Shown: in pieces, positions 1-64,000 of the stretch
Numbering within the stretch: the stretch's first letter is position 1
Layout of the letters: every line of letters starts with the position of its first letter
Origin: a virus
Reading direction: 5' to 3' (one strand)
Length of the DNA stretch: 64,000 nucleotides
IMG/VR virus record: IMGVR_UViG_3300048927_000308
Coordinates: 1-64,000 of that record
Position numbers and translations under genes: made by a program
Notes under the pieces: generated by a model
Seen by the model: only the letters and a program-made list of their open reading frames with translations
Told to the model about the DNA's origin: nothing
Database searches by the model: none

Positions 1-2
1 GC

Positions 3-28
3 TTCCCCCAAACGAAGGTTATCAAGAA
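3..28 (-). other. Putative DNA-invertase crossover site (cix/gix/hix-like)
   Basis: Minus strand reads TTCTTGATAACCTTCGTTTGGGGGAA, a 26-bp imperfect palindrome resembling hixL TTCTTGAAAACCAAGGTTTTTGATAA. It encodes LDNLRLGE inside the fibre gene. Confidence 0.7.
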
Positions 29-929
29 CCTTTTGAATGGCTGCGTCCCCCTGGTCAGAGATCTCTTTCAGGAAGTTCGCAATCATCAAATACTGGTCGT
101 GAGGGTTATCTTTCTGCTCATGATTTTTGATGCCATCGCTCACCGCTTTTGGCGTCGCGGCCTTCTTCTGGTCGGCTGATTCATAAGAATCGCTAAACTC
201 AAGGCCTATATTTTTCTGCGCCTCAGCTACCGCTTTGTCTCCCTGATCAGCAATCTCACGAAGCAGGTTTTCGCTCTGCAAATACTGCGGATGCGGGTTC
301 GGCTTTCCTTCATGTGCGGCGATACCGTCACTAACGGCCTTCGGTGTGGCAGCCTTCTTCTCTTCCTGGCTTTCGTAGTCGTTGCTGAGCTCAATACCGA
401 TCGTTGCAACCTTTTTGCTGGTGCTGTCGATCATATCCTCGGTCAGCTGCGTCGCACCGGCAGGCACGTTTACGGTGCAGATAAGCAGCTCGCCCTCACC
501 CAGCACATAGCTATCGGTGTAGGTTTTGGCGTTGATCTCGGCCGCCTGGATATTCGATTTGGAGTTAACCTGATAGGTATCAGAGCCAAGCGTATAAACG
601 CCTTTCAGCACAATAGCGAATTTGGTGCCGGCAGAGAGCTGCAATGTCACGTCTTTTTGCTGGCGAATCGTGAGCTGGTAATCGTTGCCAATATTCACCG
701 AGGCAGAACCTGTATTGCCCTCGGCTCCCTCAGAGGTGATCACAAGCGCAAGACCACCGCCGAGACGAGGCAGGAACCCAGTGTAAAAGCCTTCTTTCAG
801 AATGCCGCGCAGCTTGCGGTTCAGTCCGGCAGATACGTATGGCTCATGGTATTGGACGTCGGCCACCAGCGCCAGCGTGGTCGGATCCGGGAAAGAAACA
901 GAGGAGATAACAACAGAATCGGTACTCAT
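3..929 (-). CDS. S: Tail fibre protein S, N-terminal constant region (partial, runs off the window start)
   Basis: Manual translation from the ATG at 929 gives MSTDSVVISSVSFPDPTTLALVADVQYHEPYVSAGLNRKLRG..., close to the P1 gpS N-terminus. AATPKAV fibre repeats are present and the gene lies downstream of R. Confidence 0.9.
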   Translation of the reverse strand, partial: MSTDSVVISSVSFPDPTTLALVADVQYHEPYVSAGLNRKLRGILKEGFYTGFLPRLGGGLALVITSEGAEGNTGSASVNIGNDYQLTIRQQKDVTLQLSAGTKFAIVLKGVYTLGSDTYQVNSKSNIQAAEINAKTYTDSYVLGEGELLICTVNVPAGATQLTEDMIDSTSKKVATIGIELSNDYESQEEKKAATPKAVSDGIAAHEGKPNPHPQYLQSENLLREIADQGDKAVAEAQKNIGLEFSDSYESADQKKAATPKAVSDGIKNHEQKDNPHDQYLMIANFLKEISDQGDAAIQKVLDNLRLGE

Positions 930-941
930 TTCTGCAATTCC

Positions 942-1391
942 TTATGCGAGAGTGGTATTAATGCCCATGACTGCGGTGTACGTTTTCCCTACGTACAGTG
1001 AGTCTTCCTGAACGCACATAATGGCGATCGGTTGATCGAGGTTATCCAGCACTACGAGGGTATTAAACGGATAACTCTGGCCATCAGTCAGCTGCGTCTG
1101 GTCCAGGTCCATGCGAATGGTGATCACGCCATTGGAATAGGTTGGCTCCAGCGGAATTGTGCAAAACTGACTGGTCATGTCAGTAAGCGCAAAATTACGC
1201 GGGAGATCGGCAATGTCGTAATCGCCGCTTTCATTTTTCGTGACCAGCGTACTAGTGCCGAACACCGCTTTACTGATCAAGAAGCGCTCGCCAATGCTGA
1301 TAGAAGATTCGGCACGGCGCTGGTAGTAATAATCAAGTATTTGGCTCTTGTAGAGCTTATCGGAGACAGTCGTTGTCATTTGGGGCTCCAT
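942..1391 (-). CDS. R: Tail fibre/baseplate-associated protein R
   Basis: 149-aa ORF between gp16 and S, as in P1. The start may be the ATG at 1379 after GGAG. Confidence 0.75.
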   Translation of the reverse strand: MEPQMTTTVSDKLYKSQILDYYYQRRAESSISIGERFLISKAVFGTSTLVTKNESGDYDIADLPRNFALTDMTSQFCTIPLEPTYSNGVITIRMDLDQTQLTDGQSYPFNTLVVLDNLDQPIAIMCVQEDSLYVGKTYTAVMGINTTLA

Positions 1392-1438
1392 AAAATCACA
1401 CAGAAGATCTGCCGTCTGATTTTATGGAAAGTGCGTTG

Positions 1439-2557
1439 TCACTCGCCCTGCTTACCTACTTCACTGTCGAGTAACAGCGAGTCGGCCTTCGAATCGTCGA
1501 ACAGAGCTGTCAGGCTATCCCAACCAGGCACAATCATGCCGCCGGCAGGCATAATGACGAGTTGAACGAACTGCGAGCCCTCCATCAGGTCTTGTGCCTC
1601 AGAAAACGGGATATATAGGCCACCCAAAGCCACGCTATAGAGAACTGTGGAGTCGCCGCTTTCAGCATGCACAGCCCAGACGTCAATCCTGTCGTCGAAA
1701 AGACCTTTCTCGTGGTAATCCAGGATCGCACCGTCTGCTTTCTCGCGGTCAAACGTGATAGAAGTAAAGTCTTTCGCCCCGCCCGGTGTCGCGATGACAA
1801 GAGAGATCGCCGTAATGTCATTGAAGCTGGCCACCTCATCAGCATGCTCGCTCCATTCAAACACTTTGTCAGTATCGGAGATGCTGATCAACGTGAACGT
1901 CTCAGGCGCTTCCTCGGCATAAACTGAGATATAAAGAGATAACCCGTCAAAAACGATATGTAGCGGTAGCAGCGGGCGCACAAACTGATTAAATTTGGTC
2001 AGTACGGCCTCGGTGATTGTGGCCTGATCTATCCCATCGGAATCAATCTCGCCGTCACCGGCCATAATCTCGGTAAGTTCGTTAATCGACACGCTGATCA
2101 TGCCGCGCGACGTCAGGAACATCTCGCCGTAGATGCCGCCGGTACTTGCCAGCGTACTCGCTGTAATTAGCACGGTCCCATATGGGTGTTTTTCGAGATC
2201 TACCGGTGCATACAGCGGCTCCCATGTAACGTTGATACCGTCAAACTCACGATAGATCGTCTGGTTAATCGGCCGGTCGGTCCCCTTAAAGTGGATCTCA
2301 TCGAGGCGCTGCTGTAGCAACATCGGCACTGAAGAGGAGTTTTCCGTGCGGATGGTAAAGAACTGGCCGAGTTCGTCCGTGCGCGTGGCCAGATCAGCTG
2401 CGTCCATCGAAAATATTGATTTCCGGTTGGTTATGCGGCTAAGCCAAGGCTCCACAAAGGAGCCCACCAGCGACTGGACGACATCAGCCAGCGAGGAGTA
2501 CAGCACGGACTCCTGTTTCGCCGAAGTCAGGCGGTTCTTAAACCATGACTTTTCCAT
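1439..2557 (-). CDS. Baseplate wedge protein gp16-like
   Basis: N-terminus MEKSWFKNRLTSAKQ and P1 synteny (bplA-16-R-S). Confidence 0.75.
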   Translation of the reverse strand: MEKSWFKNRLTSAKQESVLYSSLADVVQSLVGSFVEPWLSRITNRKSIFSMDAADLATRTDELGQFFTIRTENSSSVPMLLQQRLDEIHFKGTDRPINQTIYREFDGINVTWEPLYAPVDLEKHPYGTVLITASTLASTGGIYGEMFLTSRGMISVSINELTEIMAGDGEIDSDGIDQATITEAVLTKFNQFVRPLLPLHIVFDGLSLYISVYAEEAPETFTLISISDTDKVFEWSEHADEVASFNDITAISLVIATPGGAKDFTSITFDREKADGAILDYHEKGLFDDRIDVWAVHAESGDSTVLYSVALGGLYIPFSEAQDLMEGSQFVQLVIMPAGGMIVPGWDSLTALFDDSKADSLLLDSEVGKQGE

Positions 2558-3999
2558 TATGCGTCCGCACCCTCGTAATCAATGTCGAAAATGGAGTTTT
2601 CAACATCGAGATAAACAAAATCGAAGAGCCCATTCGATTCATGCCAGTCGGCAAACTCAAGGCTGAAGTCATGGAAGTAGCCTAGGCCTTCAATATAGGC
2701 CCACAGGTCTTTTTTCTTAATCAGGATATACTCGCCGACGTTTTTCGGATCAAAAGAGGTAGAGTCTGGCCCGAAGCGGCCTTCCAGCGCAGCGCGAAGC
2801 TCGCTAAGCACCGTAGCAGTGGTCAGGCTCGGTGAAATAACGCCGATCAACTCAACCCGGAACGGCAGCTTATTGACTGGTGTGTACGTAAATACCTTGT
2901 TGAGCTGATTTGGCACATTGCTGAAAGCATCCATTACCAGCGCCTCAAGCTCTTCCTGCGTCTTCTGTGGGTGCCAACCTGAGATAAAAATGTTGTTGAT
3001 GTTTTTGACGTTCAGCGCACCGTCCAGCCTTTCCTGCTCCCTCTCCCCCCATGCAGTAACCCACGTCATACCTGGGATATTGCGGATCAGAAAGTAGGTA
3101 TAGTCGCCACCCCACACCACCTGATTATCATATGCCAGGTAATACTGTGCGCGGTTACGCGTGACCTCTGTAGTTTCTGCGTCGGTACCGTTGGTGATCG
3201 GTGCCATTGTCTTTACAGAAATGTAGTTAGCCAGTTCGGCGGCGTTATCTATAGGTGTCAGGGTTTGCCCGGCCACGAGCGTTATATCACCGTTAGTACA
3301 CCAAATGCGCAGGGTGATAGTAGCCCCTTCCGGAGGGATTTTACCGATCTGGCCATCACCGAAGCGCACGCCGAGCTGCTCCGATGGCTTGTAAAATTCC
3401 ACGTAGATCTCGCTGTTATTGTTTGCGAGGCGGAACATGGTGCTGGGCTGCCACAATGTGTTGGTGCCGTCGATTTTAACGAACACCTCCATTTTGTGGC
3501 ATACGGCTGTCAGCTCTTTCGAAATAACCACTTCCAGAAATGGCTTCGCGGCGGTAACGGTATAAGTCACCTCCTGGATCTCCAGCTGCGCCACCTCCAC
3601 CGTTGCTTTACCGTCTTCGGTGAATTTACACTCGCTCATCGTCATATAAGGATACTGATCGTCAGAGATAAATGTGGTGTATTGCGGAATACTACCCGGC
3701 GCGCCGGGCGACGACGCGGTGATCTCTACCGGCCCGGTAGACGGCGAGGGTTTTGAGCCAACATAACCATTCGTTTCGGCGGCGGCCAGAATGGAGGAGC
3801 GTCGCGTCGCGGTCGAAATGAAGCCCTCCGCCAGCGCTGCATCTGCATACTGGTAGCAGCGATAGATAATCTGCGTGATAAACAGCGCCAACATGGACAC
3901 GAACTGCGAGCCCACAAAACGGGACCAGAACGAATCGTTTTCTACAAGCGCCTCAAATTCAGCCTGTACACTGGCTTTGGTGGGGGTTTGATTGCTCAT
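2557..3999 (-). CDS. bplA: Baseplate wedge protein BplA (T4 gp6-like)
   Basis: Motifs EGFISTATRRSSILAAAE..GY and VRFGDG..GKIP are typical of gp6-like wedge proteins; synteny agrees. Confidence 0.85.
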   Translation of the reverse strand: MSNQTPTKASVQAEFEALVENDSFWSRFVGSQFVSMLALFITQIIYRCYQYADAALAEGFISTATRRSSILAAAETNGYVGSKPSPSTGPVEITASSPGAPGSIPQYTTFISDDQYPYMTMSECKFTEDGKATVEVAQLEIQEVTYTVTAAKPFLEVVISKELTAVCHKMEVFVKIDGTNTLWQPSTMFRLANNNSEIYVEFYKPSEQLGVRFGDGQIGKIPPEGATITLRIWCTNGDITLVAGQTLTPIDNAAELANYISVKTMAPITNGTDAETTEVTRNRAQYYLAYDNQVVWGGDYTYFLIRNIPGMTWVTAWGEREQERLDGALNVKNINNIFISGWHPQKTQEELEALVMDAFSNVPNQLNKVFTYTPVNKLPFRVELIGVISPSLTTATVLSELRAALEGRFGPDSTSFDPKNVGEYILIKKKDLWAYIEGLGYFHDFSLEFADWHESNGLFDFVYLDVENSIFDIDYEGADA

Positions 4000-4000
4000 T

Positions 4001-4360
4001 TTAAATTCTCACTTCCTGTGTAATTACGGCACCCTGAATCTGGATAGTGACCACCAGTTTATCCATCGCATCCCCTTCCCGAACTGACAGACCGCTGATC
4101 GGCACATCCGGCAGGTCAACGACTAGCTTCGCCAGCAGTCGCGCCTCAATCGCGATCTGGACATGGGAGAGGTTGGTGGGTTCATGTTTGAACTGCGGAA
4201 GAATATTCCCCCATGCCGGATCACCGTAAATATCTCCCTGGAACGTGTTAAACCATTCGTACAGGCGTGCAGCCCATGCTTCATCCTGGGAGCCATAGGT
4301 TTTGACGCCGGAAAGCTCCAGCGCCAGCAGCGGATCGATTTCGTTATAGCTGGCCATCAA
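4001..4360 (-). CDS. pmgA: gp25-like baseplate protein PmgA
   Basis: 119 aa with G..YGDPAWG motif, located between sit and bplA. Confidence 0.75.
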   Translation of the reverse strand: MMASYNEIDPLLALELSGVKTYGSQDEAWAARLYEWFNTFQGDIYGDPAWGNILPQFKHEPTNLSHVQIAIEARLLAKLVVDLPDVPISGLSVREGDAMDKLVVTIQIQGAVITQEVRI

Positions 4361-7300
4361 TCCACCCTCGCATAGTCATTCATCAGCGGATCATTGATAG
4401 TCAGCGGAACGGAACTCATCACGCCGGGTTGCGGCGTGCTGACCTTAACAATCGTGCCTTTCTGCTTCGCCGCTTCTTTGGTGTGTCCCTCGATGCTGTC
4501 GAGAAGGTCGGTCATGCGCTTGAATATCCGTTTCGTCTCTTTATCAAGTGATACGGTATTATCTGCCAACTGCATTGTCGGTTTTGTCCCTGAGCCTCCG
4601 AGATCGCTTATCGTACGGCCGTCGAGTTGAATGCGCGCTGAAGGCTGTTGGATTGACGGCGGCGGCGGTAAAGATTCCGGGCGCACGTTCCCCATGGATG
4701 TTGTTGTACCAGTGCCATAGGCACGATCGGCCAGGGTTCCCTGCACCACCTCATGCCGCATACCTCGCGAGTTCATGAATTTGCTGACAAGATCGTCAAC
4801 GCCCGCGTTTCTGCCGATCTTATCGACCAGACCACCGACTTTGAAGGGACTGTCTCCGGGCGAGAACGTTAAACCGGTGCTTTCGTCAACTTTTGCTCCG
4901 GCCGAGACGCTTGCTGTATTTGATCCCGCGCCAGGTGTATATGCCGCTCCGCCCAAATAACGGGCGCGATGGGCATTAACCTTTACCGCGTACTCACGGT
5001 TTTCTTTCGAGAGTTCACCCTCTCCGCTCTTCCACTTATTTATTGTCCCGAACCCTGCGTTATAAGCAGTTACTGCTTCGTTCCAGTCCCCATTTGCCTG
5101 CTTCAGATATTTGCTAAGTAATGTTGCAGCTGCTTCAGCTGCTTTTTCTGGATTGTCGGCGTCCTCTTTGGAAAGCCCAACGTCTTTACGTGCAATGCTG
5201 GTGAACTGGAACATCCCACGAGCGCCGGTAGGAGAGCGCGCAGAAGGATCCCCTCCCGACTCAGTAGCAGCGACAGAGTAAAGAGCGCCTTCTGGAAGAC
5301 CTTTTTGTTGCTCAAGCGTTTTGAACAGTGGTGCCAGCCGCTGAAGATTCTCGGCCCCTTCTGAGGAAAGCTGATTGACCTTAACATTTGCGTTGCCGTT
5401 GTTATAAGTATCCGCCGCTTTCTGGATGTCATTCTTATCGGTGCCCGTGATGTTACTCGCCGCTGAGCGAGCGACGCTGGTTACAGCACCGGACGTTTGC
5501 CCAATTGAATTATGCAGCGATTCCGCACCCTTTTTCGCCACCTCACCGGCTTTTGAATGAAGGATAGCGTCAGCTGCTTTGGATACTTCGTTACTGGCAC
5601 TTTTCGCTACACTTTTGGCCTTTTCAACACCCTTTTCCACAGCGCCTGGCTGCTTATCATCCCCAGCCAGCCAGTGATAAGCCCCCTTCGCTCCGTTTTT
5701 GACAGAGGCCCAGGCTTCTTTTGCCTTATCTTTTGTTGAATCGACTACCTGCTCGGCTTTTTTCTTAATGCTCTCTACAGGGTGTTTGAAAAACTCGACC
5801 GCCTCACTGATTGCATCTTTGAAGAGCTTTCCTAGGTTGTCGAGAGTGAAAAATTTGACGATATCATCGAGCTTTTTGGTCAGGTCATTTTTAATGCCAC
5901 TGAACCAGCCCGAAACAGTCTGGCCAATCTTGTCTGTATATTCGGAAAATGTTTTGGATATGGTTTTGCCGAGATCTGAGAAAGAGTTTTCAAGGCTAGT
6001 CCAGTAACTATCGATCGTACGAGCCATATCCTCGGTAGTGAACTGCATCATTTTGCCGATGTCAGCAAAACCCATACCTTCAAGCACTTTGCCGAGCGCG
6101 CTGGAAATGCCCGAAACCAGGCCGCCCATATCCATCACATTCGCAGCGGTGAAAGCCGCTTTTTGCTGAAGCGTAGGATCCTGACCATCCTTCAGACCAA
6201 AAGCGCCACGCTGCGCGTCGGCATCATTCCAACCCGTTACCGCGTCATAAAGTGCTCCGGCAATCGTGCCGACGATAGGGATTGCTCGTAGAGCACCCTT
6301 CCCTACAGCCTTCATCCCCAGGCGGGACACACCCCGGGTAGCGATAGCCCCACCAGCAACTTCCGTTGCGGTTCCAGCTGCTGCACGTGAGCCGCCACCA
6401 AACAACGTACGAGTAATTTTATTGAGCCCAAACCCGCCGAGCGCCATGGCTCCGAGCTTACCGATTCCTCGCCCACCAGCTTTCAGCACCCCCCCACCCA
6501 AAACTTTCCCGAGCAAGCGGCCACCGAGGAGGCCGCCAATGATCTTCATCAGACCACTGCCACCCTTCCCCAACAGACTGAAGAGCTTTGAGATGACTCC
6601 CCCGCCCTTTTTGCCGGTATTTCCAGCTATTTTGTCCAAGCGATCGATAATTTTCTGGTCGCCTTCGCGTATTGCATCGGTCTGTTCGGACAGCTCTTCT
6701 ACTGTGCGTTTTTGGGTATTCAACTGCACTACATCGGCGCTATTTTTCGAGCGGCGGCCAAACAACCCTCGGCGAGACCTGTCATCATTTTTGCCTTTGA
6801 AGACCTCAGCCATAGATTTGCGAGCATTGTTTACGGTACCCCCCACTTCTTTGGTTATGCCGCCCAGCTCCTTACCAATAACCCAAAGCGGACCGCCAAC
6901 CGCGTAACCAACCGCATCAGCGGCCCGACTTTCTGACGGGTTTCCAACCTCACCGGCCGCTTTTACCAGCTTTTTGAGAAAGGATTCACGCTCATCTTGC
7001 TCATTGTCCTCATCACGATGACGGGCCTTTTCCAGCTGTACCGCTTTCGCTTCTTCGCTGGCTACCTTACTCCCTGCACCGCCGATGAACCGCCCCCGAG
7101 CATCCCTCGCGTTGCTTTTTGTCTGTGATTTTTCACTACCAGTACGGTTAAGGAGTTCGCGTGCTTGGGTTGCCGCTTCAACTCGTTGAGCAGGCGTAAT
7201 TGTTTCCTTCCGTTGCGCCGGCGGGCGTTTGTGTGCCTTTTCGGACTGCGGAGAAGTCACCACTACAGTAGGTGCTTGAGTTACTGGAGGTGTTGTGCTG

Positions 7301-7581
7301 GTAGGTCGTCTTGCCACCTGCATGCTATTTGCCGGCGCTGGTGCTTGGCCAAGGTTCAGCCGCTTCATTGCATCCGCAATTTCGTCGGCGGTCGCTGGAG
7401 CGTTCTGGTCTGTTATTTTGGCAAAGTCACGCGTGCTGGCAGCTACACTGCGAGGCATTTGAGGATTTTCTGTTAAGCTTTCTACAGCTTCTCGGATTAA
7501 TGCCAGTTGCTCCAGCTCTGCTGCACTGGCTGCATCTACCGCATCAATAATATCGCCAATCCCGGCGTTTTCTCTTTCCAT
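4357..7581 (-). CDS. sit: Tape measure protein with lytic transglycosylase (SLT) domain, Sit
   Basis: 1074 aa with Gly/Ala-rich helical repeats and SLT motifs TESGG, ARGMFQF and AYNAG. Confidence 0.9.
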   Translation of the reverse strand: MERENAGIGDIIDAVDAASAAELEQLALIREAVESLTENPQMPRSVAASTRDFAKITDQNAPATADEIADAMKRLNLGQAPAPANSMQVARRPTSTTPPVTQAPTVVVTSPQSEKAHKRPPAQRKETITPAQRVEAATQARELLNRTGSEKSQTKSNARDARGRFIGGAGSKVASEEAKAVQLEKARHRDEDNEQDERESFLKKLVKAAGEVGNPSESRAADAVGYAVGGPLWVIGKELGGITKEVGGTVNNARKSMAEVFKGKNDDRSRRGLFGRRSKNSADVVQLNTQKRTVEELSEQTDAIREGDQKIIDRLDKIAGNTGKKGGGVISKLFSLLGKGGSGLMKIIGGLLGGRLLGKVLGGGVLKAGGRGIGKLGAMALGGFGLNKITRTLFGGGSRAAAGTATEVAGGAIATRGVSRLGMKAVGKGALRAIPIVGTIAGALYDAVTGWNDADAQRGAFGLKDGQDPTLQQKAAFTAANVMDMGGLVSGISSALGKVLEGMGFADIGKMMQFTTEDMARTIDSYWTSLENSFSDLGKTISKTFSEYTDKIGQTVSGWFSGIKNDLTKKLDDIVKFFTLDNLGKLFKDAISEAVEFFKHPVESIKKKAEQVVDSTKDKAKEAWASVKNGAKGAYHWLAGDDKQPGAVEKGVEKAKSVAKSASNEVSKAADAILHSKAGEVAKKGAESLHNSIGQTSGAVTSVARSAASNITGTDKNDIQKAADTYNNGNANVKVNQLSSEGAENLQRLAPLFKTLEQQKGLPEGALYSVAATESGGDPSARSPTGARGMFQFTSIARKDVGLSKEDADNPEKAAEAAATLLSKYLKQANGDWNEAVTAYNAGFGTINKWKSGEGELSKENREYAVKVNAHRARYLGGAAYTPGAGSNTASVSAGAKVDESTGLTFSPGDSPFKVGGLVDKIGRNAGVDDLVSKFMNSRGMRHEVVQGTLADRAYGTGTTTSMGNVRPESLPPPPSIQQPSARIQLDGRTISDLGGSGTKPTMQLADNTVSLDKETKRIFKRMTDLLDSIEGHTKEAAKQKGTIVKVSTPQPGVMSSVPLTINDPLMNDYARVD

Positions 7582-7584
7582 GAT

Positions 7585-7722
7585 TTACCGCTTAGGTTTT
7601 AGTTTTTCTTTCAGTTTTTCCATCAGGAAAAACGCAAACGGCTCAGTCAGTAGCTCTGCGTCCCGTACCGGCATACCCCCATACAAAACCAGGCTGGATA
7701 CTAAGGTCTGATAGTCGTTCAA
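7585..7722 (-). CDS. Small tail/baseplate assembly protein overlapping the pmgB 3' end (TTG start or frameshift product)
   Basis: The alternative frame LNDYQTLVSSLVLYGGMPVRDAELLTEPFAFFLMEKLKEKLKPKR stops just before the sit start. Confidence 0.5.
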   Translation of the reverse strand: MNDYQTLVSSLVLYGGMPVRDAELLTEPFAFFLMEKLKEKLKPKR

Positions 7723-8545
7723 TCCCCACTTGTGGAAGGAAGTAGACAGGCCGAAACCTAACCCACAGACGGGTAGAAAATCCGCCTGTGGGCTCCTTGG
7801 CTTCATCGTTCGGACAGTAGTGTGGAGGCAGATGTAACAACGCCTGCCCTTTGTCGATATGGCATGGTAGACCGTGATCAAGGGTCTGCTGCGCCAAACG
7901 AATCTGTGCAGCAAGCTTCATAAACTCGGTGTCGATAGCCATTTTTTTAATTACTTCGAATCGCCGATCTGCTTGTTCCTCGCGGTTCCCACTTACATCG
8001 TGGTAGATTTCGCATTGGTATACGAACTCCCACAAACGCAGATCTACAATCGCATCGGCATATTCTGGATCTTCTTCAGACGGTAAGGCAGCGCGGCGTA
8101 GTTCAAGCATTTCCATAGCCCAACCATCCAGAGGAATAATCCGCCACTGGTGCGGCACGCCCTCTACACTGATCTCAATATCGTCGATATACGGTGGAAC
8201 ATCGAGCACCTGGATGCTCCCAGCCAGCTCGTTCATGTCACAGTCGTAATAATGTTCTTTACCGCAATGACGGCACGTATAGGTGAACGTTTCTACCGGT
8301 GAATCATGAGATCCGGTGTAAATCCACCAAAGCGCGGTACGGCGGTCCTGCGCCGTCCAGTGACGGGAATCATGTTTACCCGGCGTCGCTACAAGCGAAT
8401 TAAGATAAGCCGTGGTCTTCTGCTCTTCCTCATCGGGTGAGATTTTATTAAAGCGCATCGCATCGGCGATATTAGGCTGCCGGAACTGGATAATTTCCGA
8501 CGGCCGGGACGGTAAAGGAAAGTCTGGTAAGAGCATCCGTGCCAC
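7643..8545 (-). CDS. pmgB: Baseplate hub/tail assembly protein PmgB
   Basis: 300 aa with a CxxC motif, between tub and sit as in P1. Confidence 0.75.
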   Translation of the reverse strand: MARMLLPDFPLPSRPSEIIQFRQPNIADAMRFNKISPDEEEQKTTAYLNSLVATPGKHDSRHWTAQDRRTALWWIYTGSHDSPVETFTYTCRHCGKEHYYDCDMNELAGSIQVLDVPPYIDDIEISVEGVPHQWRIIPLDGWAMEMLELRRAALPSEEDPEYADAIVDLRLWEFVYQCEIYHDVSGNREEQADRRFEVIKKMAIDTEFMKLAAQIRLAQQTLDHGLPCHIDKGQALLHLPPHYCPNDEAKEPTGGFSTRLWVRFRPVYFLPQVGIERLSDLSIQPGFVWGYAGTGRRATD

Positions 8546-8550
8546 CTTTG

Positions 8551-9153
8551 TTATAGAGAAATGCTGAAGCCAAGCAGCGAGGCCAGAGAGCTGGTCGCCT
8601 GGTTAAATGTGCTGTGGAGGGCAAATGTCATCGGAAACGATTTAAACTCAGTGACCTGATCGCGTGCGTACGTCACATCACCCACAGTCACGGGGAAGAC
8701 CGTCATTTCGTTTTCCAGCTTTGTAACACCAGCTGCTAAAATTCTGTAAATCCTGATATTAAGAAGATAATCCCCCGGTAAATTGCCGGTGCCATCGCTG
8801 TTAACTACTCGGTTTTTTGCCGCTTTGAACCAGTCCATAACGATCCCGTCCACGGTATCCCGAACCATCATCGTTACCTGCCCAGGTTCGCGGCCCACTG
8901 GCTGCTGGATTGTGCCTCCGCCAATTTTCGTCGGCTCATACTCGACGCTGTAATCGTGGTATGTAATATCTTTCGCGAAAAAGTCAGCTCCCGCCAAGCC
9001 ATCCACCTCCACCGAGAACTGCCACCCCTGCGCAAACAGCATTTTGTTCATGATGACAGAGGTAAGTTTTCCAACCTTCCGTTCAGTCATACCAGAGCCA
9101 AACAATGTTGTAGTGACAGCAGAAGAGAGATAAGAAGAAACGCTCGCTACCAT
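8551..9153 (-). CDS. tub: Tail tube-fold protein Tub
   Basis: 200 aa with a T4 gp19-like pattern (WQFSVEVDG ... FPVTVGDVTY); synteny agrees. Confidence 0.75.
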   Translation of the reverse strand: MVASVSSYLSSAVTTTLFGSGMTERKVGKLTSVIMNKMLFAQGWQFSVEVDGLAGADFFAKDITYHDYSVEYEPTKIGGGTIQQPVGREPGQVTMMVRDTVDGIVMDWFKAAKNRVVNSDGTGNLPGDYLLNIRIYRILAAGVTKLENEMTVFPVTVGDVTYARDQVTEFKSFPMTFALHSTFNQATSSLASLLGFSISL

Positions 9154-9160
9154 GTGAGCC

Positions 9161-9727
9161 TCACTTTATCCACGACGAATAAAGCACAAACCCCGGGATA
9201 ATTGCCCGCGTCGCGCTCATCTGTGCTTCCAGATCCAGTTTGCGCTGGTAGAGCGTGTTTTCGTCGGCCAAGTTGTTCATGTCGAGTTTGCCTGCGATAG
9301 ATACGCGGCGCAGGCGGTCGGTATTAGGGATGGCAATAAGAGCTTCAAGATAATCAGCTACCACCCCAAAGATGTCGGTAGGCACCTCTCCTTTGTCCAG
9401 ATCCATATCACGCAAATTGGCCAGATATGTCATGGTGAGCGGGTAAATCGCATTACAGAGATCTTCCAGCTCAATCACACCGTCGTAAACGTCGGAGTAA
9501 ACCATATCGCCGGAGTGGTCGGTCACTGACACCAGTGCCAAAAAATCAGATGGTGTGTCAAAGGTGGTTGATCTGGTATCAGTTATGCGTACGCGCTTCA
9601 TATGCCCGGCGCGGTCTTGATACGTGCCAAGTGCCTGCCTTAACAAAGTTTCCAGCAGCGAAGGCTCATCAGCCAATAGCGGTACGAAGCGGAGCTTTAC
9701 GTGTTCAAGTAATTGTCGTGGAGTCAT
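9161..9727 (-). CDS. pmgC: Head-tail adaptor PmgC
   Basis: N-terminus [11 protein letters not shown], synteny, and an upstream late promoter. Confidence 0.7.
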
Positions 9728-9786
9728 GCCAACCTCGTAAAATCGGATCTTCAGCCGATTTTACGAGTTGTCATGTGTTAAGAAGG

Positions 9787-10254
9787 TTATTTGCTGCGCT
9801 TCAGGCAACCATCTTCCGGGGAGGATTTATAGAGCTCTGCGGCATTATGCATCGTGAAGCTGGCGATTTTTTCCCCCTCCACATAAGCGTCAACGGTCTG
9901 GTTAGTTGCATCGGGCGTATCACTCCAGAACGCGTACCAGTTGCTATCTGCCACTGAGGAACCTGTGCTGCTGATTGTATATTTCTCATTTCCAACAGAA
10001 AGGGTAATCGCCTTTTCATCAGAATCGAATTCATCATTCGGCCCTTCAAGAAATAGTATTCGATCCCCAGCAGCATCAGGCGAGCCAGTTTTATAGCCTA
10101 TGTCGCATGTAAAATTAAGAGTGGAGCCATCTTTGCTTTCTACAACATATTGCCGTGCTCCCTTCTCCTCTGCCATAACCCATTTACTGACATTTGCAGC
10201 TGCACTGAAGGACGTTAATAGCGTCAGTCCGATGAGGATTTTTGCTGATTGCAT
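9787..10254 (-). CDS. Secreted/periplasmic hypothetical protein
   Basis: Signal peptide MQSAKILIGLTLLTSFSAAA; two Cys; sits at the P1 sim/immI position. Confidence 0.75.
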   Translation of the reverse strand: MQSAKILIGLTLLTSFSAAANVSKWVMAEEKGARQYVVESKDGSTLNFTCDIGYKTGSPDAAGDRILFLEGPNDEFDSDEKAITLSVGNEKYTISSTGSSVADSNWYAFWSDTPDATNQTVDAYVEGEKIASFTMHNAAELYKSSPEDGCLKRSK

Positions 10255-10256
10255 GC

Positions 10257-10826
10257 TTATCCCTTTTTGTAGCAAATAGCTTCGGCGGCACTATGCAAAA
10301 CGCCATCTGAAAGGCCTGGATTCTGGCGCTTTTGCTTCTGCAATTCGGCCGCTACGCAGCTTTTAAAGTCGGTGCTGCTTAAGGATGGCTGCTGTCGCAT
10401 GCCTGGCGCATTTTTAATGGACTCGATGCCATTTTTGCCAGCATCTTCTTTGCGGACAGCGTTGCTGGCCACCAATACTCCCCAGCTTGGGATCGCGAAG
10501 TCTGGCGCAGTTTCACAGGCTTTTACCATGTAGTCAAAGGAGCTGCGATTGACAGAATTTACGTCCGGATTCAGCAAACGGGAGTATTGTTGTTTCGTAT
10601 TTTCGTTGGTAGAAACCTTGTAGAGCTCCTCCTGCACCATGGCTTCTGAAAGTTTAAGGCGCTTCATGTCGGAAACTAGCAGTTGACGCATTGATTCATC
10701 TTCGCTGACAGCGAACCCGTATACGTGGCCGAGATACTTTGTGTAATCAGTGCAGATTTCATTAAGACTGGATGAGGCATTAGCGGTGCCTGCGAAAAAA
10801 CACAGGGCTAAGACTACATTTTTCAT
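10257..10826 (-). CDS. Secreted/periplasmic hypothetical protein
   Basis: Signal peptide MKNVVLALCFFAGTANA; four Cys in the mature part; C1 operator upstream. Confidence 0.75.
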   Translation of the reverse strand: MKNVVLALCFFAGTANASSSLNEICTDYTKYLGHVYGFAVSEDESMRQLLVSDMKRLKLSEAMVQEELYKVSTNENTKQQYSRLLNPDVNSVNRSSFDYMVKACETAPDFAIPSWGVLVASNAVRKEDAGKNGIESIKNAPGMRQQPSLSSTDFKSCVAAELQKQKRQNPGLSDGVLHSAAEAICYKKG

Positions 10827-10899
10827 GTTTTTGCTCGTTATCATTACCATAACTTGATAATAGCCTGAAAAAACACATGAAAATAGTGGACATACATAC

Positions 10900-10916
10900 A
10901 TTGCTCTAATAGAAAA
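10900..10916 (+). promoter_or_regulatory. C1 repressor operator
   Basis: ATTGCTCTAATAGAAAA versus P1 consensus ATTGCTCTAATAAATTT. Confidence 0.7.
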
Positions 10917-10958
10917 ATGCCCCAGCGGCAGCTAGGGCATTTCGCATCGAGTTGAAAC

Positions 10959-11468
10959 TTAGTCCCAATCGATCCAGTTGTACACAATACGCAGCGGCGG
11001 GCGAACAGCTGCCGTCACGTCTTCTGTGCTCATATCAATCGCATCACTGTAGATTTTACAGTCCAACATCTCGATAGTGGTAGCCGGATTTGTTGCGACA
11101 GCGGTGCTGCTCGCTTTAGATTCCGGTGTAGCCGCCATGGTGATATCTACATAATCCTTCGCAGCAATGCGTGCTTTGATGAATTGAAGAATTTCACCTT
11201 CAATCGTTTCGACACATTGAACTTGCAATTCACCAGAGTTACGGATAGGACCGTGCTGGTTAAATTTGAGACCGTTCGGGCCGTAATCTTCTACGTCCTC
11301 ACGCGTCATCTCAGGGATCTGCGCGGTACGCACAAGCACGCTGAGCCCTTCATGACCGGCGAAGGTGAGCTGAAATTCGGAAGAAACCAACTTCTCCCCT
11401 TTTGCCACGTTAGCGGTGTAGCGGTTTTTAAGGAACGCTTTGTTCCCCTTGGTGTTACTGTGTCCCAT
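10959..11468 (-). CDS. bplB: Tail tube protein BplB
   Basis: 169 aa, MGHSNTKGN... N-terminus, tube-like, P1 synteny. Confidence 0.75.
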   Translation of the reverse strand: MGHSNTKGNKAFLKNRYTANVAKGEKLVSSEFQLTFAGHEGLSVLVRTAQIPEMTREDVEDYGPNGLKFNQHGPIRNSGELQVQCVETIEGEILQFIKARIAAKDYVDITMAATPESKASSTAVATNPATTIEMLDCKIYSDAIDMSTEDVTAAVRPPLRIVYNWIDWD

Positions 11469-11478
11469 TAAGATCCCT

Positions 11479-12054
11479 CTATTGGAATACGCCTAAAATT
11501 TCAGAACCGTTATAAACACGGGAACCGCTTAACTGAAGGTTAACCGTGTTGCGAAGAAACAGACCTGTGCTATCACGCGGGGCATCGAGGTCAAAGCTCA
11601 AATCCTGAATGATAACGTCCGTAATATTGATACGGCGCCCGATATTCAAAATCACGCGCTCCGGAATTCGGCCTCCAACATTCGCGTCTTTCAATTCAGG
11701 ACTGATCATTGCTGATAGAGCTGCTATCGCGCCGGATACCTCAACGAACGGGTTATATTGTGCCAGAAACGTCATTGGTAGAGTTACAGTTGGGGGTGTG
11801 CCCCCCTCCCATACCATCAATGTATTCCAGCGTGCTACAGAGGTCATTTCCGTGCCAGCCTGAGCAAAGCCACTCATCGCCCCGGCAACTGAGCCCATCG
11901 TCATCCCCGTAAATGGCGCTTCCCAGCTCTGCGCGATATTCATCGCCGCACCCTGGTTGATATAGCCAGTAACAGAGTATTTGCTGGTAGTCAGCGTGAC
12001 TTTAAGATAGTCGGATACTCCATCTTGAGGATAAATCGCGCCGTAGAATTCCAT
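11479..12054 (-). CDS. pmgG: Tail tube initiator/baseplate protein PmgG
   Basis: 191 aa between gene 21 and bplB. Confidence 0.7.
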   Translation of the reverse strand: MEFYGAIYPQDGVSDYLKVTLTTSKYSVTGYINQGAAMNIAQSWEAPFTGMTMGSVAGAMSGFAQAGTEMTSVARWNTLMVWEGGTPPTVTLPMTFLAQYNPFVEVSGAIAALSAMISPELKDANVGGRIPERVILNIGRRINITDVIIQDLSFDLDAPRDSTGLFLRNTVNLQLSGSRVYNGSEILGVFQ

Positions 12055-12089
12055 GATGATTCAAGGCCGGATCACTCCGGCCTCTCCTT

Positions 12090-12896
12090 TTAGCCGAGGC
12101 GCTTACGGCGCAACTTCATGGATTTTTTACGAGCCAGTTTGGCCGCTCCAGTGTTAGCTTTGCGACGAGCTTTTTTCAACGCAGATTTTTGCGCTGCGGT
12201 CAGGCGTTTTTTACGCAGACGTTTTTTGATGAGCTTCACTTCGCCGTTTCGGACCACTTTTTTGAATGCTTCAGTCAGCATGTCATCTGAGGAACCGGCA
12301 ACCACGAACGCAGCTTCAATCTCGTCGCGATCTTCGCCGTCGAGATCAGCAAGCGCGGCACCGACTTCCGACGCTGCATCGTCATCCTCATCGTCTGCCA
12401 GTGCTTCGATCAGCTCGTCATCAACACCGCATGCCGCAAGAAAGTTTGCAATATTTGCCCATGCGTAGTTATACGCATCTTCTTGTTCATCGGTAACTTC
12501 GTCGTCATCATCGGAAATACCTGCAATAGCCTGAGCGTAACCGTCCAGCTCGTCATACGTGAGCAAACCTCCATCCGCCCACGCAAACACAGCATCTGCT
12601 GCATTACTCAGATCGTTTTGGGCAGCACTACGATTCGCAGCTTCAAGAATCAACTGGTGGACCTGCTCGATAGTCATCTTGCCGCCACGGCCTTCCAGCA
12701 TCGGGTCAACTCGTGCCGGATCTGGTTGAGGAGCATGGGTCGGATCCGGGACTGGTTCCGGTTCCGGTTTCGGCTCAGGAGCTGGCTGTTGAGGTGCGCG
12801 CGCTGACTCCATCAGCTGAATCGGATCCTGGCTCATGGCAAAACGGGTTAAGCCATTACCCAGGAATGCGCCAGTTTCAAAAAAGTTCTTTTTCAT
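12090..12896 (-). CDS. Virion protein gp21-like (Pro-rich linker, acidic core, basic tail)
   Basis: Follows the sheath gene; ends with KKARRKA...RKKSMKLRRKRLG. Confidence 0.7.
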   Translation of the reverse strand: MKKNFFETGAFLGNGLTRFAMSQDPIQLMESARAPQQPAPEPKPEPEPVPDPTHAPQPDPARVDPMLEGRGGKMTIEQVHQLILEAANRSAAQNDLSNAADAVFAWADGGLLTYDELDGYAQAIAGISDDDDEVTDEQEDAYNYAWANIANFLAACGVDDELIEALADDEDDDAASEVGAALADLDGEDRDEIEAAFVVAGSSDDMLTEAFKKVVRNGEVKLIKKRLRKKRLTAAQKSALKKARRKANTGAAKLARKKSMKLRRKRLG

Positions 12897-12906
12897 TCAT
12901 CTTCCC

Positions 12907-14496
12907 TTACTTAATCAGTACCGGCACACCCTGAATACGGCGGGCCACGCCAGTCGGGCAGCATGCCCAAACCACTTCCCACTCATCAAAATCTGCTTGA
13001 GTGACTTTCAGCACATACGGTTCCGTACCGTCAGAATCTGGATCGCGTGGCGTTACCAACGCACCAGCCGCAACAAAGCGGTCAAGAAGCTTTGTCATGC
13101 CCTTTCTCAGGCCGGATTCGGTGATACCGTCCGGGTTGTGCTTCAGTTGGCGCGCCAGTTGCACAAAGAAACGGCTAATGGTGTTCATCAGAGACGGGAC
13201 ATGCTGGAAGCGCAGATAGTTGTTCTGCGTACAGCAGGTCAGCGCATCGTCAATAATCATCTTGCCATTGGTGCCTACAGCGACTTTGTTCAGGCGGCCA
13301 GTGACCATTGCCTCTTCGTCTGGAGCGTCTTCTGGATACAAAGGCTGGATAGAAGCACGAGAAATTACGCCGCGCTCTTCACCTGCTGGAGAATAATGCC
13401 ACCCGCCGACGTCAGCATTTTTCTTCACCCCACGTGCTTTGGCCGCGTATGCAGCGCCGGACAAACCGAAGGCCACACGAGATTGCGTCCATTTATCTTT
13501 GCAACTGAACGGGAAGTGGTAGACACAGCAGCTAACATGGTCTGCTCCTAGCAGTCCGGTAGCTTCCACCGCTTCCAAAGCTTCCGAGTAGGTCAGCGTT
13601 GGGCGAACATCAAAGAAACCGTCGATCAGGCGGTCTGAGCAGATATCACCCAGCGCAGTTATCGCAGCATCGTCATAACAGCCCAGCCCCAAGACAGCGG
13701 TATACATTACCGGAGCATTATCCAGAGCTTTGACGGCGCGCTGGTACGCTTGAGAGGTAATATTGTTTTGGTCACCATTGGTGCCGCCAGTAAAACGCAG
13801 GTCTTTTTGTGCTTTAATCACAACGGAGGCGATTAGATCGTTGCTTACGACTGCGCGAAGATAACGCGAGCGAGCTTCCAAAGCGGACGGCAAATAACAT
13901 AGGCGGCCCATATCATCTTTCGCTTCCTCAGCAAGCGAAACGGTATGAGTTTCCAATGTATTCACAACACCCAGCGAACTGGTTTGGGTCAGCTTCAGGA
14001 TGAAACGCTCATTGCCAGCCCCATCCGGGTTGGTGAGCTCCAGTGACAATTCGCGAGTAGGAGAAACGCACGGGTCGCCATCGTCTACGTAAATACCAAA
14101 TGCTTCACCACTATCTAACTGAACTTCGGAGCCATAAGGCAGCGCATCATAAGCTGGTTCGCACTTTTCGTTAAAAGTAACGATAGGGAATTTAGCGTCA
14201 TCCGCCACCACGCGCACCACATAACCGGACGTCTGCTCCACAGCTTCATAAATGTGGCGCATCGGTTCGAACTGGCCACCCGAAGAGGGCTTGAGTGGAT
14301 CACCCAGGACATCAAGGTAATTAGATTTGGTAACAGACAGCACGGTAAATGGTTTGCCGCGACTAAACACCCCTACACCAGCCCACAGGCTAGCATTAAG
14401 AGTCAGGCCAGCAGACAAGGTGGCATCTGCATTAATTGGGCTTACCGCAACCGCAGAAGCATTACCAAGCGACTGCTGAATTGAATATTGAGACAT
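12907..14496 (-). CDS. Tail sheath protein gp22
   Basis: 529 aa with sheath motif WHYSPAGEERG, directly downstream of the capsid gene. Confidence 0.85.
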   Translation of the reverse strand: MSQYSIQQSLGNASAVAVSPINADATLSAGLTLNASLWAGVGVFSRGKPFTVLSVTKSNYLDVLGDPLKPSSGGQFEPMRHIYEAVEQTSGYVVRVVADDAKFPIVTFNEKCEPAYDALPYGSEVQLDSGEAFGIYVDDGDPCVSPTRELSLELTNPDGAGNERFILKLTQTSSLGVVNTLETHTVSLAEEAKDDMGRLCYLPSALEARSRYLRAVVSNDLIASVVIKAQKDLRFTGGTNGDQNNITSQAYQRAVKALDNAPVMYTAVLGLGCYDDAAITALGDICSDRLIDGFFDVRPTLTYSEALEAVEATGLLGADHVSCCVYHFPFSCKDKWTQSRVAFGLSGAAYAAKARGVKKNADVGGWHYSPAGEERGVISRASIQPLYPEDAPDEEAMVTGRLNKVAVGTNGKMIIDDALTCCTQNNYLRFQHVPSLMNTISRFFVQLARQLKHNPDGITESGLRKGMTKLLDRFVAAGALVTPRDPDSDGTEPYVLKVTQADFDEWEVVWACCPTGVARRIQGVPVLIK

Positions 14497-14549
14497 AACT
14501 TTCCCTGTTATGCGCCCCTGTAGGGGCGCTCAATTAAACGACCGAGTGA

Positions 14550-16253
14550 TTACTCAGATTTACCGGAATTGATGGTGTCGCCGGTCAGGAAGTTAATACC
14601 GCCATCCTTCGCCATAGTGAGAGTGACTTTAGTGAAGTAGTCAGCGCCATTGCGTGGGTGCATGTCGTTAACAGCAGAACCCCACAGAGTCGTACGGTTC
14701 ACAAGGGCAGTGCTGGTCGGGTGCTGGAACGGAACGGCAGGAACCGCATCGCCGGTAACGAAGCCAGCTTTACCCGGGTTCTCATCACGCACGTAACACA
14801 GAATGTCCATGCTCGTGAAGTCCATGCCTTCAGAAGACAGGTTTTCACAGACACCTACCGGTACTTCGAACACCTTCACGTTGTTCCACAAAGTACCGAT
14901 GTAATGAACATACGGAGTCTGCGTGTAATCTTCCGCAGGCTGGAAGAAGCTTGGCGGCAGCTGCTTGAAGAATGATGCGGCATCTGCACCAGCAAACATG
15001 CCCTGCGCACCAGAGGATTTCACGCGCTCGATGATGTCCCGGAAAACGGTCTGGAATTTACCCTTAATGATGGTCGCCCAAACATTAAAGTCTTGATTGC
15101 CCGGCAGAGCGATATCGAAAGAATCGCTGTGAAGGGTACGCCAAACCATGATGCGCAGGCGCAACATATCCTGTTCGTGCGCCAGGTAGTCTTTCAGAGT
15201 GCGGAATTGCAGGGAGCCGAGATCGATACCAAATTCGCGCTGCGCTTCATACGCCGCCTGAACGGTGTGTTCAGCAGCAATAACATACTGGCTTGGGAAC
15301 AGAGTGTATTTCGCCATCTCATGGTTGATGAGAGGGATCAGCTCCGGTGCAGCTTCGATGTTAATCTCAGTCTCGATAGCGATTTCCGTGCCTTGATCTG
15401 GCGCTTCAGAGAAAGACAAGTCGATAACACCGGTGTTGTAGTTCAGCGAGCCTGTAACAGTAATTTGTTTACCAGCGGCGTTAGTGAATGTGTGCAGCAG
15501 GGTGCTGGCACCGTTGTCTACACCAGACTTAATACGGTTTACGTAGATATTGGAGCGGCCTTTACGAATTGGCACGGCCTGGCCTTCAAAATCAGCCATT
15601 TTGAAGCTAAAGGCTTTGGCAGAACCATCAGCGCTGGCCACCAGCACGTAGCGACGACGCAGCTGGCTATAGACGCCTACAGATTGCATATCCAAGGTGT
15701 CGCCAGCAGCATAGGAACCGAAAGAGGAACCAGCTACGTTCATGATCTCGTAAATATCAGACTGGTCGCGAGTTACCGGGATAAAGGTGCAAGCATCAGA
15801 GGTTGCTGCGCCCAGCTGTGCAGGCAAAATCATCGCGAGGAACAGTGGCAGGCGCATAACGCCGTCAGAAACACTCATCATGTCTTTAGAGACAGATTCC
15901 AGCATCGCCTGAGTGGTCTTGCCCATATCCTTACGAGCAGATTCCAGCAGGCAATTTTCCAGAGTCTGGTGACAAGACGCCAGCACTTCGGGACGTGGCA
16001 AGGTTTTGTGCTTAGCGGAAAAGTCCGCCAGCGCGCCAGCCCACGCAGTTGCGATCTGACCGGTCACACTGTCATGAACGCCTTCAAAAATAGGGTCTTT
16101 TGACGCAGCTTCGAAAATGCTGGCGGCGCGAGCGTTATCATCGGCGATGAAAACGCCATCTTTAAACTGTGCGGCACTCGCCCAACCCAAAACAGCTTTG
16201 GAGCGTTTTGCAATGTCGGCCAGACGTGCCTGATATTCATGCAGATTGTTCAA
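14550..16253 (-). CDS. Major capsid protein gp23
   Basis: 567 aa, TTG start with AGGA RBS, late promoter upstream, adjacent to parS as in P1. Confidence 0.9.
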   Translation of the reverse strand: MNNLHEYQARLADIAKRSKAVLGWASAAQFKDGVFIADDNARAASIFEAASKDPIFEGVHDSVTGQIATAWAGALADFSAKHKTLPRPEVLASCHQTLENCLLESARKDMGKTTQAMLESVSKDMMSVSDGVMRLPLFLAMILPAQLGAATSDACTFIPVTRDQSDIYEIMNVAGSSFGSYAAGDTLDMQSVGVYSQLRRRYVLVASADGSAKAFSFKMADFEGQAVPIRKGRSNIYVNRIKSGVDNGASTLLHTFTNAAGKQITVTGSLNYNTGVIDLSFSEAPDQGTEIAIETEINIEAAPELIPLINHEMAKYTLFPSQYVIAAEHTVQAAYEAQREFGIDLGSLQFRTLKDYLAHEQDMLRLRIMVWRTLHSDSFDIALPGNQDFNVWATIIKGKFQTVFRDIIERVKSSGAQGMFAGADAASFFKQLPPSFFQPAEDYTQTPYVHYIGTLWNNVKVFEVPVGVCENLSSEGMDFTSMDILCYVRDENPGKAGFVTGDAVPAVPFQHPTSTALVNRTTLWGSAVNDMHPRNGADYFTKVTLTMAKDGGINFLTGDTINSGKSE

Positions 16254-16302
16254 AACTTTGTCCTTTCAAACAGGGCACCGCAGTGGAACTCTTTTCAGGA
16301 CA

Positions 16303-16322
16303 GAGTTTAAAAAAAGTCACTT
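16303..16322 (-). promoter_or_regulatory. Lpa-dependent late promoter for gene 23
   Basis: AAGTGACTT (-22 box, P1 consensus AAGTTACTT), then 4 nt, then TAAACT (-10). Confidence 0.75.
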
Positions 16323-16390
16323 GTGGAAATTTAAGAGGCAAGCTTTTTTTTTGATGGAGTAGGGTAGGGGAGGAAAGAACGGCAGCTAAA

Positions 16391-16472
16391 GCGGGAATTT
16401 CAATATGAAATAAAACAGAGAAAAACTTTATAAACATATAGTTAAACCTGAAATTGGCGCGGGACATTTCAG
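16391..16472. other. parS: parS partition site
   Basis: A boxes ATTTCA/TGAAAT and B boxes GCGGGA (TCCCGC) flank an AT-rich spacer, downstream of parB. Confidence 0.75.
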
Positions 16473-16509
16473 GCGTGAGAGGGACATGATCTCCCTCTCT
16501 TTAACCGAA

Positions 16510-17475
16510 CTATTCGCCTATTGGCATCTTCTCAATAATTCTTTTTATTGCCTCGTCGATTTCAGTTTGAACGTCCGATGGGAGACGGGAGAACTCATAA
16601 GCGATAACCCGCTTTTTCGCATCGATCTTCTTCCGGGCGTATTGCCTGCGGTCGGAGAACTCGCGTAGCTTTTCCACCGCGACGGTTTTAACCGGCGCAG
16701 GCTTCAGGCTTTTGCTCTCCGCCTTGAAGATGGCCAGTATTTTTGATTTATCTTCTTTCGCGCCTTCTGTTTCAGCGATGCGATCGCGTACCGTCTCCAC
16801 CAGCTCGTCAATCGGCACGCCTTTGACATTGGCATCCTCGGCAATCTGGAGCAGCAGCTGGTAGTCAGCCAGTGAGAGATCACTGGAAACAGGGAAGACG
16901 GCAATCATTTCGTCCGGCACCGCCGCCGCCTGGAATGCGCGGGTTACTTTGGCAGGAGATATGTTCTCAGCACGGGCGATCTCTTCTTTGGTCATGCCTT
17001 TGCCGTACATCACCTCAAACCGTTTCCCCAGCTCGCGTAAGGTGTGTTCGCGAGCGGTCTGGATGTCAATTGCCAACTGGCGGGCGTCCGCCAGGCTGAT
17101 CTCATCTTTCGTTACCAGAATCTCAAATTTAGTTTCGTTGAAGATACATGAGGCCCGGCGACGCGAACCGTCCAGCACCTCAATGCGATCCCCAACCATA
17201 CGGCCGATGGCCGGGAAAAACTGCTGCAATTTGATGGTGCGTGAAATGTCGCTTACAGACTCAGGAGTGAGCAGCGACTGATCGCGTCCGTTAACTGCCG
17301 GGTCAACAAAGGTGCGTGCCTCAATATCGCCGCTCAGCACGACGGTATGCACAAACGTAGCCTGTTTGCCTGATTTGAGCGTGAAGGTTTTGGTGCCGTC
17401 GCCGCTTTCAAGCATGCGGGCGAACTCAGAGCTTCCTTTACCCAGCACGCGCCCACGGGAAACTATTTTCTTCAT
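16510..17475 (-). CDS. parB: Partition protein ParB (P1/P7 family)
   Basis: Motifs QQFFPAIGR and LDGSRRR plus an HTH. Confidence 0.95.
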   Translation of the reverse strand: MKKIVSRGRVLGKGSSEFARMLESGDGTKTFTLKSGKQATFVHTVVLSGDIEARTFVDPAVNGRDQSLLTPESVSDISRTIKLQQFFPAIGRMVGDRIEVLDGSRRRASCIFNETKFEILVTKDEISLADARQLAIDIQTAREHTLRELGKRFEVMYGKGMTKEEIARAENISPAKVTRAFQAAAVPDEMIAVFPVSSDLSLADYQLLLQIAEDANVKGVPIDELVETVRDRIAETEGAKEDKSKILAIFKAESKSLKPAPVKTVAVEKLREFSDRRQYARKKIDAKKRVIAYEFSRLPSDVQTEIDEAIKRIIEKMPIGE

Positions 17476-18683
17476 GCTGCATCGCCTCTTACAAATTCAA
17501 TTCGGTCAAATACGGCCTTAGTGAAACGCTCGGCCTCTGTACGCGCTTTTTTCAGCGCCTCAGCGCTCCCAGGATACGACGCCGGATTAGCGCTGATAAT
17601 GGTGTCAAAAGACTCACCACAGCGCTCAAAACCATCCAAGCGTGGCAGGGAAGAGTCCAGAATATTGCTGGCGTAAACCTCGCGCGCGAGGCTGTGTGAC
17701 GTCTCGTGATCGCGCTTGCCGGTCATCTTTGACATAAAGCCAATGCTGGCGCTCAGTCGCGGCTGTACACCTTCCTCTTCCAGCTGCTCCAGCATTTCCG
17801 GCAGACGGGTGAGGTACTTCAGCGTTGAGTGGAAGTCTACCTGTGCTGGTGGGGTAGGGGTCAGCAACAGATCGCTGGCGGCCAGCCCGTTAAGCAGGAA
17901 CGGATCCAGGTGCGGCCCGGTGTCGATAAAGATGAAATCATAATCGTCAGCAACGCGATCAATGATATTCCGCTGAAGAATTTCGTACTGGTTTTGCCCC
18001 GGCAGATGCTCCTCAACCAGCTCCTTCCATTGGCTGGCCACAAAGCCATCGTCGATAGATGCCGGGATAACGTCAACGCCAGGAACGATAGTGGGGCGGA
18101 TCACTTCTTTGCGCAGCGTCTCTGCGTCCAGGTCGTTCAGCATGGCCTGGGCGGCAGTTTCCAGAATGGAGCCAATGCTGTGAGTGTGGTCGAGGAACAT
18201 CGTGCTGGAGGCCTGCGGGTCCATGTCGATAACCAGAATACGCAGATCATGACGTAACAAATCCTGATGTACGCGCAGCGCGTGCGCCAGCGTTACAGTT
18301 GAAACGGTTTTGGACACGCCGCCTTTCAGGTTTACGACAAAAATAACGTAAGGCGATTTGTGAATGTCGCGGTATTTGGGGATCTTGCGGTGGGCGTAAA
18401 TATCAATGACGTTCTGGATGGTCAGCGCGTACTGCTCAACGTTACCGACCTGCTTCTTGTTGAACTCATACCCGCCGTCTTCCATCTCCTTGATGGCCTG
18501 CTCCACAATCCGACGGCTCAGCTTCGGCAGCTTGGCCACGGCGTTACGGGTGAACGTTTGGTAATACTCTGTCTGGTTGAACTCTTTGCGCTGATCTTCA
18601 ATGTCCTGGCTCATGGCCTTCAGCAGAGAACTCGCACGCAGGGCAATAGTGCCTACACCGCCGTAATCGCGTTTCATCATCAT
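17472..18683 (-). CDS. parA: Partition ATPase ParA (P7-like)
   Basis: Deviant Walker A KGGVSKT and DMDPQAS; N-terminus MKRDYGGVGTIALRAS resembles P7 ParA. Confidence 0.95.
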   Translation of the reverse strand: MMMKRDYGGVGTIALRASSLLKAMSQDIEDQRKEFNQTEYYQTFTRNAVAKLPKLSRRIVEQAIKEMEDGGYEFNKKQVGNVEQYALTIQNVIDIYAHRKIPKYRDIHKSPYVIFVVNLKGGVSKTVSTVTLAHALRVHQDLLRHDLRILVIDMDPQASSTMFLDHTHSIGSILETAAQAMLNDLDAETLRKEVIRPTIVPGVDVIPASIDDGFVASQWKELVEEHLPGQNQYEILQRNIIDRVADDYDFIFIDTGPHLDPFLLNGLAASDLLLTPTPPAQVDFHSTLKYLTRLPEMLEQLEEEGVQPRLSASIGFMSKMTGKRDHETSHSLAREVYASNILDSSLPRLDGFERCGESFDTIISANPASYPGSAEALKKARTEAERFTKAVFDRIEFVRGDAA

Positions 18684-18795
18684 CTCCTTATCGTTTCGTA
18701 TTAGGGGATTGTACGTGCATTACTGCTACGTGCAACTTTTTTTGATATGAGCGTGATTTGTTGCACAGAATATAATTACGATTAGTCCACTTAAC

Positions 18796-19050
18796 ATGTG
18801 CGCTGGCGGGATAGCAAAGATCCAGAATGTGCGGCAGAGGGTAAGCAAGGAGTAAGGTGTGTGCTGTAGGGAGATGGGGGAGCAAAGATGTGCGCTGGAG
18901 GGAATAAATCAGGTTTTAGATGTGTGCTGGAGGGCAATACAACGCTGGGCACCAGCAGGTACCCCGTCAGCGCACACGAAAAGATGATAATCAGGCTGGT
19001 CTTCCCGGCAGCGCACATTTTTAAACAGCAACTGCCCACCAGCGCACACT
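18796..19050. repeat. incA copy-control iterons (~8 copies, both orientations)
   Basis: Repeats such as ATGTGCGCTGGAGGGA and CCCGTCAGCGCACAC match the P1 iteron GATGTGTGCTGGAGGGAAA. Confidence 0.9.
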
Positions 19051-19913
19051 TATTCTGGCAGCTTCAGCTTAGGATTCCGGGAGTGGACGATGATGAAGTT
19101 TTCCCGGCCTTTTTTCTCAATGGTGCAGTCGAGATAGCCGATAGTCTTCAGCTGCTCAATGGCTTTTTTGATGGTACGGTTTTGTTCGCTGACGGATGAC
19201 ATAAGCGCCAGCCGCTCGCGAATGCGTTCGAAGGAGATCGGGATAGGGCGAGCGGGTAGGCTTTCAATAAACGTGTAAATAGCCTGAGCGGCTTCTTTCT
19301 TCGGGAGTGCCCGCAATGCGTGTTGTTGCAACAACACCCGATAATCAAGCTGGAAGATCTCCCACAGCTTAGAATCTGCTTCCAGTTCCACTATGTCACG
19401 ATCAGCGTCGAAATAGCCGGTCTTCAGCAGGCCGGTGTTGTAGCTACCTTTGGCGCTTTTGCCACGCTTAAAGGAGATCCCCTTGTTACGCAGGCGGCCG
19501 AGCGATTCATGAATGGTGTTTCGCAGCTTACCGTCCAGACGCTTTGACGGGAAACCACATGCTTTCGCGAACTCCTGGAATGATAACTGGATAGTATTGG
19601 ATTCCAGACCGTATTTGCTGAACGAGTAAATTACGCCGATCCATACCTTAAAATCTGTATCCATATCGAGCCGCGGACCGGTTATTTTGATATTGTCATA
19701 ACCTTCAGCCTGAGCGATCTCAAGCTGGGAGAAAACTCGGGAGGCGTCGATCTCATTATTTTCAGCCTGGCTCTTGGTTGGCTTCGGTACGAATACACCT
19801 AAACGCATAAGCGCCACAGGTTGTACGGTGTTGTTTGAATTTACTGTTAACTCTTTGGCTTTGCTTTCAATGTCTGCGTACAGAACATCAGAGATAAATG
19901 GTTTGTTCATCAA
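19050..19913 (-). CDS. repA: Plasmid replication initiator RepA (P1/IncY-like)
   Basis: FISDVLYADIESKAKELTVNSNNTVQPVALMRLGVF and C-terminal HSRNPKLKLPE match P1 RepA. Confidence 0.95.
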   Translation of the reverse strand: MMNKPFISDVLYADIESKAKELTVNSNNTVQPVALMRLGVFVPKPTKSQAENNEIDASRVFSQLEIAQAEGYDNIKITGPRLDMDTDFKVWIGVIYSFSKYGLESNTIQLSFQEFAKACGFPSKRLDGKLRNTIHESLGRLRNKGISFKRGKSAKGSYNTGLLKTGYFDADRDIVELEADSKLWEIFQLDYRVLLQQHALRALPKKEAAQAIYTFIESLPARPIPISFERIRERLALMSSVSEQNRTIKKAIEQLKTIGYLDCTIEKKGRENFIIVHSRNPKLKLPE

Positions 19914-19929
19914 AGGCTTACCATAGTGT

Positions 19930-20188
19930 TGTGGATAATGTTATCGGCATTGGATAACTTATCACTCGCTCCCGTCAGCACACATCCTATATCCCGCCAG
20001 CACACATTTACAACCCTCCAGCGCACATTATTTTCCCGTCAGCACACACTAAATTCCCTCCAGCACACATCTTAATATGGCTCCCGGCCAGAGCTGGCGC
20101 GCGCTTCAGCGTAGCGGGATCTGTTTGGAACTACTTAGATCTACTTAGGATCTAATTATTGGATCTATCCAGTGGATAATGTGGATAA
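19930..20188. other. oriR: five incC iterons, GATC repeats and DnaA boxes
   Basis: Five CCC(G/T)(T/C)CAGC(A/G)CACA repeats at ~21-22 bp spacing (about 19971-20071), a GATCT cluster (about 20117-20167), tandem GTGGATAA boxes (20172-20188) and TGTGGATAA at 19930. Confidence 0.9.
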
Positions 20189-20289
20189 GTGAAAAACCGG
20201 CCACAGTGGACCGGTTTGAGGGGGTAGTACAATATCAGGCTGGTGGTCAACTGCTCACTAAATTTCTGCTTCAGAAGTTAGCCTTCCAT

Positions 20290-20553
20290 TCAGATAGCGC
20301 TGATAGCACGATTGTAATTGTTCACGTTGCGGTTCTTACGGTTGATGTCTGCCAGCAGGGTCTGTGTATCGAAGATATAGGCTGGCAGATCATCAAAATA
20401 TTCACTGCGAAACTCTGGCATCCGGCACATGAAAGCCTCTTTGGCTGCTGGGCGTTTAACCTCTGCCGGCGTCGGCGTTAAATTCGCTGATTGATTGCCT
20501 GAGCAGGCGTTGAGTGTCAGCAGGAATGCGCTGGCGAGAAGTGCCCGCAGCAT
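20290..20553 (-). CDS. mlp: Outer-membrane lipoprotein o-spanin (Rz1-like, Mlp)
   Basis: Lipobox LLTLNA-C; overlaps the i-spanin gene in another frame. Confidence 0.75.
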   Translation of the reverse strand: MLRALLASAFLLTLNACSGNQSANLTPTPAEVKRPAAKEAFMCRMPEFRSEYFDDLPAYIFDTQTLLADINRKNRNVNNYNRAISAI

Positions 20554-20878
20554 GCAGCTGCTTACGGACCTGTTCTTTGCGCTCTTCCTGTTTATCAGCG
20601 TATTTCGCCTGTTCTTCATCGTCTTTCACCTCCTGAGCGTGAAAAGCTCTCTGTGCGTCGTTGAGCGCGGTAATTGCCGTGTTCTGGATCCTGATCGTGG
20701 CGTCGCGTTCGCGAATAACCTGCTCCATACGGCCAATGCTCGCGGTGGCCTGCATCAGCTGGTGGTGTTCCCATGCGACGCCAGCGACAACAACTCCGAT
20801 CACCAGTACAATACCGGTGCCCGCCAGCAGTTTCTCTTTCAGCGACAGCGCGCCGCTGAGCGTGGAAAAAATAGACAT
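20456..20878 (-). CDS. Inner-membrane i-spanin (Rz-like, PpfA)
   Basis: N-terminal TM helix plus coiled coil; late box AAGTGACTT at 20907-20915. Confidence 0.75.
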   Translation of the reverse strand: MSIFSTLSGALSLKEKLLAGTGIVLVIGVVVAGVAWEHHQLMQATASIGRMEQVIRERDATIRIQNTAITALNDAQRAFHAQEVKDDEEQAKYADKQEERKEQVRKQLHAAGTSRQRIPADTQRLLRQSISEFNADAGRG

Positions 20879-20916
20879 ATCCCCTCCTGAAACGCCATTC
20901 TCTGGAAAGTCACTTC

Positions 20917-21693
20917 TCAGACGGCACCTTTCTTCAGCTCAACCATAACGCTCTCCGGCACCAGAGCGGCGACAGCACTGGCGGTAGTGGAATTGCTCAC
21001 AGAGGCCTCGGCCAGAGCTGTACCTACGGCATCGTTGTACGCCTGCATGCCGGTGCTCGCGCTCTCGCTGGCTTTTTCATGCTTGGCCTTCAGCACATCA
21101 CGCGGTGAGGGGAGGTTATCCATTACAGCGCCAAATTCCGCACAGGCGGCCTTCAGCGCGTCGATCTGGTCTTCAGTCAGTGAAGGACCAGGCAATACCG
21201 TTCCGCTTTCTGTGCTGCCGCCAGCCCCCGTATTCAGCACCTGGTTAATTTCGGTCATGGCAGCCACCACGGCGGCGACATCAAGGTCATTAACGGCATC
21301 CAGCAGAGCATCGGGCGCCGCTTTGTCACCGATGGCCAGCGAGATCGGCAGCTCTGAGGCCTCCAGGGCGTTTGCCCGGCAGTAAACATCCCATCCAATG
21401 TTCAGCTGCAACAACACCGAAAGATCCGCGTTTGCCGCCAGCAGGCTTGCATGTTCGCTGGCCAGCTGGTTGATGGCACTGAGCGTGTCGGCGTGCCAGG
21501 TGATAGCGTTGATGTATTCGGTGATGGTGGCGGGGTACGAGATGGTGTCCAGAACGAGGCCCGCCAGCTTATCAGCCAGCGTTTTCGCCGCCGTTGCGCA
21601 ACTATTGGAGGCTGTGAGCGCCTCCGGCGTTTTCATCCCGCCAGCTGCCGCTAGGGCTTTATAAGCCGATAACTGGTAATCCTTCTCCAGCAT
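20917..21693 (-). CDS. upfB: UpfB-like virion protein
   Basis: N-terminus MLEKDYQLSAYK; position between PAAR and the spanins. Confidence 0.65.
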   Translation of the reverse strand: MLEKDYQLSAYKALAAAGGMKTPEALTASNSCATAAKTLADKLAGLVLDTISYPATITEYINAITWHADTLSAINQLASEHASLLAANADLSVLLQLNIGWDVYCRANALEASELPISLAIGDKAAPDALLDAVNDLDVAAVVAAMTEINQVLNTGAGGSTESGTVLPGPSLTEDQIDALKAACAEFGAVMDNLPSPRDVLKAKHEKASESASTGMQAYNDAVGTALAEASVSNSTTASAVAALVPESVMVELKKGAV

Positions 21694-21702
21694 GGTGTTC
21701 TC

Positions 21703-21987
21703 CTAACTGATTTGTACTAATGAGTCACCGGCGGCCACGGTAGAACCGCAGGAAATGGGATCGCCGACGCACATGATCCCTTTTCCGTTCACCGTAAACC
21801 AAGGGCGCGTAGAAATTGCCTGACCGCCGTGCGTGCTGTTCCCATCGCTGTGCTGTGCGTACTGATTGCCGTCTACCAACACATCGATCCCGCTAATTTT
21901 AAGCAGCGATTCCCCCTCTATTGGCGGCCGTGCGGGAAACCCCCCATGTCCAGTACAAACGCTGTTTTTGGTTGCAATAGCAGACAT
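21703..21987 (-). CDS. upfC: PAAR spike-tip protein (T4 gp5.4-like, UpfC)
   Basis: CTGHGGFPARP ... GDPISCGS, 94 aa. Confidence 0.85.
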   Translation of the reverse strand: MSAIATKNSVCTGHGGFPARPPIEGESLLKISGIDVLVDGNQYAQHSDGNSTHGGQAISTRPWFTVNGKGIMCVGDPISCGSTVAAGDSLVQIS

Positions 21988-22065
21988 TAGATCCTCTTTT
22001 TTTGTCTAATAACAATCTATGATACTTATTGTTATTAGTGGGTTTCCGCATAAAATATGATTAAA

Positions 22066-22082
22066 ATTATTCTAATAAATTT
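22066..22082 (+). promoter_or_regulatory. C1 operator of the uhr-hrdC-dmt operon
   Basis: ATTATTCTAATAAATTT. Confidence 0.75.
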
Positions 22083-22145
22083 CTGTTTTTTTAAATCCCT
22101 CTGCGCTAACATCTCGCCACCGTTCAACGACGCAAAGGAAAGGCT

Positions 22146-22430
22146 GTGGAGCTAATTAATCGAAAAGAATTCGACCGCCGCGTAACGAGTGGTGAGCTCG
22201 ATACGTTACAGGCGATTGAGGTTTATGAAGGGATCTGCCTTGTAGCAGGTAAAACTGGCTCTAAGGAGTCATACATGCTCCAGCGCACTGATAAAAAGCC
22301 GTATCTCTGGAAAAACGAGCTGGGGCCGAGCATCTACGCAAAAACACGAGGCTGCACCAGCCTGGTCTTCTTCTACCGCGAAAAACTCTCTGTTAATTCC
22401 ATTCTCTCCGGAGGATTAATCAGTGTTTAA
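22146..22430 (+). CDS. uhr: Uhr-like hypothetical protein
   Basis: 94 aa directly upstream of hrdC as in P1; GTG start after AAGG. Confidence 0.6.
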   Translation: MELINRKEFDRRVTSGELDTLQAIEVYEGICLVAGKTGSKESYMLQRTDKKPYLWKNELGPSIYAKTRGCTSLVFFYREKLSVNSILSGGLISV

Positions 22431-23328
22431 AAACTGGAAAAAAGTATCTGTATACAGCCTATCCCGTGACATTGACTTCACCGAGATCGTTGATAAGAGC
22501 AAGGGTTATAAGTTCGCTCCATGCTCCAGTCAGTCCATGGCCAGTTTTGGCTTTGTTTCTCCGTATGGGGGCGACTCTGAAGTCATGAACTTGCGTGGAA
22601 ACGGCTTTATCCTGATCGAAGCAAAGCGCGAAACTAAGATCCTGCCCGCACCGGTCATCAAAACTGAACTTGATAAGAAGATCGCGAAGCTGGAACAGGA
22701 CCAGGGCCGCAAGCTGAAGAAAACTGAGAAAGACTCGCTGAAAGACGAAGTGCTGCACACTCTGCTGCCGCGCGCGTTCTCCAAGTTCGCCGCCATTCAG
22801 GCTATCTACGACGGCTCCACCAGCCGGATTTACGTTAATGCCGGTCCGCGCCAGGCCGAGGATTTTCTGGCACTGATTCGTAAGGCGCTCGGCTCGCTCC
22901 CTGTTGTGCTGCTGACGATGGAAAACCCCATTGAGCTGACGATGACCGAGTGGGTTCGCAACGGCAGCGCGCCGCAGGGCTTCACGATGGGCGATTCCGC
23001 AGAGTTGAAAGCCATCCTAGAAGACGGCGGTATTGCGCGCCTGAAAAAACAGGATCTGGTATGTGATGAGATCGCGACGCATCTGGAAGCCGGGAAGCTG
23101 GTAACTAAGCTGGCGCTGAACTGGAAGGATCGCGTAACGCTTACTCTTGACGACGGTTTAATGCTGACTGGCATGAAGTTTGCTGATGAGCTGGTGGAGC
23201 AAAACGACGATATTGATCGTGAAGATATGGCGCAGCGTATGGACGCTGATTTCATCCTGCTGAGCGCCGAGCTGTCATGTCTGACTGACGATCTCATCAA
23301 TGTGCTGGGTGGGGAGGCCAAGCGATGA
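22423..23328 (+). CDS. rdgC: Recombination-associated protein RdgC (HrdC)
   Basis: MFKN start, E.KILPAPVI, LLPRAFS, KLVTKLALNW and DADFILL motifs. Confidence 0.95.
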   Translation: MFKNWKKVSVYSLSRDIDFTEIVDKSKGYKFAPCSSQSMASFGFVSPYGGDSEVMNLRGNGFILIEAKRETKILPAPVIKTELDKKIAKLEQDQGRKLKKTEKDSLKDEVLHTLLPRAFSKFAAIQAIYDGSTSRIYVNAGPRQAEDFLALIRKALGSLPVVLLTMENPIELTMTEWVRNGSAPQGFTMGDSAELKAILEDGGIARLKKQDLVCDEIATHLEAGKLVTKLALNWKDRVTLTLDDGLMLTGMKFADELVEQNDDIDREDMAQRMDADFILLSAELSCLTDDLINVLGGEAKR

Positions 23329-23900
23329 TTGAGCCGGTTGTCGTTAGCTTCTATACCCCTGAGTGGGAATATCGCAGCCGTGCTCTGGCGCTGGCGAAAC
23401 AGTGCGAGGAAATGGGTCTCCGTCATGATTTTCGCCCGATGGAAAGCACAGGCAACTGGTTGCGCAACACTGCATTGAAAGCCTCATTCATACACAATCT
23501 CCTCCAGCAGCATGAACACATCATTTGGAGCGATTGCGACGGCGTATTTTTGGCCCGTCCGACTCTCGTTCTGGATCATGCGGCCAATGAACCGGTAATG
23601 GCCGTGCCTCACCAGGCGTTGCCGCGTAACTGGCAAGTGTCCTGCCTGTCCTTCCGCCGTACGCCCGAATCACTGGCGCTGTCAGCTCGTTGGGCTGACT
23701 ACGTCCGCGAAAACGATGTCACCGATGAGTTGGCATTCCATATTGTTACTACCGAAATGCCAGGGCTGGTTGCACCGTTGCCTACAAGTTATTGCGGGCT
23801 GCCTAAACACGGCGTTTACCCTGAAGGGACTGTATATGCGGTAGGCCTCTCTAAAAGCCCGGACAAGATGGCCATGAAGGCGAAGAAGGGGCAGAAATGA
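23325..23900 (+). CDS. Putative GT-A fold nucleotide-diphospho-sugar transferase
   Basis: VVVSFYT...Y, W..NT.LK..FI and IIWSDCD (DxD); ATGA overlaps with both neighbours. Confidence 0.65.
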   Translation: MIEPVVVSFYTPEWEYRSRALALAKQCEEMGLRHDFRPMESTGNWLRNTALKASFIHNLLQQHEHIIWSDCDGVFLARPTLVLDHAANEPVMAVPHQALPRNWQVSCLSFRRTPESLALSARWADYVRENDVTDELAFHIVTTEMPGLVAPLPTSYCGLPKHGVYPEGTVYAVGLSKSPDKMAMKAKKGQK

Positions 23901-26326
23901 CACTAACCTACGGATCCGTTTGCAGCGGAATTGAGGCGGCGAGTGTCGCATGGGAACCGCTGGGCATGCGCCCGGCTTGGTTCTCTGAGATTGAGCCCTT
24001 TCCCTCCGCCGTTCTGGCCACCCGCTGGCCAGACGTGCCCAACCTGGGCGATATGACCAAAATCGCGGCCGCCGTTGCCGCGAATACAGTAACCGCGCCT
24101 GATCTGCTGGTGGGAGGGACTCCCTGCCAGGCATTTTCCGTCGCAGGGCTGAGAGAAGGCCTTGCTGATGAGCGCGGTCAGTTGACTCTCGCATACGTGG
24201 AATTAGTTAATGCAATCGACACTCGCCGCGCCGAGCAAGGCCTCACACCAATTATTTTCTGCTGGGAAAACGTGCCCGGCGTCCTCACCTGCAAAGACAA
24301 CGCGTTTGGCTGCTTCCTTGCCGGGCTGGCTGGAGAAAATGAACCGTTCGAGCCAGGTCCTCGACCTGAGCGCGGAAAAACAAGCGCCTTCTGGCGCTGG
24401 GACAAAAAAACCAGTCAGCACGTTCCAAAGTGGCCGCAGTCTGGTTGTGTTGTTGGACGACAGCGCAAACTGGCCTGGCGAACCCTTGATGCCGAATACT
24501 TCGGCGTTCCACAACGACGCCACCGCGTCTTCGTTGTCGGAAGTGCTGGAGAAGGGTTTGATCCCGAAGCGGTACTTTTTGAGTTCGACGGCGTGCGCCG
24601 GGATACTCCGCCGAGCCGAGAAGCGCGGACGGTCGTTGCCCCCATTACTGCAAACGGCGTTGGCGCAAGTGGCGCAGATCCGCGAGATGCCCAAGCCGGA
24701 CACCTCCAGGTAGTTGTTGGCGCAATCGCTGCACATTCTTTTACCGGCGGTGCTGGTGGTCGGCCAGAAGGTGCCGCAGCCGGGCACTTTGTCCCGGTAG
24801 CGTGCATGGCGCACGGACAAGGTGGGGCGGAGATTAAAACTGATGATTCAGCCCCTACACTGACCTGCAATCATGAAGCACCGATCGTTATTCACGATAC
24901 GCTGGCGTTCCCGGCACACATGAGCGGCACGCAGTGCGCGGCTGCCGAAGACGTTTCCCCATCGCTGATGTCTCGCAACCCCACGGCGATCGCCTATGGC
25001 TTCCAACCGCGAATCGCACGTAACGGTCGGGGCAATATGGGGGATGTGTGTCTTGCACTGAATGCCCAAGCTGGCGAAACAGGAAGGGGGGACGCTGCGC
25101 CCTGCGTGGCGCTGGCGTTCGCTGAAAATAACCGTGGAGAGGTCCGGCTTCAGGCGGGTGACGGGCAGCTGTCCGGGCCGCTCTCTGCTGGTGGCGGTAA
25201 GCCGGGGCAGGGATACCCTGCGATCGTTAACGGAATGGCGGTGCGCCGCCTCACTCCGCTGGAATGTGAGCGCCTTCAGGGATTCCCTGATTTCCACACG
25301 CTGATCCCGGTAAACAAACGAAACAAGCTGATAGCCGACGAGCTGGCGTACCTGCGCGCCTATTTCCCTTATATGCCGGAAGAAGAGGCTTACCGCCTGG
25401 CCGCCGATGGCCCGCGTTATAAGGCAATCGGTAATTCTATGGCTGTGCCGGTCATGCGCTGGATAGGCAAACGCCTCCTCAAAGAGCTGTCAAAAACCGT
25501 CGCGTCGGCTGCGCGCACAAAACCTTTCCTGAAATGGGCAGGTGGCAAATATAGCGTGATTGATGACGTGCTGGCGCAGCTGCCGCGTGGACGTCGCTTG
25601 ATTGAACCCTTCGCAGGTGGCGGTTCTGTCTTCCTGAACGCTGGATTCGACGAGGTGATCGCTAATGACGCCTGCGATGATCTGATCCTGACCTACCAGG
25701 TTATGCAGTGCGAACCGCTGGCGCTCACCGACAAGGCCTACGCGATGTTTCAGGAGGGAAACAACCCTGATTACTTCGACAAGCTGAAAGCCCGCTTTAA
25801 CAAGCGCGAAATAATGACGCAACTGGAGCGCGCCGCCGCGTTTATCTACCTCAATCGCCACTGCTACAACGGTCTGATGCGATACAACCGCCAGGGCGAA
25901 TTTAATGTGGGGTTCGGGAAGTACCGGCAGCCATATTTCCCGCGTGCCGAGCTGGAAGCCTTTGCCGCCGTGGCGCGCCGCTGCACGTTCGCCGTTGCCG
26001 ACTGTAATGACACCGTGGCGCTGGCGGGCGAAGGGGATGTGATTTTCTGCGATCCACCGTATGAGCCGATGCCGGGTAAATCCGGTTTCACAAATTACAG
26101 TGGCCAGAGTTTCCGGTTTGACGATCAGGCACGACTGGCGCAGTCATTGAAGGCCGCCCACCAGCGTGGTGCCAGCGTAGTGATTACAAACAGCGGCGCG
26201 CCGTCTATCACTGAGCTTTATACCAGCATTGGGTTCAAGGTGATGCCGCTGCGCGCGCGTCGCTCGATCTCATGTGCTGGCGATACGCGAGAAACCGTCA
26301 CCGACATCATAGGAGTATTAGCCTGA
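23897..26326 (+). CDS. dmt: Fused cytosine-C5 and adenine-N6 (Dam) DNA methyltransferase Dmt
   Basis: C5 motifs SVCSGI, GGTPCQAFS, WENV, PQRRHR, RRLTPLECERLQGF and YKAIGNS, followed by Dam motifs KWAGGK, EPFAGGG and DPPY. Confidence 0.95.
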   Translation: MTLTYGSVCSGIEAASVAWEPLGMRPAWFSEIEPFPSAVLATRWPDVPNLGDMTKIAAAVAANTVTAPDLLVGGTPCQAFSVAGLREGLADERGQLTLAYVELVNAIDTRRAEQGLTPIIFCWENVPGVLTCKDNAFGCFLAGLAGENEPFEPGPRPERGKTSAFWRWDKKTSQHVPKWPQSGCVVGRQRKLAWRTLDAEYFGVPQRRHRVFVVGSAGEGFDPEAVLFEFDGVRRDTPPSREARTVVAPITANGVGASGADPRDAQAGHLQVVVGAIAAHSFTGGAGGRPEGAAAGHFVPVACMAHGQGGAEIKTDDSAPTLTCNHEAPIVIHDTLAFPAHMSGTQCAAAEDVSPSLMSRNPTAIAYGFQPRIARNGRGNMGDVCLALNAQAGETGRGDAAPCVALAFAENNRGEVRLQAGDGQLSGPLSAGGGKPGQGYPAIVNGMAVRRLTPLECERLQGFPDFHTLIPVNKRNKLIADELAYLRAYFPYMPEEEAYRLAADGPRYKAIGNSMAVPVMRWIGKRLLKELSKTVASAARTKPFLKWAGGKYSVIDDVLAQLPRGRRLIEPFAGGGSVFLNAGFDEVIANDACDDLILTYQVMQCEPLALTDKAYAMFQEGNNPDYFDKLKARFNKREIMTQLERAAAFIYLNRHCYNGLMRYNRQGEFNVGFGKYRQPYFPRAELEAFAAVARRCTFAVADCNDTVALAGEGDVIFCDPPYEPMPGKSGFTNYSGQSFRFDDQARLAQSLKAAHQRGASVVITNSGAPSITELYTSIGFKVMPLRARRSISCAGDTRETVTDIIGVLA
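24210..24713 (+). CDS. Nested alternative-frame ORF inside dmt (possible MTase second subunit)
   Basis: Open frame ending in SSLSEVLE...PKRYFLSSTACAGILRRAEKRGRSLP. The true start is uncertain. Confidence 0.5.
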   Translation: MQSTLAAPSKASHQLFSAGKTCPASSPAKTTRLAASLPGWLEKMNRSSQVLDLSAEKQAPSGAGTKKPVSTFQSGRSLVVLLDDSANWPGEPLMPNTSAFHNDATASSLSEVLEKGLIPKRYFLSSTACAGILRRAEKRGRSLPPLLQTALAQVAQIREMPKPDTSR

Positions 26327-27024
26327 TGGCCAGAATAACCCCTCCGCACCTGGAGATGGCGCTGTCACGCGTCAAAGGCTACGTGATGCGTCACCCGAAC
26401 GGCGTAGACGTTAAAGATTTGCTGAAGGTCGAAGCTTTTTCCCGGCTTAAGACTAAAGACCGCAAGCAGCTGCTGGACATCATTGAGCGTTATGACCAGC
26501 TGGAAGTAACGCAAACCGGCAGGGGCGCAAAGACCGTCACCTGGCTGCGCCATAAATTGCATACCCTTACTACACCAGCTGAGCCCGTACTGGTTGTTAC
26601 TGAAGAGGCAGCTGAGCCGACATTCATATGCTGCGACTGTCTCAGAGAGAAGCCAGCACGCGATTTTACCGGTGATGTTCACCGCTGCTCTACCTGTGAA
26701 GCTCGCGCCATCGCGCCTGCGGTTAAGAAAACAGAAAAGTTATCGTTAAACATTGAACAAAAGGAAAATGAAGCAATGCCTCCGAAAACCGCTCTATCCC
26801 CATCCGAAATGCGTAAACAGGCAGAAGCGCTACTGCGCCAGGCCGAAGAGGCAGAGCGCACTGTTGCGGCTAAAGATGTTTTCCAGAAACAACTGGAACC
26901 TTTGCGTCGGGAAGCTCTGCTGGCTCACACAAAAGTGACAAAGGGTTTAGAGATGATGGTAGACGGCATGGCCGAGCTGGATAAGGCGATGGCCAAGTTG
27001 CGCGACTTTAAAGTAGAAGCATAA
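26326..27024 (+). CDS. Hypothetical protein with wHTH-like N-terminus, CxxC...CxxC zinc finger and coiled coil
   Basis: ATG overlaps the dmt stop, with AGGAG RBS. Confidence 0.7.
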   Translation: MARITPPHLEMALSRVKGYVMRHPNGVDVKDLLKVEAFSRLKTKDRKQLLDIIERYDQLEVTQTGRGAKTVTWLRHKLHTLTTPAEPVLVVTEEAAEPTFICCDCLREKPARDFTGDVHRCSTCEARAIAPAVKKTEKLSLNIEQKENEAMPPKTALSPSEMRKQAEALLRQAEEAERTVAAKDVFQKQLEPLRREALLAHTKVTKGLEMMVDGMAELDKAMAKLRDFKVEA

Positions 27025-27040
27025 AAATGCTTTACCTCGC

Positions 27041-27085
27041 ATTAGGCTAATAAATTTTTGTTTATTTAATTGTTCTAATAAATTA
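27041..27085 (+). promoter_or_regulatory. Tandem C1 operators upstream of ban
   Basis: ATTAGGCTAATAAATTT (27041-27057) and ATTGTTCTAATAAATTA (27069-27085). Confidence 0.75.
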
Positions 27086-27163
27086 TCTTTATTGGCGCAC
27101 GAGACATTTGATTTTGCAGTAATAGAAGGGCGGCAACGCCCTTTTCTTTAGGGAGTTCTTACC

Positions 27164-28522
27164 GTGAAAGACATTAAAGCACCTCCGCACTCGATCGAGG
27201 CAGAACAGGCTGTATTGGGCGGTCTAATGCTCGATAACCAGCGCTGGGAAGAGGTAGCTGATGTTGTCACTCCGCATGATTTTTATACCCGGCAACATCG
27301 GATTATCTGGTCGGCGCTAGCGTCTCTGAGTGAAGCCGGGAAACCAATGGACCTCATTACCTTGACCGAGAAGCTGGAGGAGGAGGGGACACTGGATATT
27401 TGTGGGGGCTTTGCATATCTCGCTGAGCTTTCGAAGAACACTCCCAGCGCCGCCAATATCAGGGCTTATGCCGAGATTGTCCGCGAGCGCGCTGTAGTGC
27501 GCGAGGTAATAAGTGTATCCAATGAAATCGCGGAAGCTGGGTATTCACCGCAGGGCCGCAGCAGCGAAGAACTGCTGGATATGGCAGAACGGCTGGTATT
27601 TGGAATCGCTGAGAAGCGCCAGAAAGCGGATACCGGGCCAAAAGACATAGCCAGCATACTCGACACGACAGTAGCGCGCATTGAGGAGCTATTTCAACGC
27701 CCACATGACGGCGTTACCGGCCTCGACACGGGCTTTACCGATCTTAACAAAAAGACGGCAGGCCTCCAGCCATCTGATTTAATTATTGTTGCCGCACGCC
27801 CATCTATGGGCAAAACCACCTTCGCTATGAACTTGGTTGAAAACGCCGCAATTAACAGCGATAAGCCCGCGCTGGTGTTTAGTCTGGAGATGCCTAGCGA
27901 CCAGCTGATGATGCGCTCCTTGGCATCGCTGTCACGCGTAGATCAGACCCGAATTCGCACCGGCCAGGTTGACGATGAGGACTGGGCGCGTATCTCCGGC
28001 ACCATGGGGATCTTACTGGAAAAAAGAAACATCTATATTGACGATTCCAGCGGCCTGACCCCAACAGAATTGCGCTCCCGCGCGCGGCGCGTTTATCGCG
28101 AAAACGGCGGCCTGAGCATGATCATGATTGATTACCTTCAGCTGATGCGTGTTCCAGAGCTGAAGGAGAATCGCACGCTGGAAATTGCTGAAATTTCACG
28201 TTCCCTGAAGGCTCTCGCCAAAGAACTACAAGTGCCTGTGGTGGCGCTTTCCCAGCTTAACCGCTCGCTGGAGCAACGCTCCGATAAGCGACCTGTCAAC
28301 TCCGATCTCCGAGAATCTGGTGCAATTGAGCAGGACGCTGACCTGATTATGTTCCTCTATCGCGATGAGGTTTATCACGAGAACACGGACATGAAGGGAA
28401 TAGCGGAGGTGATTATCGGAAAACAGCGAAACGGTCCGATTGGTACCGTTCGCCTCACTTTTAATGGCCAGTATTCCCGCTTTGATAACTACGCTGGCCC
28501 CGACTGGAAAGAGGAAGACTGA
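27164..28522 (+). CDS. ban: Replicative helicase, DnaB analogue Ban
   Basis: PPHSIEAEQAVLG, ARPSMGKT, IDYLQL and SDLRESGAIEQDAD. Confidence 0.97.
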   Translation: MKDIKAPPHSIEAEQAVLGGLMLDNQRWEEVADVVTPHDFYTRQHRIIWSALASLSEAGKPMDLITLTEKLEEEGTLDICGGFAYLAELSKNTPSAANIRAYAEIVRERAVVREVISVSNEIAEAGYSPQGRSSEELLDMAERLVFGIAEKRQKADTGPKDIASILDTTVARIEELFQRPHDGVTGLDTGFTDLNKKTAGLQPSDLIIVAARPSMGKTTFAMNLVENAAINSDKPALVFSLEMPSDQLMMRSLASLSRVDQTRIRTGQVDDEDWARISGTMGILLEKRNIYIDDSSGLTPTELRSRARRVYRENGGLSMIMIDYLQLMRVPELKENRTLEIAEISRSLKALAKELQVPVVALSQLNRSLEQRSDKRPVNSDLRESGAIEQDADLIMFLYRDEVYHENTDMKGIAEVIIGKQRNGPIGTVRLTFNGQYSRFDNYAGPDWKEED

Positions 28523-28812
28523 TGAAACGAAAACTGATTGCCCGCAATAAGATCAACGTTACTGGCGTGCTGCGATATGCCCGGCGCAACTTTCTTTTCC
28601 CGAATGATGCCTCACGTATGGGCCGCTACCGCGCCGAGGTGCGCATGAAATTGCGTCACGAGCGCCGATTTGGTGCCGAACCTGATTTTAGCCAAGCAGA
28701 GCAGTGGGGCTTGTCGAGCAGCTTTATTATCCCGTGCGTCAGCTCCCGGGGGCTGATCTGCAAACACATCCTCGTTACCAATGAGAAACTGGAGGAAATG
28801 CGCAATGCGTAA
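28522..28812 (+). CDS. Hypothetical basic protein
   Basis: Start overlaps the ban stop. Confidence 0.55.
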   Translation: MKRKLIARNKINVTGVLRYARRNFLFPNDASRMGRYRAEVRMKLRHERRFGAEPDFSQAEQWGLSSSFIIPCVSSRGLICKHILVTNEKLEEMRNA

Positions 28813-29101
28813 ATTTATGACCGTCACCATGCCGGATAACAGCGTATGGAAGATACCGACTGACGTAATCGCCCGTCACCGCGCCGCGTATTACGCGAAA
28901 GAACACAACATCACCCTGGAAGAGAGCCTGACGCAATGTACTCAGCCGCTTTTTGACCAGTATCCGGACGAGATCGAGGATTGGGCCGAGAACAACATGA
29001 ACTGGTCCGACGTTCAGCCGCACGCCACGATGGTTCGCCCCGGGGAAGTTGACTATGACGATGGCTGGGCAAACGGTGAAAAAGCATTTGTTGAGGCCTG
29101 A
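28805..29101 (+). CDS. Phage hypothetical protein
   Basis: GGAGG RBS upstream; in the operon. Confidence 0.7.
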   Translation: MRKFMTVTMPDNSVWKIPTDVIARHRAAYYAKEHNITLEESLTQCTQPLFDQYPDEIEDWAENNMNWSDVQPHATMVRPGEVDYDDGWANGEKAFVEA

Positions 29102-29103
29102 AA

Positions 29104-29382
29104 GTGATGATCTACGTTAGGACCGCTCCGGCGCGCCGTAAACCGCAGAACGGCGATCAGAAGATGATTAAAGGCGTGCTACATGAGCGCATTAGCACGC
29201 GCATCCTTATGCGGGGCTGGGATGAACAGAAAGGCGAGGGGTGCTATTACCTCGCCTGGGACAAAACCGGGGGCAGGCAGTGCTATGAATGGGTGCCAGT
29301 AACAGATCTGGTTGGCCTCTCTCCTTTTAAGCGTCGCTATTATGCCGAAATAGATGGAAAGCATGACAACGTAACTCACTAA
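29104..29382 (+). CDS. Hypothetical protein
   Basis: Continues the operon after GAGG. Confidence 0.55.
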   Translation: MMIYVRTAPARRKPQNGDQKMIKGVLHERISTRILMRGWDEQKGEGCYYLAWDKTGGRQCYEWVPVTDLVGLSPFKRRYYAEIDGKHDNVTH

Positions 29383-29430
29383 TGCTTTACGAGCTTACCT
29401 AAACACAAATAGCATCCCACTTTGGGATGA

Positions 29431-30141
29431 TTAAGCCCCTCCCTTATGGGGCTTTTTATTATCGGCTTCATCTTCTTGGTTAGGGCTAACAGTACCTGCT
29501 TCAATTTGATCTTGAGTAATTTTTTTACCGGGCACAGCTATATCAACCATTTTATAAAGACCGCCTCTTAAGCCTGTAATGGCATCTCCATTAATGAAGC
29601 CCCATAAAGTAAATAGTAGCCCTATAGAGAAAGCCGTAGCGAACAGTTTCGGCACTCCAGAAAACATGAATTTAAGTATTGCGAGGCTATAAAAGGTGAA
29701 GTTCTCCACTATACCCACAGGCTTTTTAACCTGCTTGCTATACTTGTCAGCCCCAGCCATAAGGGCTTTCAGCGCTGTTCGCTCAGCATCCGCTACCTTT
29801 TTTTCAAGTTTCGCAATATCTTTCTTTTTCTCGTCTTCAAATGTTGCCAACGCAGCATCGAAACGAAGTTGTAGACTGCTGTTAGCCGCAGTTACATAAC
29901 CATCAACTATGGCTTTTGCTTTGTCTCTAAATACATCAAGTTGCTTTTGAGAACTGAGGCAGTGGTCGTGATATTTCACTAATTCTGCATTAATCTGCTC
30001 ATCGGTTTTTTTCTCTTTACGCAGATTGCGAGCTTTTTCGTCCTTAAAACCTTTATAAATGGCATAGGAAATAAGCTGCTCGATATTGTTTGGGTTTTTA
30101 ACGAGTTCAGTAAAAACCCATTTGTTTTTTTGCTGGCCCAT
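29431..30141 (-). CDS. AT-rich accessory membrane protein (coiled coil plus C-terminal TM region)
   Basis: 236 aa, lower GC than the flanks, hydrophobic segment LFATAFSIGLLFTLWGFI. Confidence 0.75.
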   Translation of the reverse strand: MGQQKNKWVFTELVKNPNNIEQLISYAIYKGFKDEKARNLRKEKKTDEQINAELVKYHDHCLSSQKQLDVFRDKAKAIVDGYVTAANSSLQLRFDAALATFEDEKKKDIAKLEKKVADAERTALKALMAGADKYSKQVKKPVGIVENFTFYSLAILKFMFSGVPKLFATAFSIGLLFTLWGFINGDAITGLRGGLYKMVDIAVPGKKITQDQIEAGTVSPNQEDEADNKKPHKGGA

Positions 30142-30193
30142 ATCTCACCAAAAAAAAAGCCCCTAAGAGGGGGCATTTAAAATTTAAAGTAAA

Positions 30194-30529
30194 TTAAGAC
30201 TTGATTGTTTTACGAACCGCGTTAAAGGATTCTTGAAAGAATCCACGGCTTTGGCTCTGTGTCAAAGCGCTATCTTTAAGGATTTTGCGAGCCTTATCTG
30301 TTAGGGTAACGGTGCCGCCTGATACACAAGCGCGTGCTTCAGGCGTTCTATGTGATGCGCGCGTTTGACCCTCGCGACTTTTCGCGAAACCGGCTGCTTT
30401 GGCACTGCCAATAACAGCACCTACGTTGTTTGTAACGATTTTTTGTGCAGCGACACTTGCCACAGCGTCAGCTGAAATTTTTCGAATTTCTTCCGGGCTG
30501 AGGGCTGGCATACGACGTGGATTGGTCAT
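30194..30529 (-). CDS. Accessory hypothetical protein
   Basis: AGGAG RBS before the ATG at 30529. Confidence 0.65.
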   Translation of the reverse strand: MTNPRRMPALSPEEIRKISADAVASVAAQKIVTNNVGAVIGSAKAAGFAKSREGQTRASHRTPEARACVSGGTVTLTDKARKILKDSALTQSQSRGFFQESFNAVRKTIKS

Positions 30530-30634
30530 TTTTCGCTCCTCTCTACTTTTTCTTAGTCTAACATTTGCAAAAATATTTGCATATTTTTTAGCGCACATCA
30601 CTAAGATTGTGAGAGTCAATTTAGGTTCCCTGTT

Positions 30635-31243
30635 TTAGCCCTTCGCCACTGTAACCTGTGCGGCCTTTATCGCAAGTGTACCGCCAGACTCAATTCCCAT
30701 ATTGCCGCCAGCCTTGATATTCATATCACCGACAGCCGAAATAAACGCGTCACCCTGTGACATAGCGAATAGCTCCCCCGCCTCGTTAAACCCGATCGTT
30801 GTGCCGCTGCCCATATGTGTGACCGACCAGCTGCCGCCCGCATTGCGGATCTCCATGAGGCCATTGCGCGAATAAACATAGTCTTTGGTAGCGCTGGTGG
30901 ACGGCATAGCTGGTGCTCCATCTACATCAGGCGGTGTGTATCCGGTGCCCTGTCCGGAGGCCTCCGGAGGGACATTAGGCGCACCGCCGGAAGCATCCTG
31001 CGCGTAGCCAATAATGAGTGGCCAGCGTGAGTCGCCGTTATACGGAAACTCTACCCACACCTTATCGCCCGCCAAGAATGGGGAAAAGGTGTTCGCGTTC
31101 TGAAGGATGGTTTCTGCCCAAGGCAGAGCATTATCTGGTAGGCCAGCCATGAGCCCATCAACGCGGATCTGCGTGCGCATTAGCCCTTTCGGATCGTCAA
31201 CACTGACAACAACCGCGCGATACTTCCCTGTAAAATTACCCAT
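30635..31243 (-). CDS. Baseplate spike gp5 (gpV-like)
   Basis: [11 protein letters not shown]...R OB-fold, WAE, VWVEF..GD and a beta-helix C-terminus. Confidence 0.9.
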
Positions 31244-32252
31244 TAACCACTCCTAACTGTGCCCGCGTGACGTAGCGGAATCGCTCTTCATAATGCGTTG
31301 CCGACGTGACAATCATTTTTGCCGGGACTGATTCGTCCGCCCCGCCATCGCCACCGACGTTATTCACAAGCACCTTAATCACATTGCCGGGCGTCAAGGC
31401 GCTGTTGCCTTCCACCAGCATATCGAACCGGGGCAGTATGAATTTGTTGTAATTTGCCAGCGCCATCGGATCAGGATTGCTGGTAAATTTAACCGGTGCG
31501 TCTTTGCTTCCCGAGTACACCACCCCTTTTGTCATATCGTAACTGGCCATCCGGTAGTTGTGCCGGCGCTGATATTCGTACTCGGCATTCAGGATGTTAA
31601 ATTGGCTGATCGTGAGGCCTTTGGTGTTCGGATTGCCTGATTCGTAAGTCAACGTGGCATCGGCGTTAGTAAGCTTATCCATGCTCCGGAAATTAATGGC
31701 TCCGCGCGATACCCAGCACATGGAGCCGGTATCGCGGCCCATCTCCTGAAGTACCTGTGTGGGCTTCTCACCAACGTTCAGATGATAGGTGGATGTTTTC
31801 CTGAATGAGTCAGCGTTCACCTTCAGGGAAGGGGCTAATGCGCCCACGATGACGCCTGGCTGCTTATCGACAAAGTATTGCGGGCTGGTGGCCGGGATTT
31901 TCAGCAGACGAACGGCGTCACTGAAGGCGTAAATCATCACAGTGTCAGCTTGGCGCGGCGCTTTCAGTACGAAAAACTCTTCTGAGAAGAGTAGGCCACC
32001 GATACCCTCCGGATCGCCCATGGAAACCGTCAGCACTGTGCCAAACTTCACGCCGAGTTTGTTAACAACATACGCCGTGCTGTCTCGCACGGTCAGCATC
32101 AGTTGCGGCGCTGTCAGCTGTCCTTGCTCCACATAAACGCATCCTACAATCATTTCACGAGGTATCTCGTTTTCGCCGATTTTTACACTCTGCAAAAAAA
32201 GTTGCGTTCTTTTTGATCCAGATGCTGGAGAGGACGTAATTTTCGTAACCAT
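31236..32252 (-). CDS. Baseplate hub gp6
   Basis: [11 protein letters not shown] resembles P1 gp6; synteny agrees. Confidence 0.8.
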
Positions 32253-32274
32253 TCATAACATCCTGTATTGATTT

Positions 32275-32696
32275 GGAAGCTCCAATCCTTAGAATTTTTC
32301 TACCCCAAAAGTATTAGGGGTGCTGGCGTGAGAACCAGCCTCAAGAGGCCCGGCTAACAGCTGGGCCATCAGCTGTCTGTTCAATGGCGAACCGGACGAG
32401 GCCAGCTTTGTCTGGGCCGAACTTGATCGGATTCTCACCCTTGTCCGGTTCGCCACCAGTCGCTGCTCTTTTATGGGAGAAAAAATGCAATTTCCTACCA
32501 TCAGTCCGGAGGAGTTTTACGCAGCCTGCCGGGAGCTACATTTACCCCACACAGCAATCGCAGTTTCCGCTTTATCACGCCATTTCTTGATAACACACCC
32601 TGAAAGTTCAAACTTTTGCCCTCGTTTGTTCCTTCGCTCACTAAAACGTCAATCACTGGCTTATATCCGTATCGCTCGCGCTAGGCGGGAGCCTCC
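32275..32696 (-). ncRNA. Candidate large structured non-coding element between genes 24 and 6
   Basis: Nested complementary arms seen by eye: 32688-96/32275-83, 32575-82/32324-31, a perfect 13-bp 32443-55/32385-97, and several local hairpins. Confidence 0.5.
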
Positions 32697-33484
32697 CCCT
32701 GCTGCACTCGGGCTTTGACTGATATTCTGGCGTCTGTCTGGTTGACGTAGGAAAGCAACGGAAGGTCGGCAATAACATTAAGATCCAGGCCAACGGCAAA
32801 TAACCGATTCTCTTCGGTCCCGGGAGTAAGATCCTCAAAAGCGATAGATTTTTGCCCGTTTATAACGCACTCCACGGACATGTCAGCACCTGCTAATTCG
32901 CTGGTGGCGGTAAATGAGGCCTGGCCTCGACTGGCATAAAAACGCAGCCAGAAGGCTAGGGCCGTAGCTACCATATTCAGCGATTCTTTTTCATCACTGG
33001 CTATCCATAGCGTGTAATCAAGTGATACCGGCATTGTCGCCACCAGCGCAGTAGTAGTGCCATTCTCATCAGATATTTGGCCATCGTCGAAGACATCGCG
33101 GCTCAGTTCGCCTTCATAAACTGAGAATGCTGGAGAGCGTGAAAGGTTGATTAGCGGCATAGCCAGCTTATTAACTTTTCCCGGAGGACAAGCACTATCT
33201 TTTCGTCCGGAACGGGAGGATTCAAAGGCCGCGAGCCAGGCGTCAACGCTACTGAATGTACCGAGTGTTATACGATCGCGAGGCGAGCGTTTCAGGAACT
33301 CACGGAATGACTTATTGGCGCGATCGGGAACCGATACAACCAGCGGCGCAAAGGCCTCATTCAACGCATCGGCAAACGCAGTGTCGATGCAGTCAAGCGT
33401 CAGAAATTCCTGTTTGCCTGTGGGTGTGAGCATCTTCTTTCGAAAGACGGCCAGCAGCCATTCCATTTCAACAAGAGTTGCCAT
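32681..33484 (-). CDS. Tail terminator/completion protein gp24-like
   Basis: P1 synteny (26-25-7-24-6-5); motif P.INLSRS. Confidence 0.7.
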
Positions 33485-34217
33485 CAAAATTTCCTTCAAA
33501 AGCTCGTGAGGGCACGCAGTAGAATAGGCTGCCTACCTTCGAGGTGCCGTAGTTAAAGATGCGGTGTATGTACCAGAAGCGGCGCACAGTGGAGCCATCA
33601 GAAAGCTCTTCCAACCATTCCAGCATTGAGCCAACCGGGACGTTAACGGCTGCTAGACGCAGTATCAGCGCAGTATCGCTAATACCGGTATTGTCGCTGT
33701 CATCGTAGAGCGAGCGGAAAGATTCCATTTCGTCAGGACAATCCAGCGCAGTAATGAGCTCCGGCTCCCGGTAGTCATAGATCTGTTGGTTAGGCTCGAT
33801 CACTTCGGATGCCGTATCTGTTGTGCCGGCGCGCTGGTGGGGGACCGCCCGGTAAAGCACCGCGTCGAATGAATCAGGGTCTAATTTGATGGCTTTGAGC
33901 CAGTCCATCCGCACCAGGTTATTAAATACTGCATGACCTTCATAACGGTGGCGCACACCAGAATCACTAAGCAGGCCGTGATCCAGATTGGGAATGTCAG
34001 GGTCCGCCAAACGATCAACAAAATTCCCAACGTCATCACCATCGCTTTCGATTTCAGCATCGTTTTCTTCCTCTTCCGTAAAATCGTCTGCATCGAGATC
34101 CACCAGCTCCGGTGAATCTTCCTGCCCATCATCCGTATTGGTGGCCGGGAGGGTATCACCGGTCATTTGTGGCGACTTCTCGCCCCCCTCAAACATATCG
34201 TCGAAAAAACCAGCCAT
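33468..34217 (-). CDS. Tail/neck protein gp7-like
   Basis: Acidic N-terminus [10 protein letters not shown]; synteny. Confidence 0.7.
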
Positions 34218-34220
34218 TGG

Positions 34221-35438
34221 TTATCCTTTCCGCTTCCGTGCTTCGTTTATCTGCGTTTGCAGAATGGTTTTGGCCTGGGCGGTGGCGGCAGCCTTATCCA
34301 TGCCCTGGCTCATAAAGAACTTGATCAAGTTATCGGCCTGTGCCTGGAGAGCCTTTTTCAGTGCGGTAGCTTCAGCGCGGGCCTGCTCTTCTCGGACTTT
34401 CGCTGCGCGCAGTTCTGCCGCCTTTTTATTGGTGGTGGTGCGGGCCTTTTTCAGTAGACGCCGGACATTATCGGTCTTCGTATCTTTTGACTTGAGTTTT
34501 TTACCCAGAGTTTCCTGCGCTTGCTGATAGCGCTCAAATTCGCGCTTCGCTTTTGTCTGGTCAGTAGTGGTTGTGCGGTTACGCGCCAGCGCCTTAGCGA
34601 GCTCACCTTTAAAGAAGGTCGTCGTTTTACGTTTGTCGTCGCCGAAGGCTACCTGTTTCGCCGCCTTATCCAGGGCGTTGATTATCGCCCGGTGCCAGGT
34701 AGATGACTGGAAACGGGTCATTGTGTGTAGGACGTGTTTACAGGCCACACCGTTTAAGTCCGGGTTGCGGATTTTCGGGAAGGCATATTCTTTCGGCGGA
34801 GCGACGGCATAGTTACCCGCAGTGGCCATATAGCGGTACCAGTATTGGTGGCGGCCACAATCACAGTCGAACGATACGCGGCCTTTGCAAAGGTCAGCGG
34901 CGATACGTGCCTTTTTGGCATCGTCCTCGCTGATGTCCTCCACTGCCTGATCCCATTCCTCAAAACGGATGCGTACGCGGTGGTGCTGGTGGTCCGACTC
35001 CTCTGATGCCTTGACAGATACTACCGCCAGGTTGTGCTTGATGCCGAGGAAGGTTGCTGCTTTGATGCCCGTACCGTCGGATACGCGGTTATTGGCGCGC
35101 TTGATGTCGATGCTGGTGGATTGGGCCACCAGCTGCGCGTACGTGATGCCCGGTACCGTATTGCGGAAACCCTTCTTATGGGCCTGCCGGGCGGCATCAA
35201 AACGGCGAATGTCATCTGGGGTGAAGTAGGTGCCGTCTTTCTTCTTCCCGAGGCTCAGGAAAGCGTCTAGCTCGCGATTTCGCTTACCCATCGTACGCGG
35301 GGTGAGCGTGCGGCGCGCTTTACGGCGATTTTTGCGCTGTTGCTTCTGGATCAGCTCAAAGACACGGTGAAAGTCTTTAGCATCGAGCCCATCAGTCTGA
35401 TAACGTCCCTGGTCATTGCGGGTAAAGTCGGCGGGCAT
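34221..35438 (-). CDS. gp25-like protein with SWIM-type zinc finger
   Basis: CDC...CKH motif; synteny. Confidence 0.75.
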   Translation of the reverse strand: MPADFTRNDQGRYQTDGLDAKDFHRVFELIQKQQRKNRRKARRTLTPRTMGKRNRELDAFLSLGKKKDGTYFTPDDIRRFDAARQAHKKGFRNTVPGITYAQLVAQSTSIDIKRANNRVSDGTGIKAATFLGIKHNLAVVSVKASEESDHQHHRVRIRFEEWDQAVEDISEDDAKKARIAADLCKGRVSFDCDCGRHQYWYRYMATAGNYAVAPPKEYAFPKIRNPDLNGVACKHVLHTMTRFQSSTWHRAIINALDKAAKQVAFGDDKRKTTTFFKGELAKALARNRTTTTDQTKAKREFERYQQAQETLGKKLKSKDTKTDNVRRLLKKARTTTNKKAAELRAAKVREEQARAEATALKKALQAQADNLIKFFMSQGMDKAAATAQAKTILQTQINEARKRKG

Positions 35439-35449
35439 TGCGCTGCTCC

Positions 35450-35827
35450 TTACGCGATCGACAACGTGCCAATCAGCTGGCCGTCATACTGGAAGTGGCG
35501 AATCATTTCGCGAATCCACGCCGCCGGCGGCAACTTCAGTTTTTTTCCTACGGTCATCCCCTGAGACTCATCTTCCAACCCAGCTGCCAGCGTCACTACC
35601 CAACGTAGCTCCGGCACCCCCCAAATCCGAAAAGAAAGCAGGTCTGGGCGGTAGCGTTCATCCGGCAACACATAGTAAACAGTCAGGTTCTGATCATTAG
35701 ATTCGCACATGGCCATAACCTCTTTGCGGAGCTCGGCGCGCAAAACAGGGTCGGCAACATTACGATCGTCATACCGCGAAAGGGGATATTGTTCGATGCT
35801 GTTGGTGCTGGTGGTTGACGTGGCCAT
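35450..35827 (-). CDS. Baseplate protein gp26 (T4 gp53/LysM-like)
   Basis: YRPDLLSFRIWG..ELRWVV motif. Confidence 0.8.
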   Translation of the reverse strand: MATSTTSTNSIEQYPLSRYDDRNVADPVLRAELRKEVMAMCESNDQNLTVYYVLPDERYRPDLLSFRIWGVPELRWVVTLAAGLEDESQGMTVGKKLKLPPAAWIREMIRHFQYDGQLIGTLSIA

Positions 35828-35883
35828 AATCACTTCCTGTGTAAATATGGCCAGATATTAAGGCATGTCATTTGTTGGGAGGG

Positions 35884-36525
35884 TCAGAGGATATTGCCTT
35901 TGCCGGTCAGTTTTCCGTGTGGCACTTGCTTTTCGGTTAAGCGCTGCACGCCGCGCACGATATTCAGCAGGGGTTCAATCAGAGACTTTTCTTGCTGACG
36001 GTACAGCTCGCCGGTCATAGTCTTGATGAAGTCGGCGCTGGCGATGTTGTTGTACTCAGTGGCGTAGCAGCAAAGCAATGTGAGGACGTGTTCGGTCGTG
36101 AGTTCCTGCCAGTTAATGTTATAGAACTCTTCACCCTTCTTATCGCGGTCGGTATCGAAGATGCTCTGGTGCAGGATGTATTTACCCGACTCAGCGCGCG
36201 GCCGCTTGATCGCCTTCTGGCGGTCCAGTTCGCTGTAAATGCGCATGGCTTCCACCAGTACCGGGCGACCGGTCGTGTGCTCATCACGTAGTCGTATGCG
36301 CTGACCAACGCGGCCAGTGATAAAGCTGTTCTCCTCATCCACCAGCACGATAAAGCCTTTTTCCTCTTTCTCACGCAAGTCGCGCAGCAGCTCCAGCTCC
36401 ATTGCGCGCCGGCGCTCTGGATAGTTCTTGCGTTCGGCCATGATGAGCTCATCACTAACCCAGGCTGCGGTAATCATGGCAGGTTTGCCTACTGTTAGAC
36501 ACACGGCACAGATCTTCTTGTCCAT
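35884..36525 (-). CDS. P1-like morphogenetic protein (PmgP-like)
   Basis: 213 aa starting MDKKICAV; late box AAGTGACTT at 36672-36680 upstream. Confidence 0.6.
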   Translation of the reverse strand: MDKKICAVCLTVGKPAMITAAWVSDELIMAERKNYPERRRAMELELLRDLREKEEKGFIVLVDEENSFITGRVGQRIRLRDEHTTGRPVLVEAMRIYSELDRQKAIKRPRAESGKYILHQSIFDTDRDKKGEEFYNINWQELTTEHVLTLLCCYATEYNNIASADFIKTMTGELYRQQEKSLIEPLLNIVRGVQRLTEKQVPHGKLTGKGNIL

Positions 36526-36842
36526 CGGAACCTCTGAAAAGAAAAAAGCCGCTGGTGGGCGGCTTGTTATACAGGAACTAATATGGTGGCAGCCCGGTGC
36601 GCTGGCTTGTGCCGTCCGTGGAAGTTTGAAAAGAGTCCCATCAGCACCGGGCTATGTGGTGATTGTGCAGAAAGTCACTTGTTGCATGTCAATGCTTTTT
36701 TCCGAGGCGGTCAAAAGCACGCTGTAACGGGATGCACACCCTTGGGACACTATGGATTGTTGTGGAGCCGAAAAATTTCGTCTGGAAGCGCTCGTGAGCT
36801 TTGGTTATTCTTTGTTCGGGTTCAGAGCTATACGGATGAGAT

Positions 36843-37487
36843 ATGGATGCTAAACAGGTTGCATTAGGGATCCTCGATGGTATCTCCTCTATACCAAATA
36901 CAGCTTACATGGGTGTTGTAAGAAGCTGGGAGGGGAGCGGACTTGCCGGGGATAGCGTCAAACAAAGAAACCAGGCTGAGACGGAGCGTTTTTTCTATAT
37001 GCTCAAAAGCCTGGGTAATGCTGAGTCACCTTTACGCAGGCTAATAACTATTGTTTTCACGTCCTTCTATCAGAAACTCAATGATGAAGGCAAAGAGGCC
37101 GTAAACAATAAATTGGGTTACGGAGCCGGAAGCGTTGGCGGGAGAACTGCTGGGCAAATTGCACTGGCTCAGACAACTGCAAGCCTGATGTTGAATCGCC
37201 TGGCGATTGATCAGGCGTATAAACATTTTGTCCGGTTCACTGCTTCAGCCGCGCTAAACGTCGTAATGTTTCAGGGAATCATTGAAGAATCAGCCAGAGC
37301 ATCAAGAAGGATGAGAGCCAAATATCCCTCAACTTACGCTAGGGTGTCCAAAGAGAATCTGGATATGGTCTACTTCCTCGTTGAAGATCAGTTAGAGCCT
37401 TACCTCGTGTTTATTGAAGGACACCCTATTGATTGCAAAGGAATACAGAATGAAATTTGTAAAATCGTTAATGTCCCACGCAATTGA
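36843..37487 (+). CDS. Accessory hypothetical protein with Gly-rich hydrophobic segment
   Basis: 214 aa, transcribed opposite to its neighbours. Confidence 0.75.
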   Translation: MDAKQVALGILDGISSIPNTAYMGVVRSWEGSGLAGDSVKQRNQAETERFFYMLKSLGNAESPLRRLITIVFTSFYQKLNDEGKEAVNNKLGYGAGSVGGRTAGQIALAQTTASLMLNRLAIDQAYKHFVRFTASAALNVVMFQGIIEESARASRRMRAKYPSTYARVSKENLDMVYFLVEDQLEPYLVFIEGHPIDCKGIQNEICKIVNVPRN

Positions 37488-37635
37488 GGGAACCATCACC
37501 TTTCTGGCTGTGATTTTTGCGATGGGGTCGTTCTTCTGGTTTGAAAGCACATGGATGAAGGTTGCTGGGTGTATTGGGGCATTGATAGCTGGCTATGTAC
37601 TTTCATACGGAGCCGCCAAAATTAGAGGTGGTTGA
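37450..37635 (+). CDS. Small two-TM membrane protein
   Basis: 61 aa with two hydrophobic helices; overlaps the upstream gene. Confidence 0.65.
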   Translation: MKFVKSLMSHAIEGTITFLAVIFAMGSFFWFESTWMKVAGCIGALIAGYVLSYGAAKIRGG

Positions 37636-37798
37636 TGCTAAAGCCATGCAGATGAGCTTTACCATAACGGCGACGCTGTAATCCTTGTGCGATATAGACG
37701 ATTAGACATCAAAAAAAGCCACTCGGTCGAGTGGCTTACTTATATATCTTTAACGCTAATTTGGTGGTCCTGTTGAGTTTAAACCAGCATACAGGCGA

Positions 37799-38218
37799 TT
37801 AAAGGAACCACTGTGGCTTCACGCCGAACCGGTCCGAAAGTGCCTTAATGTGTGAGATCGTCAAGGAGCGCTGGCCGGAGAGGATCTGGCTCACTAGGGA
37901 TTTAGATCCAATCTCTTCCTTCAGGTCGGAGTAGGCCAGCTTATGCTGGTCAATCAGCGTGCGCAGCAGCGCGACACCAACCGGCATTTCTTCGACTTCC
38001 TTGTTGAACTCCGCAAAGCGCTCGCTGTTGTCTTCGTAATCGGCGATTTTTGCCGCCAAGAAATCAATCAGCGGGTTTTCATCATCATTTTCAATCAGGT
38101 AGTCCACCAGCGCCAGTGCGTCACGGTAGTCTTTCTCTGAGGCGCTGCCCCCCAGCAGGGGAACAGCGGCAACCAGTTGTTTCGTTGCTTCGATAGCTTT
38201 AGTGGTGTCGGCGATCAT
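37799..38218 (-). CDS. higA: HigA antitoxin (HTH)
   Basis: IGSKSLVSQILSGQRSLTISHIKALS. Confidence 0.9.
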   Translation of the reverse strand: MIADTTKAIEATKQLVAAVPLLGGSASEKDYRDALALVDYLIENDDENPLIDFLAAKIADYEDNSERFAEFNKEVEEMPVGVALLRTLIDQHKLAYSDLKEEIGSKSLVSQILSGQRSLTISHIKALSDRFGVKPQWFL

Positions 38219-38526
38219 TCTTTATTCTCCCGATAGTAGCGAGTCAGCTTATCGTATTCAGCGTGGGTGGCGATGTGCTTCACGTAGAAGCGCTTATTCA
38301 CAAAGTTGATGTAGGCGATCACTCGCAGGTTGTTACCACCAACATCTAAAATCCACCATTTGTTACGGTACTTAAAATTGTCGAGACTTGGCACGGCAGC
38401 GCGAAGTTCATCAGGCGATTTAAAATCTGTTTCGCGGACCAAGCGATACAGCGCCTTTATGGCTGTGGCATCGTTTGGAAAGAGCCTTGCCGCTTGTTCA
38501 AATGGCTCTTTGGAAATGACGTGCAT
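38215..38526 (-). CDS. higB: HigB toxin (RelE-family RNase)
   Basis: MHVISK...DVGGNNLRVI...HIATHAEYD; toxin-first gene order. Confidence 0.9.
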   Translation of the reverse strand: MHVISKEPFEQAARLFPNDATAIKALYRLVRETDFKSPDELRAAVPSLDNFKYRNKWWILDVGGNNLRVIAYINFVNKRFYVKHIATHAEYDKLTRYYRENKE

Positions 38527-38643
38527 TGAGAGATTCCCTTCAAGCGTTCACATTATGTAAACACTATAACGCACATTAACCGCGTAGGCAACAGGGGAAA
38601 CTGGCTGGTGGGGAGAGATTAAGCCCGCCGCAGCGGGCGTGTT

Positions 38644-39324
38644 TTAAAGGTCAAACAGGCAACTGGATTCATCGCGGGATCGCTTGCTGGTGGGGTCTTC
38701 AATGCCGTGTTTAGACAACAGGTTGCGCAGCCGGTAGATCGTCATCGAGTCTTCGCGCCGCAGCTTCTCCAGCTCGTTAATCTTGGTAGCCTGCTGTGTG
38801 TTCAGACGCAAATAGGCGCGCTGCTCCTGAAGGAGTGCATCTGGATCCCCGACGCGATGCAGCATATACGCCAGCAACCCGCGCTCTACGTCCATATCCG
38901 CTTCGTGCTGCCAGGCATAAATCAGATCGCGATTGCCGCCCCAGCTGTTACCCACAAGACAGCAGATATGCCCGGCCATCAGTTTGACGTGCCCACGTTT
39001 GTTCACCCATAGCAGCCCCCAGCGGTCAGGTAGGTCGTTAATATTGATGATCCCTTCAGGACACATGTAATAGCGGTAGTCACCCAGTCCGCCGCTCTGC
39101 CGGTGCGGCTTATGCTTATCCCGCAAGAAGTCAGAACGTGACACTTTCACTTCCACAAGCACACTGCCCCCGCGCCAGCCCCAGCGATAACCCCAAGCGT
39201 CAGCACGCTCTGAATCGCCCACAGCGCCGACTTCGTTCAATGCTATCTTGCACCCAGGCCCCCGCGCAGACTCGGCGCGCAGGAGCCAGCGGCGGGCTAT
39301 GTCGTTAAGCTCGGCGTGTGTCAT
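38644..39324 (-). CDS. PD-(D/E)XK nuclease-like protein (MmcB-like)
   Basis: ERADAWG...EVKVSRSDFLRD. Confidence 0.7.
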   Translation of the reverse strand: MTHAELNDIARRWLLRAESARGPGCKIALNEVGAVGDSERADAWGYRWGWRGGSVLVEVKVSRSDFLRDKHKPHRQSGGLGDYRYYMCPEGIININDLPDRWGLLWVNKRGHVKLMAGHICCLVGNSWGGNRDLIYAWQHEADMDVERGLLAYMLHRVGDPDALLQEQRAYLRLNTQQATKINELEKLRREDSMTIYRLRNLLSKHGIEDPTSKRSRDESSCLFDL

Positions 39325-39683
39325 GCAGCCACAATCCAATCCGTAGCCAGCAGATCGCCCACAGACGGCACCCAGGGCACAACCACGTCCTGAGCATTTT
39401 TCAGGGCAAAGTAAGCGCCATACGGCACCATATCGCCGGGGAAATGGTCCTTGATCGCTTCCATGCGCGCCGGATACTGACCTTCAGGCACCATCCAGCA
39501 AAACTGACCGCAACCGTTCCAGCCTTTACGTGCAACACGCTTACCTTCCTTAAGCCACATCAGCGCGTCGGAAAAGTCAGCCTCTTCGAGATTAATGGCT
39601 TCAGCATTCTCCTTCGCCAGGATGCTTCTCACCTCATTCATGAGTTTTTCGTCGGAAAGCAGTGCATTAATATCGATCGTCAT
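39321..39683 (-). CDS. DUF2829/Tad2-family anti-defence nucleotide-signal sponge
   Basis: FSDAL..LK.G..VARKGWNG ... W.PS..DLLA.DW signature. Confidence 0.8.
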   Translation of the reverse strand: MTIDINALLSDEKLMNEVRSILAKENAEAINLEEADFSDALMWLKEGKRVARKGWNGCGQFCWMVPEGQYPARMEAIKDHFPGDMVPYGAYFALKNAQDVVVPWVPSVGDLLATDWIVAA

Positions 39684-39696
39684 GATTCATCGCCTC

Positions 39697-39933
39697 TTAA
39701 TGGTTTCTCAGATATTCGCTACCCGCAGGGGTAACGGCGCAGCGGAGAACAGATCCACCCTTAACCCTCGCGACGCGCACCAGCTTCAGATCCACCAGCT
39801 TCTTCACCGGCGCCGTGCAAATCTGCCCGCCGGCGTCGCCGCTCCAGCGATATACGCCGCTTTCGCCCTGGAATACCTGATCTCCATTCGCCATGCGGCG
39901 CAGTACCTGCAATTGCTGTTTCGTCAGTTCCAC
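39697..39933 (-). CDS. Small wHTH-like hypothetical protein
   Basis: LT..Q..VL ... L.DL.LV ... VT..G pattern. Confidence 0.65.
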   Translation of the reverse strand: MELTKQQLQVLRRMANGDQVFQGESGVYRWSGDAGGQICTAPVKKLVDLKLVRVARVKGGSVLRCAVTPAGSEYLRNH

Positions 39934-39959
39934 TTTTCATCCTCAAAATAATATAAATA

Positions 39960-40517
39960 TTAGACTAATATATCTGCCAGTGTATACGCATCAACCAGCA
40001 GTGCCGCCTCCGGCTTATTAAGGGCCGAAAACGCCGCTTTGCCGCCTACAGCGCCGTCAGCATGTACCGGCACCAGCCAGGGGTGAATCTTACGGATCTC
40101 CGGCGGAGCCGCGTACTGGTGATGCCATTTACAAAGCGGAAGCTGCTTTTTGTGGCAATCCGGTGCGGTCCGCCCCTCGATGTGATGAAGGGAGATCTCT
40201 GTGTTGATTACGCCGTGCATGTAGCAGGCGATACACGGCAGAGCACCGAGCGCATCAGTAATACGTTTTTCTTCTGCCGTTGGAGTTCTGCCCTTCAGAC
40301 CTCTCGAATTAATCGGTTTGCGTTGTTTTGTGGCTGGTGGAGCGGGGGAGGTTAGCTTGCGCGCTCGGCGCTTGGCTTCTGCTTCGCGGCGTTTCTGGTA
40401 TTGCTCTTCACGCCATACGGGGTCTGAAAGCTTGGCCCGCTGTTTGGCTATAGCCCTTTGCCGGGCTTCACTGGCACGCTGGCGACGCCTGGCGATTTGT
40501 TGCTCTGTCAATTCCAT
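39960..40517 (-). CDS. ref: RecA-dependent HNH nuclease Ref
   Basis: Basic N-terminus, CIAC, LHH, PLCKWHH; terminator-like hairpin and C1 operator upstream as in P1. Confidence 0.9.
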   Translation of the reverse strand: MELTEQQIARRRQRASEARQRAIAKQRAKLSDPVWREEQYQKRREAEAKRRARKLTSPAPPATKQRKPINSRGLKGRTPTAEEKRITDALGALPCIACYMHGVINTEISLHHIEGRTAPDCHKKQLPLCKWHHQYAAPPEIRKIHPWLVPVHADGAVGGKAAFSALNKPEAALLVDAYTLADILV

Positions 40518-40612
40518 GATTGATTGGCCCAAAAAAAAGACGGTCCGAAGACCGTCAGGGAGATAAATTAAGGCTTTTATTATGACAGTTATCTTTTTCG
40601 GCTTAATTATAC

Positions 40613-40629
40613 ATAACTATTAGAGCAAT
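40613..40629 (-). promoter_or_regulatory. C1 operator upstream of ref
   Basis: ATTGCTCTAATAGTTAT. Confidence 0.75.
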
Positions 40630-40961
40630 CATAGCTTTTCATAAATTGCCCATTCATCAAGATAAGCATTGGACATCGAGATTGCCGCGATGCCCTCTGT
40701 GCCTTCTTCAGCCCAGCCGTGACGGGTGAGGATGTTTTTGAAGCGCTTACGGTATAGGCCTTTCAGCAGTTCTGTTTTCACTTCTGTTATGTACTCCTTG
40801 TGCGCCCGCGCTTCTGGCGAATAACGGCGACGGATAACCAAGATCAGAATTATGAACCAGCACGCGACAATCATCAGCCACCAGATAGACAGAGCCGGGT
40901 CATTAATGGCTGAAACAATGACGTTGGCCACCAGCATAAAGACCATAAAACGGATAGGCAT
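40629..40961 (-). CDS. Membrane hypothetical protein
   Basis: Two N-terminal hydrophobic segments; AAGGAG RBS. Confidence 0.65.
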   Translation of the reverse strand: MPIRFMVFMLVANVIVSAINDPALSIWWLMIVACWFIILILVIRRRYSPEARAHKEYITEVKTELLKGLYRKRFKNILTRHGWAEEGTEGIAAISMSNAYLDEWAIYEKL

Positions 40962-40973
40962 CGTTGTTGCTCC

Positions 40974-41582
40974 TTAAGACCTCTTCCCAATAAAAATACC
41001 GGTTTCTATCTCCGCACGTTCTTCAGGTGTGAAGATGTTTTCTGGCAGGATGGCGGCAATTTTACCCGGTGACCATGACAGCGGCTCGCTGGCGCGGATC
41101 ACCTCGTTCAGGCGGTCAAAGGCCTCCTCCAGCGCCTGCGGAAGGTCTCCTCCGTCCGGCAGGTCGTCGCAATAATGGTCGCAGCCATCGATCTGGCTCG
41201 GATAGTTAGGAGTGCAGACCACCAGCTGTAGTTCTTCCGGATATAAACCGTTTTCTAAGCAGTGATCGAGAATGTCGTCAACGTCGCTCAGGTACTTGTC
41301 GGTGCCATGCAAATGGAGCATTGCTTTCCCGTCCCACAGCTGGCGCTCCATCGCCTGATATCGCGCTTGCTCGCGCTCATCGTGGCAGGCCTCGCAGTAG
41401 CTGTTATTCGCCCGGACCCCGTGTTCGGGGTTCTTATCACAAAGCTGGTGGGTGCTACCGGCGAAGCGGGCCATATGTTCATCTTTACCCCAAAAGTGGC
41501 CGTGGCGGTCTACCCAGCCCGTCAGCGTCTGGATACTGGCAGCTTCAGTAGAGTCATACATCACGATCGGCTCTTTTTTCAT
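40974..41582 (-). CDS. Phage hypothetical protein (Cys-containing)
   Basis: TGWVDRHG.FWG.DE..AR..G.TH..C pattern; in the operon. Confidence 0.7.
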   Translation of the reverse strand: MKKEPIVMYDSTEAASIQTLTGWVDRHGHFWGKDEHMARFAGSTHQLCDKNPEHGVRANNSYCEACHDEREQARYQAMERQLWDGKAMLHLHGTDKYLSDVDDILDHCLENGLYPEELQLVVCTPNYPSQIDGCDHYCDDLPDGGDLPQALEEAFDRLNEVIRASEPLSWSPGKIAAILPENIFTPEERAEIETGIFIGKRS

Positions 41583-41839
41583 TTTGCAGTTCCTGTGCAT
41601 TGCGCCTCGGCGCTGTTTTTAATCACTAAATAAGTAGCATGTCGCTCAATAGCCCGCCGGGCCTTTCCGGCATTAATCATTTCTGCGACTAAGGCTTGTA
41701 GTTCTTCACCTTTTTCAGGAAGTTTCTCTATCGCGCTCGCCACCTTTTTCTTCAAACACTCCATGCGATAGTCGATAGCGTTTGTAATGTCGATAGCTGG
41801 AAGGGTGATGAGAGTTTCTTCAGGGGAGATAGACATCAC
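41579..41839 (-). CDS. Hypothetical protein
   Basis: Overlapping start/stop junctions in the operon. Confidence 0.6.
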   Translation of the reverse strand: MMSISPEETLITLPAIDITNAIDYRMECLKKKVASAIEKLPEKGEELQALVAEMINAGKARRAIERHATYLVIKNSAEAQCTGTAK

Positions 41840-42597
41840 GACTTCTCTCCTTTTCGGATTCTCTCTGCTGCATCTTCAATAGCTTTGCTGGTGGCTGGGA
41901 AAGCCTCTTTCATCTTGGCCAGCGCCTGGCTATGAGTTATGAAGGTGGTGGTGCCATCGTTGGCCACCAGATTCGATTCATACCAATCCTCCAGTCCGGC
42001 GACGGTCATATCATCCGGCATATCTGCCTGCGCTTCGTCGGTGATAAAGGATAGCCATTTGCTGGCTTCGTATATGTCGCCCTGGTGAATACACAGCTGC
42101 GCGGCCTGCATGCACAGACTTGCTTTGGCGAACATCCAAGAAATGCTTAGCTCACTGGCTGCACGCATAAGAAGGGAAGCGCTTTCGTTCTCCAGTTCAT
42201 GCTTATGATCTTCCAGCTCTGCAATGCGCTGCGCAGGAGTTTTATGGTCAGGTTTCTGGATGGTGATGTTAATCCGGCCGAACTCCGGCACGTTATAATC
42301 AAAGGTGAAGAAGTTGCGTCCGCCGCCCCGCACAAACTCTGCTGCAAACATAAGAGCGGCGATGCTTGAGATTGTCCGGTTTGCAAAGAAGTATTCCAGG
42401 TTAACCGGCTCTTCACTCTTGAGCTGGTGGCCTGCTTGCTCCATCAACGCATAAAAGCGATCCATTTCGTCAGCCTTCTCCTTAATTCGCTTCAGCTCTC
42501 CGTAAAGCATGTCTACGGGTACGCCCAACAGGTCGGCGTAATTGTGGAGGGTTACGTTTACAATGCCGCTGTCGGCATGGTCAAAGGTGTTGCTCAT
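41836..42597 (-). CDS. Ead/Ea22-like protein
   Basis: TIQK...KTPAQRIAELE coiled-coil motif. Confidence 0.6.
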   Translation of the reverse strand: MSNTFDHADSGIVNVTLHNYADLLGVPVDMLYGELKRIKEKADEMDRFYALMEQAGHQLKSEEPVNLEYFFANRTISSIAALMFAAEFVRGGGRNFFTFDYNVPEFGRINITIQKPDHKTPAQRIAELEDHKHELENESASLLMRAASELSISWMFAKASLCMQAAQLCIHQGDIYEASKWLSFITDEAQADMPDDMTVAGLEDWYESNLVANDGTTTFITHSQALAKMKEAFPATSKAIEDAAERIRKGEKS

Positions 42598-42708
42598 GTC
42601 TTTTTCCTATAGCAAGCGAACCTTGTGATATACTCGTTCGCGATTGATTGGCTCGTAGCAAAACTACAGCCATGTGTGCAGCCCGGCGAAAGCTGGGCTT
42701 CTTTCTTT

Positions 42709-42867
42709 TCAGTCCTCTCCCTTGGTGCGATAGAGCGCCACCAGCACCGATAAAGCGATAATCATTAGAGCAAATACGCCAACTTTATCTGCGTTGTAGT
42801 CCTGAAAAACCTTCCACATGTGCCAGCCGATCACCAGACCAACCAGCACCATACCAATCCTTCTCAT
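42709..42867 (-). CDS. Small two-TM protein (52 aa, not in the ORF track)
   Basis: Manual translation MRRIGMVLVGLVIGWHMW...ALYRTKGED; GAGG RBS and ATGA overlap. Confidence 0.6.
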   Translation of the reverse strand: MRRIGMVLVGLVIGWHMWKVFQDYNADKVGVFALMIIALSVLVALYRTKGED

Positions 42868-43181
42868 CGTGTGTTTCCTCGCTTCGCCATCAGCTGTGAT
42901 TGTGCTGCGCTGCGGCTCAGGCAGTCGTTGACCATGCTGATCAGCTCCCCGTACTCCGCCACCAGCTTATCCAGCCCACGGCGGGCGGTTTCATCGGTCG
43001 CATTGCTCACGAACGCCTGCGCGCTCTGGTCACTCTTCATGGGGAACTCAACCGCAATACTGGCCAGCTCTGGCATGTCTTCGGAAAGACGAAGGCCCAC
43101 AATAACTACGGGGCGGCCGTTTGCCCGGCTAGCTGCCAGGTATACGGTTTTCCCGTCGATAATGAAGGCCTGTTTGGTCAT
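42864..43181 (-). CDS. Hypothetical protein downstream of cre
   Basis: 105 aa; C1 operator at 43202-43218 upstream. Confidence 0.65.
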   Translation of the reverse strand: MTKQAFIIDGKTVYLAASRANGRPVVIVGLRLSEDMPELASIAVEFPMKSDQSAQAFVSNATDETARRGLDKLVAEYGELISMVNDCLSRSAAQSQLMAKRGNTR

Positions 43182-43201
43182 AGCTCTGTATTTAAAATAA
43201 T

Positions 43202-43218
43202 TAAGTTATTAGAGCAAT
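43202..43218 (-). promoter_or_regulatory. C1 operator
   Basis: ATTGCTCTAATAACTTA. Confidence 0.75.
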
Positions 43219-43261
43219 AATAAAGGGGGCTTCTCTGGTTGTCATCAATAATCTGGTATTT

Positions 43262-44290
43262 TTAATCCTCTTCCAGCAGGCGCACCATTGCGCCGGTTTC
43301 GCTATCCAGGTTACGGATGTAGCTCATCACAATGTTGGTGTTGGTCCAGCCGCCAGCCTGCATGATCTCCATAATGCCTACCCCCGCGCGCGCCATGTCG
43401 CGGGCAGCGCCCACACGGGCACTGTGACCGGACCAGGCAAGATAGCGCGTGGCATTGTCACTTTTCGCGCCGTAAAGGGTGCGGTGAACAGACTCGAAGA
43501 TGTTTTCCAGCGCGCGGGTAGTCAGCTTGCTGGTGGATGATGGCCCGGCCGCGTCATTCTTCAGCACGCGGCAGAACAGGTAATTGTTCGGGTCTTCGCC
43601 TACACCAGAAACGGCTATCCAGCGCTCCACCAGCTGCGTGACGTTCAGGCTCAGCGCCTTTTCCACGCCAGCGGTGCTAACCAACGTCTTTGTGCGACCG
43701 ATACGCACCAGCATGCGGCCGCCCTCTGTACGGGTAATATCCTTAACACGGATACGGGCGATCTCCGCGACGCGCAGTAGCGTGTTATAGGCCAGTCCCA
43801 AAAATGCCAGGTTACGGATATCCTTCACCCGGTCACTGCCGCCGAGCAGCGCGCGCACCTGGAGGAAGTCCCGACGTTCGAAGGCCAGCGCCTGCGTTGC
43901 TCGTTCGCCAGCGTCCACGTTTTCCTTCCGGATCCGACGCATCACCAGAGAAACGGCGTTACTGTCGCTCGGACGCGGCAGCCCGGCGCGCTTGTGCAGC
44001 ATATTGAGCTGTCCGAGGTGCATCTGGATCGTCTTCACCTTGCACCCGCGTTCCTGCAAACTCAGCAGATAATCGCGGACGTTCTCCGGGTCGGCCGGAA
44101 ACCAGGTGTGGCCCTTTTCCATGCACCAGCCAGCCCACGCGCGGCAGACGGACATCAGCATTTTCCATGTGTGCTCGGAAAAGGCCGCTTTGTCACGGAA
44201 CATCGCGTGAAGGTTATTCCGCACGTCGTCGCTGGTGGATTCGACAGGTAAAGCGGGTAAATTGTGGTGAACGGTCAACGTATCGGTCAT
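43262..44290 (-). CDS. cre: Cre tyrosine recombinase (diverged orthologue)
   Basis: LPALPV, FSEHTWKML, AYNTLLR, GRTKTLVS, WSGHSARVGAA, GGW and YIRNLDSETG. Confidence 0.97.
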   Translation of the reverse strand: MTDTLTVHHNLPALPVESTSDDVRNNLHAMFRDKAAFSEHTWKMLMSVCRAWAGWCMEKGHTWFPADPENVRDYLLSLQERGCKVKTIQMHLGQLNMLHKRAGLPRPSDSNAVSLVMRRIRKENVDAGERATQALAFERRDFLQVRALLGGSDRVKDIRNLAFLGLAYNTLLRVAEIARIRVKDITRTEGGRMLVRIGRTKTLVSTAGVEKALSLNVTQLVERWIAVSGVGEDPNNYLFCRVLKNDAAGPSSTSKLTTRALENIFESVHRTLYGAKSDNATRYLAWSGHSARVGAARDMARAGVGIMEIMQAGGWTNTNIVMSYIRNLDSETGAMVRLLEED

Positions 44291-44297
44291 AAGTTAG

Positions 44298-44513
44298 TCA
44301 AATTGTTGTTTTCAGAAGAGTGTACAGCATGGATTCGGCTTTTACTCGCCCGCGCTGCGCTTCATACAGACACCAGCGGCCGCGTTCCTTCCGGATCACG
44401 TCTTCGCCTCGCGTCAGCGTCAGGTCGGTGGCTTTACGCTCGTACCCTTTAGCGCGCCAGTATCCGCGATTTTTCTCCAGCTCCAGATGTGCTGCTACGT
44501 CGCCCGCCCTCAT
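44298..44513 (-). CDS. Small protein immediately upstream of cre (cra position)
   Basis: 71 aa with GAGGT RBS. Confidence 0.6.
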   Translation of the reverse strand: MRAGDVAAHLELEKNRGYWRAKGYERKATDLTLTRGEDVIRKERGRWCLYEAQRGRVKAESMLYTLLKTTI

Positions 44514-45571
44514 GCCGTCACCTCTTCAGTATTGCCCACCAGCTCCATGCGGTTTTCATGGGGGTTGAAGCCATCTACCTCACTGCGTCGAAATTTACCG
44601 GCATAGTTCGGATCCTTCGTATAGCCGTTGAACTCTGGACAATGGTAGAGCTGGTGGCCAGTATGGAAAAGGCGGTAAAGCGGCTCGTTGTCAGGGAAAA
44701 GGATCTGCTTCAGTTGGTGCGCGCGCAGGTAGTCCATGCTGGCCACGGCATCGCTCAGCAGCCTTTCCAACTTGCGGCGGCGCGCGTTACCGTTACGTTT
44801 CTGGCGCGGATTTTCCGGGCGCTGTACATAAAGGTCAAAACTGGCCTTGTTGCCGATCCCATAGCGGCCCCAAGCGACGTACCACATATTGTTGATGTTG
44901 TACCAAGCAGTGCCGGTCATGATCCGGCCTTTATGGTCGAACCACCAGACGCGAATCCCCGGTGCCAGTTGCTGGCCTTCAGCAGATTTGTAGTTGTAGG
45001 TGTATGGGTTCTTTTTCAGGTACTCGGCCCAATCGCCGTTATTGTTCCAGCTAGACCGGTAATCAGCCTTGATGATGTCCATATTGGTTAATTTGCCGGG
45101 ACCAATGTCGCTCCAGCCCGGATCCTTTTCCATCAGGCGGTAGCCGTCGAAGACGTTGGTCAGGTAGGTGACTATCCGGTTGCGGGTCCGCAACATTTCC
45201 ATGCGCATCAGGTATGGCATGTGTTTTTCTTTATCGGACTGATAGCGGCCCTCGTAATCAGGGCGGTTCGGCGCGTTCACGTTCTGGAAAAACTCCAGCT
45301 CAATGCTGCGGCCGTGAAGCTTCAGATCAGCTTTTAGATCGCCTTTGGTGCAGTAGCGGAACTGGCGGGCAAAATTAACGCCGTACCGGTCAATATCCTC
45401 CTGCGGGACCACCACCAGCCAACCCAGGCGATTTAACGTCTGAATGACGCGGCGGAAGACGTCACGCTTGAATCCGCGTTCATAGGCATCGTCCACGCGC
45501 TCCGGGTTTTCCCATATATACAGGCAGGCATCGCCCAGGCGGATATCACCATTTCTTTTAATCTGTGCCAT
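44510..45571 (-). CDS. Hypothetical protein between loxP and cre
   Basis: 353 aa with GAGGT RBS. Confidence 0.8.
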   Translation of the reverse strand: MAQIKRNGDIRLGDACLYIWENPERVDDAYERGFKRDVFRRVIQTLNRLGWLVVVPQEDIDRYGVNFARQFRYCTKGDLKADLKLHGRSIELEFFQNVNAPNRPDYEGRYQSDKEKHMPYLMRMEMLRTRNRIVTYLTNVFDGYRLMEKDPGWSDIGPGKLTNMDIIKADYRSSWNNNGDWAEYLKKNPYTYNYKSAEGQQLAPGIRVWWFDHKGRIMTGTAWYNINNMWYVAWGRYGIGNKASFDLYVQRPENPRQKRNGNARRRKLERLLSDAVASMDYLRAHQLKQILFPDNEPLYRLFHTGHQLYHCPEFNGYTKDPNYAGKFRRSEVDGFNPHENRMELVGNTEEVTA

Positions 45572-45725
45572 GTAACACCTCTATTTTGATTGATTGGCTA
45601 AGTAAGCGTGCGCTACGTGAATTCTGATATTTTTCGCGGGTATTTCTTCCCGAAAATTCACGTAGCTGCATCTGATCAATGATCACACAATCAAGCACAT
45701 GTAAAACAAGGGCTTGCGATTGTGA

Positions 45726-45741
45726 CTGTATGGATATACAG
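45726..45741. promoter_or_regulatory. LexA (SOS) box next to loxP
   Basis: CTGTATGGATATACAG fits CTG-N10-CAG. Confidence 0.75.
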
Positions 45742-45770
45742 TATATTTGATCACGTGATCAGGGTAAATA

Positions 45771-45804
45771 ATAACTTCGTATAATGTATGCTATACGAAG
45801 TTAT
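45771..45804 (+). other. loxP: loxP recombination site
   Basis: ATAACTTCGTATA ATGTATGC TATACGAAGTTAT, identical to canonical loxP. Confidence 0.99.
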
Positions 45805-45847
45805 TGCACAGGGAGAGTCTAACCACGTTTAGGTGTGCATGGCAATA

Positions 45848-45864
45848 TAATTTATTAGAGCAAT
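45848..45864 (-). promoter_or_regulatory. C1 operator
   Basis: ATTGCTCTAATAAATTA. Confidence 0.85.
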
Positions 45865-45925
45865 ACAAAAATCACATCATAACGTGCCCTTTGTCAGAAA
45901 AGATGGCATATCTAGTTGCGCTTGT

Positions 45926-45954
45926 TTGACAATTGCTCTAATAAAATTTAAATT
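45926..45954 (+). promoter_or_regulatory. Sigma70 promoter with a C1 operator as its 17-bp spacer (coi operon)
   Basis: TTGACA-ATTGCTCTAATAAAATT-TAAATT. Confidence 0.85.
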
Positions 45955-46120
45955 TTGCACGCCTTGTGCCGGGGGCCATTTCGCTTGCTAAGCCCCGGCA
46001 CATTGGCCACTGATTGCCAACGTTAAAAGCAGCGCCGGCACACAACGGTAAGAGCATTGAGTATGTGACGACATCCCGGTAAGACCAGGCACATTTCCCT
46101 GGCGCGGCAGTGCTCTAATC

Positions 46121-46249
46121 GTTGTGGGTGTAGCTTAAATGGTAGAGCGCCTCTTGAAGGAGGAGTTGAGCGCTGCCCAAGGTTCATTACCCGGGGCATC
46201 TCATACGGCTGGCCAGACGTTATCCGGGTTCGAGTCCCGGCACCACAAC
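46121..46249 (+). ncRNA. tRNA-like structured RNA (non-canonical)
   Basis: D-arm GCTT-AAATGGTA-GAGC, T-arm CCGGG-TTCGAGT-CCCGG, acceptor GTTGTG(G)GTG/CACCACAAC. The anticodon loop is shrunken, the variable region is ~60 nt, and there is no CCA end. Confidence 0.65.
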
Positions 46250-46509
46250 TTGATCTTGAAGGTAGCGCCCAGCCGGAGGTGGCGAGTAACACCGGCAGCA
46301 ATAGCAGTAAGCGGGAATCCTCCAACACCTGAGCCGCACGATCCCGAATGCCGTACGCGCCATTTTGTGAATAGGGACAAGAAGGCAAACGAGGCCTGAA
46401 TGGTCGGACTGAGATATTGCCGCTTAGCCCACGTCAAGGGCCAATTACAGGAACATTGGGCTGCCCTGAAGGGGCTCTGTGATGCGATTTTCTAAGTAGG
46501 GAACTCACG

Positions 46510-46719
46510 ATGGCTTTTACAACTCCTACCACTGATGATGTTAGAAATTATTCTAACGATTTGTCTTTAGACCTCACTTCACCCGACGCTGCTCGTATTC
46601 TTACCGAGCATCACCTCAAGCTCTCAAACCAGGACTACCGCGTCTCAGATGACGACCGGAACGACTTGGAAGACTCCATTGAGTACCAGATCTACACCCT
46701 CCTCACAGAATCCTCTTGA
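46510..46719 (+). CDS. coi: C1 inactivator Coi
   Basis: 69-aa acidic protein MAFTTPTTDDVR..., similar to P1 Coi and upstream of c1. Confidence 0.9.
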   Translation: MAFTTPTTDDVRNYSNDLSLDLTSPDAARILTEHHLKLSNQDYRVSDDDRNDLEDSIEYQIYTLLTESS

Positions 46720-46735
46720 ATGCTCTAATAAATCT
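46719..46735 (+). promoter_or_regulatory. C1 operator upstream of c1
   Basis: AATGCTCTAATAAATCT. Confidence 0.8.
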
Positions 46736-46827
46736 ATTTTTTTTAATAGATCCTTTTATAATGTTGAGAACATTCCCCGTCGCTAGGGATCGGGGGATGT
46801 GACTCGTATCATTATTGGAGGAACTAT

Positions 46828-47679
46828 ATGGTCAACTATGTCTATGGCGAGAAGCTATACAGGGAATTCGTTAAGTTTAGGGAGCAATTTCTTGCCAGTG
46901 CTGTTGAGCGCGCGCAGCATGTAGACACAGCAAGCGATGGGCGGGCGGTTCGTCCGGTTGTTGTTTTGCCATTCAAAGAAACAGATCGCATCCAGGCTGA
47001 AATTGATAAATGGACCGCGATGGCCAGCGAGCTGGAGCAGTATCCAGATCTTAACGTGCCCAAGACCATCCTTTACCCTATTCCAAATATTCTACGTGGA
47101 GTAAGGAAGGCTACAACCTATCAAACAGAAGCTATTAACAGCGTCAATATGACCGCTAAACGCATTATTCATCTGTTGGATAAAGACATTCGTATTCAAA
47201 CGACATCTGATACGAGTGATTGGGGAAAGAAATATATAAGCAATCTTGAGAAAACCAAAAAAATATTTGAACAGTTCCCTGATGATGAAAAGTTCAGAAT
47301 GAGGATCCATGGTTTCAGCGAAACAATGCTGAGAGTCCACTACATCTCCACCAGCCCTAATTTTAATGGTGGCAAGTCAGTGCCTTACCATGTTCCTTTG
47401 TGTGGGGTATTCATCTGCGATGAAACTTTACGGGATGGATTGTCCATTGGGCCAGAGTTTGAAAAAGAGAAGTTTAGCTTATACGACTCGCTTGAACCTA
47501 TTATTTGTGACCGCTGGCCACAAGCTAAAATTTACCGAATGAAAGATATCGAAGATGTTAAAGGTAAACTTGCACAACTCAGAGAAAATAAGAAAGCACA
47601 ATCAGCAGCTTCCACAACTCGCACCCGTAAAACAAAATCGGGAAATTCAGTTAATGAAAATCCCGATAGTGCCAAATAA
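46828..47679 (+). CDS. c1: Primary repressor C1
   Basis: 283 aa starting MVNYVYGE, as P1 C1; convergent with pacB. Confidence 0.93.
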   Translation: MVNYVYGEKLYREFVKFREQFLASAVERAQHVDTASDGRAVRPVVVLPFKETDRIQAEIDKWTAMASELEQYPDLNVPKTILYPIPNILRGVRKATTYQTEAINSVNMTAKRIIHLLDKDIRIQTTSDTSDWGKKYISNLEKTKKIFEQFPDDEKFRMRIHGFSETMLRVHYISTSPNFNGGKSVPYHVPLCGVFICDETLRDGLSIGPEFEKEKFSLYDSLEPIICDRWPQAKIYRMKDIEDVKGKLAQLRENKKAQSAASTTRTRKTKSGNSVNENPDSAK

Positions 47680-47706
47680 GAATTAATGCTGGTGGCTGAG
47701 CCATAC

Positions 47707-49191
47707 TTACTCATTAAGCCATGCAAGTGCGTCATCAACCTGCTGCTCATCCTCGATGCTGAGCACTTCATTCTGTGGAACATAGTTTGCCAGCATACCA
47801 AAGCAGTAGGTGTCCCAATGGTCAGGTGAGTGCAGATTCAGTTTCTTTTTCATGTCCTCTTTGGACATCACTTTCCACTGACCGGCCGAGTTAATTCCAA
47901 CCGGTATCTTTGATGCCTCGTCAACGGTCGCGTCGCCTTTATCTAGGCGCATGCGGCCAGACTTCACAGCTTCTGCTGCCATCACATTAGCGTACGCGCG
48001 CTGATCAAAGTACAGGCTACGGTCTTCGCGGCTGTGCATCTTCTTACCCCAGCGGATGCGCTGCGCGGTGATTCCGTAATTGTCATACAACAGGTCGGCA
48101 GTGGATTTACCCAGGCCATCGCCATCGATCACGATAGAGATATTCGGGAAGCGCTCCGGGTTACATTCTGCGAAGATTTTCGCGGCCAGCTGCGTCTCGG
48201 TAACGTCCGTATACGCCAGCATGCGATAACCGATGATCCGGCGCTTATTGCGCTCACCTGATACCATCATGATGTTAATCACCGATTTATCGCGGCCTGT
48301 GCCACCAGCAACGTCCACGCACGCCACCCAGCCCCAGCCCTTCGCTATCTTCACCTTACGCCGTGTGGCGCGCTCAACCTCATCACGGCCCAGCAGGAAG
48401 CCGTCCTGCGTTTTCGGGAAGAGCCCGCGAACTTTAATCAGGTACATCGGGTTATCGCGGCCGCCGTATTCCGCCAGCTTCATCTTGATAAACTCGGCGG
48501 TAACAAGGGGTGACTCTTCACTATTCAGGATGATCGATGTGTATATGCCGTTCGGGTTGCCTAGACGCTTAGCCAGCTTGTGGTGAGTGTCATAGAAATA
48601 GCCGCTAGGGCGTGTGGGCTGTGACAGCAGCAGGATACGGTTATCCCGGCCGGTAAGCGCACCGGTCATGATGCTGAATGCCTTATCGCTGACGCCGGAG
48701 GCCTCATCAATGATGTAAAGCAGGTGATCAGCGTGTTCGCCGGCGAGCGCTTCCTCGTTCCCCAGGCGGAAGCCCTTCGGAACTACCGTCCAGACGCCTT
48801 TACCAGTGATCTCGAAAAAGGCGGTTTCCGTCAGTACAAAGTAATCAGCAAGCCATGGGAAGCGGCTGGTGGCTGTGGACCAGTTCATCTTGATGTATTT
48901 AAAGATACCGGTCATTACCTGCTGGATCTTGTTCGCAACGATAATCGCACGGGCACCGGGGAACATGATGATGTAAAGCATGATCATGATGGATGTCATA
49001 TCCGATTTGCCGGTACCGTGGCCAGACGATACGGTTGTCTTGCTGCCCGACTGCTGCACCGACTCTATGATCTGGTCCTGCTGCCATGTTGGCGTTTTGC
49101 CAAACAGCACATCAGCGGCGCTTATCCAGTCGTAGCGGTACCGCGCCACCAGCTCACGCCAGCGCGGGTCTGTCACGCAGCTGCGGGCCAT
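47707..49191 (-). CDS. pacB: Terminase large subunit PacB
   Basis: Walker A SGHGTGKS, Walker B IIDEASG, and a DVAG nuclease motif. Confidence 0.95.
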
Positions 49192-50381
49192 CAGTCATCC
49201 TCCCCGTACAGCTTGCGGGTAACTTCTTCGTCTTCTTCCTCGTCCTCATCCAGATCCTGCGCCAGCCAGACGGCGTTAGAGACGCCTTCCGTGTCAATAT
49301 CGCCATAACCGCCTGTATCCACGATGTCGGCGATTTCGCCCCTGCGCTGTTCAATCCATAGGGCGGAGTCAACGCGGCGGCTGGCGGCCCGCTCACGGGC
49401 TTCACGGTCGAGATCTTCAAGAGATGGCGCACCGGCGGCAGTCTGCTCGGTAGGGTCAGGCTTATCCTGTTTGGGCGTGCGCAGCTCGGCGCGGATCGTC
49501 TCCATCAGCAGAGGCGGCACCTTCCCGCCTTGGGCTTCGATAAATTCTGCGGTTTCCTGTGCGCTCCATCCCAGCTCGCGGCGCCGCTGATAGGCCAGCT
49601 GCACAATGCCGGTATGGCCCATAGCCTGCGCGTGCTTCTCAGCTTCGCGGTTCTCTTTCCGGTAGTTATTGCGGATGCTAAATATGGTGTTAACCAGGCT
49701 GCTGATCTGCGCGGTGCAGCTGTTCAACATACTGGCTATGCGGTATTCAACCGGCGTGTCGTCGTCATCGTCTTTCTCGGTGCGCAGCTCCTGCACCAGC
49801 TCGATACAAACATCACGCGCGTTTTCCAGCATGAGGAGGTGTGAGAGGGTCTTTTCCAGTAGGGCTGTTTCGAGGGCGTCAGCGCCAGAACGGCGGAGCA
49901 TAGCGCGGGCTTCACGCCGGGCCTCATGGTTATCAATCTTGTAATCGGCTGGCTCAAACTCAAACCGTTCGCCGTCATCGTCAATGCGATCACGCTCCAG
50001 GCGAGCTTTGAGTGATCGCTTAGCGCGAGTGATCACCTCATGATCACCCATTCGATCATCCAGTTGGCGCTTTTGGGTAGTGGCTTGCGTCAGTGCGCCA
50101 GCGATAACGCTCGTATCTTTTTGTTTTGCCGCGCTTTTACCAAAAGCCTGATCACGTTTCTTTTGATCACGCTTTTGATCATTTTGAGCTTTCCGGGCAG
50201 GTGATCGCACCGGCTTATTCGGTTTGATGCCGTCGGCACCAGTACCGCTGTCCTTAAATGCGCGCAGATACCGCCGGGCGGTATTGGGGTTAAGATTAAA
50301 TTCTGCTGCATACTGCGCGATGGTATATCCACCATCACGCGCCAGCCGGGCAAAATTCTCTTTGTGTTCGTCCCAGGTCAC
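49191..50381 (-). CDS. pacA: Terminase small subunit PacA
   Basis: [28 protein letters not shown]; contains the pac site. Confidence 0.93.
49988..50206. other. pac: pac packaging site
   Basis: Nine GATC sites in two clusters (49988-50057 and 50150-50206) separated by ~92 bp inside pacA, the P1 pac architecture. Confidence 0.85.
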
Positions 50382-50492
50382 TCATGCTTCCCTTGCAGTT
50401 AGATCTGACTTTGCGGCGAGGGTAACGCAAGTCACACGTTAAAAAGGCCCGGGGCCGAAGCCCCAGGCCGTTTAAGCAAGTTAATCAGGTGG

Positions 50493-50912
50493 TTAATGAG
50501 GGTAGTTAAGCTGCTGCGTGCGATGCTGGCGCGATATGGTATTGAACAGTTCACGGGCCATCACCCATGGTTTATGTTCACGCTGCTCTTTCTCGTCATA
50601 GGTCATGCGGAGCTCGTCAGTGATGTCGTTTCCATAGCGGCGTGGGGCGCGACTTCTCCGGAAAAACTCTGGATCAAGCGAATAAATGCGGAATTTGCGC
50701 GGACGGCAGTTTTCATCGACATACACTGAAGAGTGCTGTGAGACGGAAATGGACTTCAGGCGAAGATATACGTCGCGGGTATCAATATCGAGGTCGGGGT
50801 ATTCGTTGGCCAGAATGACCGCTAATTCCTTGGCGGAAAGCAACGATTTGGTGCGGATCATGTATTCCGCAATCTCGTACGATGTAATACGTGTGTTTCG
50901 ATTTCGGCTCAT
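50493..50912 (-). CDS. lpa: Late promoter activator Lpa
   Basis: ITSYEIAEYMIRTKSLLSAKEL; upstream of pacA; C1 operator at 51013-51029. Confidence 0.88.
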   Translation of the reverse strand: MSRNRNTRITSYEIAEYMIRTKSLLSAKELAVILANEYPDLDIDTRDVYLRLKSISVSQHSSVYVDENCRPRKFRIYSLDPEFFRRSRAPRRYGNDITDELRMTYDEKEQREHKPWVMARELFNTISRQHRTQQLNYPH

Positions 50913-51012
50913 GTGTTGGCGTCCCTGCCAGTAAAGTAACTTCCTGTCACTTAATGGTTGAGTCGTGCCCGCTCAACCAATGCGCACATAATATCCGACT
51001 TTTGAGAAATAG

Positions 51013-51029
51013 CAATATATTAGAGCAAT
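51013..51029 (-). promoter_or_regulatory. C1 operator upstream of lpa
   Basis: ATTGCTCTAATATATTG. Confidence 0.8.
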
Positions 51030-51030
51030 A

Positions 51031-52074
51031 TTATTTATTTCCCGACGACTGACTTGTGATAGCACCAATTCCCTGCGCGTAATCGAAAAATAAACGCTGG
51101 TGGATAGCCAGCTTCCCATGCTTGCTTTCCCAAGCATCGCGATCGCGGACTATTTCTGCCTGGCATTTTTGGCATAGCGGTACCGCGTAAGTATCGTGCG
51201 CGCACAGACGGCGGTTAAGCACCAAATACGGGCTAATCCGTGCGGTGCCACCAGCTGCACCACAGCCACAACACGGACGAGTAGCCACGAACGACAGATA
51301 ATCCGGCAACTTAAGCGGCTGGAGCTTCGGCTTTTTGAAATAGGCCATCCCCGGATCCGGGTCTACCAATACAGGGCACAATTTTTCACGCAGCGGAGCG
51401 GCCCTCTCTTCCATCATTCGAACATAAGCAATAGCGCGGTCATCGTATGGCTTGATATCGGCCTCTTTCATCGGGCCTGATTGCTCCTCCTCGTCCTTTT
51501 TCTTATTGATTGCGATACGGCAGGCCTCTTCCGGCAGTTCGTTAACCATGTTGCGCATAAATGCCCACCAGCAAAGCTCTTGCATGCTGAGATCACGGCT
51601 CTTAGGTAGGCCCATTTCTGCCCTGGCCTTCTCCAAAATCCAGTTAACACGGTTGCGATATAGCGTGTCTTCCAGCTCAGCAAAGCCTTTCATCAGATAA
51701 TGGTTATCGTGATGCCAGCAGAGGACCACAGCGCTATTATTTCGCTCTGTGTAGGTCACATTATTGTCGCACCAGCTACGATCCAACGCCTGGCAGCATG
51801 CAACCTTCTGACGAAGATGTGCCTTCAGGGAATCGAAGCCCCCTAAGCGCTGGAAAACCTCTTCGCTCATGAAGAATGGCCGCAAAGCTTCGTTGGTGGC
51901 CATAGACTGCTCAGCGTGGATCACGCCGTCTTGCATATGGTCCATTAGCTCACGCGGTATCGGCTCCATCATGAATTTCTGGCCCGACTTAATCAGGCTT
52001 GCAACCTCATGATCTGCTTTGAACGAGGCGAGGCCGAGCTCTTTCTGTACAAAGGGAGTGATAACAGCTTTCAC
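51031..52074 (-). CDS. pdcB: PdcB / DUF968-family protein
   Basis: LCWHHDN, ELCWWA and PCCGCG...VPLC motifs; upstream of lpa. Confidence 0.8.
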
Positions 52075-52085
52075 GGTCTTTACTC

Positions 52086-52346
52086 TTATTCGTTATTAGC
52101 CTGAATGGCTGGTGGCACGGTTTTCCCGTTGCCGGGCTTCCAATTCAGAGCGGGAATGATCACCGCCTCTTTGGGTTTACCGCATTCAGCTGCTGCGTCC
52201 AGCTCGGCATGAGCATCAACGAGCTGTGCAAGGACCAGTTCCACAGCCTCAAAGGCGTTCGTCTCGTCGATACCACGATCGTTAATTTCGTAGCCGTGTT
52301 CGTTCAACAGGTCAATAATGCGGACTAGCTGGTTATTCTTTCCCAT
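52086..52346 (-). CDS. Hypothetical protein
   Basis: GGAG RBS, 86 aa. Confidence 0.6.
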
Positions 52347-52378
52347 GATTTGCTCCGGAATTGATTTCTGTCATGAGG

Positions 52379-52609
52379 TCAGTTGGTTCGAGTAACACGG
52401 ATGAAATACTGGGGAACTTCATCTTCAACAACCATCATTACCTGCTTTAGTTCTACCTTTCTGCCCATACGCACTGCGCATGATTTCAGGCTGGCTTGTT
52501 CGCGGGCGTATTCCCCTTCTGAATAAGGCACAATCAAAATTGTGTCGCCTACTTCCATTTGCCGGATTGCTTCGGTCCGGGTGGCGTAATTCTTGTAATT
52601 GGTTTTCAC
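52379..52609 (-). CDS. Hypothetical protein
   Basis: GGAGG RBS, GTG start. Confidence 0.6.
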   Translation of the reverse strand: MKTNYKNYATRTEAIRQMEVGDTILIVPYSEGEYAREQASLKSCAVRMGRKVELKQVMMVVEDEVPQYFIRVTRTN

Positions 52610-52624
52610 TCCCCCTCCATGTGT

Positions 52625-53368
52625 CTAATCATTATCGGGCTGGTCAGCTTCATCACACACACGGTCCATGTGCTTCTGTATCCAGTCGGTGAGCTTCAGG
52701 CCTTCCACCTGTGCTTGTCGGACGTAGCGATTTTTGCGATCAGGGGTAACGCGCATCTGTATTTGAGCAGTCGCCGGGCTGGCTTCTTTCAGAGCGTTCA
52801 GGCTACGCGGGTCACGTTGTTCAGGCGCTTTAGTCATGGCATTCTCCGGCATAGAGGCCTTCAGGCCTTTGTCAGTCAAACGCACATTGTAATATTTCGT
52901 GGGCTCTTGACCATTATTAACGGATAAGTCCTCCAGATTTCGCAGATACGCTCCTAGTTGCGCCCGCTGATAGCCAATACCCCCACTCGTTTGTTCGATA
53001 ATCACGTCACTCTTGAGTAAGCCTCGTTCGATACGGCGTTTAATAGCAGCTCGCATCACTCGCTGGTATATTTTGCCACCAGCAAGCAGTATTGAGCGTA
53101 CGCCCGTAGGCCATTCTATTGAGTCGAAGCCAGACAGCGCGGCGATCATTTCATCTGCCCGTGCCTCTGTCATGCGCTGCTCATATGGTTCGATAACACG
53201 GCCCGATTCGATGAAGCCATGTTTTGCCGACAAAATGACAACGGCAGGCCGCGCTGCTGGCACGTTCGCGCGGAATGTCGAATACATCACCCCTTGATAA
53301 AGGGCCATTGCCGGAGCCGCTTGCCTGCCCTTTGTCGCAGAACAGGCCAGGATAATTAAGTTCTTCAT
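52625..53368 (-). CDS. DUF6884/YaaA-like domain in frame with a C-terminal ribbon-helix-helix domain
   Basis: IILACSATK...A..LYQG...ILSAKHG...PYE, then QIQMRVTP.RK..YV..A...GLKLTDW. Internal RBS and ATG at 52837. Confidence 0.65.
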   Translation of the reverse strand: MKNLIILACSATKGRQAAPAMALYQGVMYSTFRANVPAARPAVVILSAKHGFIESGRVIEPYEQRMTEARADEMIAALSGFDSIEWPTGVRSILLAGGKIYQRVMRAAIKRRIERGLLKSDVIIEQTSGGIGYQRAQLGAYLRNLEDLSVNNGQEPTKYYNVRLTDKGLKASMPENAMTKAPEQRDPRSLNALKEASPATAQIQMRVTPDRKNRYVRQAQVEGLKLTDWIQKHMDRVCDEADQPDND

Positions 53369-53375
53369 ATACGCT

Positions 53376-54653
53376 TCAGAACGAGGATTGCAGGCGTTCC
53401 GCATCTGCGGGACCACATTTGTCGTACACCTCGTTGAAGATGTCAGCGCTAAGGCCCAGCACACAATCCATCTCCTGGATTGCCTCCAGCGCATCCAGCG
53501 GCGTGCCGTTGTCTCTCTGTAGGGATACTTCATTCGGCAGCATGAATTTACCGTCAGTGATAGAGACGATAGCAGGCAGACCAACGCGCTCGGCTTCCTC
53601 GCCAGTATCCATCAGCCAATCAAAGGCGATTTGATACAGCCCCTCGCAATCGGTCACGGTCGCAGTGCCATATACCTTGTCGGTTTCACGCTTCGTCACT
53701 TTGATGTCCTTAGCGTCCCACCAGTCCATTTCGAAGATGTTGGAGAGGGTTAGCGTGGCTCTCTTTTCGGGACGCCAGCCAGTGGCTAAGATGTGATTGA
53801 ACTGATCGCGGTACGGCTTGTTGACCTCAATGAAGGTGTAGGTATCGCCGATGTAGCCAAAGCAAAGGTGGTTGCGCAGCCAGACAGTGATCGCGCGGTC
53901 TTTGCAGCGCGCGGCGACGTTTTCATAGTTCGCCTTGATGTCATGATAAGCGGCCTCGGCATCAAACCCCGGCTGCTCGCTCTGCTGCATAAGGCGCGTC
54001 AGGGTGTTTGACATGTGGAGAATGGCAGCGGTTGAGTCTATGGCGTTCAATGCGTCCACCAGCTTCGGATCCGCCGGGGGCAGCTTGCTAACAGCTTCGC
54101 AAAGCTCTTTGATGGTGGTCGGGCCTTCGTTCATCTCCAGGGCGACTGCGTGCGCGGCGTTCAGGATCCGCGTCTTCAGCGCGTCGCTGTGTTTATGCCA
54201 AATGTCCGCCATCTCAGGGGAGGCCAGAAACGGGAGATTCTCTTCAAAAGTAGCATCTTCAATAAGCGCATTGGCATGACAGATTTCTACAGCCACCTCG
54301 CGCTCTATCTCTGTCATTTGCTGCCAAACATCCCGAGCTGCTTCGCCTGGGGCGTAGACATAAAGGGTGTTGTACGCATCATTCATCATGAGCGCTTCAG
54401 CGTGAGCATCAGCCAATGCGGCGTGATACTCGTTAGAAACGGTTTCAAACCAGCCACGGAAACGCTTAGCGATATTGTCACGGGCAGGAGTGAAGCATGA
54501 ATAAACCTGTTCAACCTGTTTATCGCCGTTTTTATCGATGAAGGCGATCAGGCCGATGGCGTCATTCTGAACTGTGTAGAAGGTTGGGCGGAAGCCGTTA
54601 TTAAGAAGAGCTTTAACAGCGAAGAAAAAATCTTTTTTAAGCATTGGTTTCAT
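53376..54653 (-). CDS. Hypothetical protein with repeated HA.AL motifs
   Basis: 425 aa, AAGGA RBS. Confidence 0.75.
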   Translation of the reverse strand: MKPMLKKDFFFAVKALLNNGFRPTFYTVQNDAIGLIAFIDKNGDKQVEQVYSCFTPARDNIAKRFRGWFETVSNEYHAALADAHAEALMMNDAYNTLYVYAPGEAARDVWQQMTEIEREVAVEICHANALIEDATFEENLPFLASPEMADIWHKHSDALKTRILNAAHAVALEMNEGPTTIKELCEAVSKLPPADPKLVDALNAIDSTAAILHMSNTLTRLMQQSEQPGFDAEAAYHDIKANYENVAARCKDRAITVWLRNHLCFGYIGDTYTFIEVNKPYRDQFNHILATGWRPEKRATLTLSNIFEMDWWDAKDIKVTKRETDKVYGTATVTDCEGLYQIAFDWLMDTGEEAERVGLPAIVSITDGKFMLPNEVSLQRDNGTPLDALEAIQEMDCVLGLSADIFNEVYDKCGPADAERLQSSF

Positions 54654-54767
54654 GGGGATGTCCTTAGTTGCCCGGAACCGCCGGGGCGGTGGCGCTAAAT
54701 CTGCGCCATGAGGTTAATTTAATCTCTTCTATTTTGTTTGTCAATACAAACAAAATAACTGAGCATG

Positions 54768-55097
54768 TTAGCTCGCCCGGACCTCGCGCGCCTGGGTCGC
54801 CGGTGTGCGCAAAATGGTAAATGTCACTACGCCTTCCATGCGGATCTCATTGAGTTCTTCCCCGGTAAGGTTCTGCTCATCGTCAGTGACCAAACCGTTG
54901 GTTTTTACTCGGGCAAAGTGGAGTCGGTCAAACAGTGTGATCAACACCAAATCCCCGGGCTTTGCCTTTAATGACCGGTCCAGCACGGCATACCCTGTTG
55001 TTGTTTCAATAACGGCACTGTTTCCGTTTATCTGGCAGATCTTGTCGATGGTTAATCTTGACTCTACATAGTCGGTAGCTGGAGAGGGAAATCCCAT
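54768..55097 (-). CDS. humD: HumD-like (pre-processed UmuD') protein
   Basis: Begins MGFPSPATDY; SOS box upstream. Confidence 0.75.
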   Translation of the reverse strand: MGFPSPATDYVESRLTIDKICQINGNSAVIETTTGYAVLDRSLKAKPGDLVLITLFDRLHFARVKTNGLVTDDEQNLTGEELNEIRMEGVVTFTILRTPATQAREVRAS

Positions 55098-55352
55098 TTA
55101 TCCCTCCAGGCTAAAATCGTCATCCCAATCGGGGAGGGTCGCGACCTTACTGACAGCGAGCAAATAGCCCAAGCCGTTGGATATTGATGTAGGTTGCTCT
55201 AGGCCAAACTCGAAGTAATCAGGCCATGCGCGACCCAGCCAGAAACCACCGCCTACCTCTTTTGCACGCTGTATGAACAACCAACGTCCGGGGGGAATAT
55301 AGTCTCTTTGCTCACCGCGCAATATGACGTCATAGTTGCTGTCTTTACCCAT
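55098..55352 (-). CDS. LexA-regulated hypothetical protein (lxr position)
   Basis: Between the SOS box and humD; GGAGG RBS. Confidence 0.65.
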   Translation of the reverse strand: MGKDSNYDVILRGEQRDYIPPGRWLFIQRAKEVGGGFWLGRAWPDYFEFGLEQPTSISNGLGYLLAVSKVATLPDWDDDFSLEG

Positions 55353-55372
55353 AGATCCTCCCGTAAATAATG

Positions 55373-55388
55373 CTGTATATATATACAG
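55373..55388. promoter_or_regulatory. LexA (SOS) box
   Basis: CTGTATATATATACAG, perfect consensus. Confidence 0.92.
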
Positions 55389-55457
55389 TATTTTGCGGGC
55401 GGCTTTTCGTCAACCGGAGCGGAATATAAAAAAACCCGCACAGGCGGGCTTAGCGTT

Positions 55458-55739
55458 TTAGATCGTGATTTTTATCGCGTACACCTTTACCGGATCCGGG
55501 CCAAAGTGCTTATGTGTGATGGTTTTTATCTCGTAACCCTCATACGGCATCACCAGGCGTCGATCGTTATCATCCTTGCGGGGATAGCCCCGAGTGATGA
55601 TCAGCCGGTCATAATCGCGCCCAATTAGCCTGCGGCTCCAATAAGCATTTACCAGGCGATACTCCTCGGTTTTCTCGCCGCTCTTCATCGCGTCGAAGTA
55701 TTCGCCATTTACGGCCATCTGTAGATCAGCCACCAGCAA
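55458..55739 (-). CDS. ASCH (PUA-like) domain protein
   Basis: YFDAMKSGEKTEEYR motif. Confidence 0.85.
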   Translation of the reverse strand: MLVADLQMAVNGEYFDAMKSGEKTEEYRLVNAYWSRRLIGRDYDRLIITRGYPRKDDNDRRLVMPYEGYEIKTITHKHFGPDPVKVYAIKITI

Positions 55740-56733
55740 CCTCCTCCTGACCTACCGGCGGCACCATATAGCGCCAGTGAGTTGCGTCTTTACACACTGT
55801 TTTGAAGAGCGAAGCGGGCACGAAGCGGTAGCGCATATCGTCATGGTTCGTTGGTGTGAACGCGCATACGCGCTTCTCGCTGGAGGGATCCGGCATCTTT
55901 TCGAAACGAGAGATCCAACTATCCGGAATTTCCGGAATGTTCACCGGCGGCAGCGTCATCGGCGGGACGGTGAATAGCGGAATATCCTTGCCGAAGCCGT
56001 GGGCATTTGGCCACAGATGCGCGTAGGAGTGCCCCTCAACCCCTTCCAGGCTCTCCAGCTCCTCCGTATCGGTATAGGCCACCGGATCGCTGTTAAGGGC
56101 CACAGAAAGCAGCATGCGAGCCATTACTGAGGATTCAAAGGTAACGTCGCTACCTATGTCCTCTTCTGCGATTTCACGCAGGCGCTCAACGTCCATAGTC
56201 TCGCTTGCGAGGATCAGCGGCTTCGGTTCCGGGCTGGTGGCCAGTGCCAGCACCTCGTCAGCCCAATCGCGATCAAAACCTGGCATCGCCGGCAGCGTGG
56301 CTATCACTTCACTCGGCAGCGCGTCGATATATTCCAGCGCGGCGCGGGCAACGGCAGAAGTGTCGGGAACAGACTCGGTGTTCTCAGCCACCAGCGCATA
56401 CTGTAACGTCCTGCTGAGCTGCTCGCGCAGCTGCTGGCAACCAGCATACTTCACGGCTGTGTCACGCAGTTGGTTCACCAGCTCTCGGTAAACGTGCGGC
56501 TTCAGACTGATCCGCTGCTGCATGGCCTCCAGCTTTTTCAAGCGTTGCTTGGCGGCGCGGGCCTTGTCAGCCAGCTCCTCAATGACTGCTGCCACTGCCT
56601 CGTTAAACGTAGCCACAACATGTAGAGTGCCGTCGTTTTGCGGTTCGACGATGGTACCAACGGTACGCTCTGAATCGTCTTCTGCCTTTTCAATACCAAT
56701 GACATAAGCCTCGGTTTGGATGAAGATTGTCAT
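55726..56733 (-). CDS. Modular Ead/Eaa-like protein (DUF551-like C-terminus)
   Basis: WIS...MP ... ATHW C-terminus and an ERLREI module. Confidence 0.65.
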   Translation of the reverse strand: MTIFIQTEAYVIGIEKAEDDSERTVGTIVEPQNDGTLHVVATFNEAVAAVIEELADKARAAKQRLKKLEAMQQRISLKPHVYRELVNQLRDTAVKYAGCQQLREQLSRTLQYALVAENTESVPDTSAVARAALEYIDALPSEVIATLPAMPGFDRDWADEVLALATSPEPKPLILASETMDVERLREIAEEDIGSDVTFESSVMARMLLSVALNSDPVAYTDTEELESLEGVEGHSYAHLWPNAHGFGKDIPLFTVPPMTLPPVNIPEIPDSWISRFEKMPDPSSEKRVCAFTPTNHDDMRYRFVPASLFKTVCKDATHWRYMVPPVGQEEVAGG

Positions 56734-57308
56734 TTCGCCTCCTGCTGCGGTACCAATGCAAAAATATCAACGCCTTTAGCCCAAATAGCCTTGATGGTTG
56801 TCCAACTGACAGGCACCTTAATTTCAATCTGTCCGCTGCCGTCACAGCTTTCGCAGTCCTCATCACCGAAGCACTCAGGGCAGGAGATAATTTTCGTTTC
56901 TGAGAACTCGCCTGCAAGGCTGGCTTTGCCACCGTTTTCGGCGGAAAGAAACCTCGGAACAACAGCCCACCCCTCTGGCAACTTGTAAGGCTGTCTTACT
57001 GGTTCGAGTTGTTCGGAATTACCGAACAACTGACGCGGTGCGGTACGATTCACGATTTCCTCAGGCGCGGCGGGGCTCCATGTGCATTCACACTCTACGG
57101 CCCCGAGCATCTGCCGACAGTGATAAGTGCCATAACCACCCGGCAACTGCACTACCGGCTCAGTCGTCAGCACTGCCAGTGCAATAGCAAACAGCTCGTT
57201 ATCCATCACCAGCCCATCAGCGTCCGGATCCCTGCTGATGCGGTATTTATTGATTGCCGTTACCTGGCTGATGCGGGCGATCAGCTGGTCTTTGGTGAAT
57301 TTTTTCAT
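56730..57308 (-). CDS. Eaa-like protein with CxxC..CxxC zinc finger
   Basis: FTKDQL...IALAVL..EPV and CPEC...CESCDG. Confidence 0.7.
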   Translation of the reverse strand: MKKFTKDQLIARISQVTAINKYRISRDPDADGLVMDNELFAIALAVLTTEPVVQLPGGYGTYHCRQMLGAVECECTWSPAAPEEIVNRTAPRQLFGNSEQLEPVRQPYKLPEGWAVVPRFLSAENGGKASLAGEFSETKIISCPECFGDEDCESCDGSGQIEIKVPVSWTTIKAIWAKGVDIFALVPQQEAK

Positions 57309-57311
57309 CGG

Positions 57312-57515
57312 TTAGTCCTCAACCTTGCTACCGCACAGCGGACAGTACGCGAATTTATTGGCGAAGCCAGGGTGCGGAACGGCGAAGCGCTTTGTCTTCT
57401 CGTTCCAGTCCACGATTACCTTGTCAAAGTCGGCTGCGGCAGCCTGCCATTCCCCAGCGAGAATAGGCTTTGTCCCGATCATGCCTACGGTGCAGTGCTC
57501 GCATTTATCAGTCAT
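57312..57515 (-). CDS. Small zinc-finger protein
   Basis: CEHC...YCPLCG. Confidence 0.65.
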   Translation of the reverse strand: MTDKCEHCTVGMIGTKPILAGEWQAAAADFDKVIVDWNEKTKRFAVPHPGFANKFAYCPLCGSKVED

Positions 57516-57921
57516 TGCGGGCCTCTTGCAGCGTGCGCGTCTGGTAATCATCAAGCAGGATGCGGAAAGCGAGGAGCATCCCGCGCTCCGGCACCTCCTC
57601 GGCATAGAACGCATCCAATGCCTGCATCATCGCCTTCAGGCAAGGGTTTGCTTTAGGTGCCGGAGGGGCGGTGTAGAGAATGCGCGTTTCGACGTCAGGG
57701 CGTTTTGCGAATCCTTCATACTGCTCTTTGGTGCAGTCATCCCAAAGGTCACTATCTACGTAACGCTCGCGCCATTGGTATACAGGTCCAGCCGCTTGCG
57801 CAGCTAGCGCAATACGCGCCAGCCCCTCCGCTTCCTCTGCTGGCAGTACGACATTGCTACCTGGGCCGTATGTTTCGCTCCATGATTGGATTTTCAGTAG
57901 CCGTTCTTTGGTAAACTCCAT
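57508..57921 (-). CDS. Eaa-like protein
   Basis: FTKERL...LARIALAA and LYTAPP. Confidence 0.7.
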   Translation of the reverse strand: MEFTKERLLKIQSWSETYGPGSNVVLPAEEAEGLARIALAAQAAGPVYQWRERYVDSDLWDDCTKEQYEGFAKRPDVETRILYTAPPAPKANPCLKAMMQALDAFYAEEVPERGMLLAFRILLDDYQTRTLQEARND

Positions 57922-57924
57922 TAT

Positions 57925-58155
57925 TTAAACCTCCCACACCTTTCCACAGGACAGGCATACCGCTTTTCCGTCGTCGCAATCCAAATTGACATGCCCGCAC
58001 TTTGCAGGCTCTGCGGTTAGCGCTGCCAGCGCGATTTCAAACAGTGCTGAACACTGGTTTACATGGTTGCGGCCTTCGCCTGTTATCTTCGTGTGGCGGC
58101 AGAATGCAATCTGCTCTCGTGCCTTTGCGATTAACTGCTCTTTGGTGAATTGCAT
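57925..58155 (-). CDS. Eaa-like zinc-finger protein
   Basis: FTKEQL...IALAAL..EP and CLSCG. Confidence 0.65.
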   Translation of the reverse strand: MQFTKEQLIAKAREQIAFCRHTKITGEGRNHVNQCSALFEIALAALTAEPAKCGHVNLDCDDGKAVCLSCGKVWEV

Positions 58156-58427
58156 TAAAACCCCCTCTTGAAGCGCTGGGAATCGGCCACGGTGATTTCT
58201 GTTTTCGATAGTGCCTGCCGTCCGGCTTCGGTCAATTCGACCTTATCTCGGACCGAATTAAGGTAAGCTGTCTTGATGAGCCCCTTTGACTTAAGACGTC
58301 TGGCAACCGCTGTACAAAGAGTGTCGCTATCGTTCCACCAATAACGCTCAAATTTACCCCGCAACATCACTTTTCCTTCCTGGATTGCTCGTAGGGTGTT
58401 GGTCTGATGATCGCTTAACTTTGCCAT
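58155..58427 (-). CDS. Small wHTH-like protein
   Basis: LS..Q..TL...L..KGLI...LTEAG. Confidence 0.65.
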   Translation of the reverse strand: MAKLSDHQTNTLRAIQEGKVMLRGKFERYWWNDSDTLCTAVARRLKSKGLIKTAYLNSVRDKVELTEAGRQALSKTEITVADSQRFKRGF

Positions 58428-58428
58428 A

Positions 58429-58809
58429 TCACCCCCCCCTGTTGGTGTACGCGCGGCTGGTATTAAGGTGCGCCGCCACCACATCGGCATTCGCGCTGGC
58501 CAGCGTCTCGGAGCACTCATCACAGCCAAGATAGTAAAGCCCTGAAACCTCATTCAGTCGCAGCCTGCCATCCTGCACAGCTGTATTGCTAATTACCGTC
58601 GCATGCCACGTCATCGATTCACTGCCGCACTCTGGGCACGTTCTCATGTTGCAGAGTGCTGGCGGCGCGGTTAATGCAGTCAGTGTTGTTTTAGCCATCA
58701 ATACCAATGCCTGGTTATCAGCAGGCATCTGCTCTACCGGGATCGCATACGCTTCATGCTGCGCAATAATCGCTTCGCAATATTGCTTCAGCTGCTGATT
58801 ATTCATCAT
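58429..58809 (-). CDS. Zinc-ribbon hypothetical protein
   Basis: CPECG ... GCDECSET. Confidence 0.65.
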   Translation of the reverse strand: MMNNQQLKQYCEAIIAQHEAYAIPVEQMPADNQALVLMAKTTLTALTAPPALCNMRTCPECGSESMTWHATVISNTAVQDGRLRLNEVSGLYYLGCDECSETLASANADVVAAHLNTSRAYTNRGG

Positions 58810-59194
58810 GTCCTACCACCTTAAACCCGTTGTCTTTGAGAACCTTCGCTACCTGATCGGCATAATCAAACTGTGCCGGATGATTGATGCGCGGCAGCAG
58901 AATCGGTACCACCGGCGCGGGTGGGGAAAGAAAGAGCGGCAGCGACGCGCCTTTTTTCGGCTCTGTAGTAATCGTGGCGAAGCGAGTGTGGCCTTTGATA
59001 ACGCGCTTTGCGGCTTCGCCATCAACATAGAACATTGGTGTGCCTGTAAGCGTGGCCAACGCAATCTCTGCCAGCTTCAAATCGCACTCAAGGGCTGGTC
59101 GGGCTGCTTTAAAAGCGACCTGAACTGCCGCCATTCGCAGAGCCTTAACGTTTTCACGAGCATGCTCAATAAGTTGCTCTTTTGCGATTGTCAT
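58799..59194 (-). CDS. Eaa-like protein
   Basis: KEQLI...LAEIALATL. Confidence 0.65.
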   Translation of the reverse strand: MTIAKEQLIEHARENVKALRMAAVQVAFKAARPALECDLKLAEIALATLTGTPMFYVDGEAAKRVIKGHTRFATITTEPKKGASLPLFLSPPAPVVPILLPRINHPAQFDYADQVAKVLKDNGFKVVGHDE

Positions 59195-59409
59195 TGGGCC
59201 GCCCCTTCAATGACGTCTTCTCCGCAATGCATCTGGCCATTGCGGTAGCTTGGGTGCTGAAGAGAGTAGATAAGGTAAGTGCTGCCAAATGCGGTCCATT
59301 TGCCCTCAATATGAATCACTTTCCCACTCTGTTTTCTGTTCTGGCGATCGGTGTAATTAACCACCTCACCGACGTTGAATTTCGGCTGTAACGCCTTGGC
59401 TTTGCTCAT
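59191..59409 (-). CDS. Small SH3/KOW-like hypothetical protein
   Basis: KFNVGEVV...GKVI; ATG after GGAG. Confidence 0.6.
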   Translation of the reverse strand: MSKAKALQPKFNVGEVVNYTDRQNRKQSGKVIHIEGKWTAFGSTYLIYSLQHPSYRNGQMHCGEDVIEGAAQ

Positions 59410-59717
59410 ATTGATGTGCTCCCGAAGATTTTGTGAATTTGATAGCCCTGCCAATTCTGGCGACATATTTCTGCTGCGTTGGGCTGATGTTGTTTTTCCC
59501 GAAGAGGCTTAATTCGCGTTTCACCACCAGCCTCCATAATGAACATAGGGTGGCGCGATCGGCCTACATTCCTCACTGCACCAACCGAAACCAAATGCTC
59601 CAGCAGGCGATAGGCCTTTTTGCTGTCACAATTCAGTAAGCGGCTCACTTCCCGGGGGGTGATCTTTCCGTTGCATTGAATAGTCCGGATAATTGTCCAA
59701 AGGTTATTACTTGCCAT
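59406..59717 (-). CDS. wHTH protein (DUF977-like)
   Basis: HTH followed by ICRQNW. Confidence 0.65.
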   Translation of the reverse strand: MASNNLWTIIRTIQCNGKITPREVSRLLNCDSKKAYRLLEHLVSVGAVRNVGRSRHPMFIMEAGGETRIKPLREKQHQPNAAEICRQNWQGYQIHKIFGSTSI

Positions 59718-59919
59718 TGGCCCCTCCGCTGTTTATTGGCCTAATGCTCTCTAGCAACAAACGGCGGCGAAATTGAGGGGCACCCCAGCGTCTGCCGGTC
59801 CGTTTGTCGTAGGACTCGTTACGGCCGACCACCCAGGAGGAGCGCGTTTCATGGATTTTGAAACGTTTCTCACCTTCACTTGTGACTACAAGGCCGGTGT
59901 GGGTTTTTACAATGGACAT
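59707..59919 (-). CDS. Hypothetical protein
   Basis: AGGAG RBS; in the operon. Confidence 0.6.
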   Translation of the reverse strand: MSIVKTHTGLVVTSEGEKRFKIHETRSSWVVGRNESYDKRTGRRWGAPQFRRRLLLESIRPINSGGANGK

Positions 59920-59929
59920 CTGGTTCTCC

Positions 59930-60274
59930 TTATTTCGCTACCACGCGCGCGCGGCGAAGTAATTTGTAACGTGCCCCGCAACTGGTGCAGGCGGCGGTCA
60001 TCGCGCCGGAACGGGTCTGTTTGAGCAGTAGTGCGTTGCAATTGGGACATTCCACCTCGGCAACGCGCTGCGCCATCTGGCGATCAATCTCTTTGATACT
60101 CTCTGGGGTGCGCTTGCGGGGCTTGCTCGGCAGGGTGAGTCCCAGCGCGCGGGCAATCTTCCGGTATTCTTTGCCGATCCACTTCCCCCCGGGCTCCAGA
60201 TGCAGGCCATCGCCGATCATGTCGCCCAGCTTCACGAGCTGGCTGTGCAGGTGCGCTTTATCGTCGTCGTTCAC
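59930..60274 (-). CDS. Zinc-ribbon hypothetical protein
   Basis: CPNC...CTSCG. Confidence 0.65.
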   Translation of the reverse strand: MNDDDKAHLHSQLVKLGDMIGDGLHLEPGGKWIGKEYRKIARALGLTLPSKPRKRTPESIKEIDRQMAQRVAEVECPNCNALLLKQTRSGAMTAACTSCGARYKLLRRARVVAK

Positions 60275-60759
60275 TCTGCTGCCCCGTCTTTCACGTAGAT
60301 AATCCAGTGGGTTTTGTCGGATTTGCCGGTGCGTTGACGGATAACCGGCTTTTCATCGGCCAGAACGATGATTTCTCGCATAGGGATCTGCGTTTCGTTC
60401 CACTTGAAGATCAGCACGCCATACGGGCGCAGCACACGGAATGCCTCGGCAAAACCCGCGCGGATGTCGTCGCGCCAGGTCTTTTTGTCGAGTACGCCAT
60501 ATTTCTGACGCATCCAGCCTTTTTCACCGGCACGCTCCAGGTGCGGGGGATCGAAGACGACAACCGGAAAGGTGTTGTCAGCAAATGGCAGATTACGGAA
60601 GTCGGCAATCAGGTCCGGGCGAATGACCAGCTGGCGGCCATCGCCCATCTGGATCTCTTCAGCGCGAATGTCACTGAAAACAGCGCGCTGGTCGGCCCTG
60701 TCGAACCAGAACATGCGAGATCCGCAGCAGACGTCGAGAATAGAGGCAGCGTCTGTCAT
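60271..60759 (-). CDS. Small class I SAM-dependent (amino) methyltransferase
   Basis: ILDVCCGSRMFWF and VVFDPPH. Confidence 0.85.
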   Translation of the reverse strand: MTDAASILDVCCGSRMFWFDRADQRAVFSDIRAEEIQMGDGRQLVIRPDLIADFRNLPFADNTFPVVVFDPPHLERAGEKGWMRQKYGVLDKKTWRDDIRAGFAEAFRVLRPYGVLIFKWNETQIPMREIIVLADEKPVIRQRTGKSDKTHWIIYVKDGAAE

Positions 60760-61055
60760 AACCCACGCTCCGATCTGGTTCTGGCCACCTTTACAGCCTT
60801 CAGCCCGTCAGAGGTGATCATCACAGGATGCCAGGACGTCGCCTTGCCAGCTTTCGGCGGAGTAACAAAATCCACCAGCCCCAGGCGGTACAGCACCGGG
60901 ATGCTGGGCGCGTTAACCGGCCGATGTGAGCGCGGGCCATCCAGGCGTTGTTCGTCAGCCTTCAGGCCATCGCCGCGCATCAGGTAGCGCGTTCCACTGT
61001 TCAGGCGGCGCAGGGTGTAAACCTGCGAATCAGTCAAGGAAAGTGCTGTCTTCAT
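60756..61055 (-). CDS. Small wHTH-like protein
   Basis: LTDSQ..TL...L..LGLV...IT..G. Confidence 0.6.
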   Translation of the reverse strand: MKTALSLTDSQVYTLRRLNSGTRYLMRGDGLKADEQRLDGPRSHRPVNAPSIPVLYRLGLVDFVTPPKAGKATSWHPVMITSDGLKAVKVARTRSERGL

Positions 61056-61447
61056 TTTTTGATTCCTTGCTCAACGTTTTTCAGGTCGTTTTCGGCAAAA
61101 AGAATTGATGTGCGAGCGGCGCGAAGCCGGGCTTTGGCGTTTTTCTCTTCGCGTTCCAGATTGGCTACGGAGGTGCGCAGCTCATCCGCGCGGTGGCGCA
61201 GCTGTTTGATCTCGGTGACGACGTGCCGCGCCTTATTGGCGCAATCCAGGATGTAATCGAACGGGTCCAGCTCCGATTTGCAGACGTCGCAATAAAAACT
61301 CCGCCGGGACTCGTCCACGAAGGTGCGCGGGTGCGGGCAGCGCTTTTGCTGATGCGTCTTTTCGTTTTCGACCTGCACGTTAAGAAGCTCTTCTTCGTTC
61401 GGCTCCGGACGCACCAGCTTGATGATTTTATTCTCGTCGTCGCTCAC
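61052..61447 (-). CDS. Zinc-finger/coiled-coil hypothetical protein
   Basis: CPH...CDVC...DPFD. Confidence 0.7.
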   Translation of the reverse strand: MSDDENKIIKLVRPEPNEEELLNVQVENEKTHQQKRCPHPRTFVDESRRSFYCDVCKSELDPFDYILDCANKARHVVTEIKQLRHRADELRTSVANLEREEKNAKARLRAARTSILFAENDLKNVEQGIKK

Positions 61448-61929
61448 AGCGTCACCTCTTCCGGAAGGGCGCAGCGGCGCACATATTTTTCAACGAGCGG
61501 GCCGACTTCATGCCCAATCGCGGCGCAGACTTCCTTCGCGATCTCGGTATAGCCCTGCTCTGGCAAAAACTCAGTTTCGGTCATCCCCTTTCCACGCAGC
61601 ACCAGGCGCGCGATGTCGAACGCCGGGCGGGTCAGATGATCGGGCAGCTTAAAATAAAAGGCCTCGCCGGGGCGGCGGTCGGAAATGACCAAGCGCTCAC
61701 GATCCACCAGCGCGTTGATACGGCGCAGCGACTGGCTCACGGACAGCGGCAGGTCCAGCACGTAGCCACGGGAAACAGAGCAGATCTGCGTTGCGGAACG
61801 GTGCCAATAATCGTCAGCGCCTGCCAGGCCGCGTAGGTTTCCGACATAGTGATGAGTTGCGGTATACGGCAGCTTTTTAACCGTCGCGTGCCAGACGGCC
61901 AAAAGGATTTCTTTATCGTTAATTTTCAA
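61444..61929 (-). CDS. Hypothetical protein
   Basis: TTG start after GGAGG. Confidence 0.6.
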   Translation of the reverse strand: MKINDKEILLAVWHATVKKLPYTATHHYVGNLRGLAGADDYWHRSATQICSVSRGYVLDLPLSVSQSLRRINALVDRERLVISDRRPGEAFYFKLPDHLTRPAFDIARLVLRGKGMTETEFLPEQGYTEIAKEVCAAIGHEVGPLVEKYVRRCALPEEVTL

Positions 61930-61931
61930 AC

Positions 61932-62240
61932 TTATGCCCTCCGGCATGAGCTCAGCAACTGGTGGACGTGGTAGCCACGCCAGTTGCGTTTGCATAGTTC
62001 GAAAATCATATTGCCTGGACCGCGCGCGCTGGCATCGACGCATGTCCCAAAAAGCCCGTCGCTCAGCATTACTAGGCCATCCTTAATCTGGACGTGCCCT
62101 CTTCCCAGGCTGTAAGAGATAGCCCTGCCAATTTGCGCATTAGATAAGCCGGTGATGCTGGCGATTTCACGGCGGGTAAGCGGGCCGTGTTTTTCCAATA
62201 CATCGTTAATGAGTTGGCGTGAGGAAATATTTTTGATCAT
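61932..62240 (-). CDS. wHTH protein (DUF977-like)
   Basis: GPLTRREIA..TGL HTH and CKRNW. Confidence 0.65.
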   Translation of the reverse strand: MIKNISSRQLINDVLEKHGPLTRREIASITGLSNAQIGRAISYSLGRGHVQIKDGLVMLSDGLFGTCVDASARGPGNMIFELCKRNWRGYHVHQLLSSCRRA

Positions 62241-62398
62241 AGGGCGTCATCCCCCGACAGATCGCAGAGATAGCTTGCTGAGACATTCCCTAAGTGGCGA
62301 GACGCCTTCATATTGGCGTCCGGTTTGAAGCTGGTTACAGCGACAGTAAACATCCAGATGTAAAACGCTGTAACGGCCAACTTTAAAAAAGCATTCAT
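62237..62398 (-). CDS. Small membrane-anchored protein (53 aa, not in the ORF track)
   Basis: MNAFLKLAVTAFYIWMFTVAV...; GGAG RBS; first gene after a C1 operator. Confidence 0.55.
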   Translation of the reverse strand: MNAFLKLAVTAFYIWMFTVAVTSFKPDANMKASRHLGNVSASYLCDLSGDDAL

Positions 62399-62486
62399 AT
62401 TGGCTCCAATGATTGATTGGCTATTTCAACAGCCGCTGAAAGCGTGCGGCTTGGTGGTATTATTATCTTTTGGGACTTAAAAAACA

Positions 62487-62503
62487 ATATTTATTAGAGC
62501 AAT
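62487..62503 (-). promoter_or_regulatory. C1 operator
   Basis: ATTGCTCTAATAAATAT. Confidence 0.85.
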
Positions 62504-62603
62504 TAAAAGGGTGACGTGCTTGCAAAACGCTATGGCGGCGTCCAAGGTCAAAAAAAAGCCGATGGGCAGAAACCCATCAGCATTGATTGTGACACTGTAA
62601 CGG

Positions 62604-63866
62604 TTAACGAACGTAAATGGTCCCTCCGTTCTCTTTCTCCCATGCGTCAGTGCGCGCATAGCAAACGTCAAGCAGCGTTTTAGCAACTTCAGCAGATAGG
62701 TCATAGTTAGCCACCAGCTGTGCGTGACGCCGCGTGACCACATCGAACAGTGTATGAAGGCCTTTGCTGGCCAGGTCATCAACCAGCGCATCGTCCAGCG
62801 GCAATTCCGCATCAACTAGCATTAATTCCTGAGCCCATTCAACACGGCGCACTAGCTCAGGTCGGCGGCTTTCCATCTCTTCGCAGATCAGCTCGTGGAA
62901 AAACTCAATCCATCCTTCAGGTTGGTATTCTTCAAACAGATCGATAGGCTGGAAATTGGGCATCAACCATTCGTTGATACGGATGTCCAGGGCGTAGCCC
63001 ATGTCACAGCAGAACTGATAAGCAAAATCCAGTTTTGAGACAATATAAGGCCTCTCGCTGTTGAACTGCTTTGGCGCTGTTACTCCATAAGCGAGCAGGC
63101 GCGGATAGAAGGTTATCGGACCCAAGGTCGGGTGTTCTTTCTTTGAGGTGAAACGGCGCTGAGTTATGCCGTACATCTCTTTTTGTAGGTTGCCATATTT
63201 GGTTGTTTCTTCCGCCAGTCGTACCGTTTCGGTTTTCTGCTTGGCATAGGCTATGCGCGCTTCGCTGAGGTCTTTGATGTGCTTTTTGATCTGCTGGTTA
63301 AGGTCTGCTACCTGTTTGCGCAGCTCCTGGCGTTCACGCTTAGCTTTGGCGTAACGTTTTTCAAGATTAACGGGATCAAGTTTCAACAGCTCTTTGTAGC
63401 TCTTGCTAAGGGTATTGACCTGCTGGTTACGCAGCTCCAGGAGCGTGGTAGTTTCGTTTAGCTTGTTCTCCATCTCCAGGCAGAACTGCTCTGCCTTTTC
63501 GGCGCGCTGTATTGCATCGTGAGTGGCTTCCTCAATATCATCCTGCTTCTGGCGATCGCGTTGGTCCATAAGCAGCTGAAGGTCTTCAAGCTCTTTCTCT
63601 TTCACGCCCAGCTTGATCTGCACATTTTCGTACATGTCCAAAAGCGAATTGTAATTATCAACTTCGCCGTTATGGGCATCTATTGCTTGCACCATAAGCA
63701 TTTCTGCGGACTGGACAGCGTTATCAAAGAAACGGATGGTCAGATCATCACAGGTTACTCGGCGTTGCGCCGCGCGGATATTCTGGATTACGGCCGGGAT
63801 ACCGGCTTCGAGAATTTCAGGAATGGTTGTTGCAGTGATTGATTGGCTTTGTGCAGTAGCGGTCAT
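62604..63866 (-). CDS. pmgS: PmgS-like coiled-coil protein
   Basis: AGIPAVIQNIRAAQRRV... and C-terminal WEKENGGTIYVR resemble the P1 protein. Confidence 0.7.
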   Translation of the reverse strand: MTATAQSQSITATTIPEILEAGIPAVIQNIRAAQRRVTCDDLTIRFFDNAVQSAEMLMVQAIDAHNGEVDNYNSLLDMYENVQIKLGVKEKELEDLQLLMDQRDRQKQDDIEEATHDAIQRAEKAEQFCLEMENKLNETTTLLELRNQQVNTLSKSYKELLKLDPVNLEKRYAKAKRERQELRKQVADLNQQIKKHIKDLSEARIAYAKQKTETVRLAEETTKYGNLQKEMYGITQRRFTSKKEHPTLGPITFYPRLLAYGVTAPKQFNSERPYIVSKLDFAYQFCCDMGYALDIRINEWLMPNFQPIDLFEEYQPEGWIEFFHELICEEMESRRPELVRRVEWAQELMLVDAELPLDDALVDDLASKGLHTLFDVVTRRHAQLVANYDLSAEVAKTLLDVCYARTDAWEKENGGTIYVR

Positions 63867-63868
63867 TT

Positions 63869-64000
63869 TTAGATTTCCGTTTTGGCTTCTTTTTCGGTCA
63901 TTTTTCCAAGGTATGAAGGCGGCAGCATTACGCAATCGGTGTCCAGCCCTTCTCCCAGCGCCGCCTGTAAAATCCTTGCCGGCGTGAGTCGTTTGTTAGG
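63869..64000 (-). CDS. 3' end of an upstream gene (partial)
   Basis: Open frame ...PNKRLTPARILQAALGEG...KTEI* ending just before the pmgS start. Confidence 0.55.
   Translation of the reverse strand, partial: PNKRLTPARILQAALGEGLDTDCVMLPPSYLGKMTEKEAKTEI

What the first reader, a model, noticed from the sequence alone, without database searches (positions are those of the whole stretch)
32275..32696. ~420-nt nested structured element (candidate novel large ncRNA) inside the late tail operon
Seen in sequence: genes 24 and 6 lie in an otherwise tightly packed operon, yet ~430 nt separate them here. On the transcribed (minus) strand a terminal stem closes the whole interval (GGAGGCTCC 32696-88 with GGAGCTTCC 32283-75, one G-U). 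Nested inside are TGGCGTGA/TCACGCCA (32582-75/32331-24) flanked by GGGTGT/GCACCC, a perfect 13-bp stem TGGCGAACCGGAC/GTCCGGTTCGCCA, a GCTGC/GCAGC arm enclosing an ATGG.AGGAAA/TTTTCT.CCAT hairpin, and ACAGCTG, GCCTC and ACCCC hairpins. The 5' arm overlaps the last codons of gene 24. I see no tRNA, tmRNA, RNase P or group II intron signature. Inference: a multi-domain RNA (comparable in kind to large phage ncRNAs such as ROOL/GOLLD), a ribozyme, or a non-autonomous insert, co-expressed at virion assembly.
Basis: partly seen in the sequence, partly recalled or inferred. Interest (0 to 1): 0.85.

Follow-up and report, generated by a model that had tools for sequence, protein, structure and literature searches.

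The report
C4 antisense-RNA cassette in tail operon
The ~430-base gap between tail genes 24 and 6 of this P1-like phage is not a large new RNA: it is an inserted cassette on the opposite strand that holds a known phage regulatory RNA (C4 antisense RNA) and a small protein gene of unknown function.

Summary
The gap is real. P1 and 77 of 83 related loci have genes 24 and 6 abutting; only this phage, Cronobacter phage JK004 and one metagenome contig carry about 430 extra bases.

- Rfam places a C4 antisense RNA (RF01695, 56.4 bits, cut-off 45) on the plus strand at 32380-32460.
- All the excess folding energy sits in that 81-nt stretch (z -5.9). The right half folds no better than shuffles (z +1.5).
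- The right half is a conserved 77-codon plus-strand gene, 32485-32718. Its substitutions pile up at third codon positions (26 of 38, p 1e-5).
- The long-range closing stems are at chance level and break in the divergent relative.

What is there: a sigma-70-like promoter, a leader whose hairpin loop displays a 7-nt complement of the C4 junction, the C4 RNA, and an orphan basic protein gene.

The phage has no icd, ant, kilA or repL and no other C4. This is therefore a known RNA switch with new cargo at a new site. An overlapping window's first-stage note reads it the same way, and the scan has seen C4 cassettes with non-icd/ant cargo on other DNA.

The parts
32268..32295 (+). sigma-70-like promoter, TTGATT-16 nt-TAGAAT
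   Evidence: It is the only promoter-like site in 32100-32900. In L088 the -35 reads TTGACC and the -10 region is shifted by one inserted A. No C1-operator-like 17-mer lies nearby. Activity was not tested.
32322..32339 (+). leader hairpin B: 5-bp stem with the 8-nt loop CGUGAGAA, which displays the a1-like site GUGAGAA (32328-32334)
   Evidence: RNAalifold consensus; the closing pair G-C becomes A-U in L088 and all three sequences keep 5 of 5 pairs. The 7-nt perfect complement to the C4 junction UUCUCAC is reached by 71 of 5000 shuffled leaders. Duplex energy is -15.4 kcal/mol.
32341..32346 (+). b1-like site UCAAGA in the linker between hairpins B and C; its first five bases UCAAG are complementary to CUUGA in the loop of C4 hairpin 2
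   Evidence: A 5-nt perfect complement lies 6 nt after a1; P1 has 7 nt between a1 and b1. The site is invariant in the three sequences. It is too short to be significant on its own.
32347..32367 (+). leader hairpin C, 9-bp stem
   Evidence: RNAalifold finds two pairs changed on both sides in L088 (G-C to U-A, C-G to U-A). It also contains a G-U pair that would be C-A on the minus strand.
32380..32460 (+). C4 antisense RNA gene (Rfam RF01695). The mature RNA is predicted at about 32387-32457, 71 nt. The closing stem pairs 32385-32401 with 32439-32455. Hairpin 1 is 32402-32415. Hairpin 2 is 32417-32430, with loop ACUUGA (the b' equivalent). The junction AUUCUCAC at 32431-32438 is the a' equivalent.
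   Evidence: cmscan gives 56.4 bits against a gathering score of 45, over the full-length model. The MFE fold matches the family consensus and z is -5.9. Orthologues score 50 bits in JK004 and 60.7 bits in L088. The ends are inferred by alignment to the annotated 77-nt P1 C4.
32475..32481 (+). Shine-Dalgarno region of ORF77, GGGAGAA; candidate a2 site matching a1 at 6 of 7 positions
   Evidence: GGAG lies 5 nt before the ATG at 32485 and GGAGAA is invariant in the three sequences. Pairing with the C4 junction is weak (-7.6 kcal/mol) and not beyond chance (2871 of 5000 shuffles).
32485..32718 (+). ORF77: a 77-aa basic protein without a known family, the cargo of the cassette. Its last 38 nt overlap the 3' end of gene 24 on the other strand.
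   Evidence: Same-length orthologues exist in JK004 (92% identity), L088 (81%) and P0001 (61%). Substitutions by codon position are 9/3/26 against L088 and 5/0/13 against JK004, with p 1e-5 and 9e-4. The upstream ATG at 32473 is ATT in L088. There are no Pfam, PHROG or NCBIfam hits, and a full HMMER search found only the protein itself.
32681..33499 (-). homologue of P1 gene 24 (baseplate protein); late operon, upstream flank
   Evidence: tblastn gives 65% identity to P1 gp24; phrog_1767 at E 5e-101.
31236..32252 (-). homologue of P1 gene 6 (tail protein); downstream flank, with its own AGGA ribosome-binding site at 32259-32262
   Evidence: tblastn gives 77% identity to P1 gp6; phrog_1390 at E 4.5e-142. 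The sequence is shown.

Best explanation
The 24/6 gap is a ~430-bp cassette inserted into the late baseplate operon of one P1-like lineage. It is read from the opposite (plus) strand.

Layout, in order:
- a sigma-70-like promoter at 32268-32295 with no C1 operator;
- an ~85-nt leader with two conserved hairpins;
- a C4-type antisense RNA at 32380-32460;
- a 77-codon gene, ORF77, at 32485-32718.

Shown here: family membership of the RNA, its strand, the coding nature of ORF77, the insertion itself, and the absence of icd, ant, kilA and repL from the genome.

Inferred by analogy with the P1/P7 immI operon and the P4 CI RNA:
- The primary transcript is processed, with RNase P cutting at the 5' end, to a stable RNA of about 71 nt.
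- That RNA uses its single-stranded junction (UUCUCAC) and the loop of hairpin 2 (CUUGA) to pair with sites on new transcripts of the same cassette.
- The targets would be GUGAGAA in the loop of leader hairpin B together with the adjacent UCAAG, and more weakly GGGAGAA at the ORF77 ribosome-binding site together with AUCAGU at codons 6-7.
- This keeps ORF77 off in the lysogen and on superinfecting genomes.

ORF77 would then be the gene that must stay silent during lysogeny. The likeliest role is a small antirepressor or other lytic-switch or host-takeover factor standing in for icd-ant. Its function is not shown.
For: RNA identity and strand:
- cmscan finds RF01695 on the plus strand only, at 56.4 bits against a gathering score of 45. 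The orthologues score 50 and 60.7 bits.
- The fold matches the family consensus and P1 C4.
- G-U pairs in the C4 closing stem and in hairpin C would be C-A mismatches on the minus strand.
- The 3' end reads GCCACCA, as in the family consensus. The P1/P7 C4 precursor is a known RNase P substrate (Hartmann et al. 1995, listed as reference 206 in PMC4919922).

Insertion:
- P1 has a 1-nt gap between genes 24 and 6, and 77 of 83 loci show the tight P1-type junction.
- L088 has the same architecture as the window.

ORF77 is coding:
- Substitutions are biased to the third codon position, p 1e-5.
- Four orthologues have equal length.
- The GGAG ribosome-binding site is conserved, and the alternative ATG is lost in L088.

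Leader target:
- The 7-nt perfect complement sits in a hairpin loop whose stem covaries. Only 71 of 5000 shuffles reach it.
- The order and spacing of a1 and b1 match P1.

Genome context:
- This is the only C4 in the 90-kb record and in the complete JK004 genome.
- No Icd or Ant1 homologue exists in either.
- The canonical site runs from the sim-like gene directly into bplB.
- The nearest relative without the insert has sim|c4-icd-ant.
- No C1 operator lies near the cassette.

The P1 mechanism is summarised in PMC8201110.
Against: - Pairing of C4 with the ORF77 ribosome-binding site is weak (-7.6 kcal/mol against -19.4 for P1 b2) and at chance level. Repression of ORF77 by C4 is therefore not supported by sequence statistics.
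- Only three DNA sequences exist. The recognition elements are invariant among them, so there is no covariation between the RNA and its targets.
- The closing stem carries one mismatch in JK004 and one in L088.
- The promoter is a consensus match only, and its -10 region is altered in L088.
- ORF77 has no detectable homologue of known function. Its model is of middling confidence (pLDDT 71).
Confidence: 0.8

Rival explanations
1. One reading: one ~420-nt multi-domain RNA on the minus strand, closed by a terminal stem. It would be part of the late transcript and act as a large ncRNA or ribozyme of the ROOL/GOLLD kind.
For: All the quoted stems exist. The minus strand folds better than shuffles, z -2.7 to -2.8. 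The late transcript must cross this interval, since no terminator-like site lies on either strand.
Against: - The energy excess is confined to the 81-nt C4 segment; 32461-32696 has z +1.4 on the minus strand.
- The terminal and 8-bp stems are at chance level and break in L088 on the minus strand, at 5 of 9 and 5 of 8 pairs.
- The ACAGCTG and GCCTC hairpins also break in L088, while alternative plus-strand hairpins covary.
- Half the interval evolves as a plus-strand coding gene.
- No large-RNA, ribozyme or intron family matches at E<=10.
Confidence: 0.03
2. An orphan immunity RNA. C4 is functional, but its downstream sites have decayed and ORF77 is expressed independently of it. The RNA would act mainly in trans, on superinfecting relatives that carry a c4-icd-ant module with the same recognition code, and on its own leader for autoregulation.
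For: The upstream a1 site is strong and displayed in a covarying hairpin, while the site at the ribosome-binding site is at chance level. The phage has no ant of its own. Earlier notes of this scan describe sets of C4 recognition codes in P1-like plasmids, and one C4 cassette whose target sites had decayed (unchecked leads).
Against: C4 and ORF77 stay adjacent and co-oriented with a 24-26-nt spacer in all three DNA relatives. GGAGAA at the ribosome-binding site is invariant. No phage with a matching target was looked for or found here.
Confidence: 0.2
3. A cis-antisense brake on the tail operon. The cassette lies inside the 24-6 intercistronic region on the other strand, so C4 and the ORF77 mRNA are fully complementary to the late polycistronic mRNA. 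Convergent transcription and RNA-RNA pairing would damp leaky expression of genes 6 and 5 in lysogens. Late transcription would in turn shut the cassette off.
For: The geometry is shown: the cassette is antisense to the late operon and overlaps the last 38 nt of gene 24. No terminator-like site separates the two transcription units.
Against: This is pure inference and nothing tests it. Most P1 relatives do without the insert. C4 is tightly folded, which disfavours full-length duplex formation.
Confidence: 0.15

Closest known systems
immI operon of phages P1 and P7 (Oc4, P51a/b, a1, b1, c4 RNA, a2, b2, icd, ant1/ant2)
   Same: - The RNA belongs to the same family (RF01695) and has the same fold: a long closing stem, two inner hairpins and a single-stranded junction.
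- The recognition elements sit at the same positions, the hairpin-2 loop and the junction.
- An a-then-b pair of complementary sites lies upstream with P1-like spacing.
- A small ORF of similar size follows at once: 77 aa, against 73 aa for icd.
- The promoter is sigma-70-like.
   Different: - The cargo is not icd or ant. ORF77 shows no similarity to Icd, whereas the P1 Icd control hits NF033153. There is no Ant1 homologue in the genome.
- Only one gene follows the RNA.
- There is no C1 operator.
- The cassette sits antisense inside the baseplate operon instead of beside sim.
- Hairpin 2 is 6 nt shorter.
- The recognition sequences differ: UUCUCAC and CUUGA here, CUGUCAA and UCACUAAC in P1.
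- The site at the ribosome-binding site is weak.
P4 / phiR73 CI immunity RNA
   Same: A small processed RNA that is co-transcribed with its targets and has complementary sites both upstream and downstream of itself. Here too the upstream site is the stronger one. This comparison rests on my knowledge of the P4 literature and was not tested.
   Different: P4 CI acts by premature transcription termination on the early operon of a satellite phage. No termination signal or P4 gene is present here.
C4 cassettes with other cargo or in extra copies in P1-like phage-plasmids
   Same: C4 behaves as a portable switch found at several places in P1-like genomes, sometimes with cargo other than icd-ant (unchecked leads).
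   Different: Here it is the only C4 of a phage that lacks icd-ant altogether. Its cargo is an orphan protein and it sits in the 24/6 junction.

Membership tests
C4 antisense RNA (Rfam RF01695) | Covariance-model score at or above the curated gathering score, over the full-length model | tested here: met
   56.4 bits against 45, model positions 1-87, plus strand. The orthologues score 50 and 60.7 bits.
C4 antisense RNA (Rfam RF01695) | Fold: a long closing stem enclosing two hairpins and a single-stranded junction | tested here: met
   The MFE fold of 32380-32460 has the same topology as P1 C4. RNAalifold on three sequences keeps it, with one-sided G-C/G-U changes.
C4 antisense RNA (Rfam RF01695) | Processing of a precursor by RNase P to a ~77-nt RNA with a 3' CCA-like tail | not testable with these tools
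   The sequence GCCACCA follows the closing stem as in the consensus. Processing itself needs an experiment.
P1/P7 immI operon | Complementary sites a1/b1 upstream of c4 | tested here: met
   GUGAGAA (7 nt; 71 of 5000 shuffles) in a hairpin loop, with UCAAG 6 nt downstream.
P1/P7 immI operon | Complementary sites a2/b2 downstream, one of them covering the ribosome-binding site of the first gene | tested here: inconclusive
   GGGAGAA on the ribosome-binding site matches a1 at 6 of 7 positions. AUCAGU at codons 6-7 pairs with the loop through a bulge. Energy is -7.6 kcal/mol, and 2871 of 5000 shuffles do as well.
P1/P7 immI operon | Cargo icd followed by ant1/ant2 | tested here: not met
   No Icd or Ant1 homologue in the record or in JK004. 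ORF77 compared with Icd gives no alignment, and ORF77 gives no NF033153 hit while the P1 Icd control does.
P1/P7 immI operon | C1 operator (Op51/Oc4) at the promoter | tested here: not met
   Ten operator-like 17-mers in the window, none between 27085 and 40613.
Large phage ncRNAs (ROOL, GOLLD), ribozymes, group II introns, RNase P, tmRNA | Match to the Rfam model of the family | tested here: not met
   cmscan of 31800-33200 on both strands at E<=10 lists only C4 and two chance snoRNA rows.

The most novel reading that the evidence does not exclude
ORF77 is a new kind of small C4-controlled lysis-lysogeny factor, for instance an antirepressor of the phage's C1. It would replace icd-ant in a P1-like lineage that has also lost kilA-repL. 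Its antisense placement inside the baseplate operon would couple the immunity switch to late transcription.
Probability: 0.2. Interest if true: 0.55.

Novelty: new variant of a known kind. Interest (0 to 1): 0.3.

Why it matters
The finding removes a false lead: there is no large novel ncRNA here.

It also documents that the C4 antisense-RNA switch of P1 is portable. It can leave its icd-ant cargo, take on an unrelated orphan gene, and settle inside a late structural operon of a phage that otherwise lacks immI.

If ORF77 proves to be a C4-controlled switch protein, it would show how secondary immunity is rewired in phage-plasmids. It would also give a compact, testable RNA/target pair.

Tried and rejected
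- Genome-wide scan for trans targets of the two recognition elements by duplex energy. Hundreds of sites score as well as the leader site, so it does not discriminate, and I dropped it.
- RNAcofold of C4 with the leader or the 5'UTR. It gives a pairing gain (ddG) of 0 even for the validated P1 pair, because loop-loop contacts are pseudoknotted. Uninformative.
- Homologues of ORF77. PHROGs, Pfam and NCBIfam gave none. The word-indexed search gave one protein, P0001. The full HMMER search gave only the protein itself plus short matches in long repetitive proteins. tblastn against plasmids and phages gave only JK004. Scans of viral and genome contigs gave none.
- Fold of ORF77. Foldseek against PDB and BFVD gave nothing at E<=0.001. 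VIA-align's best hits were winged-helix DNA-binding domains: E2F-DP at Z 6.6, rmsd 2.7 over 70 residues, and E2F8 at Z 5.2. These are below the level at which helical matches mean anything, so they are a lead only.
- Sequencing runs. No RNA holder is listed. The contigs of four DNA runs are identical to the window and add no variants.
- DNA searches of the gap. The only phage match is JK004. Two Mycetohabitans plasmids match the C4 part only, and their neighbourhood was uninformative.
- Late-promoter reading of the TAGAAT box. The -22 box of P1 LP26 has no counterpart upstream of it. Rejected by eye.
- Lobocka 2004 and Hartmann 1995 are not held in the library.

Full report
**Observation**

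The window is a P1-like phage, an IMG/VR virus record of 90,090 bases estimated 89% complete. The two minus-strand ORFs flanking the finding are homologues of P1 gp24 and gp6. The first, 32681-33499, is 272 aa and 65% identical to gp24. The second, 31236-32252, is 338 aa and 77% identical to gp6. They lie 428 nt apart.

In P1 itself gene 24 ends one base before gene 6 starts. I compared 83 loci, most of them fetched with gp24. Of these, 77 have the tight P1-type junction and a few have 38-50 nt. Only the window and Cronobacter phage JK004 (95% identical DNA) have the long gap. A third carrier, metagenome contig L088, turned up later.

The minus strand of 32275-32696 folds better than shuffles, with z about -2.7 to -2.8.

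**Where the structure signal comes from**

I folded the interval in pieces:

| Segment | z, plus strand | z, minus strand |
|---|---|---|
| 32380-32460 | -5.9 | -5.8 |
| leader 32296-32379 | -2.1 | -1.5 |
| 32461-32696 | +1.5 | +1.4 |

Beyond the 13-bp stem, the interval holds a single perfect 8-bp inverted repeat, where shuffles give 1.2 on average. The long-range closing stems are therefore what chance provides.

**What the structured piece is**

Rfam places a full-length C4 antisense RNA (RF01695) on the plus strand at 32380-32460. It scores 56.4 bits against a gathering score of 45.

Its MFE fold has the topology of P1 C4: a closing stem, two inner hairpins and a single-stranded junction. 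No other RNA family matches on either strand at E<=10. It is the only C4 in the 90-kb record. JK004 has one at the same place, at 50 bits.

**What the right half is**

Directly after C4 comes a plus-strand ORF, 32485-32718, with GGAG five bases before its ATG. Same-length orthologues exist in JK004 (92% identity), in L088 (81%) and as a protein from a Logan assembly (P0001, 61%).

Between the window and L088, substitutions in the part that does not overlap gene 24 fall 9/3/26 on codon positions 1/2/3. Against JK004 they fall 5/0/13. The binomial p values are 1e-5 and 9e-4. An alternative upstream ATG at 32473 is ATT in L088.

The protein is basic and has no Pfam, PHROG or NCBIfam family. A full HMMER pass over 1.84 billion representatives finds only the protein itself.

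It is not Icd-like: the P1 Icd control hits NF033153 and ORF77 does not, and BLASTP finds no alignment. The AlphaFold model has four helices at pLDDT 71. Fold searches give only sub-threshold winged-helix-like rows.

**Comparative test of the two readings**

L088 is about 80-90% identical across the cassette.

| Stem | Pairs kept in L088, minus strand |
|---|---|
| terminal 9-bp stem | 5 of 9 |
| 8-bp stem | 5 of 8 |
| GGGTGT/GCACCC | 4 of 6 |
| ACAGCTG hairpin | 4 of 7 |
| GCCTC hairpin | 3 of 5 |

RNAalifold on the plus strand instead finds two leader hairpins with changes on both sides of a pair. Hairpin B pairs 32322-26 with 32335-39 and has one such pair. Hairpin C pairs 32347-55 with 32359-67 and has two. 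G-U pairs in hairpin C and in the C4 stem would be C-A on the minus strand.

**Anatomy on the plus strand**

The only sigma-70-like site in 32100-32900 is TTGATT-16-TAGAAT at 32268-32295. Its -35 is kept in L088 and its -10 region is shifted by one base there. C1-operator-like 17-mers occur ten times in the window, but none lies within 5 kb of the cassette.

In P1, as annotated in NC_005856, the a' element is the junction after hairpin 2 and b' is the loop of hairpin 2. The a1/b1 sites lie upstream and a2/b2 downstream, with b2 on the icd ribosome-binding site.

Here the junction is AUUCUCAC and the loop is ACUUGA. The leader holds GUGAGAA at 32328-32334, a perfect 7-nt complement of the junction. 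It sits exactly in the 8-nt loop of hairpin B. UCAAG follows 6 nt later; P1 has a 7-nt spacing. Only 71 of 5000 dinucleotide shuffles of the leader reach a 7-nt complement.

Downstream, the ribosome-binding site GGGAGAA matches a1 at 6 of 7 positions, and AUCAGU at codons 6-7 can pair with the loop through a bulge. This is weak (-7.6 kcal/mol, against -19.4 for P1 b2) and no better than chance.

By alignment to the mapped P1 RNA, the mature C4 should span about 32387-32457, or 71 nt. It ends in the family's CCACC-type tail.

**Genome context**

P1 has sim, then c4-icd-ant-kilA-repL, then the pmgF-bplB region. Here the sim-like gene (10257-10901) abuts the bplB homologue (10959-11468). tblastn finds no icd, ant1, kilA or repL in the record, and no Icd or Ant1 in the complete JK004 genome.

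The nearest relative without the 24/6 insert, G003, does carry the canonical sim|c4-icd-ant arrangement. This lineage has therefore lost the classical immI region and holds its single C4 in a different cassette at a different place.

**Mechanism**

Shown here:
- a C4-family RNA gene;
- a co-oriented coding gene immediately behind it;
- a conserved complementary site displayed in a leader hairpin loop;
- placement antisense inside the late operon.

Inferred from the P1/P7 and P4 systems (Citron and Schuster 1990 and Riedel et al. 1993, as cited in PMC8201110; Hartmann et al. 1995, as cited in PMC4919922):
- constitutive transcription;
- RNase P-dependent processing;
- pairing of the mature RNA with the leader, and possibly the ribosome-binding site, of new cassette transcripts, which silences ORF77 in lysogens and on incoming genomes.

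I put about 0.45 on repression of ORF77 by C4. The rest is split between two other readings: an orphan immunity RNA acting on its leader and on relatives, and added cis-antisense effects on the 24-6 mRNA. The role of ORF77 is unknown. An antirepressor-like or host-takeover role is the best guess by position only.

**Comparison and novelty**

The RNA is a member of a known family. The cassette is a variant of the immI design: it has a different cargo, no C1 operator, a new location and weak downstream sites.

An overlapping window's first-stage note (e1-6109260) reads the same stretch as an orphan C4. Earlier notes of this scan report C4 modules in extra copies, and one with other cargo, in P1-like plasmids on other DNA. 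I used those as leads only.

**Limits**

- Only three DNA relatives exist, and the recognition elements are invariant among them.
- No RNA data were available.

Noticed in passing
window 10257-11468; also L089: The canonical P1 site for immI and the lytic replicon is empty: a sim-like gene abuts the bplB homologue. No icd, ant1, kilA or repL is found anywhere in the 90-kb record. The nearest relative without the 24/6 insert keeps sim|c4-icd-ant. How this lineage starts lytic replication without kilA-repL is open.
   Followed up: partly
window 46124-46247 (+): An Rfam tRNA match (32.9 bits) with a ~60-nt insert at the anticodon/variable region. It lies in the long leader upstream of coi (46510-46719) and c1 (46828-47679).
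   Followed up: no
window 22066, 27041, 27069, 40613, 43202, 45848, 45932, 46719, 51013, 62487: Ten matches (up to 3 mismatches) to the P1 C1-operator 17-mer, against 0.16 expected. They map the C1 regulon of this phage. None lies near the C4 cassette.
   Followed up: partly
It would link the a1 hairpin to ORF77 codons 31-33. It is compatible with chance (about 1 in 8).
   Followed up: partly
window 32457-32475 (+): An outer stem (32370-79 with 32457-65) extends the C4 helix and is followed by CUCUUUU (CUCUUUUU in L088), just before the ORF77 ribosome-binding site. This could be a leaky terminator or a partner that sequesters the ribosome-binding site. The folds differ between relatives.
   Followed up: partly

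What the first reader, a model, noticed from the sequence alone, without database searches (positions are those of the whole stretch)
45961..46500. Long structured leader with a tRNA-like domain and alternative pairing upstream of antirepressor coi
Seen in sequence: a C1-repressed promoter (45926-54) is followed by ~550 nt with no credible ORF before coi. The leader has a GTGCCGGGG/CCCCGGCAC hairpin, a long stem CACAACGG..AGAGCATTG / CAGTGCTCT..TCGTTGTG (46041-59/46108-26), and a tRNA-like unit (46121-46249) with good D and T arms, a 4-6 nt pseudo-anticodon loop, a large variable region and no CCA. GTTGTG (46121-26) can pair either upstream (46041-46) or downstream (46244-49), so the two folds are mutually exclusive. 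Established: the P1 C4 antisense RNA is a cloverleaf matured by RNase P and controls antirepressor synthesis. Inference: an RNase P/III-processed RNA switch controlling coi, or a tRNA decoy for host anticodon nucleases.
Basis: partly seen in the sequence, partly recalled or inferred. Interest (0 to 1): 0.75.

Follow-up and report, generated by a model that had tools for sequence, protein, structure and literature searches.

The report
tRNA-shaped RNA module in coi leader
The 550-base gene-free stretch in front of this P1-like phage's antirepressor gene is built from two conserved, mobile RNA modules: a long hairpin also found in phage lambda and P1, and a 129-base tRNA look-alike that many enterobacterial phages place behind repressor-controlled promoters and whose function nobody has tested.

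Summary
The promoter at 45926-54 carries a C1 operator. About 555 nt then run to coi with no ORF that is conserved in relatives. The leader holds a 10-bp 5' hairpin, a 19-bp long stem (46041-59/46108-26) and a tRNA-like unit (46121-46249). GTTGTG can pair either way.

New here: the tRNA-like unit is not a decayed tRNA. It belongs to a family of at least 41 distinct sequences with one conserved six-helix fold (98.8% of cells paired, 14 pairs with compensatory changes). Members sit in lambdoid prophage pL leaders, in P1-like plasmids and in this immC leader. PGAP labels one a 129-nt "tRNA-Met". ARAGORN finds no tRNA.

The long stem belongs to the hairpin family of the lambda late leader and the P1 ban leader.

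The CACAAC/GTTGTG/CACAAC competition holds across the family: the hairpin wins in 40 of 46 precursors, by 5 kcal/mol here. It also occurs in lambda and next to a real tRNA-Arg, so it is not a coi-specific switch.

Best reading: a repressor-controlled, processed RNA array that releases a stable tRNA mimic. Processing and function are inferred; no RNA data were found.

The scan has noted related arrays before on other DNA (pL leaders, P1 ban leader).

The parts
45848..45864 (-). C1 operator (counterpart of P1 Oc1e)
   Evidence: 1 mismatch to the 17-bp C1 operator consensus. Same position relative to lox and the promoter as in P1.
45926..45954 (+). Sigma-70 promoter (P1coi/P99d counterpart) with a C1 operator at 45932-45948 between the hexamers
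   Evidence: The block TTGTTTGACAATTGCTCTAATAAA is conserved with P1 and a Salmonella P1-like plasmid (A3). P1 annotation.
45965..46002 (+). 5'-proximal hairpin (10-bp stem, 18-nt loop), about 10 nt after the likely transcription start
   Evidence: I2, 100% complementary. JK004 keeps it through a G-C to G-U change. The Salmonella relative has a different small hairpin at the same place. A role as a 5'-end stabiliser is inferred.
46041..46126 (+). Long-stem hairpin cassette: arms 46041-59 and 46108-26, folded 48-nt centre
   Evidence: I1. The same centre sits in different, compensated stems in PHB10 and the ECL404 plasmid (A5; 92% paired, 5 pairs changed on both sides). The stems are nearly identical to the lambda late-leader hairpin at lambda 44789-44861. 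The motif also flanks the tRNAs of the P1 ban leader.
46121..46249 (+). tRNA-like RNA. Acceptor 46121-30/46241-49 (9 bp with a bulged G). D arm 46133-48. Hairpin 1 46150-63. Hairpin 2 46167-46203 (7-nt loop UUCAUUA at 46183-89). Hairpin 3 46205-20. T arm 46224-40.
   Evidence: Rfam tRNA 32.9 bits. Covariance model R1: 148.5 bits, the only match in the window and in the phage record. Family structure 98.8% paired, with 14 pairs changed on both sides.
46250..46509 (+). Rest of the leader: conserved blocks shared with JK004 and Salmonella P1-like plasmids, then the coi ribosome-binding region (AGTAGGGAA)
   Evidence: No terminator or promoter was found on the + strand. The structure is not resolved (only 3 lineages). 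Metagenome contigs break homology at 46266/67 and 46300, which suggests further module joints.
46510..46719 (+). coi (C1 inactivator), 69 aa
   Evidence: 56% identical to P1 Coi over 63 aa, E = 8e-20.
46719..46735 (+). C1 operator before c1 (Oc1ab counterpart)
   Evidence: 2 mismatches. P1 layout.
46828..47679 (+). c1 repressor, 283 aa
   Evidence: 76% identical to P1 C1, E = 2e-171.

Best explanation
The coi-c1 leader of this P1-like phage is a modular non-coding RNA array. In phage P1 the same place holds the small imcA and imcB ORFs.

When C1 repression is lifted, the promoter at 45926-54 transcribes four things ahead of coi: a 5' hairpin, a long-stem hairpin of the lambda/P1 'CACAAC...GTTGTG' family, a conserved 129-nt tRNA-shaped RNA, and about 260 nt more leader.

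The hairpin is made first and is the more stable fold. It holds the 5' strand of the tRNA-like acceptor stem.

Inferred pathway:
1. The long duplex is cut, by RNase III on the analogy of the lambda late leader.
2. This frees GUUGUG to close the acceptor stem.
3. The tRNA-processing enzymes (RNase P at the 5' end; 3' trimming, possibly CCA addition) release a stable tRNA mimic. That RNA acts in trans, most probably by binding a protein that normally recognises tRNA.
4. As a by-product, the coi-c1 message is severed from its protected 5' end. This would limit or time Coi synthesis.

Shown: the anatomy, the family, the covariation, the competition of folds, the contexts.
Inferred: the nucleases, the stability of the product, the trans function.
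For: Family and fold:
- 45 viral contigs carry the element, as do 10 of the 11 plasmid matches and one of 5,426 E. coli genomes.
- 41 distinct sequences share one structure: 98.8% of cells paired against 40-51% when the partners are slid; 14 pairs with changes on both sides; 0/500 shuffles reach the observed value on four of five measures, 1/500 on the fifth.
- tRNA core nucleotides are kept: U8, A14, G18G19, the T-loop UUCGAGU/UUCAAAU, and an A15-U48 pair (A2).
- The loops of hairpins 2 and 3 and the junction strands are nearly invariant. That is more than a cleavage signal would need. Part of this invariance was imposed by my search pattern.

Context:
- In four lambdoid loci the element lies 0.3-1 kb after a CI-type repressor gene on the same strand, which is the pL leader position.
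- Here it lies after a C1-controlled promoter.
- P1 itself has a C1-controlled leader in which the same hairpin motif flanks tRNA-Asn and tRNA-Thr.

Hairpin:
- Compensated stems around a shared centre.
- The stems match the lambda late-leader hairpin.
- RNase III processing sites in the lambda late leader were reported by Daniels et al. 1988 (PMID 2849240, cited in PMC7547250).

Order of folding:
- The hairpin is favoured by 5 kcal/mol here, with pair probabilities of 0.986-1.0.
- It is favoured in 40 of 46 family precursors.
Against: - No transcript data: no RNA ends, no proof of cleavage or of a stable product.
- I could not read the positions of the lambda RNase III sites, so equating them with this hairpin is an inference.
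- No CCA is encoded, and the sequence after the acceptor stem varies.
- In the window's copy the acceptor has a bulged G. JK004's copy also has a mismatch.
- The element is sporadic: 1 of 151 sampled Enterobacteriaceae genomes and 1 of 5,426 E. coli genomes. It is therefore dispensable.
- No conserved protein partner gene lies beside it.
- The family was collected with a fixed sequence pattern, so its true diversity, and the real conservation of those segments, is not known.
Confidence: 0.5

Rival explanations
1. Cis-only element. The hairpin and the tRNA shape are just processing and insulator signals. They cut the long early transcript and set the stability and translation of coi-c1 (and of the early genes in lambdoid phages). 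The excised RNA has no function of its own.
For: - The hairpin family always accompanies tRNAs or modules in polycistronic leaders.
- tRNA-like structures are known RNase P entry sites.
- No partner gene and no encoded CCA.
- Bulges in the acceptor stem are tolerated.
Against: An RNase P signal needs only an acceptor/T-arm minihelix. Yet the D arm, the elbow nucleotides, three extra hairpins and the 7-nt loop of hairpin 2 are conserved with covariation across unrelated contexts.
Confidence: 0.22
2. A conformational RNA switch for coi. The choice between hairpin and acceptor pairing senses a signal (a nuclease, a tRNA-binding factor or temperature) and sets Coi synthesis.
For: The two pairings exclude each other. 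The element lies in the operon that decides between lysis and lysogeny.
Against: - The same triple motif occurs where there is no coi: pL leaders, tRNA clusters of P1-like plasmids, the lambda late leader, and before a real tRNA-Arg.
- The coi start lies 260 nt downstream, and no terminator or RBS-sequestering partner of the switch was found.
- No riboswitch family matches.
Confidence: 0.12
3. A true decoding tRNA, as PGAP's 'tRNA-Met' label on a homologue implies. It would be either spliced or tolerated by the ribosome with its extra arms.
For: - Rfam tRNA score above threshold (32.9 to 46.4 bits).
- PGAP annotation as tRNA-Met, 129 nt.
- Hairpin 2 carries a 7-nt loop with U33 and mostly CAU.
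Against: - ARAGORN finds nothing without an intron.
- With introns allowed it gives Phe(GAA) here and Glu(CTC) elsewhere, using pairings that the covariation contradicts.
- The arm at the anticodon position ends in a variable 4-6-nt loop.
- The CAU loop sits on an 11-bp arm with two internal loops, too long for decoding.
- No known bacterial splicing removes such a segment.
- No CCA is encoded.
Confidence: 0.05
4. A decayed tRNA or a recombination scar without function.
For: Low tRNA score in the window's copy and a bulged acceptor stem. The element is sporadic.
Against: 41 distinct sequences keep every helix, with 109 cells changed on both sides. Homologues score higher as tRNA than the window's copy does, but all carry the same ~60-nt insert.
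Confidence: 0.04

Closest known systems
Long-stem hairpin of the phage lambda late leader (lambda 44789-44861, just after tR'/6S RNA), and the same motif around tRNA-Asn/Thr in the C1-controlled ban leader of P1
   Same: Near-identical stem sequences, CACAAC(A)GGTAAGAGCATTG ... CAGTGCTCT..CGTTGTG. The exact motif occurs at lambda 44790 and P1 70008, with near copies at P1 69067 and 69506. The centre is variable. The hairpin is followed by a module that reuses GTTGTG for its own closing stem (I3). It lies in a leader transcribed from a regulated phage promoter.
   Different: The centre is different (shared instead with PHB10 and the ECL404 plasmid). The location is new: the immC (coi-c1) leader. 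RNase III cleavage is documented only for the lambda late leader as a whole (Daniels et al. 1988), and I could not read the site positions.
T4 stable RNAs C and D (rnaC/rnaD, species 1 and 2) in the T4 tRNA cluster
   Same: Phage-encoded RNAs of 119-139 nt. rnaC visibly carries a tRNA T arm. Both are co-located with tRNA genes and annotated as small, stable RNAs with no function given.
   Different: No homology beyond the T arm: R1 scores 17.5 bits on rnaC and nothing significant on rnaD. The internal architecture differs, and the phage type is virulent.
Type II tRNAs (tRNA-Leu, tRNA-Ser) with a long variable arm
   Same: The best host matches of model R1 are tRNA-Leu(GAG) at about 40 bits, then tRNA-Ser and tRNA-Leu(CAG). 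Hairpin 3 lies where a variable arm lies. The A15-U48 pair and a mostly-A discriminator position are shared.
   Different: An extra 37-nt arm (hairpin 2). No 7-nt anticodon loop at the anticodon position. A 9-bp acceptor stem. No CCA.
P1/P7 C4 antisense RNA (Rfam RF01695)
   Same: A structured P1-family regulatory RNA. From my own knowledge, not tested here: it is matured by RNase P and controls an antirepressor (ant).
   Different: No sequence or model similarity. The real C4 of this phage lies at 32380-32460 (56.4 bits). C4 acts on immI, not immC.
Anticodon arm of initiator tRNA
   Same: The apex of hairpin 2 (two G-C pairs plus the loop NUCAUAA and CCC) matches the 12-nt core GGCTCATAACCC of an initiator tRNA (L076). 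The match is at least 10/12 in 32 of 40 family members, 12/12 in JK004 and 10/12 in the window.
   Different: The third G-C pair is replaced by A-C. Position 32 is mostly A or U. Nine members have other loops (UUCGCAA, AUCGUUA, UUCAUUA). A 12-nt likeness could be inherited or due to chance.

Membership tests
Canonical tRNA (Rfam RF00005) | Acceptor stem contiguous with a 5-bp T stem and a GTTCRA T loop | tested here: met
   T arm 46224-40, CCGGG-UUCGAGU-CCCGG. The acceptor is paired in 95.9% of cells across the family. The window's copy has one bulged G.
Canonical tRNA (Rfam RF00005) | D arm with A14 and G18G19, plus U8 | tested here: met
   UA-GCUU-AAAUGGUA-GAGC at 46131-48. The D stem is 100% paired in A7.
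Canonical tRNA (Rfam RF00005) | 5-bp anticodon stem with a 7-nt loop directly after position 26; total length about 70-95 nt | tested here: not met
   Hairpin 1 at that position has a 4-6-nt loop of variable sequence. The total length is 129 nt. Rfam must skip 60 nt. ARAGORN finds none.
Canonical tRNA (Rfam RF00005) | A consistent anticodon identity and an encoded or addable CCA end | tested here: not met
   Three programs give three identities: Met (PGAP) and Phe or Glu (ARAGORN -i). No CCA is conserved after the stem. Whether CCA is added cannot be tested here.
129-nt six-helix tRNA-like family (model R1, built here; not in Rfam) | Full-length match to the covariance model with all seven helices | tested here: met
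   148.5 bits, E = 6.6e-39, model positions 1-141. The window's sequence was part of the seed alignment, so the match is partly by construction. Its 96%-identical relative JK004 scores 142.5 bits, and unrelated contexts score 117-166 bits.
129-nt six-helix tRNA-like family (model R1, built here; not in Rfam) | Preceded by a long-stem cassette whose 3' arm ends in GTTGTG and overlaps the acceptor | tested here: met
   46108-26 overlaps 46121-30. The upstream flanks printed for all family members show the same arrangement. The ensemble favours the upstream pairing in 40 of 46.
Lambda/P1 'CACAAC...GTTGTG' long-stem hairpin family | Conserved stem sequence with a variable centre, supported by compensatory changes | tested here: met
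Lambda/P1 'CACAAC...GTTGTG' long-stem hairpin family | Cleavage by RNase III | not testable with these tools
   Only the title of Daniels et al. 1988 could be verified; the paper is not held. No RNA runs hold the stretch.
C4 antisense RNA (RF01695) | Match to the C4 covariance model | tested here: not met
   No C4 match in 45900-46520 even at E up to 10. C4 lies at 32380-32460.
Riboswitch / T-box / tmRNA | Match to a curated model; a terminator or RBS-sequestering expression platform | tested here: not met
   Only noise at E up to 10 (tmRNA_permuted 12 bits against a gathering score of 47). No + strand terminator lies after 45976, and none lies near the tRNA-like unit or before coi.

The most novel reading that the evidence does not exclude
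The family is an undescribed class of phage 'early' tRNA mimic. It would be an L-shaped scaffold that presents an extra arm copying the anticodon stem-loop of a CAU tRNA (closest to initiator tRNA). It would be made within moments of derepression, and its maturation would be gated by cleavage of the upstream hairpin. It would act as a decoy or competitor for a factor that recognises that anticodon arm. Candidates are a tRNA-cleaving toxin or defence nuclease, or a component of translation initiation.
Probability: 0.12. Interest if true: 0.85.

Novelty: new variant of a known kind. Interest (0 to 1): 0.55.

Why it matters
The immC region of P1-type phages decides between lysis and lysogeny. It has been read as protein genes plus operators. 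Here the place of imcA/imcB is taken by RNA modules that lambdoid phages also put behind their repressor-controlled pL promoter. That points to a shared RNA-level layer in the first minutes after derepression which has not been studied.

The tRNA-like family is absent from Rfam as a family of its own. Automatic annotation mislabels it as tRNA-Met, so tRNA counts and codon-usage arguments for phage-plasmids that carry it are off by one.

The family offers a clean, testable case of hairpin-gated maturation of a tRNA-shaped RNA. JK004 is a cultured phage that carries the same leader.

Tried and rejected
- RNA evidence: no RNA holder is listed for the stretch. The two wastewater 'RNA?' runs gave only short contigs over 45900-46046 and 46266-46603, none over the hairpin or the tRNA-like unit, and they may be DNA. 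No conclusion either way.
- Whole-leader stability: z = -1.0, not informative.
- Rfam at E up to 10 on the leader: only the tRNA hit and noise.
- ARAGORN with introns: inconsistent identities, and pairings that the covariation contradicts.
- T4 rnaC/rnaD: an analogy, no homology.
- sRNA-17 (PMC7719688), the Pas sRNA preprint, and a paper on tRNA gene fragments: nothing about this element.
- Lambda LPR2, a ~63-nt Hfq-bound RNA near 6S (bioRxiv 10.1101/2024.10.31.621285): it might come from the lambda hairpin region, but no coordinates are given in the text.
- Consensus fold of 46250-46512 from three lineages: too little variation to trust.
- The genome contigs pattern scan gave 10 places. Only two (Yersinia massiliensis, Raoultella ornithinolytica) are real family members by the model; the rest are chance matches.
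- A lambdoid copy of the element (L013) finds nothing in the isolated-phage collection. A spacer cassette from L023 occurs in only 7 E. coli genomes.
- Complementarity of the hairpin 2 loop to the coi or c1 start regions: none seen by eye.

Full report
**What the window is.** The window is a P1-like phage. A loxP-like site lies at about 45770-45803. A C1 repressor gene at 46828-47679 is 76% identical to P1 C1. A 69-aa Coi is 56% identical to P1 Coi. A C4 RNA lies at 32380-32460.

Ten C1-operator-like sites occur in the window, against 0.16 expected by chance. Three of them frame the finding: 45848-64 (-), 45932-48 (+) and 46719-35 (+). The second lies between the hexamers of the promoter TTGACA-17-TAAATT at 45926-54. 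This is the layout annotated in P1 as Oc1e, P1coi/Oc1d and Oc1ab, and the promoter-operator block aligns with P1 base for base (A3).

After the promoter the similarity to P1 ends. P1 has about 230 nt with the small ORFs imcA and imcB. The window has 555 nt without any ORF that is conserved in its relatives.

**The observation.**
- a perfect 10-bp 5' hairpin, 45965-74 with 45993-46002;
- a 19-nt long stem, 46041-59 with 46108-26;
- a match to the Rfam tRNA model at 46124-46247 (32.9 bits, threshold 29), with 60 nt skipped after the 5' strand of the anticodon stem.

ARAGORN reports no tRNA. The leader as a whole does not fold better than shuffled sequence (z = -1.0), so the case rests on comparative evidence.

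**The tRNA-like unit is a conserved RNA family.**
- The whole leader is shared only with Cronobacter phage JK004 (96%) and, more loosely, with Salmonella P1-like plasmids.
- The 129-nt unit alone recurs at about 83% identity in P1-like and other phage-plasmids of Citrobacter, Enterobacter and Serratia. Its neighbours there are different: tRNA-Ile2, lpa/pacA and Tad2.
- A motif scan found it in 45 viral contigs, and in Yersinia massiliensis and Raoultella ornithinolytica.
- It is sporadic: 1 of 5,426 complete E. coli genomes and 1 of 151 sampled Enterobacteriaceae species genomes.

Forty-one distinct sequences share one fold:
- a 9-bp acceptor stem (GUUGUGGUG/CACCACAAC, sometimes with one bulged base);
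- a canonical D arm;
- hairpin 1 at the anticodon position, with a short loop of variable sequence;
- hairpin 2, a long arm with two internal loops and a conserved 7-nt loop;
- hairpin 3, at the place of a variable arm, with a GGCC loop;
- a canonical T arm.

On the model-based alignment 98.8% of cells form standard pairs, against 40-51% when the partners are slid. Fourteen pairs show changes on both sides, in 109 cells. No shuffle out of 500 reaches the observed value on four of the five measures, and one does on the fifth. The phage record holds one copy and no other tRNA-model match.

**It is not a decoding tRNA.**
- PGAP labels an E. coli plasmid copy as a 129-nt tRNA-Met.
It does so with an anticodon stem that the covariation of hairpin 1 contradicts.
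- The loop of hairpin 2 is NUCAUAA in 31 of 40 members. It is UUCGCAA in six, AUCGUUA in two, and UUCAUUA in the window.
- That loop sits on an 11-bp arm, which is too long for decoding, and no CCA is conserved after the stem.
- The best host matches of the family model are the type II tRNAs Leu and Ser.
- The apex of hairpin 2 resembles the anticodon arm of initiator tRNA: at least 10 of 12 nt in 32 of 40 members. This is a resemblance, not a demonstrated mimicry.

**The long stem is a member of a known hairpin family.** Its 48-nt centre recurs in the lambdoid phage PHB10 and in an Enterobacter plasmid, downstream of the Q antiterminator gene. There it sits in a stem of different sequence that stays paired: 92% of cells paired, and five pairs changed on both sides.

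Its stem sequence is almost identical to a hairpin in the phage lambda late leader, directly after the 6S/tR' terminator (lambda 44789-44861). The same motif occurs three times around tRNA-Asn and tRNA-Thr in the C1-controlled ban leader of P1.

RNase III processing sites in the lambda late leader in vivo were reported by Daniels et al. 1988. I could verify the reference but could not read the paper. That this hairpin is one of those sites is therefore an inference.

**The alternative pairing.** In the window, enforcing the hairpin gives -77.1 kcal/mol and enforcing the acceptor extension gives -72.1. In the ensemble the six outer hairpin pairs have probabilities of 0.986-1.0.

The same competition is built into the whole family:
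- Every copy is preceded by a long-stem cassette ending in GTTGTG.
- In 40 of 46 precursors the ensemble pairs GUUGUG upstream rather than downstream.
- A real tRNA-Arg(UCU) in the same arrays overlaps its upstream hairpin by three bases.
- Lambda follows its hairpin with a module closed by GTTGTGCTG/CAGCACAAC.

So the design is general and not specific to coi. It fits an ordered maturation in which the hairpin forms first, is cut, and the acceptor stem then closes. It fits a coi riboswitch less well.

**Context.** In four lambdoid loci the element lies 0.3-1 kb downstream of a CI-type repressor gene (HTH plus Peptidase_S24) on the same strand. That is the position of the pL leader. Here it follows the C1-controlled coi promoter. 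The family is thus typically among the first RNAs made after derepression.

**Explanation and its limits.** I read the leader as a repressor-controlled, processed RNA array that releases a stable tRNA mimic and, in passing, severs the coi-c1 message from its 5' hairpin (confidence about 0.5).

The conservation of the elbow, the extra arms and the loops argues for a function of the RNA itself rather than for a mere cleavage signal. Part of that conservation was imposed by my search pattern.

Rival readings, with rough weights: a purely cis processing role (0.22), a coi switch (0.12), a true tRNA (0.05), a relic (0.04).

No transcript data exist for this phage in the runs on offer. The nucleases, the product and its target are all inferred.

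**Relation to earlier notes of this scan.** Earlier notes describe related arrays on other DNA: pL leaders, and the P1 ban leader with 'conserved-stem hairpins' and initiator-like loops. I used them as leads and checked the following myself:
- the lambda hairpin;
- the P1 ban motifs;
- the T4 analogy;
- the likeness to the initiator arm.

What this window adds is a new site for such an array, the immC leader in place of imcA/imcB, and a defined 129-nt family with a tested structure.

Noticed in passing
window 32380-32460 (+): C4 antisense RNA of the immI region. Rfam RF01695, 56.4 bits, full length.
   Followed up: no
whole phage record (G000, 90 kb): No canonical tRNA gene. The only match to the tRNA model is the tRNA-like unit, whereas P1 carries tRNA-Asn and tRNA-Thr in its ban leader.
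   Followed up: partly
L010, L018, L020, L044, L045, L011, L017, about 150-250 nt downstream of the tRNA-like element: A further long-stem cassette displays CGGGCTCATAACCC. This is identical over 14 nt to the anticodon arm of initiator tRNA (compare L076 1370-1446).
   Followed up: partly
L007 2043-2184 (Enterobacter plasmid, late leader after Q): A different ~140-nt tRNA-shaped module (T arm GCTGGTTCGACTCCAGC, closing stem GTGATGAAG/CTTCACAAT) follows the same hairpin centre as in the window. Model R1 gives only 22.6 bits, and Rfam finds nothing.
   Followed up: partly
L072 453-547 (lambda 44852-44946): The lambda late leader has a module closed by GTTGTGCTG/CAGCACAAC directly after the hairpin. 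It shares GTTGTG with the hairpin, as in the window. The ~63-nt lambda RNA LPR2 reported near 6S might map here.
   Followed up: no
L004 / L014 / L021 / L026 / L035 / L037 / L048 / L054, 157 nt upstream of the element: A different ~150-nt cassette (CACAACGGAGTGAATC ... GGTTCACTCCGTTGTG, 15-16 of 16 pairs) with a conserved centre and no Rfam match.
   Followed up: no
window 46266/46267 and 46300: Metagenome contigs of relatives lose homology exactly at these points and continue with other sequence, one ending in ...CCACCACACAAC. This suggests further module joints in the downstream leader.
   Followed up: no
L054 3451-4026 and L004 2951-3526: The gene next to the tRNA-like/tRNA-Ile2 pair in P1-like plasmids is annotated as a Thoeris anti-defence Tad2 family protein in one record. 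PLSDB calls its apparent counterpart in L004 (same position, same 576-bp length) an MW1434 family type I TA toxin.
   Followed up: no
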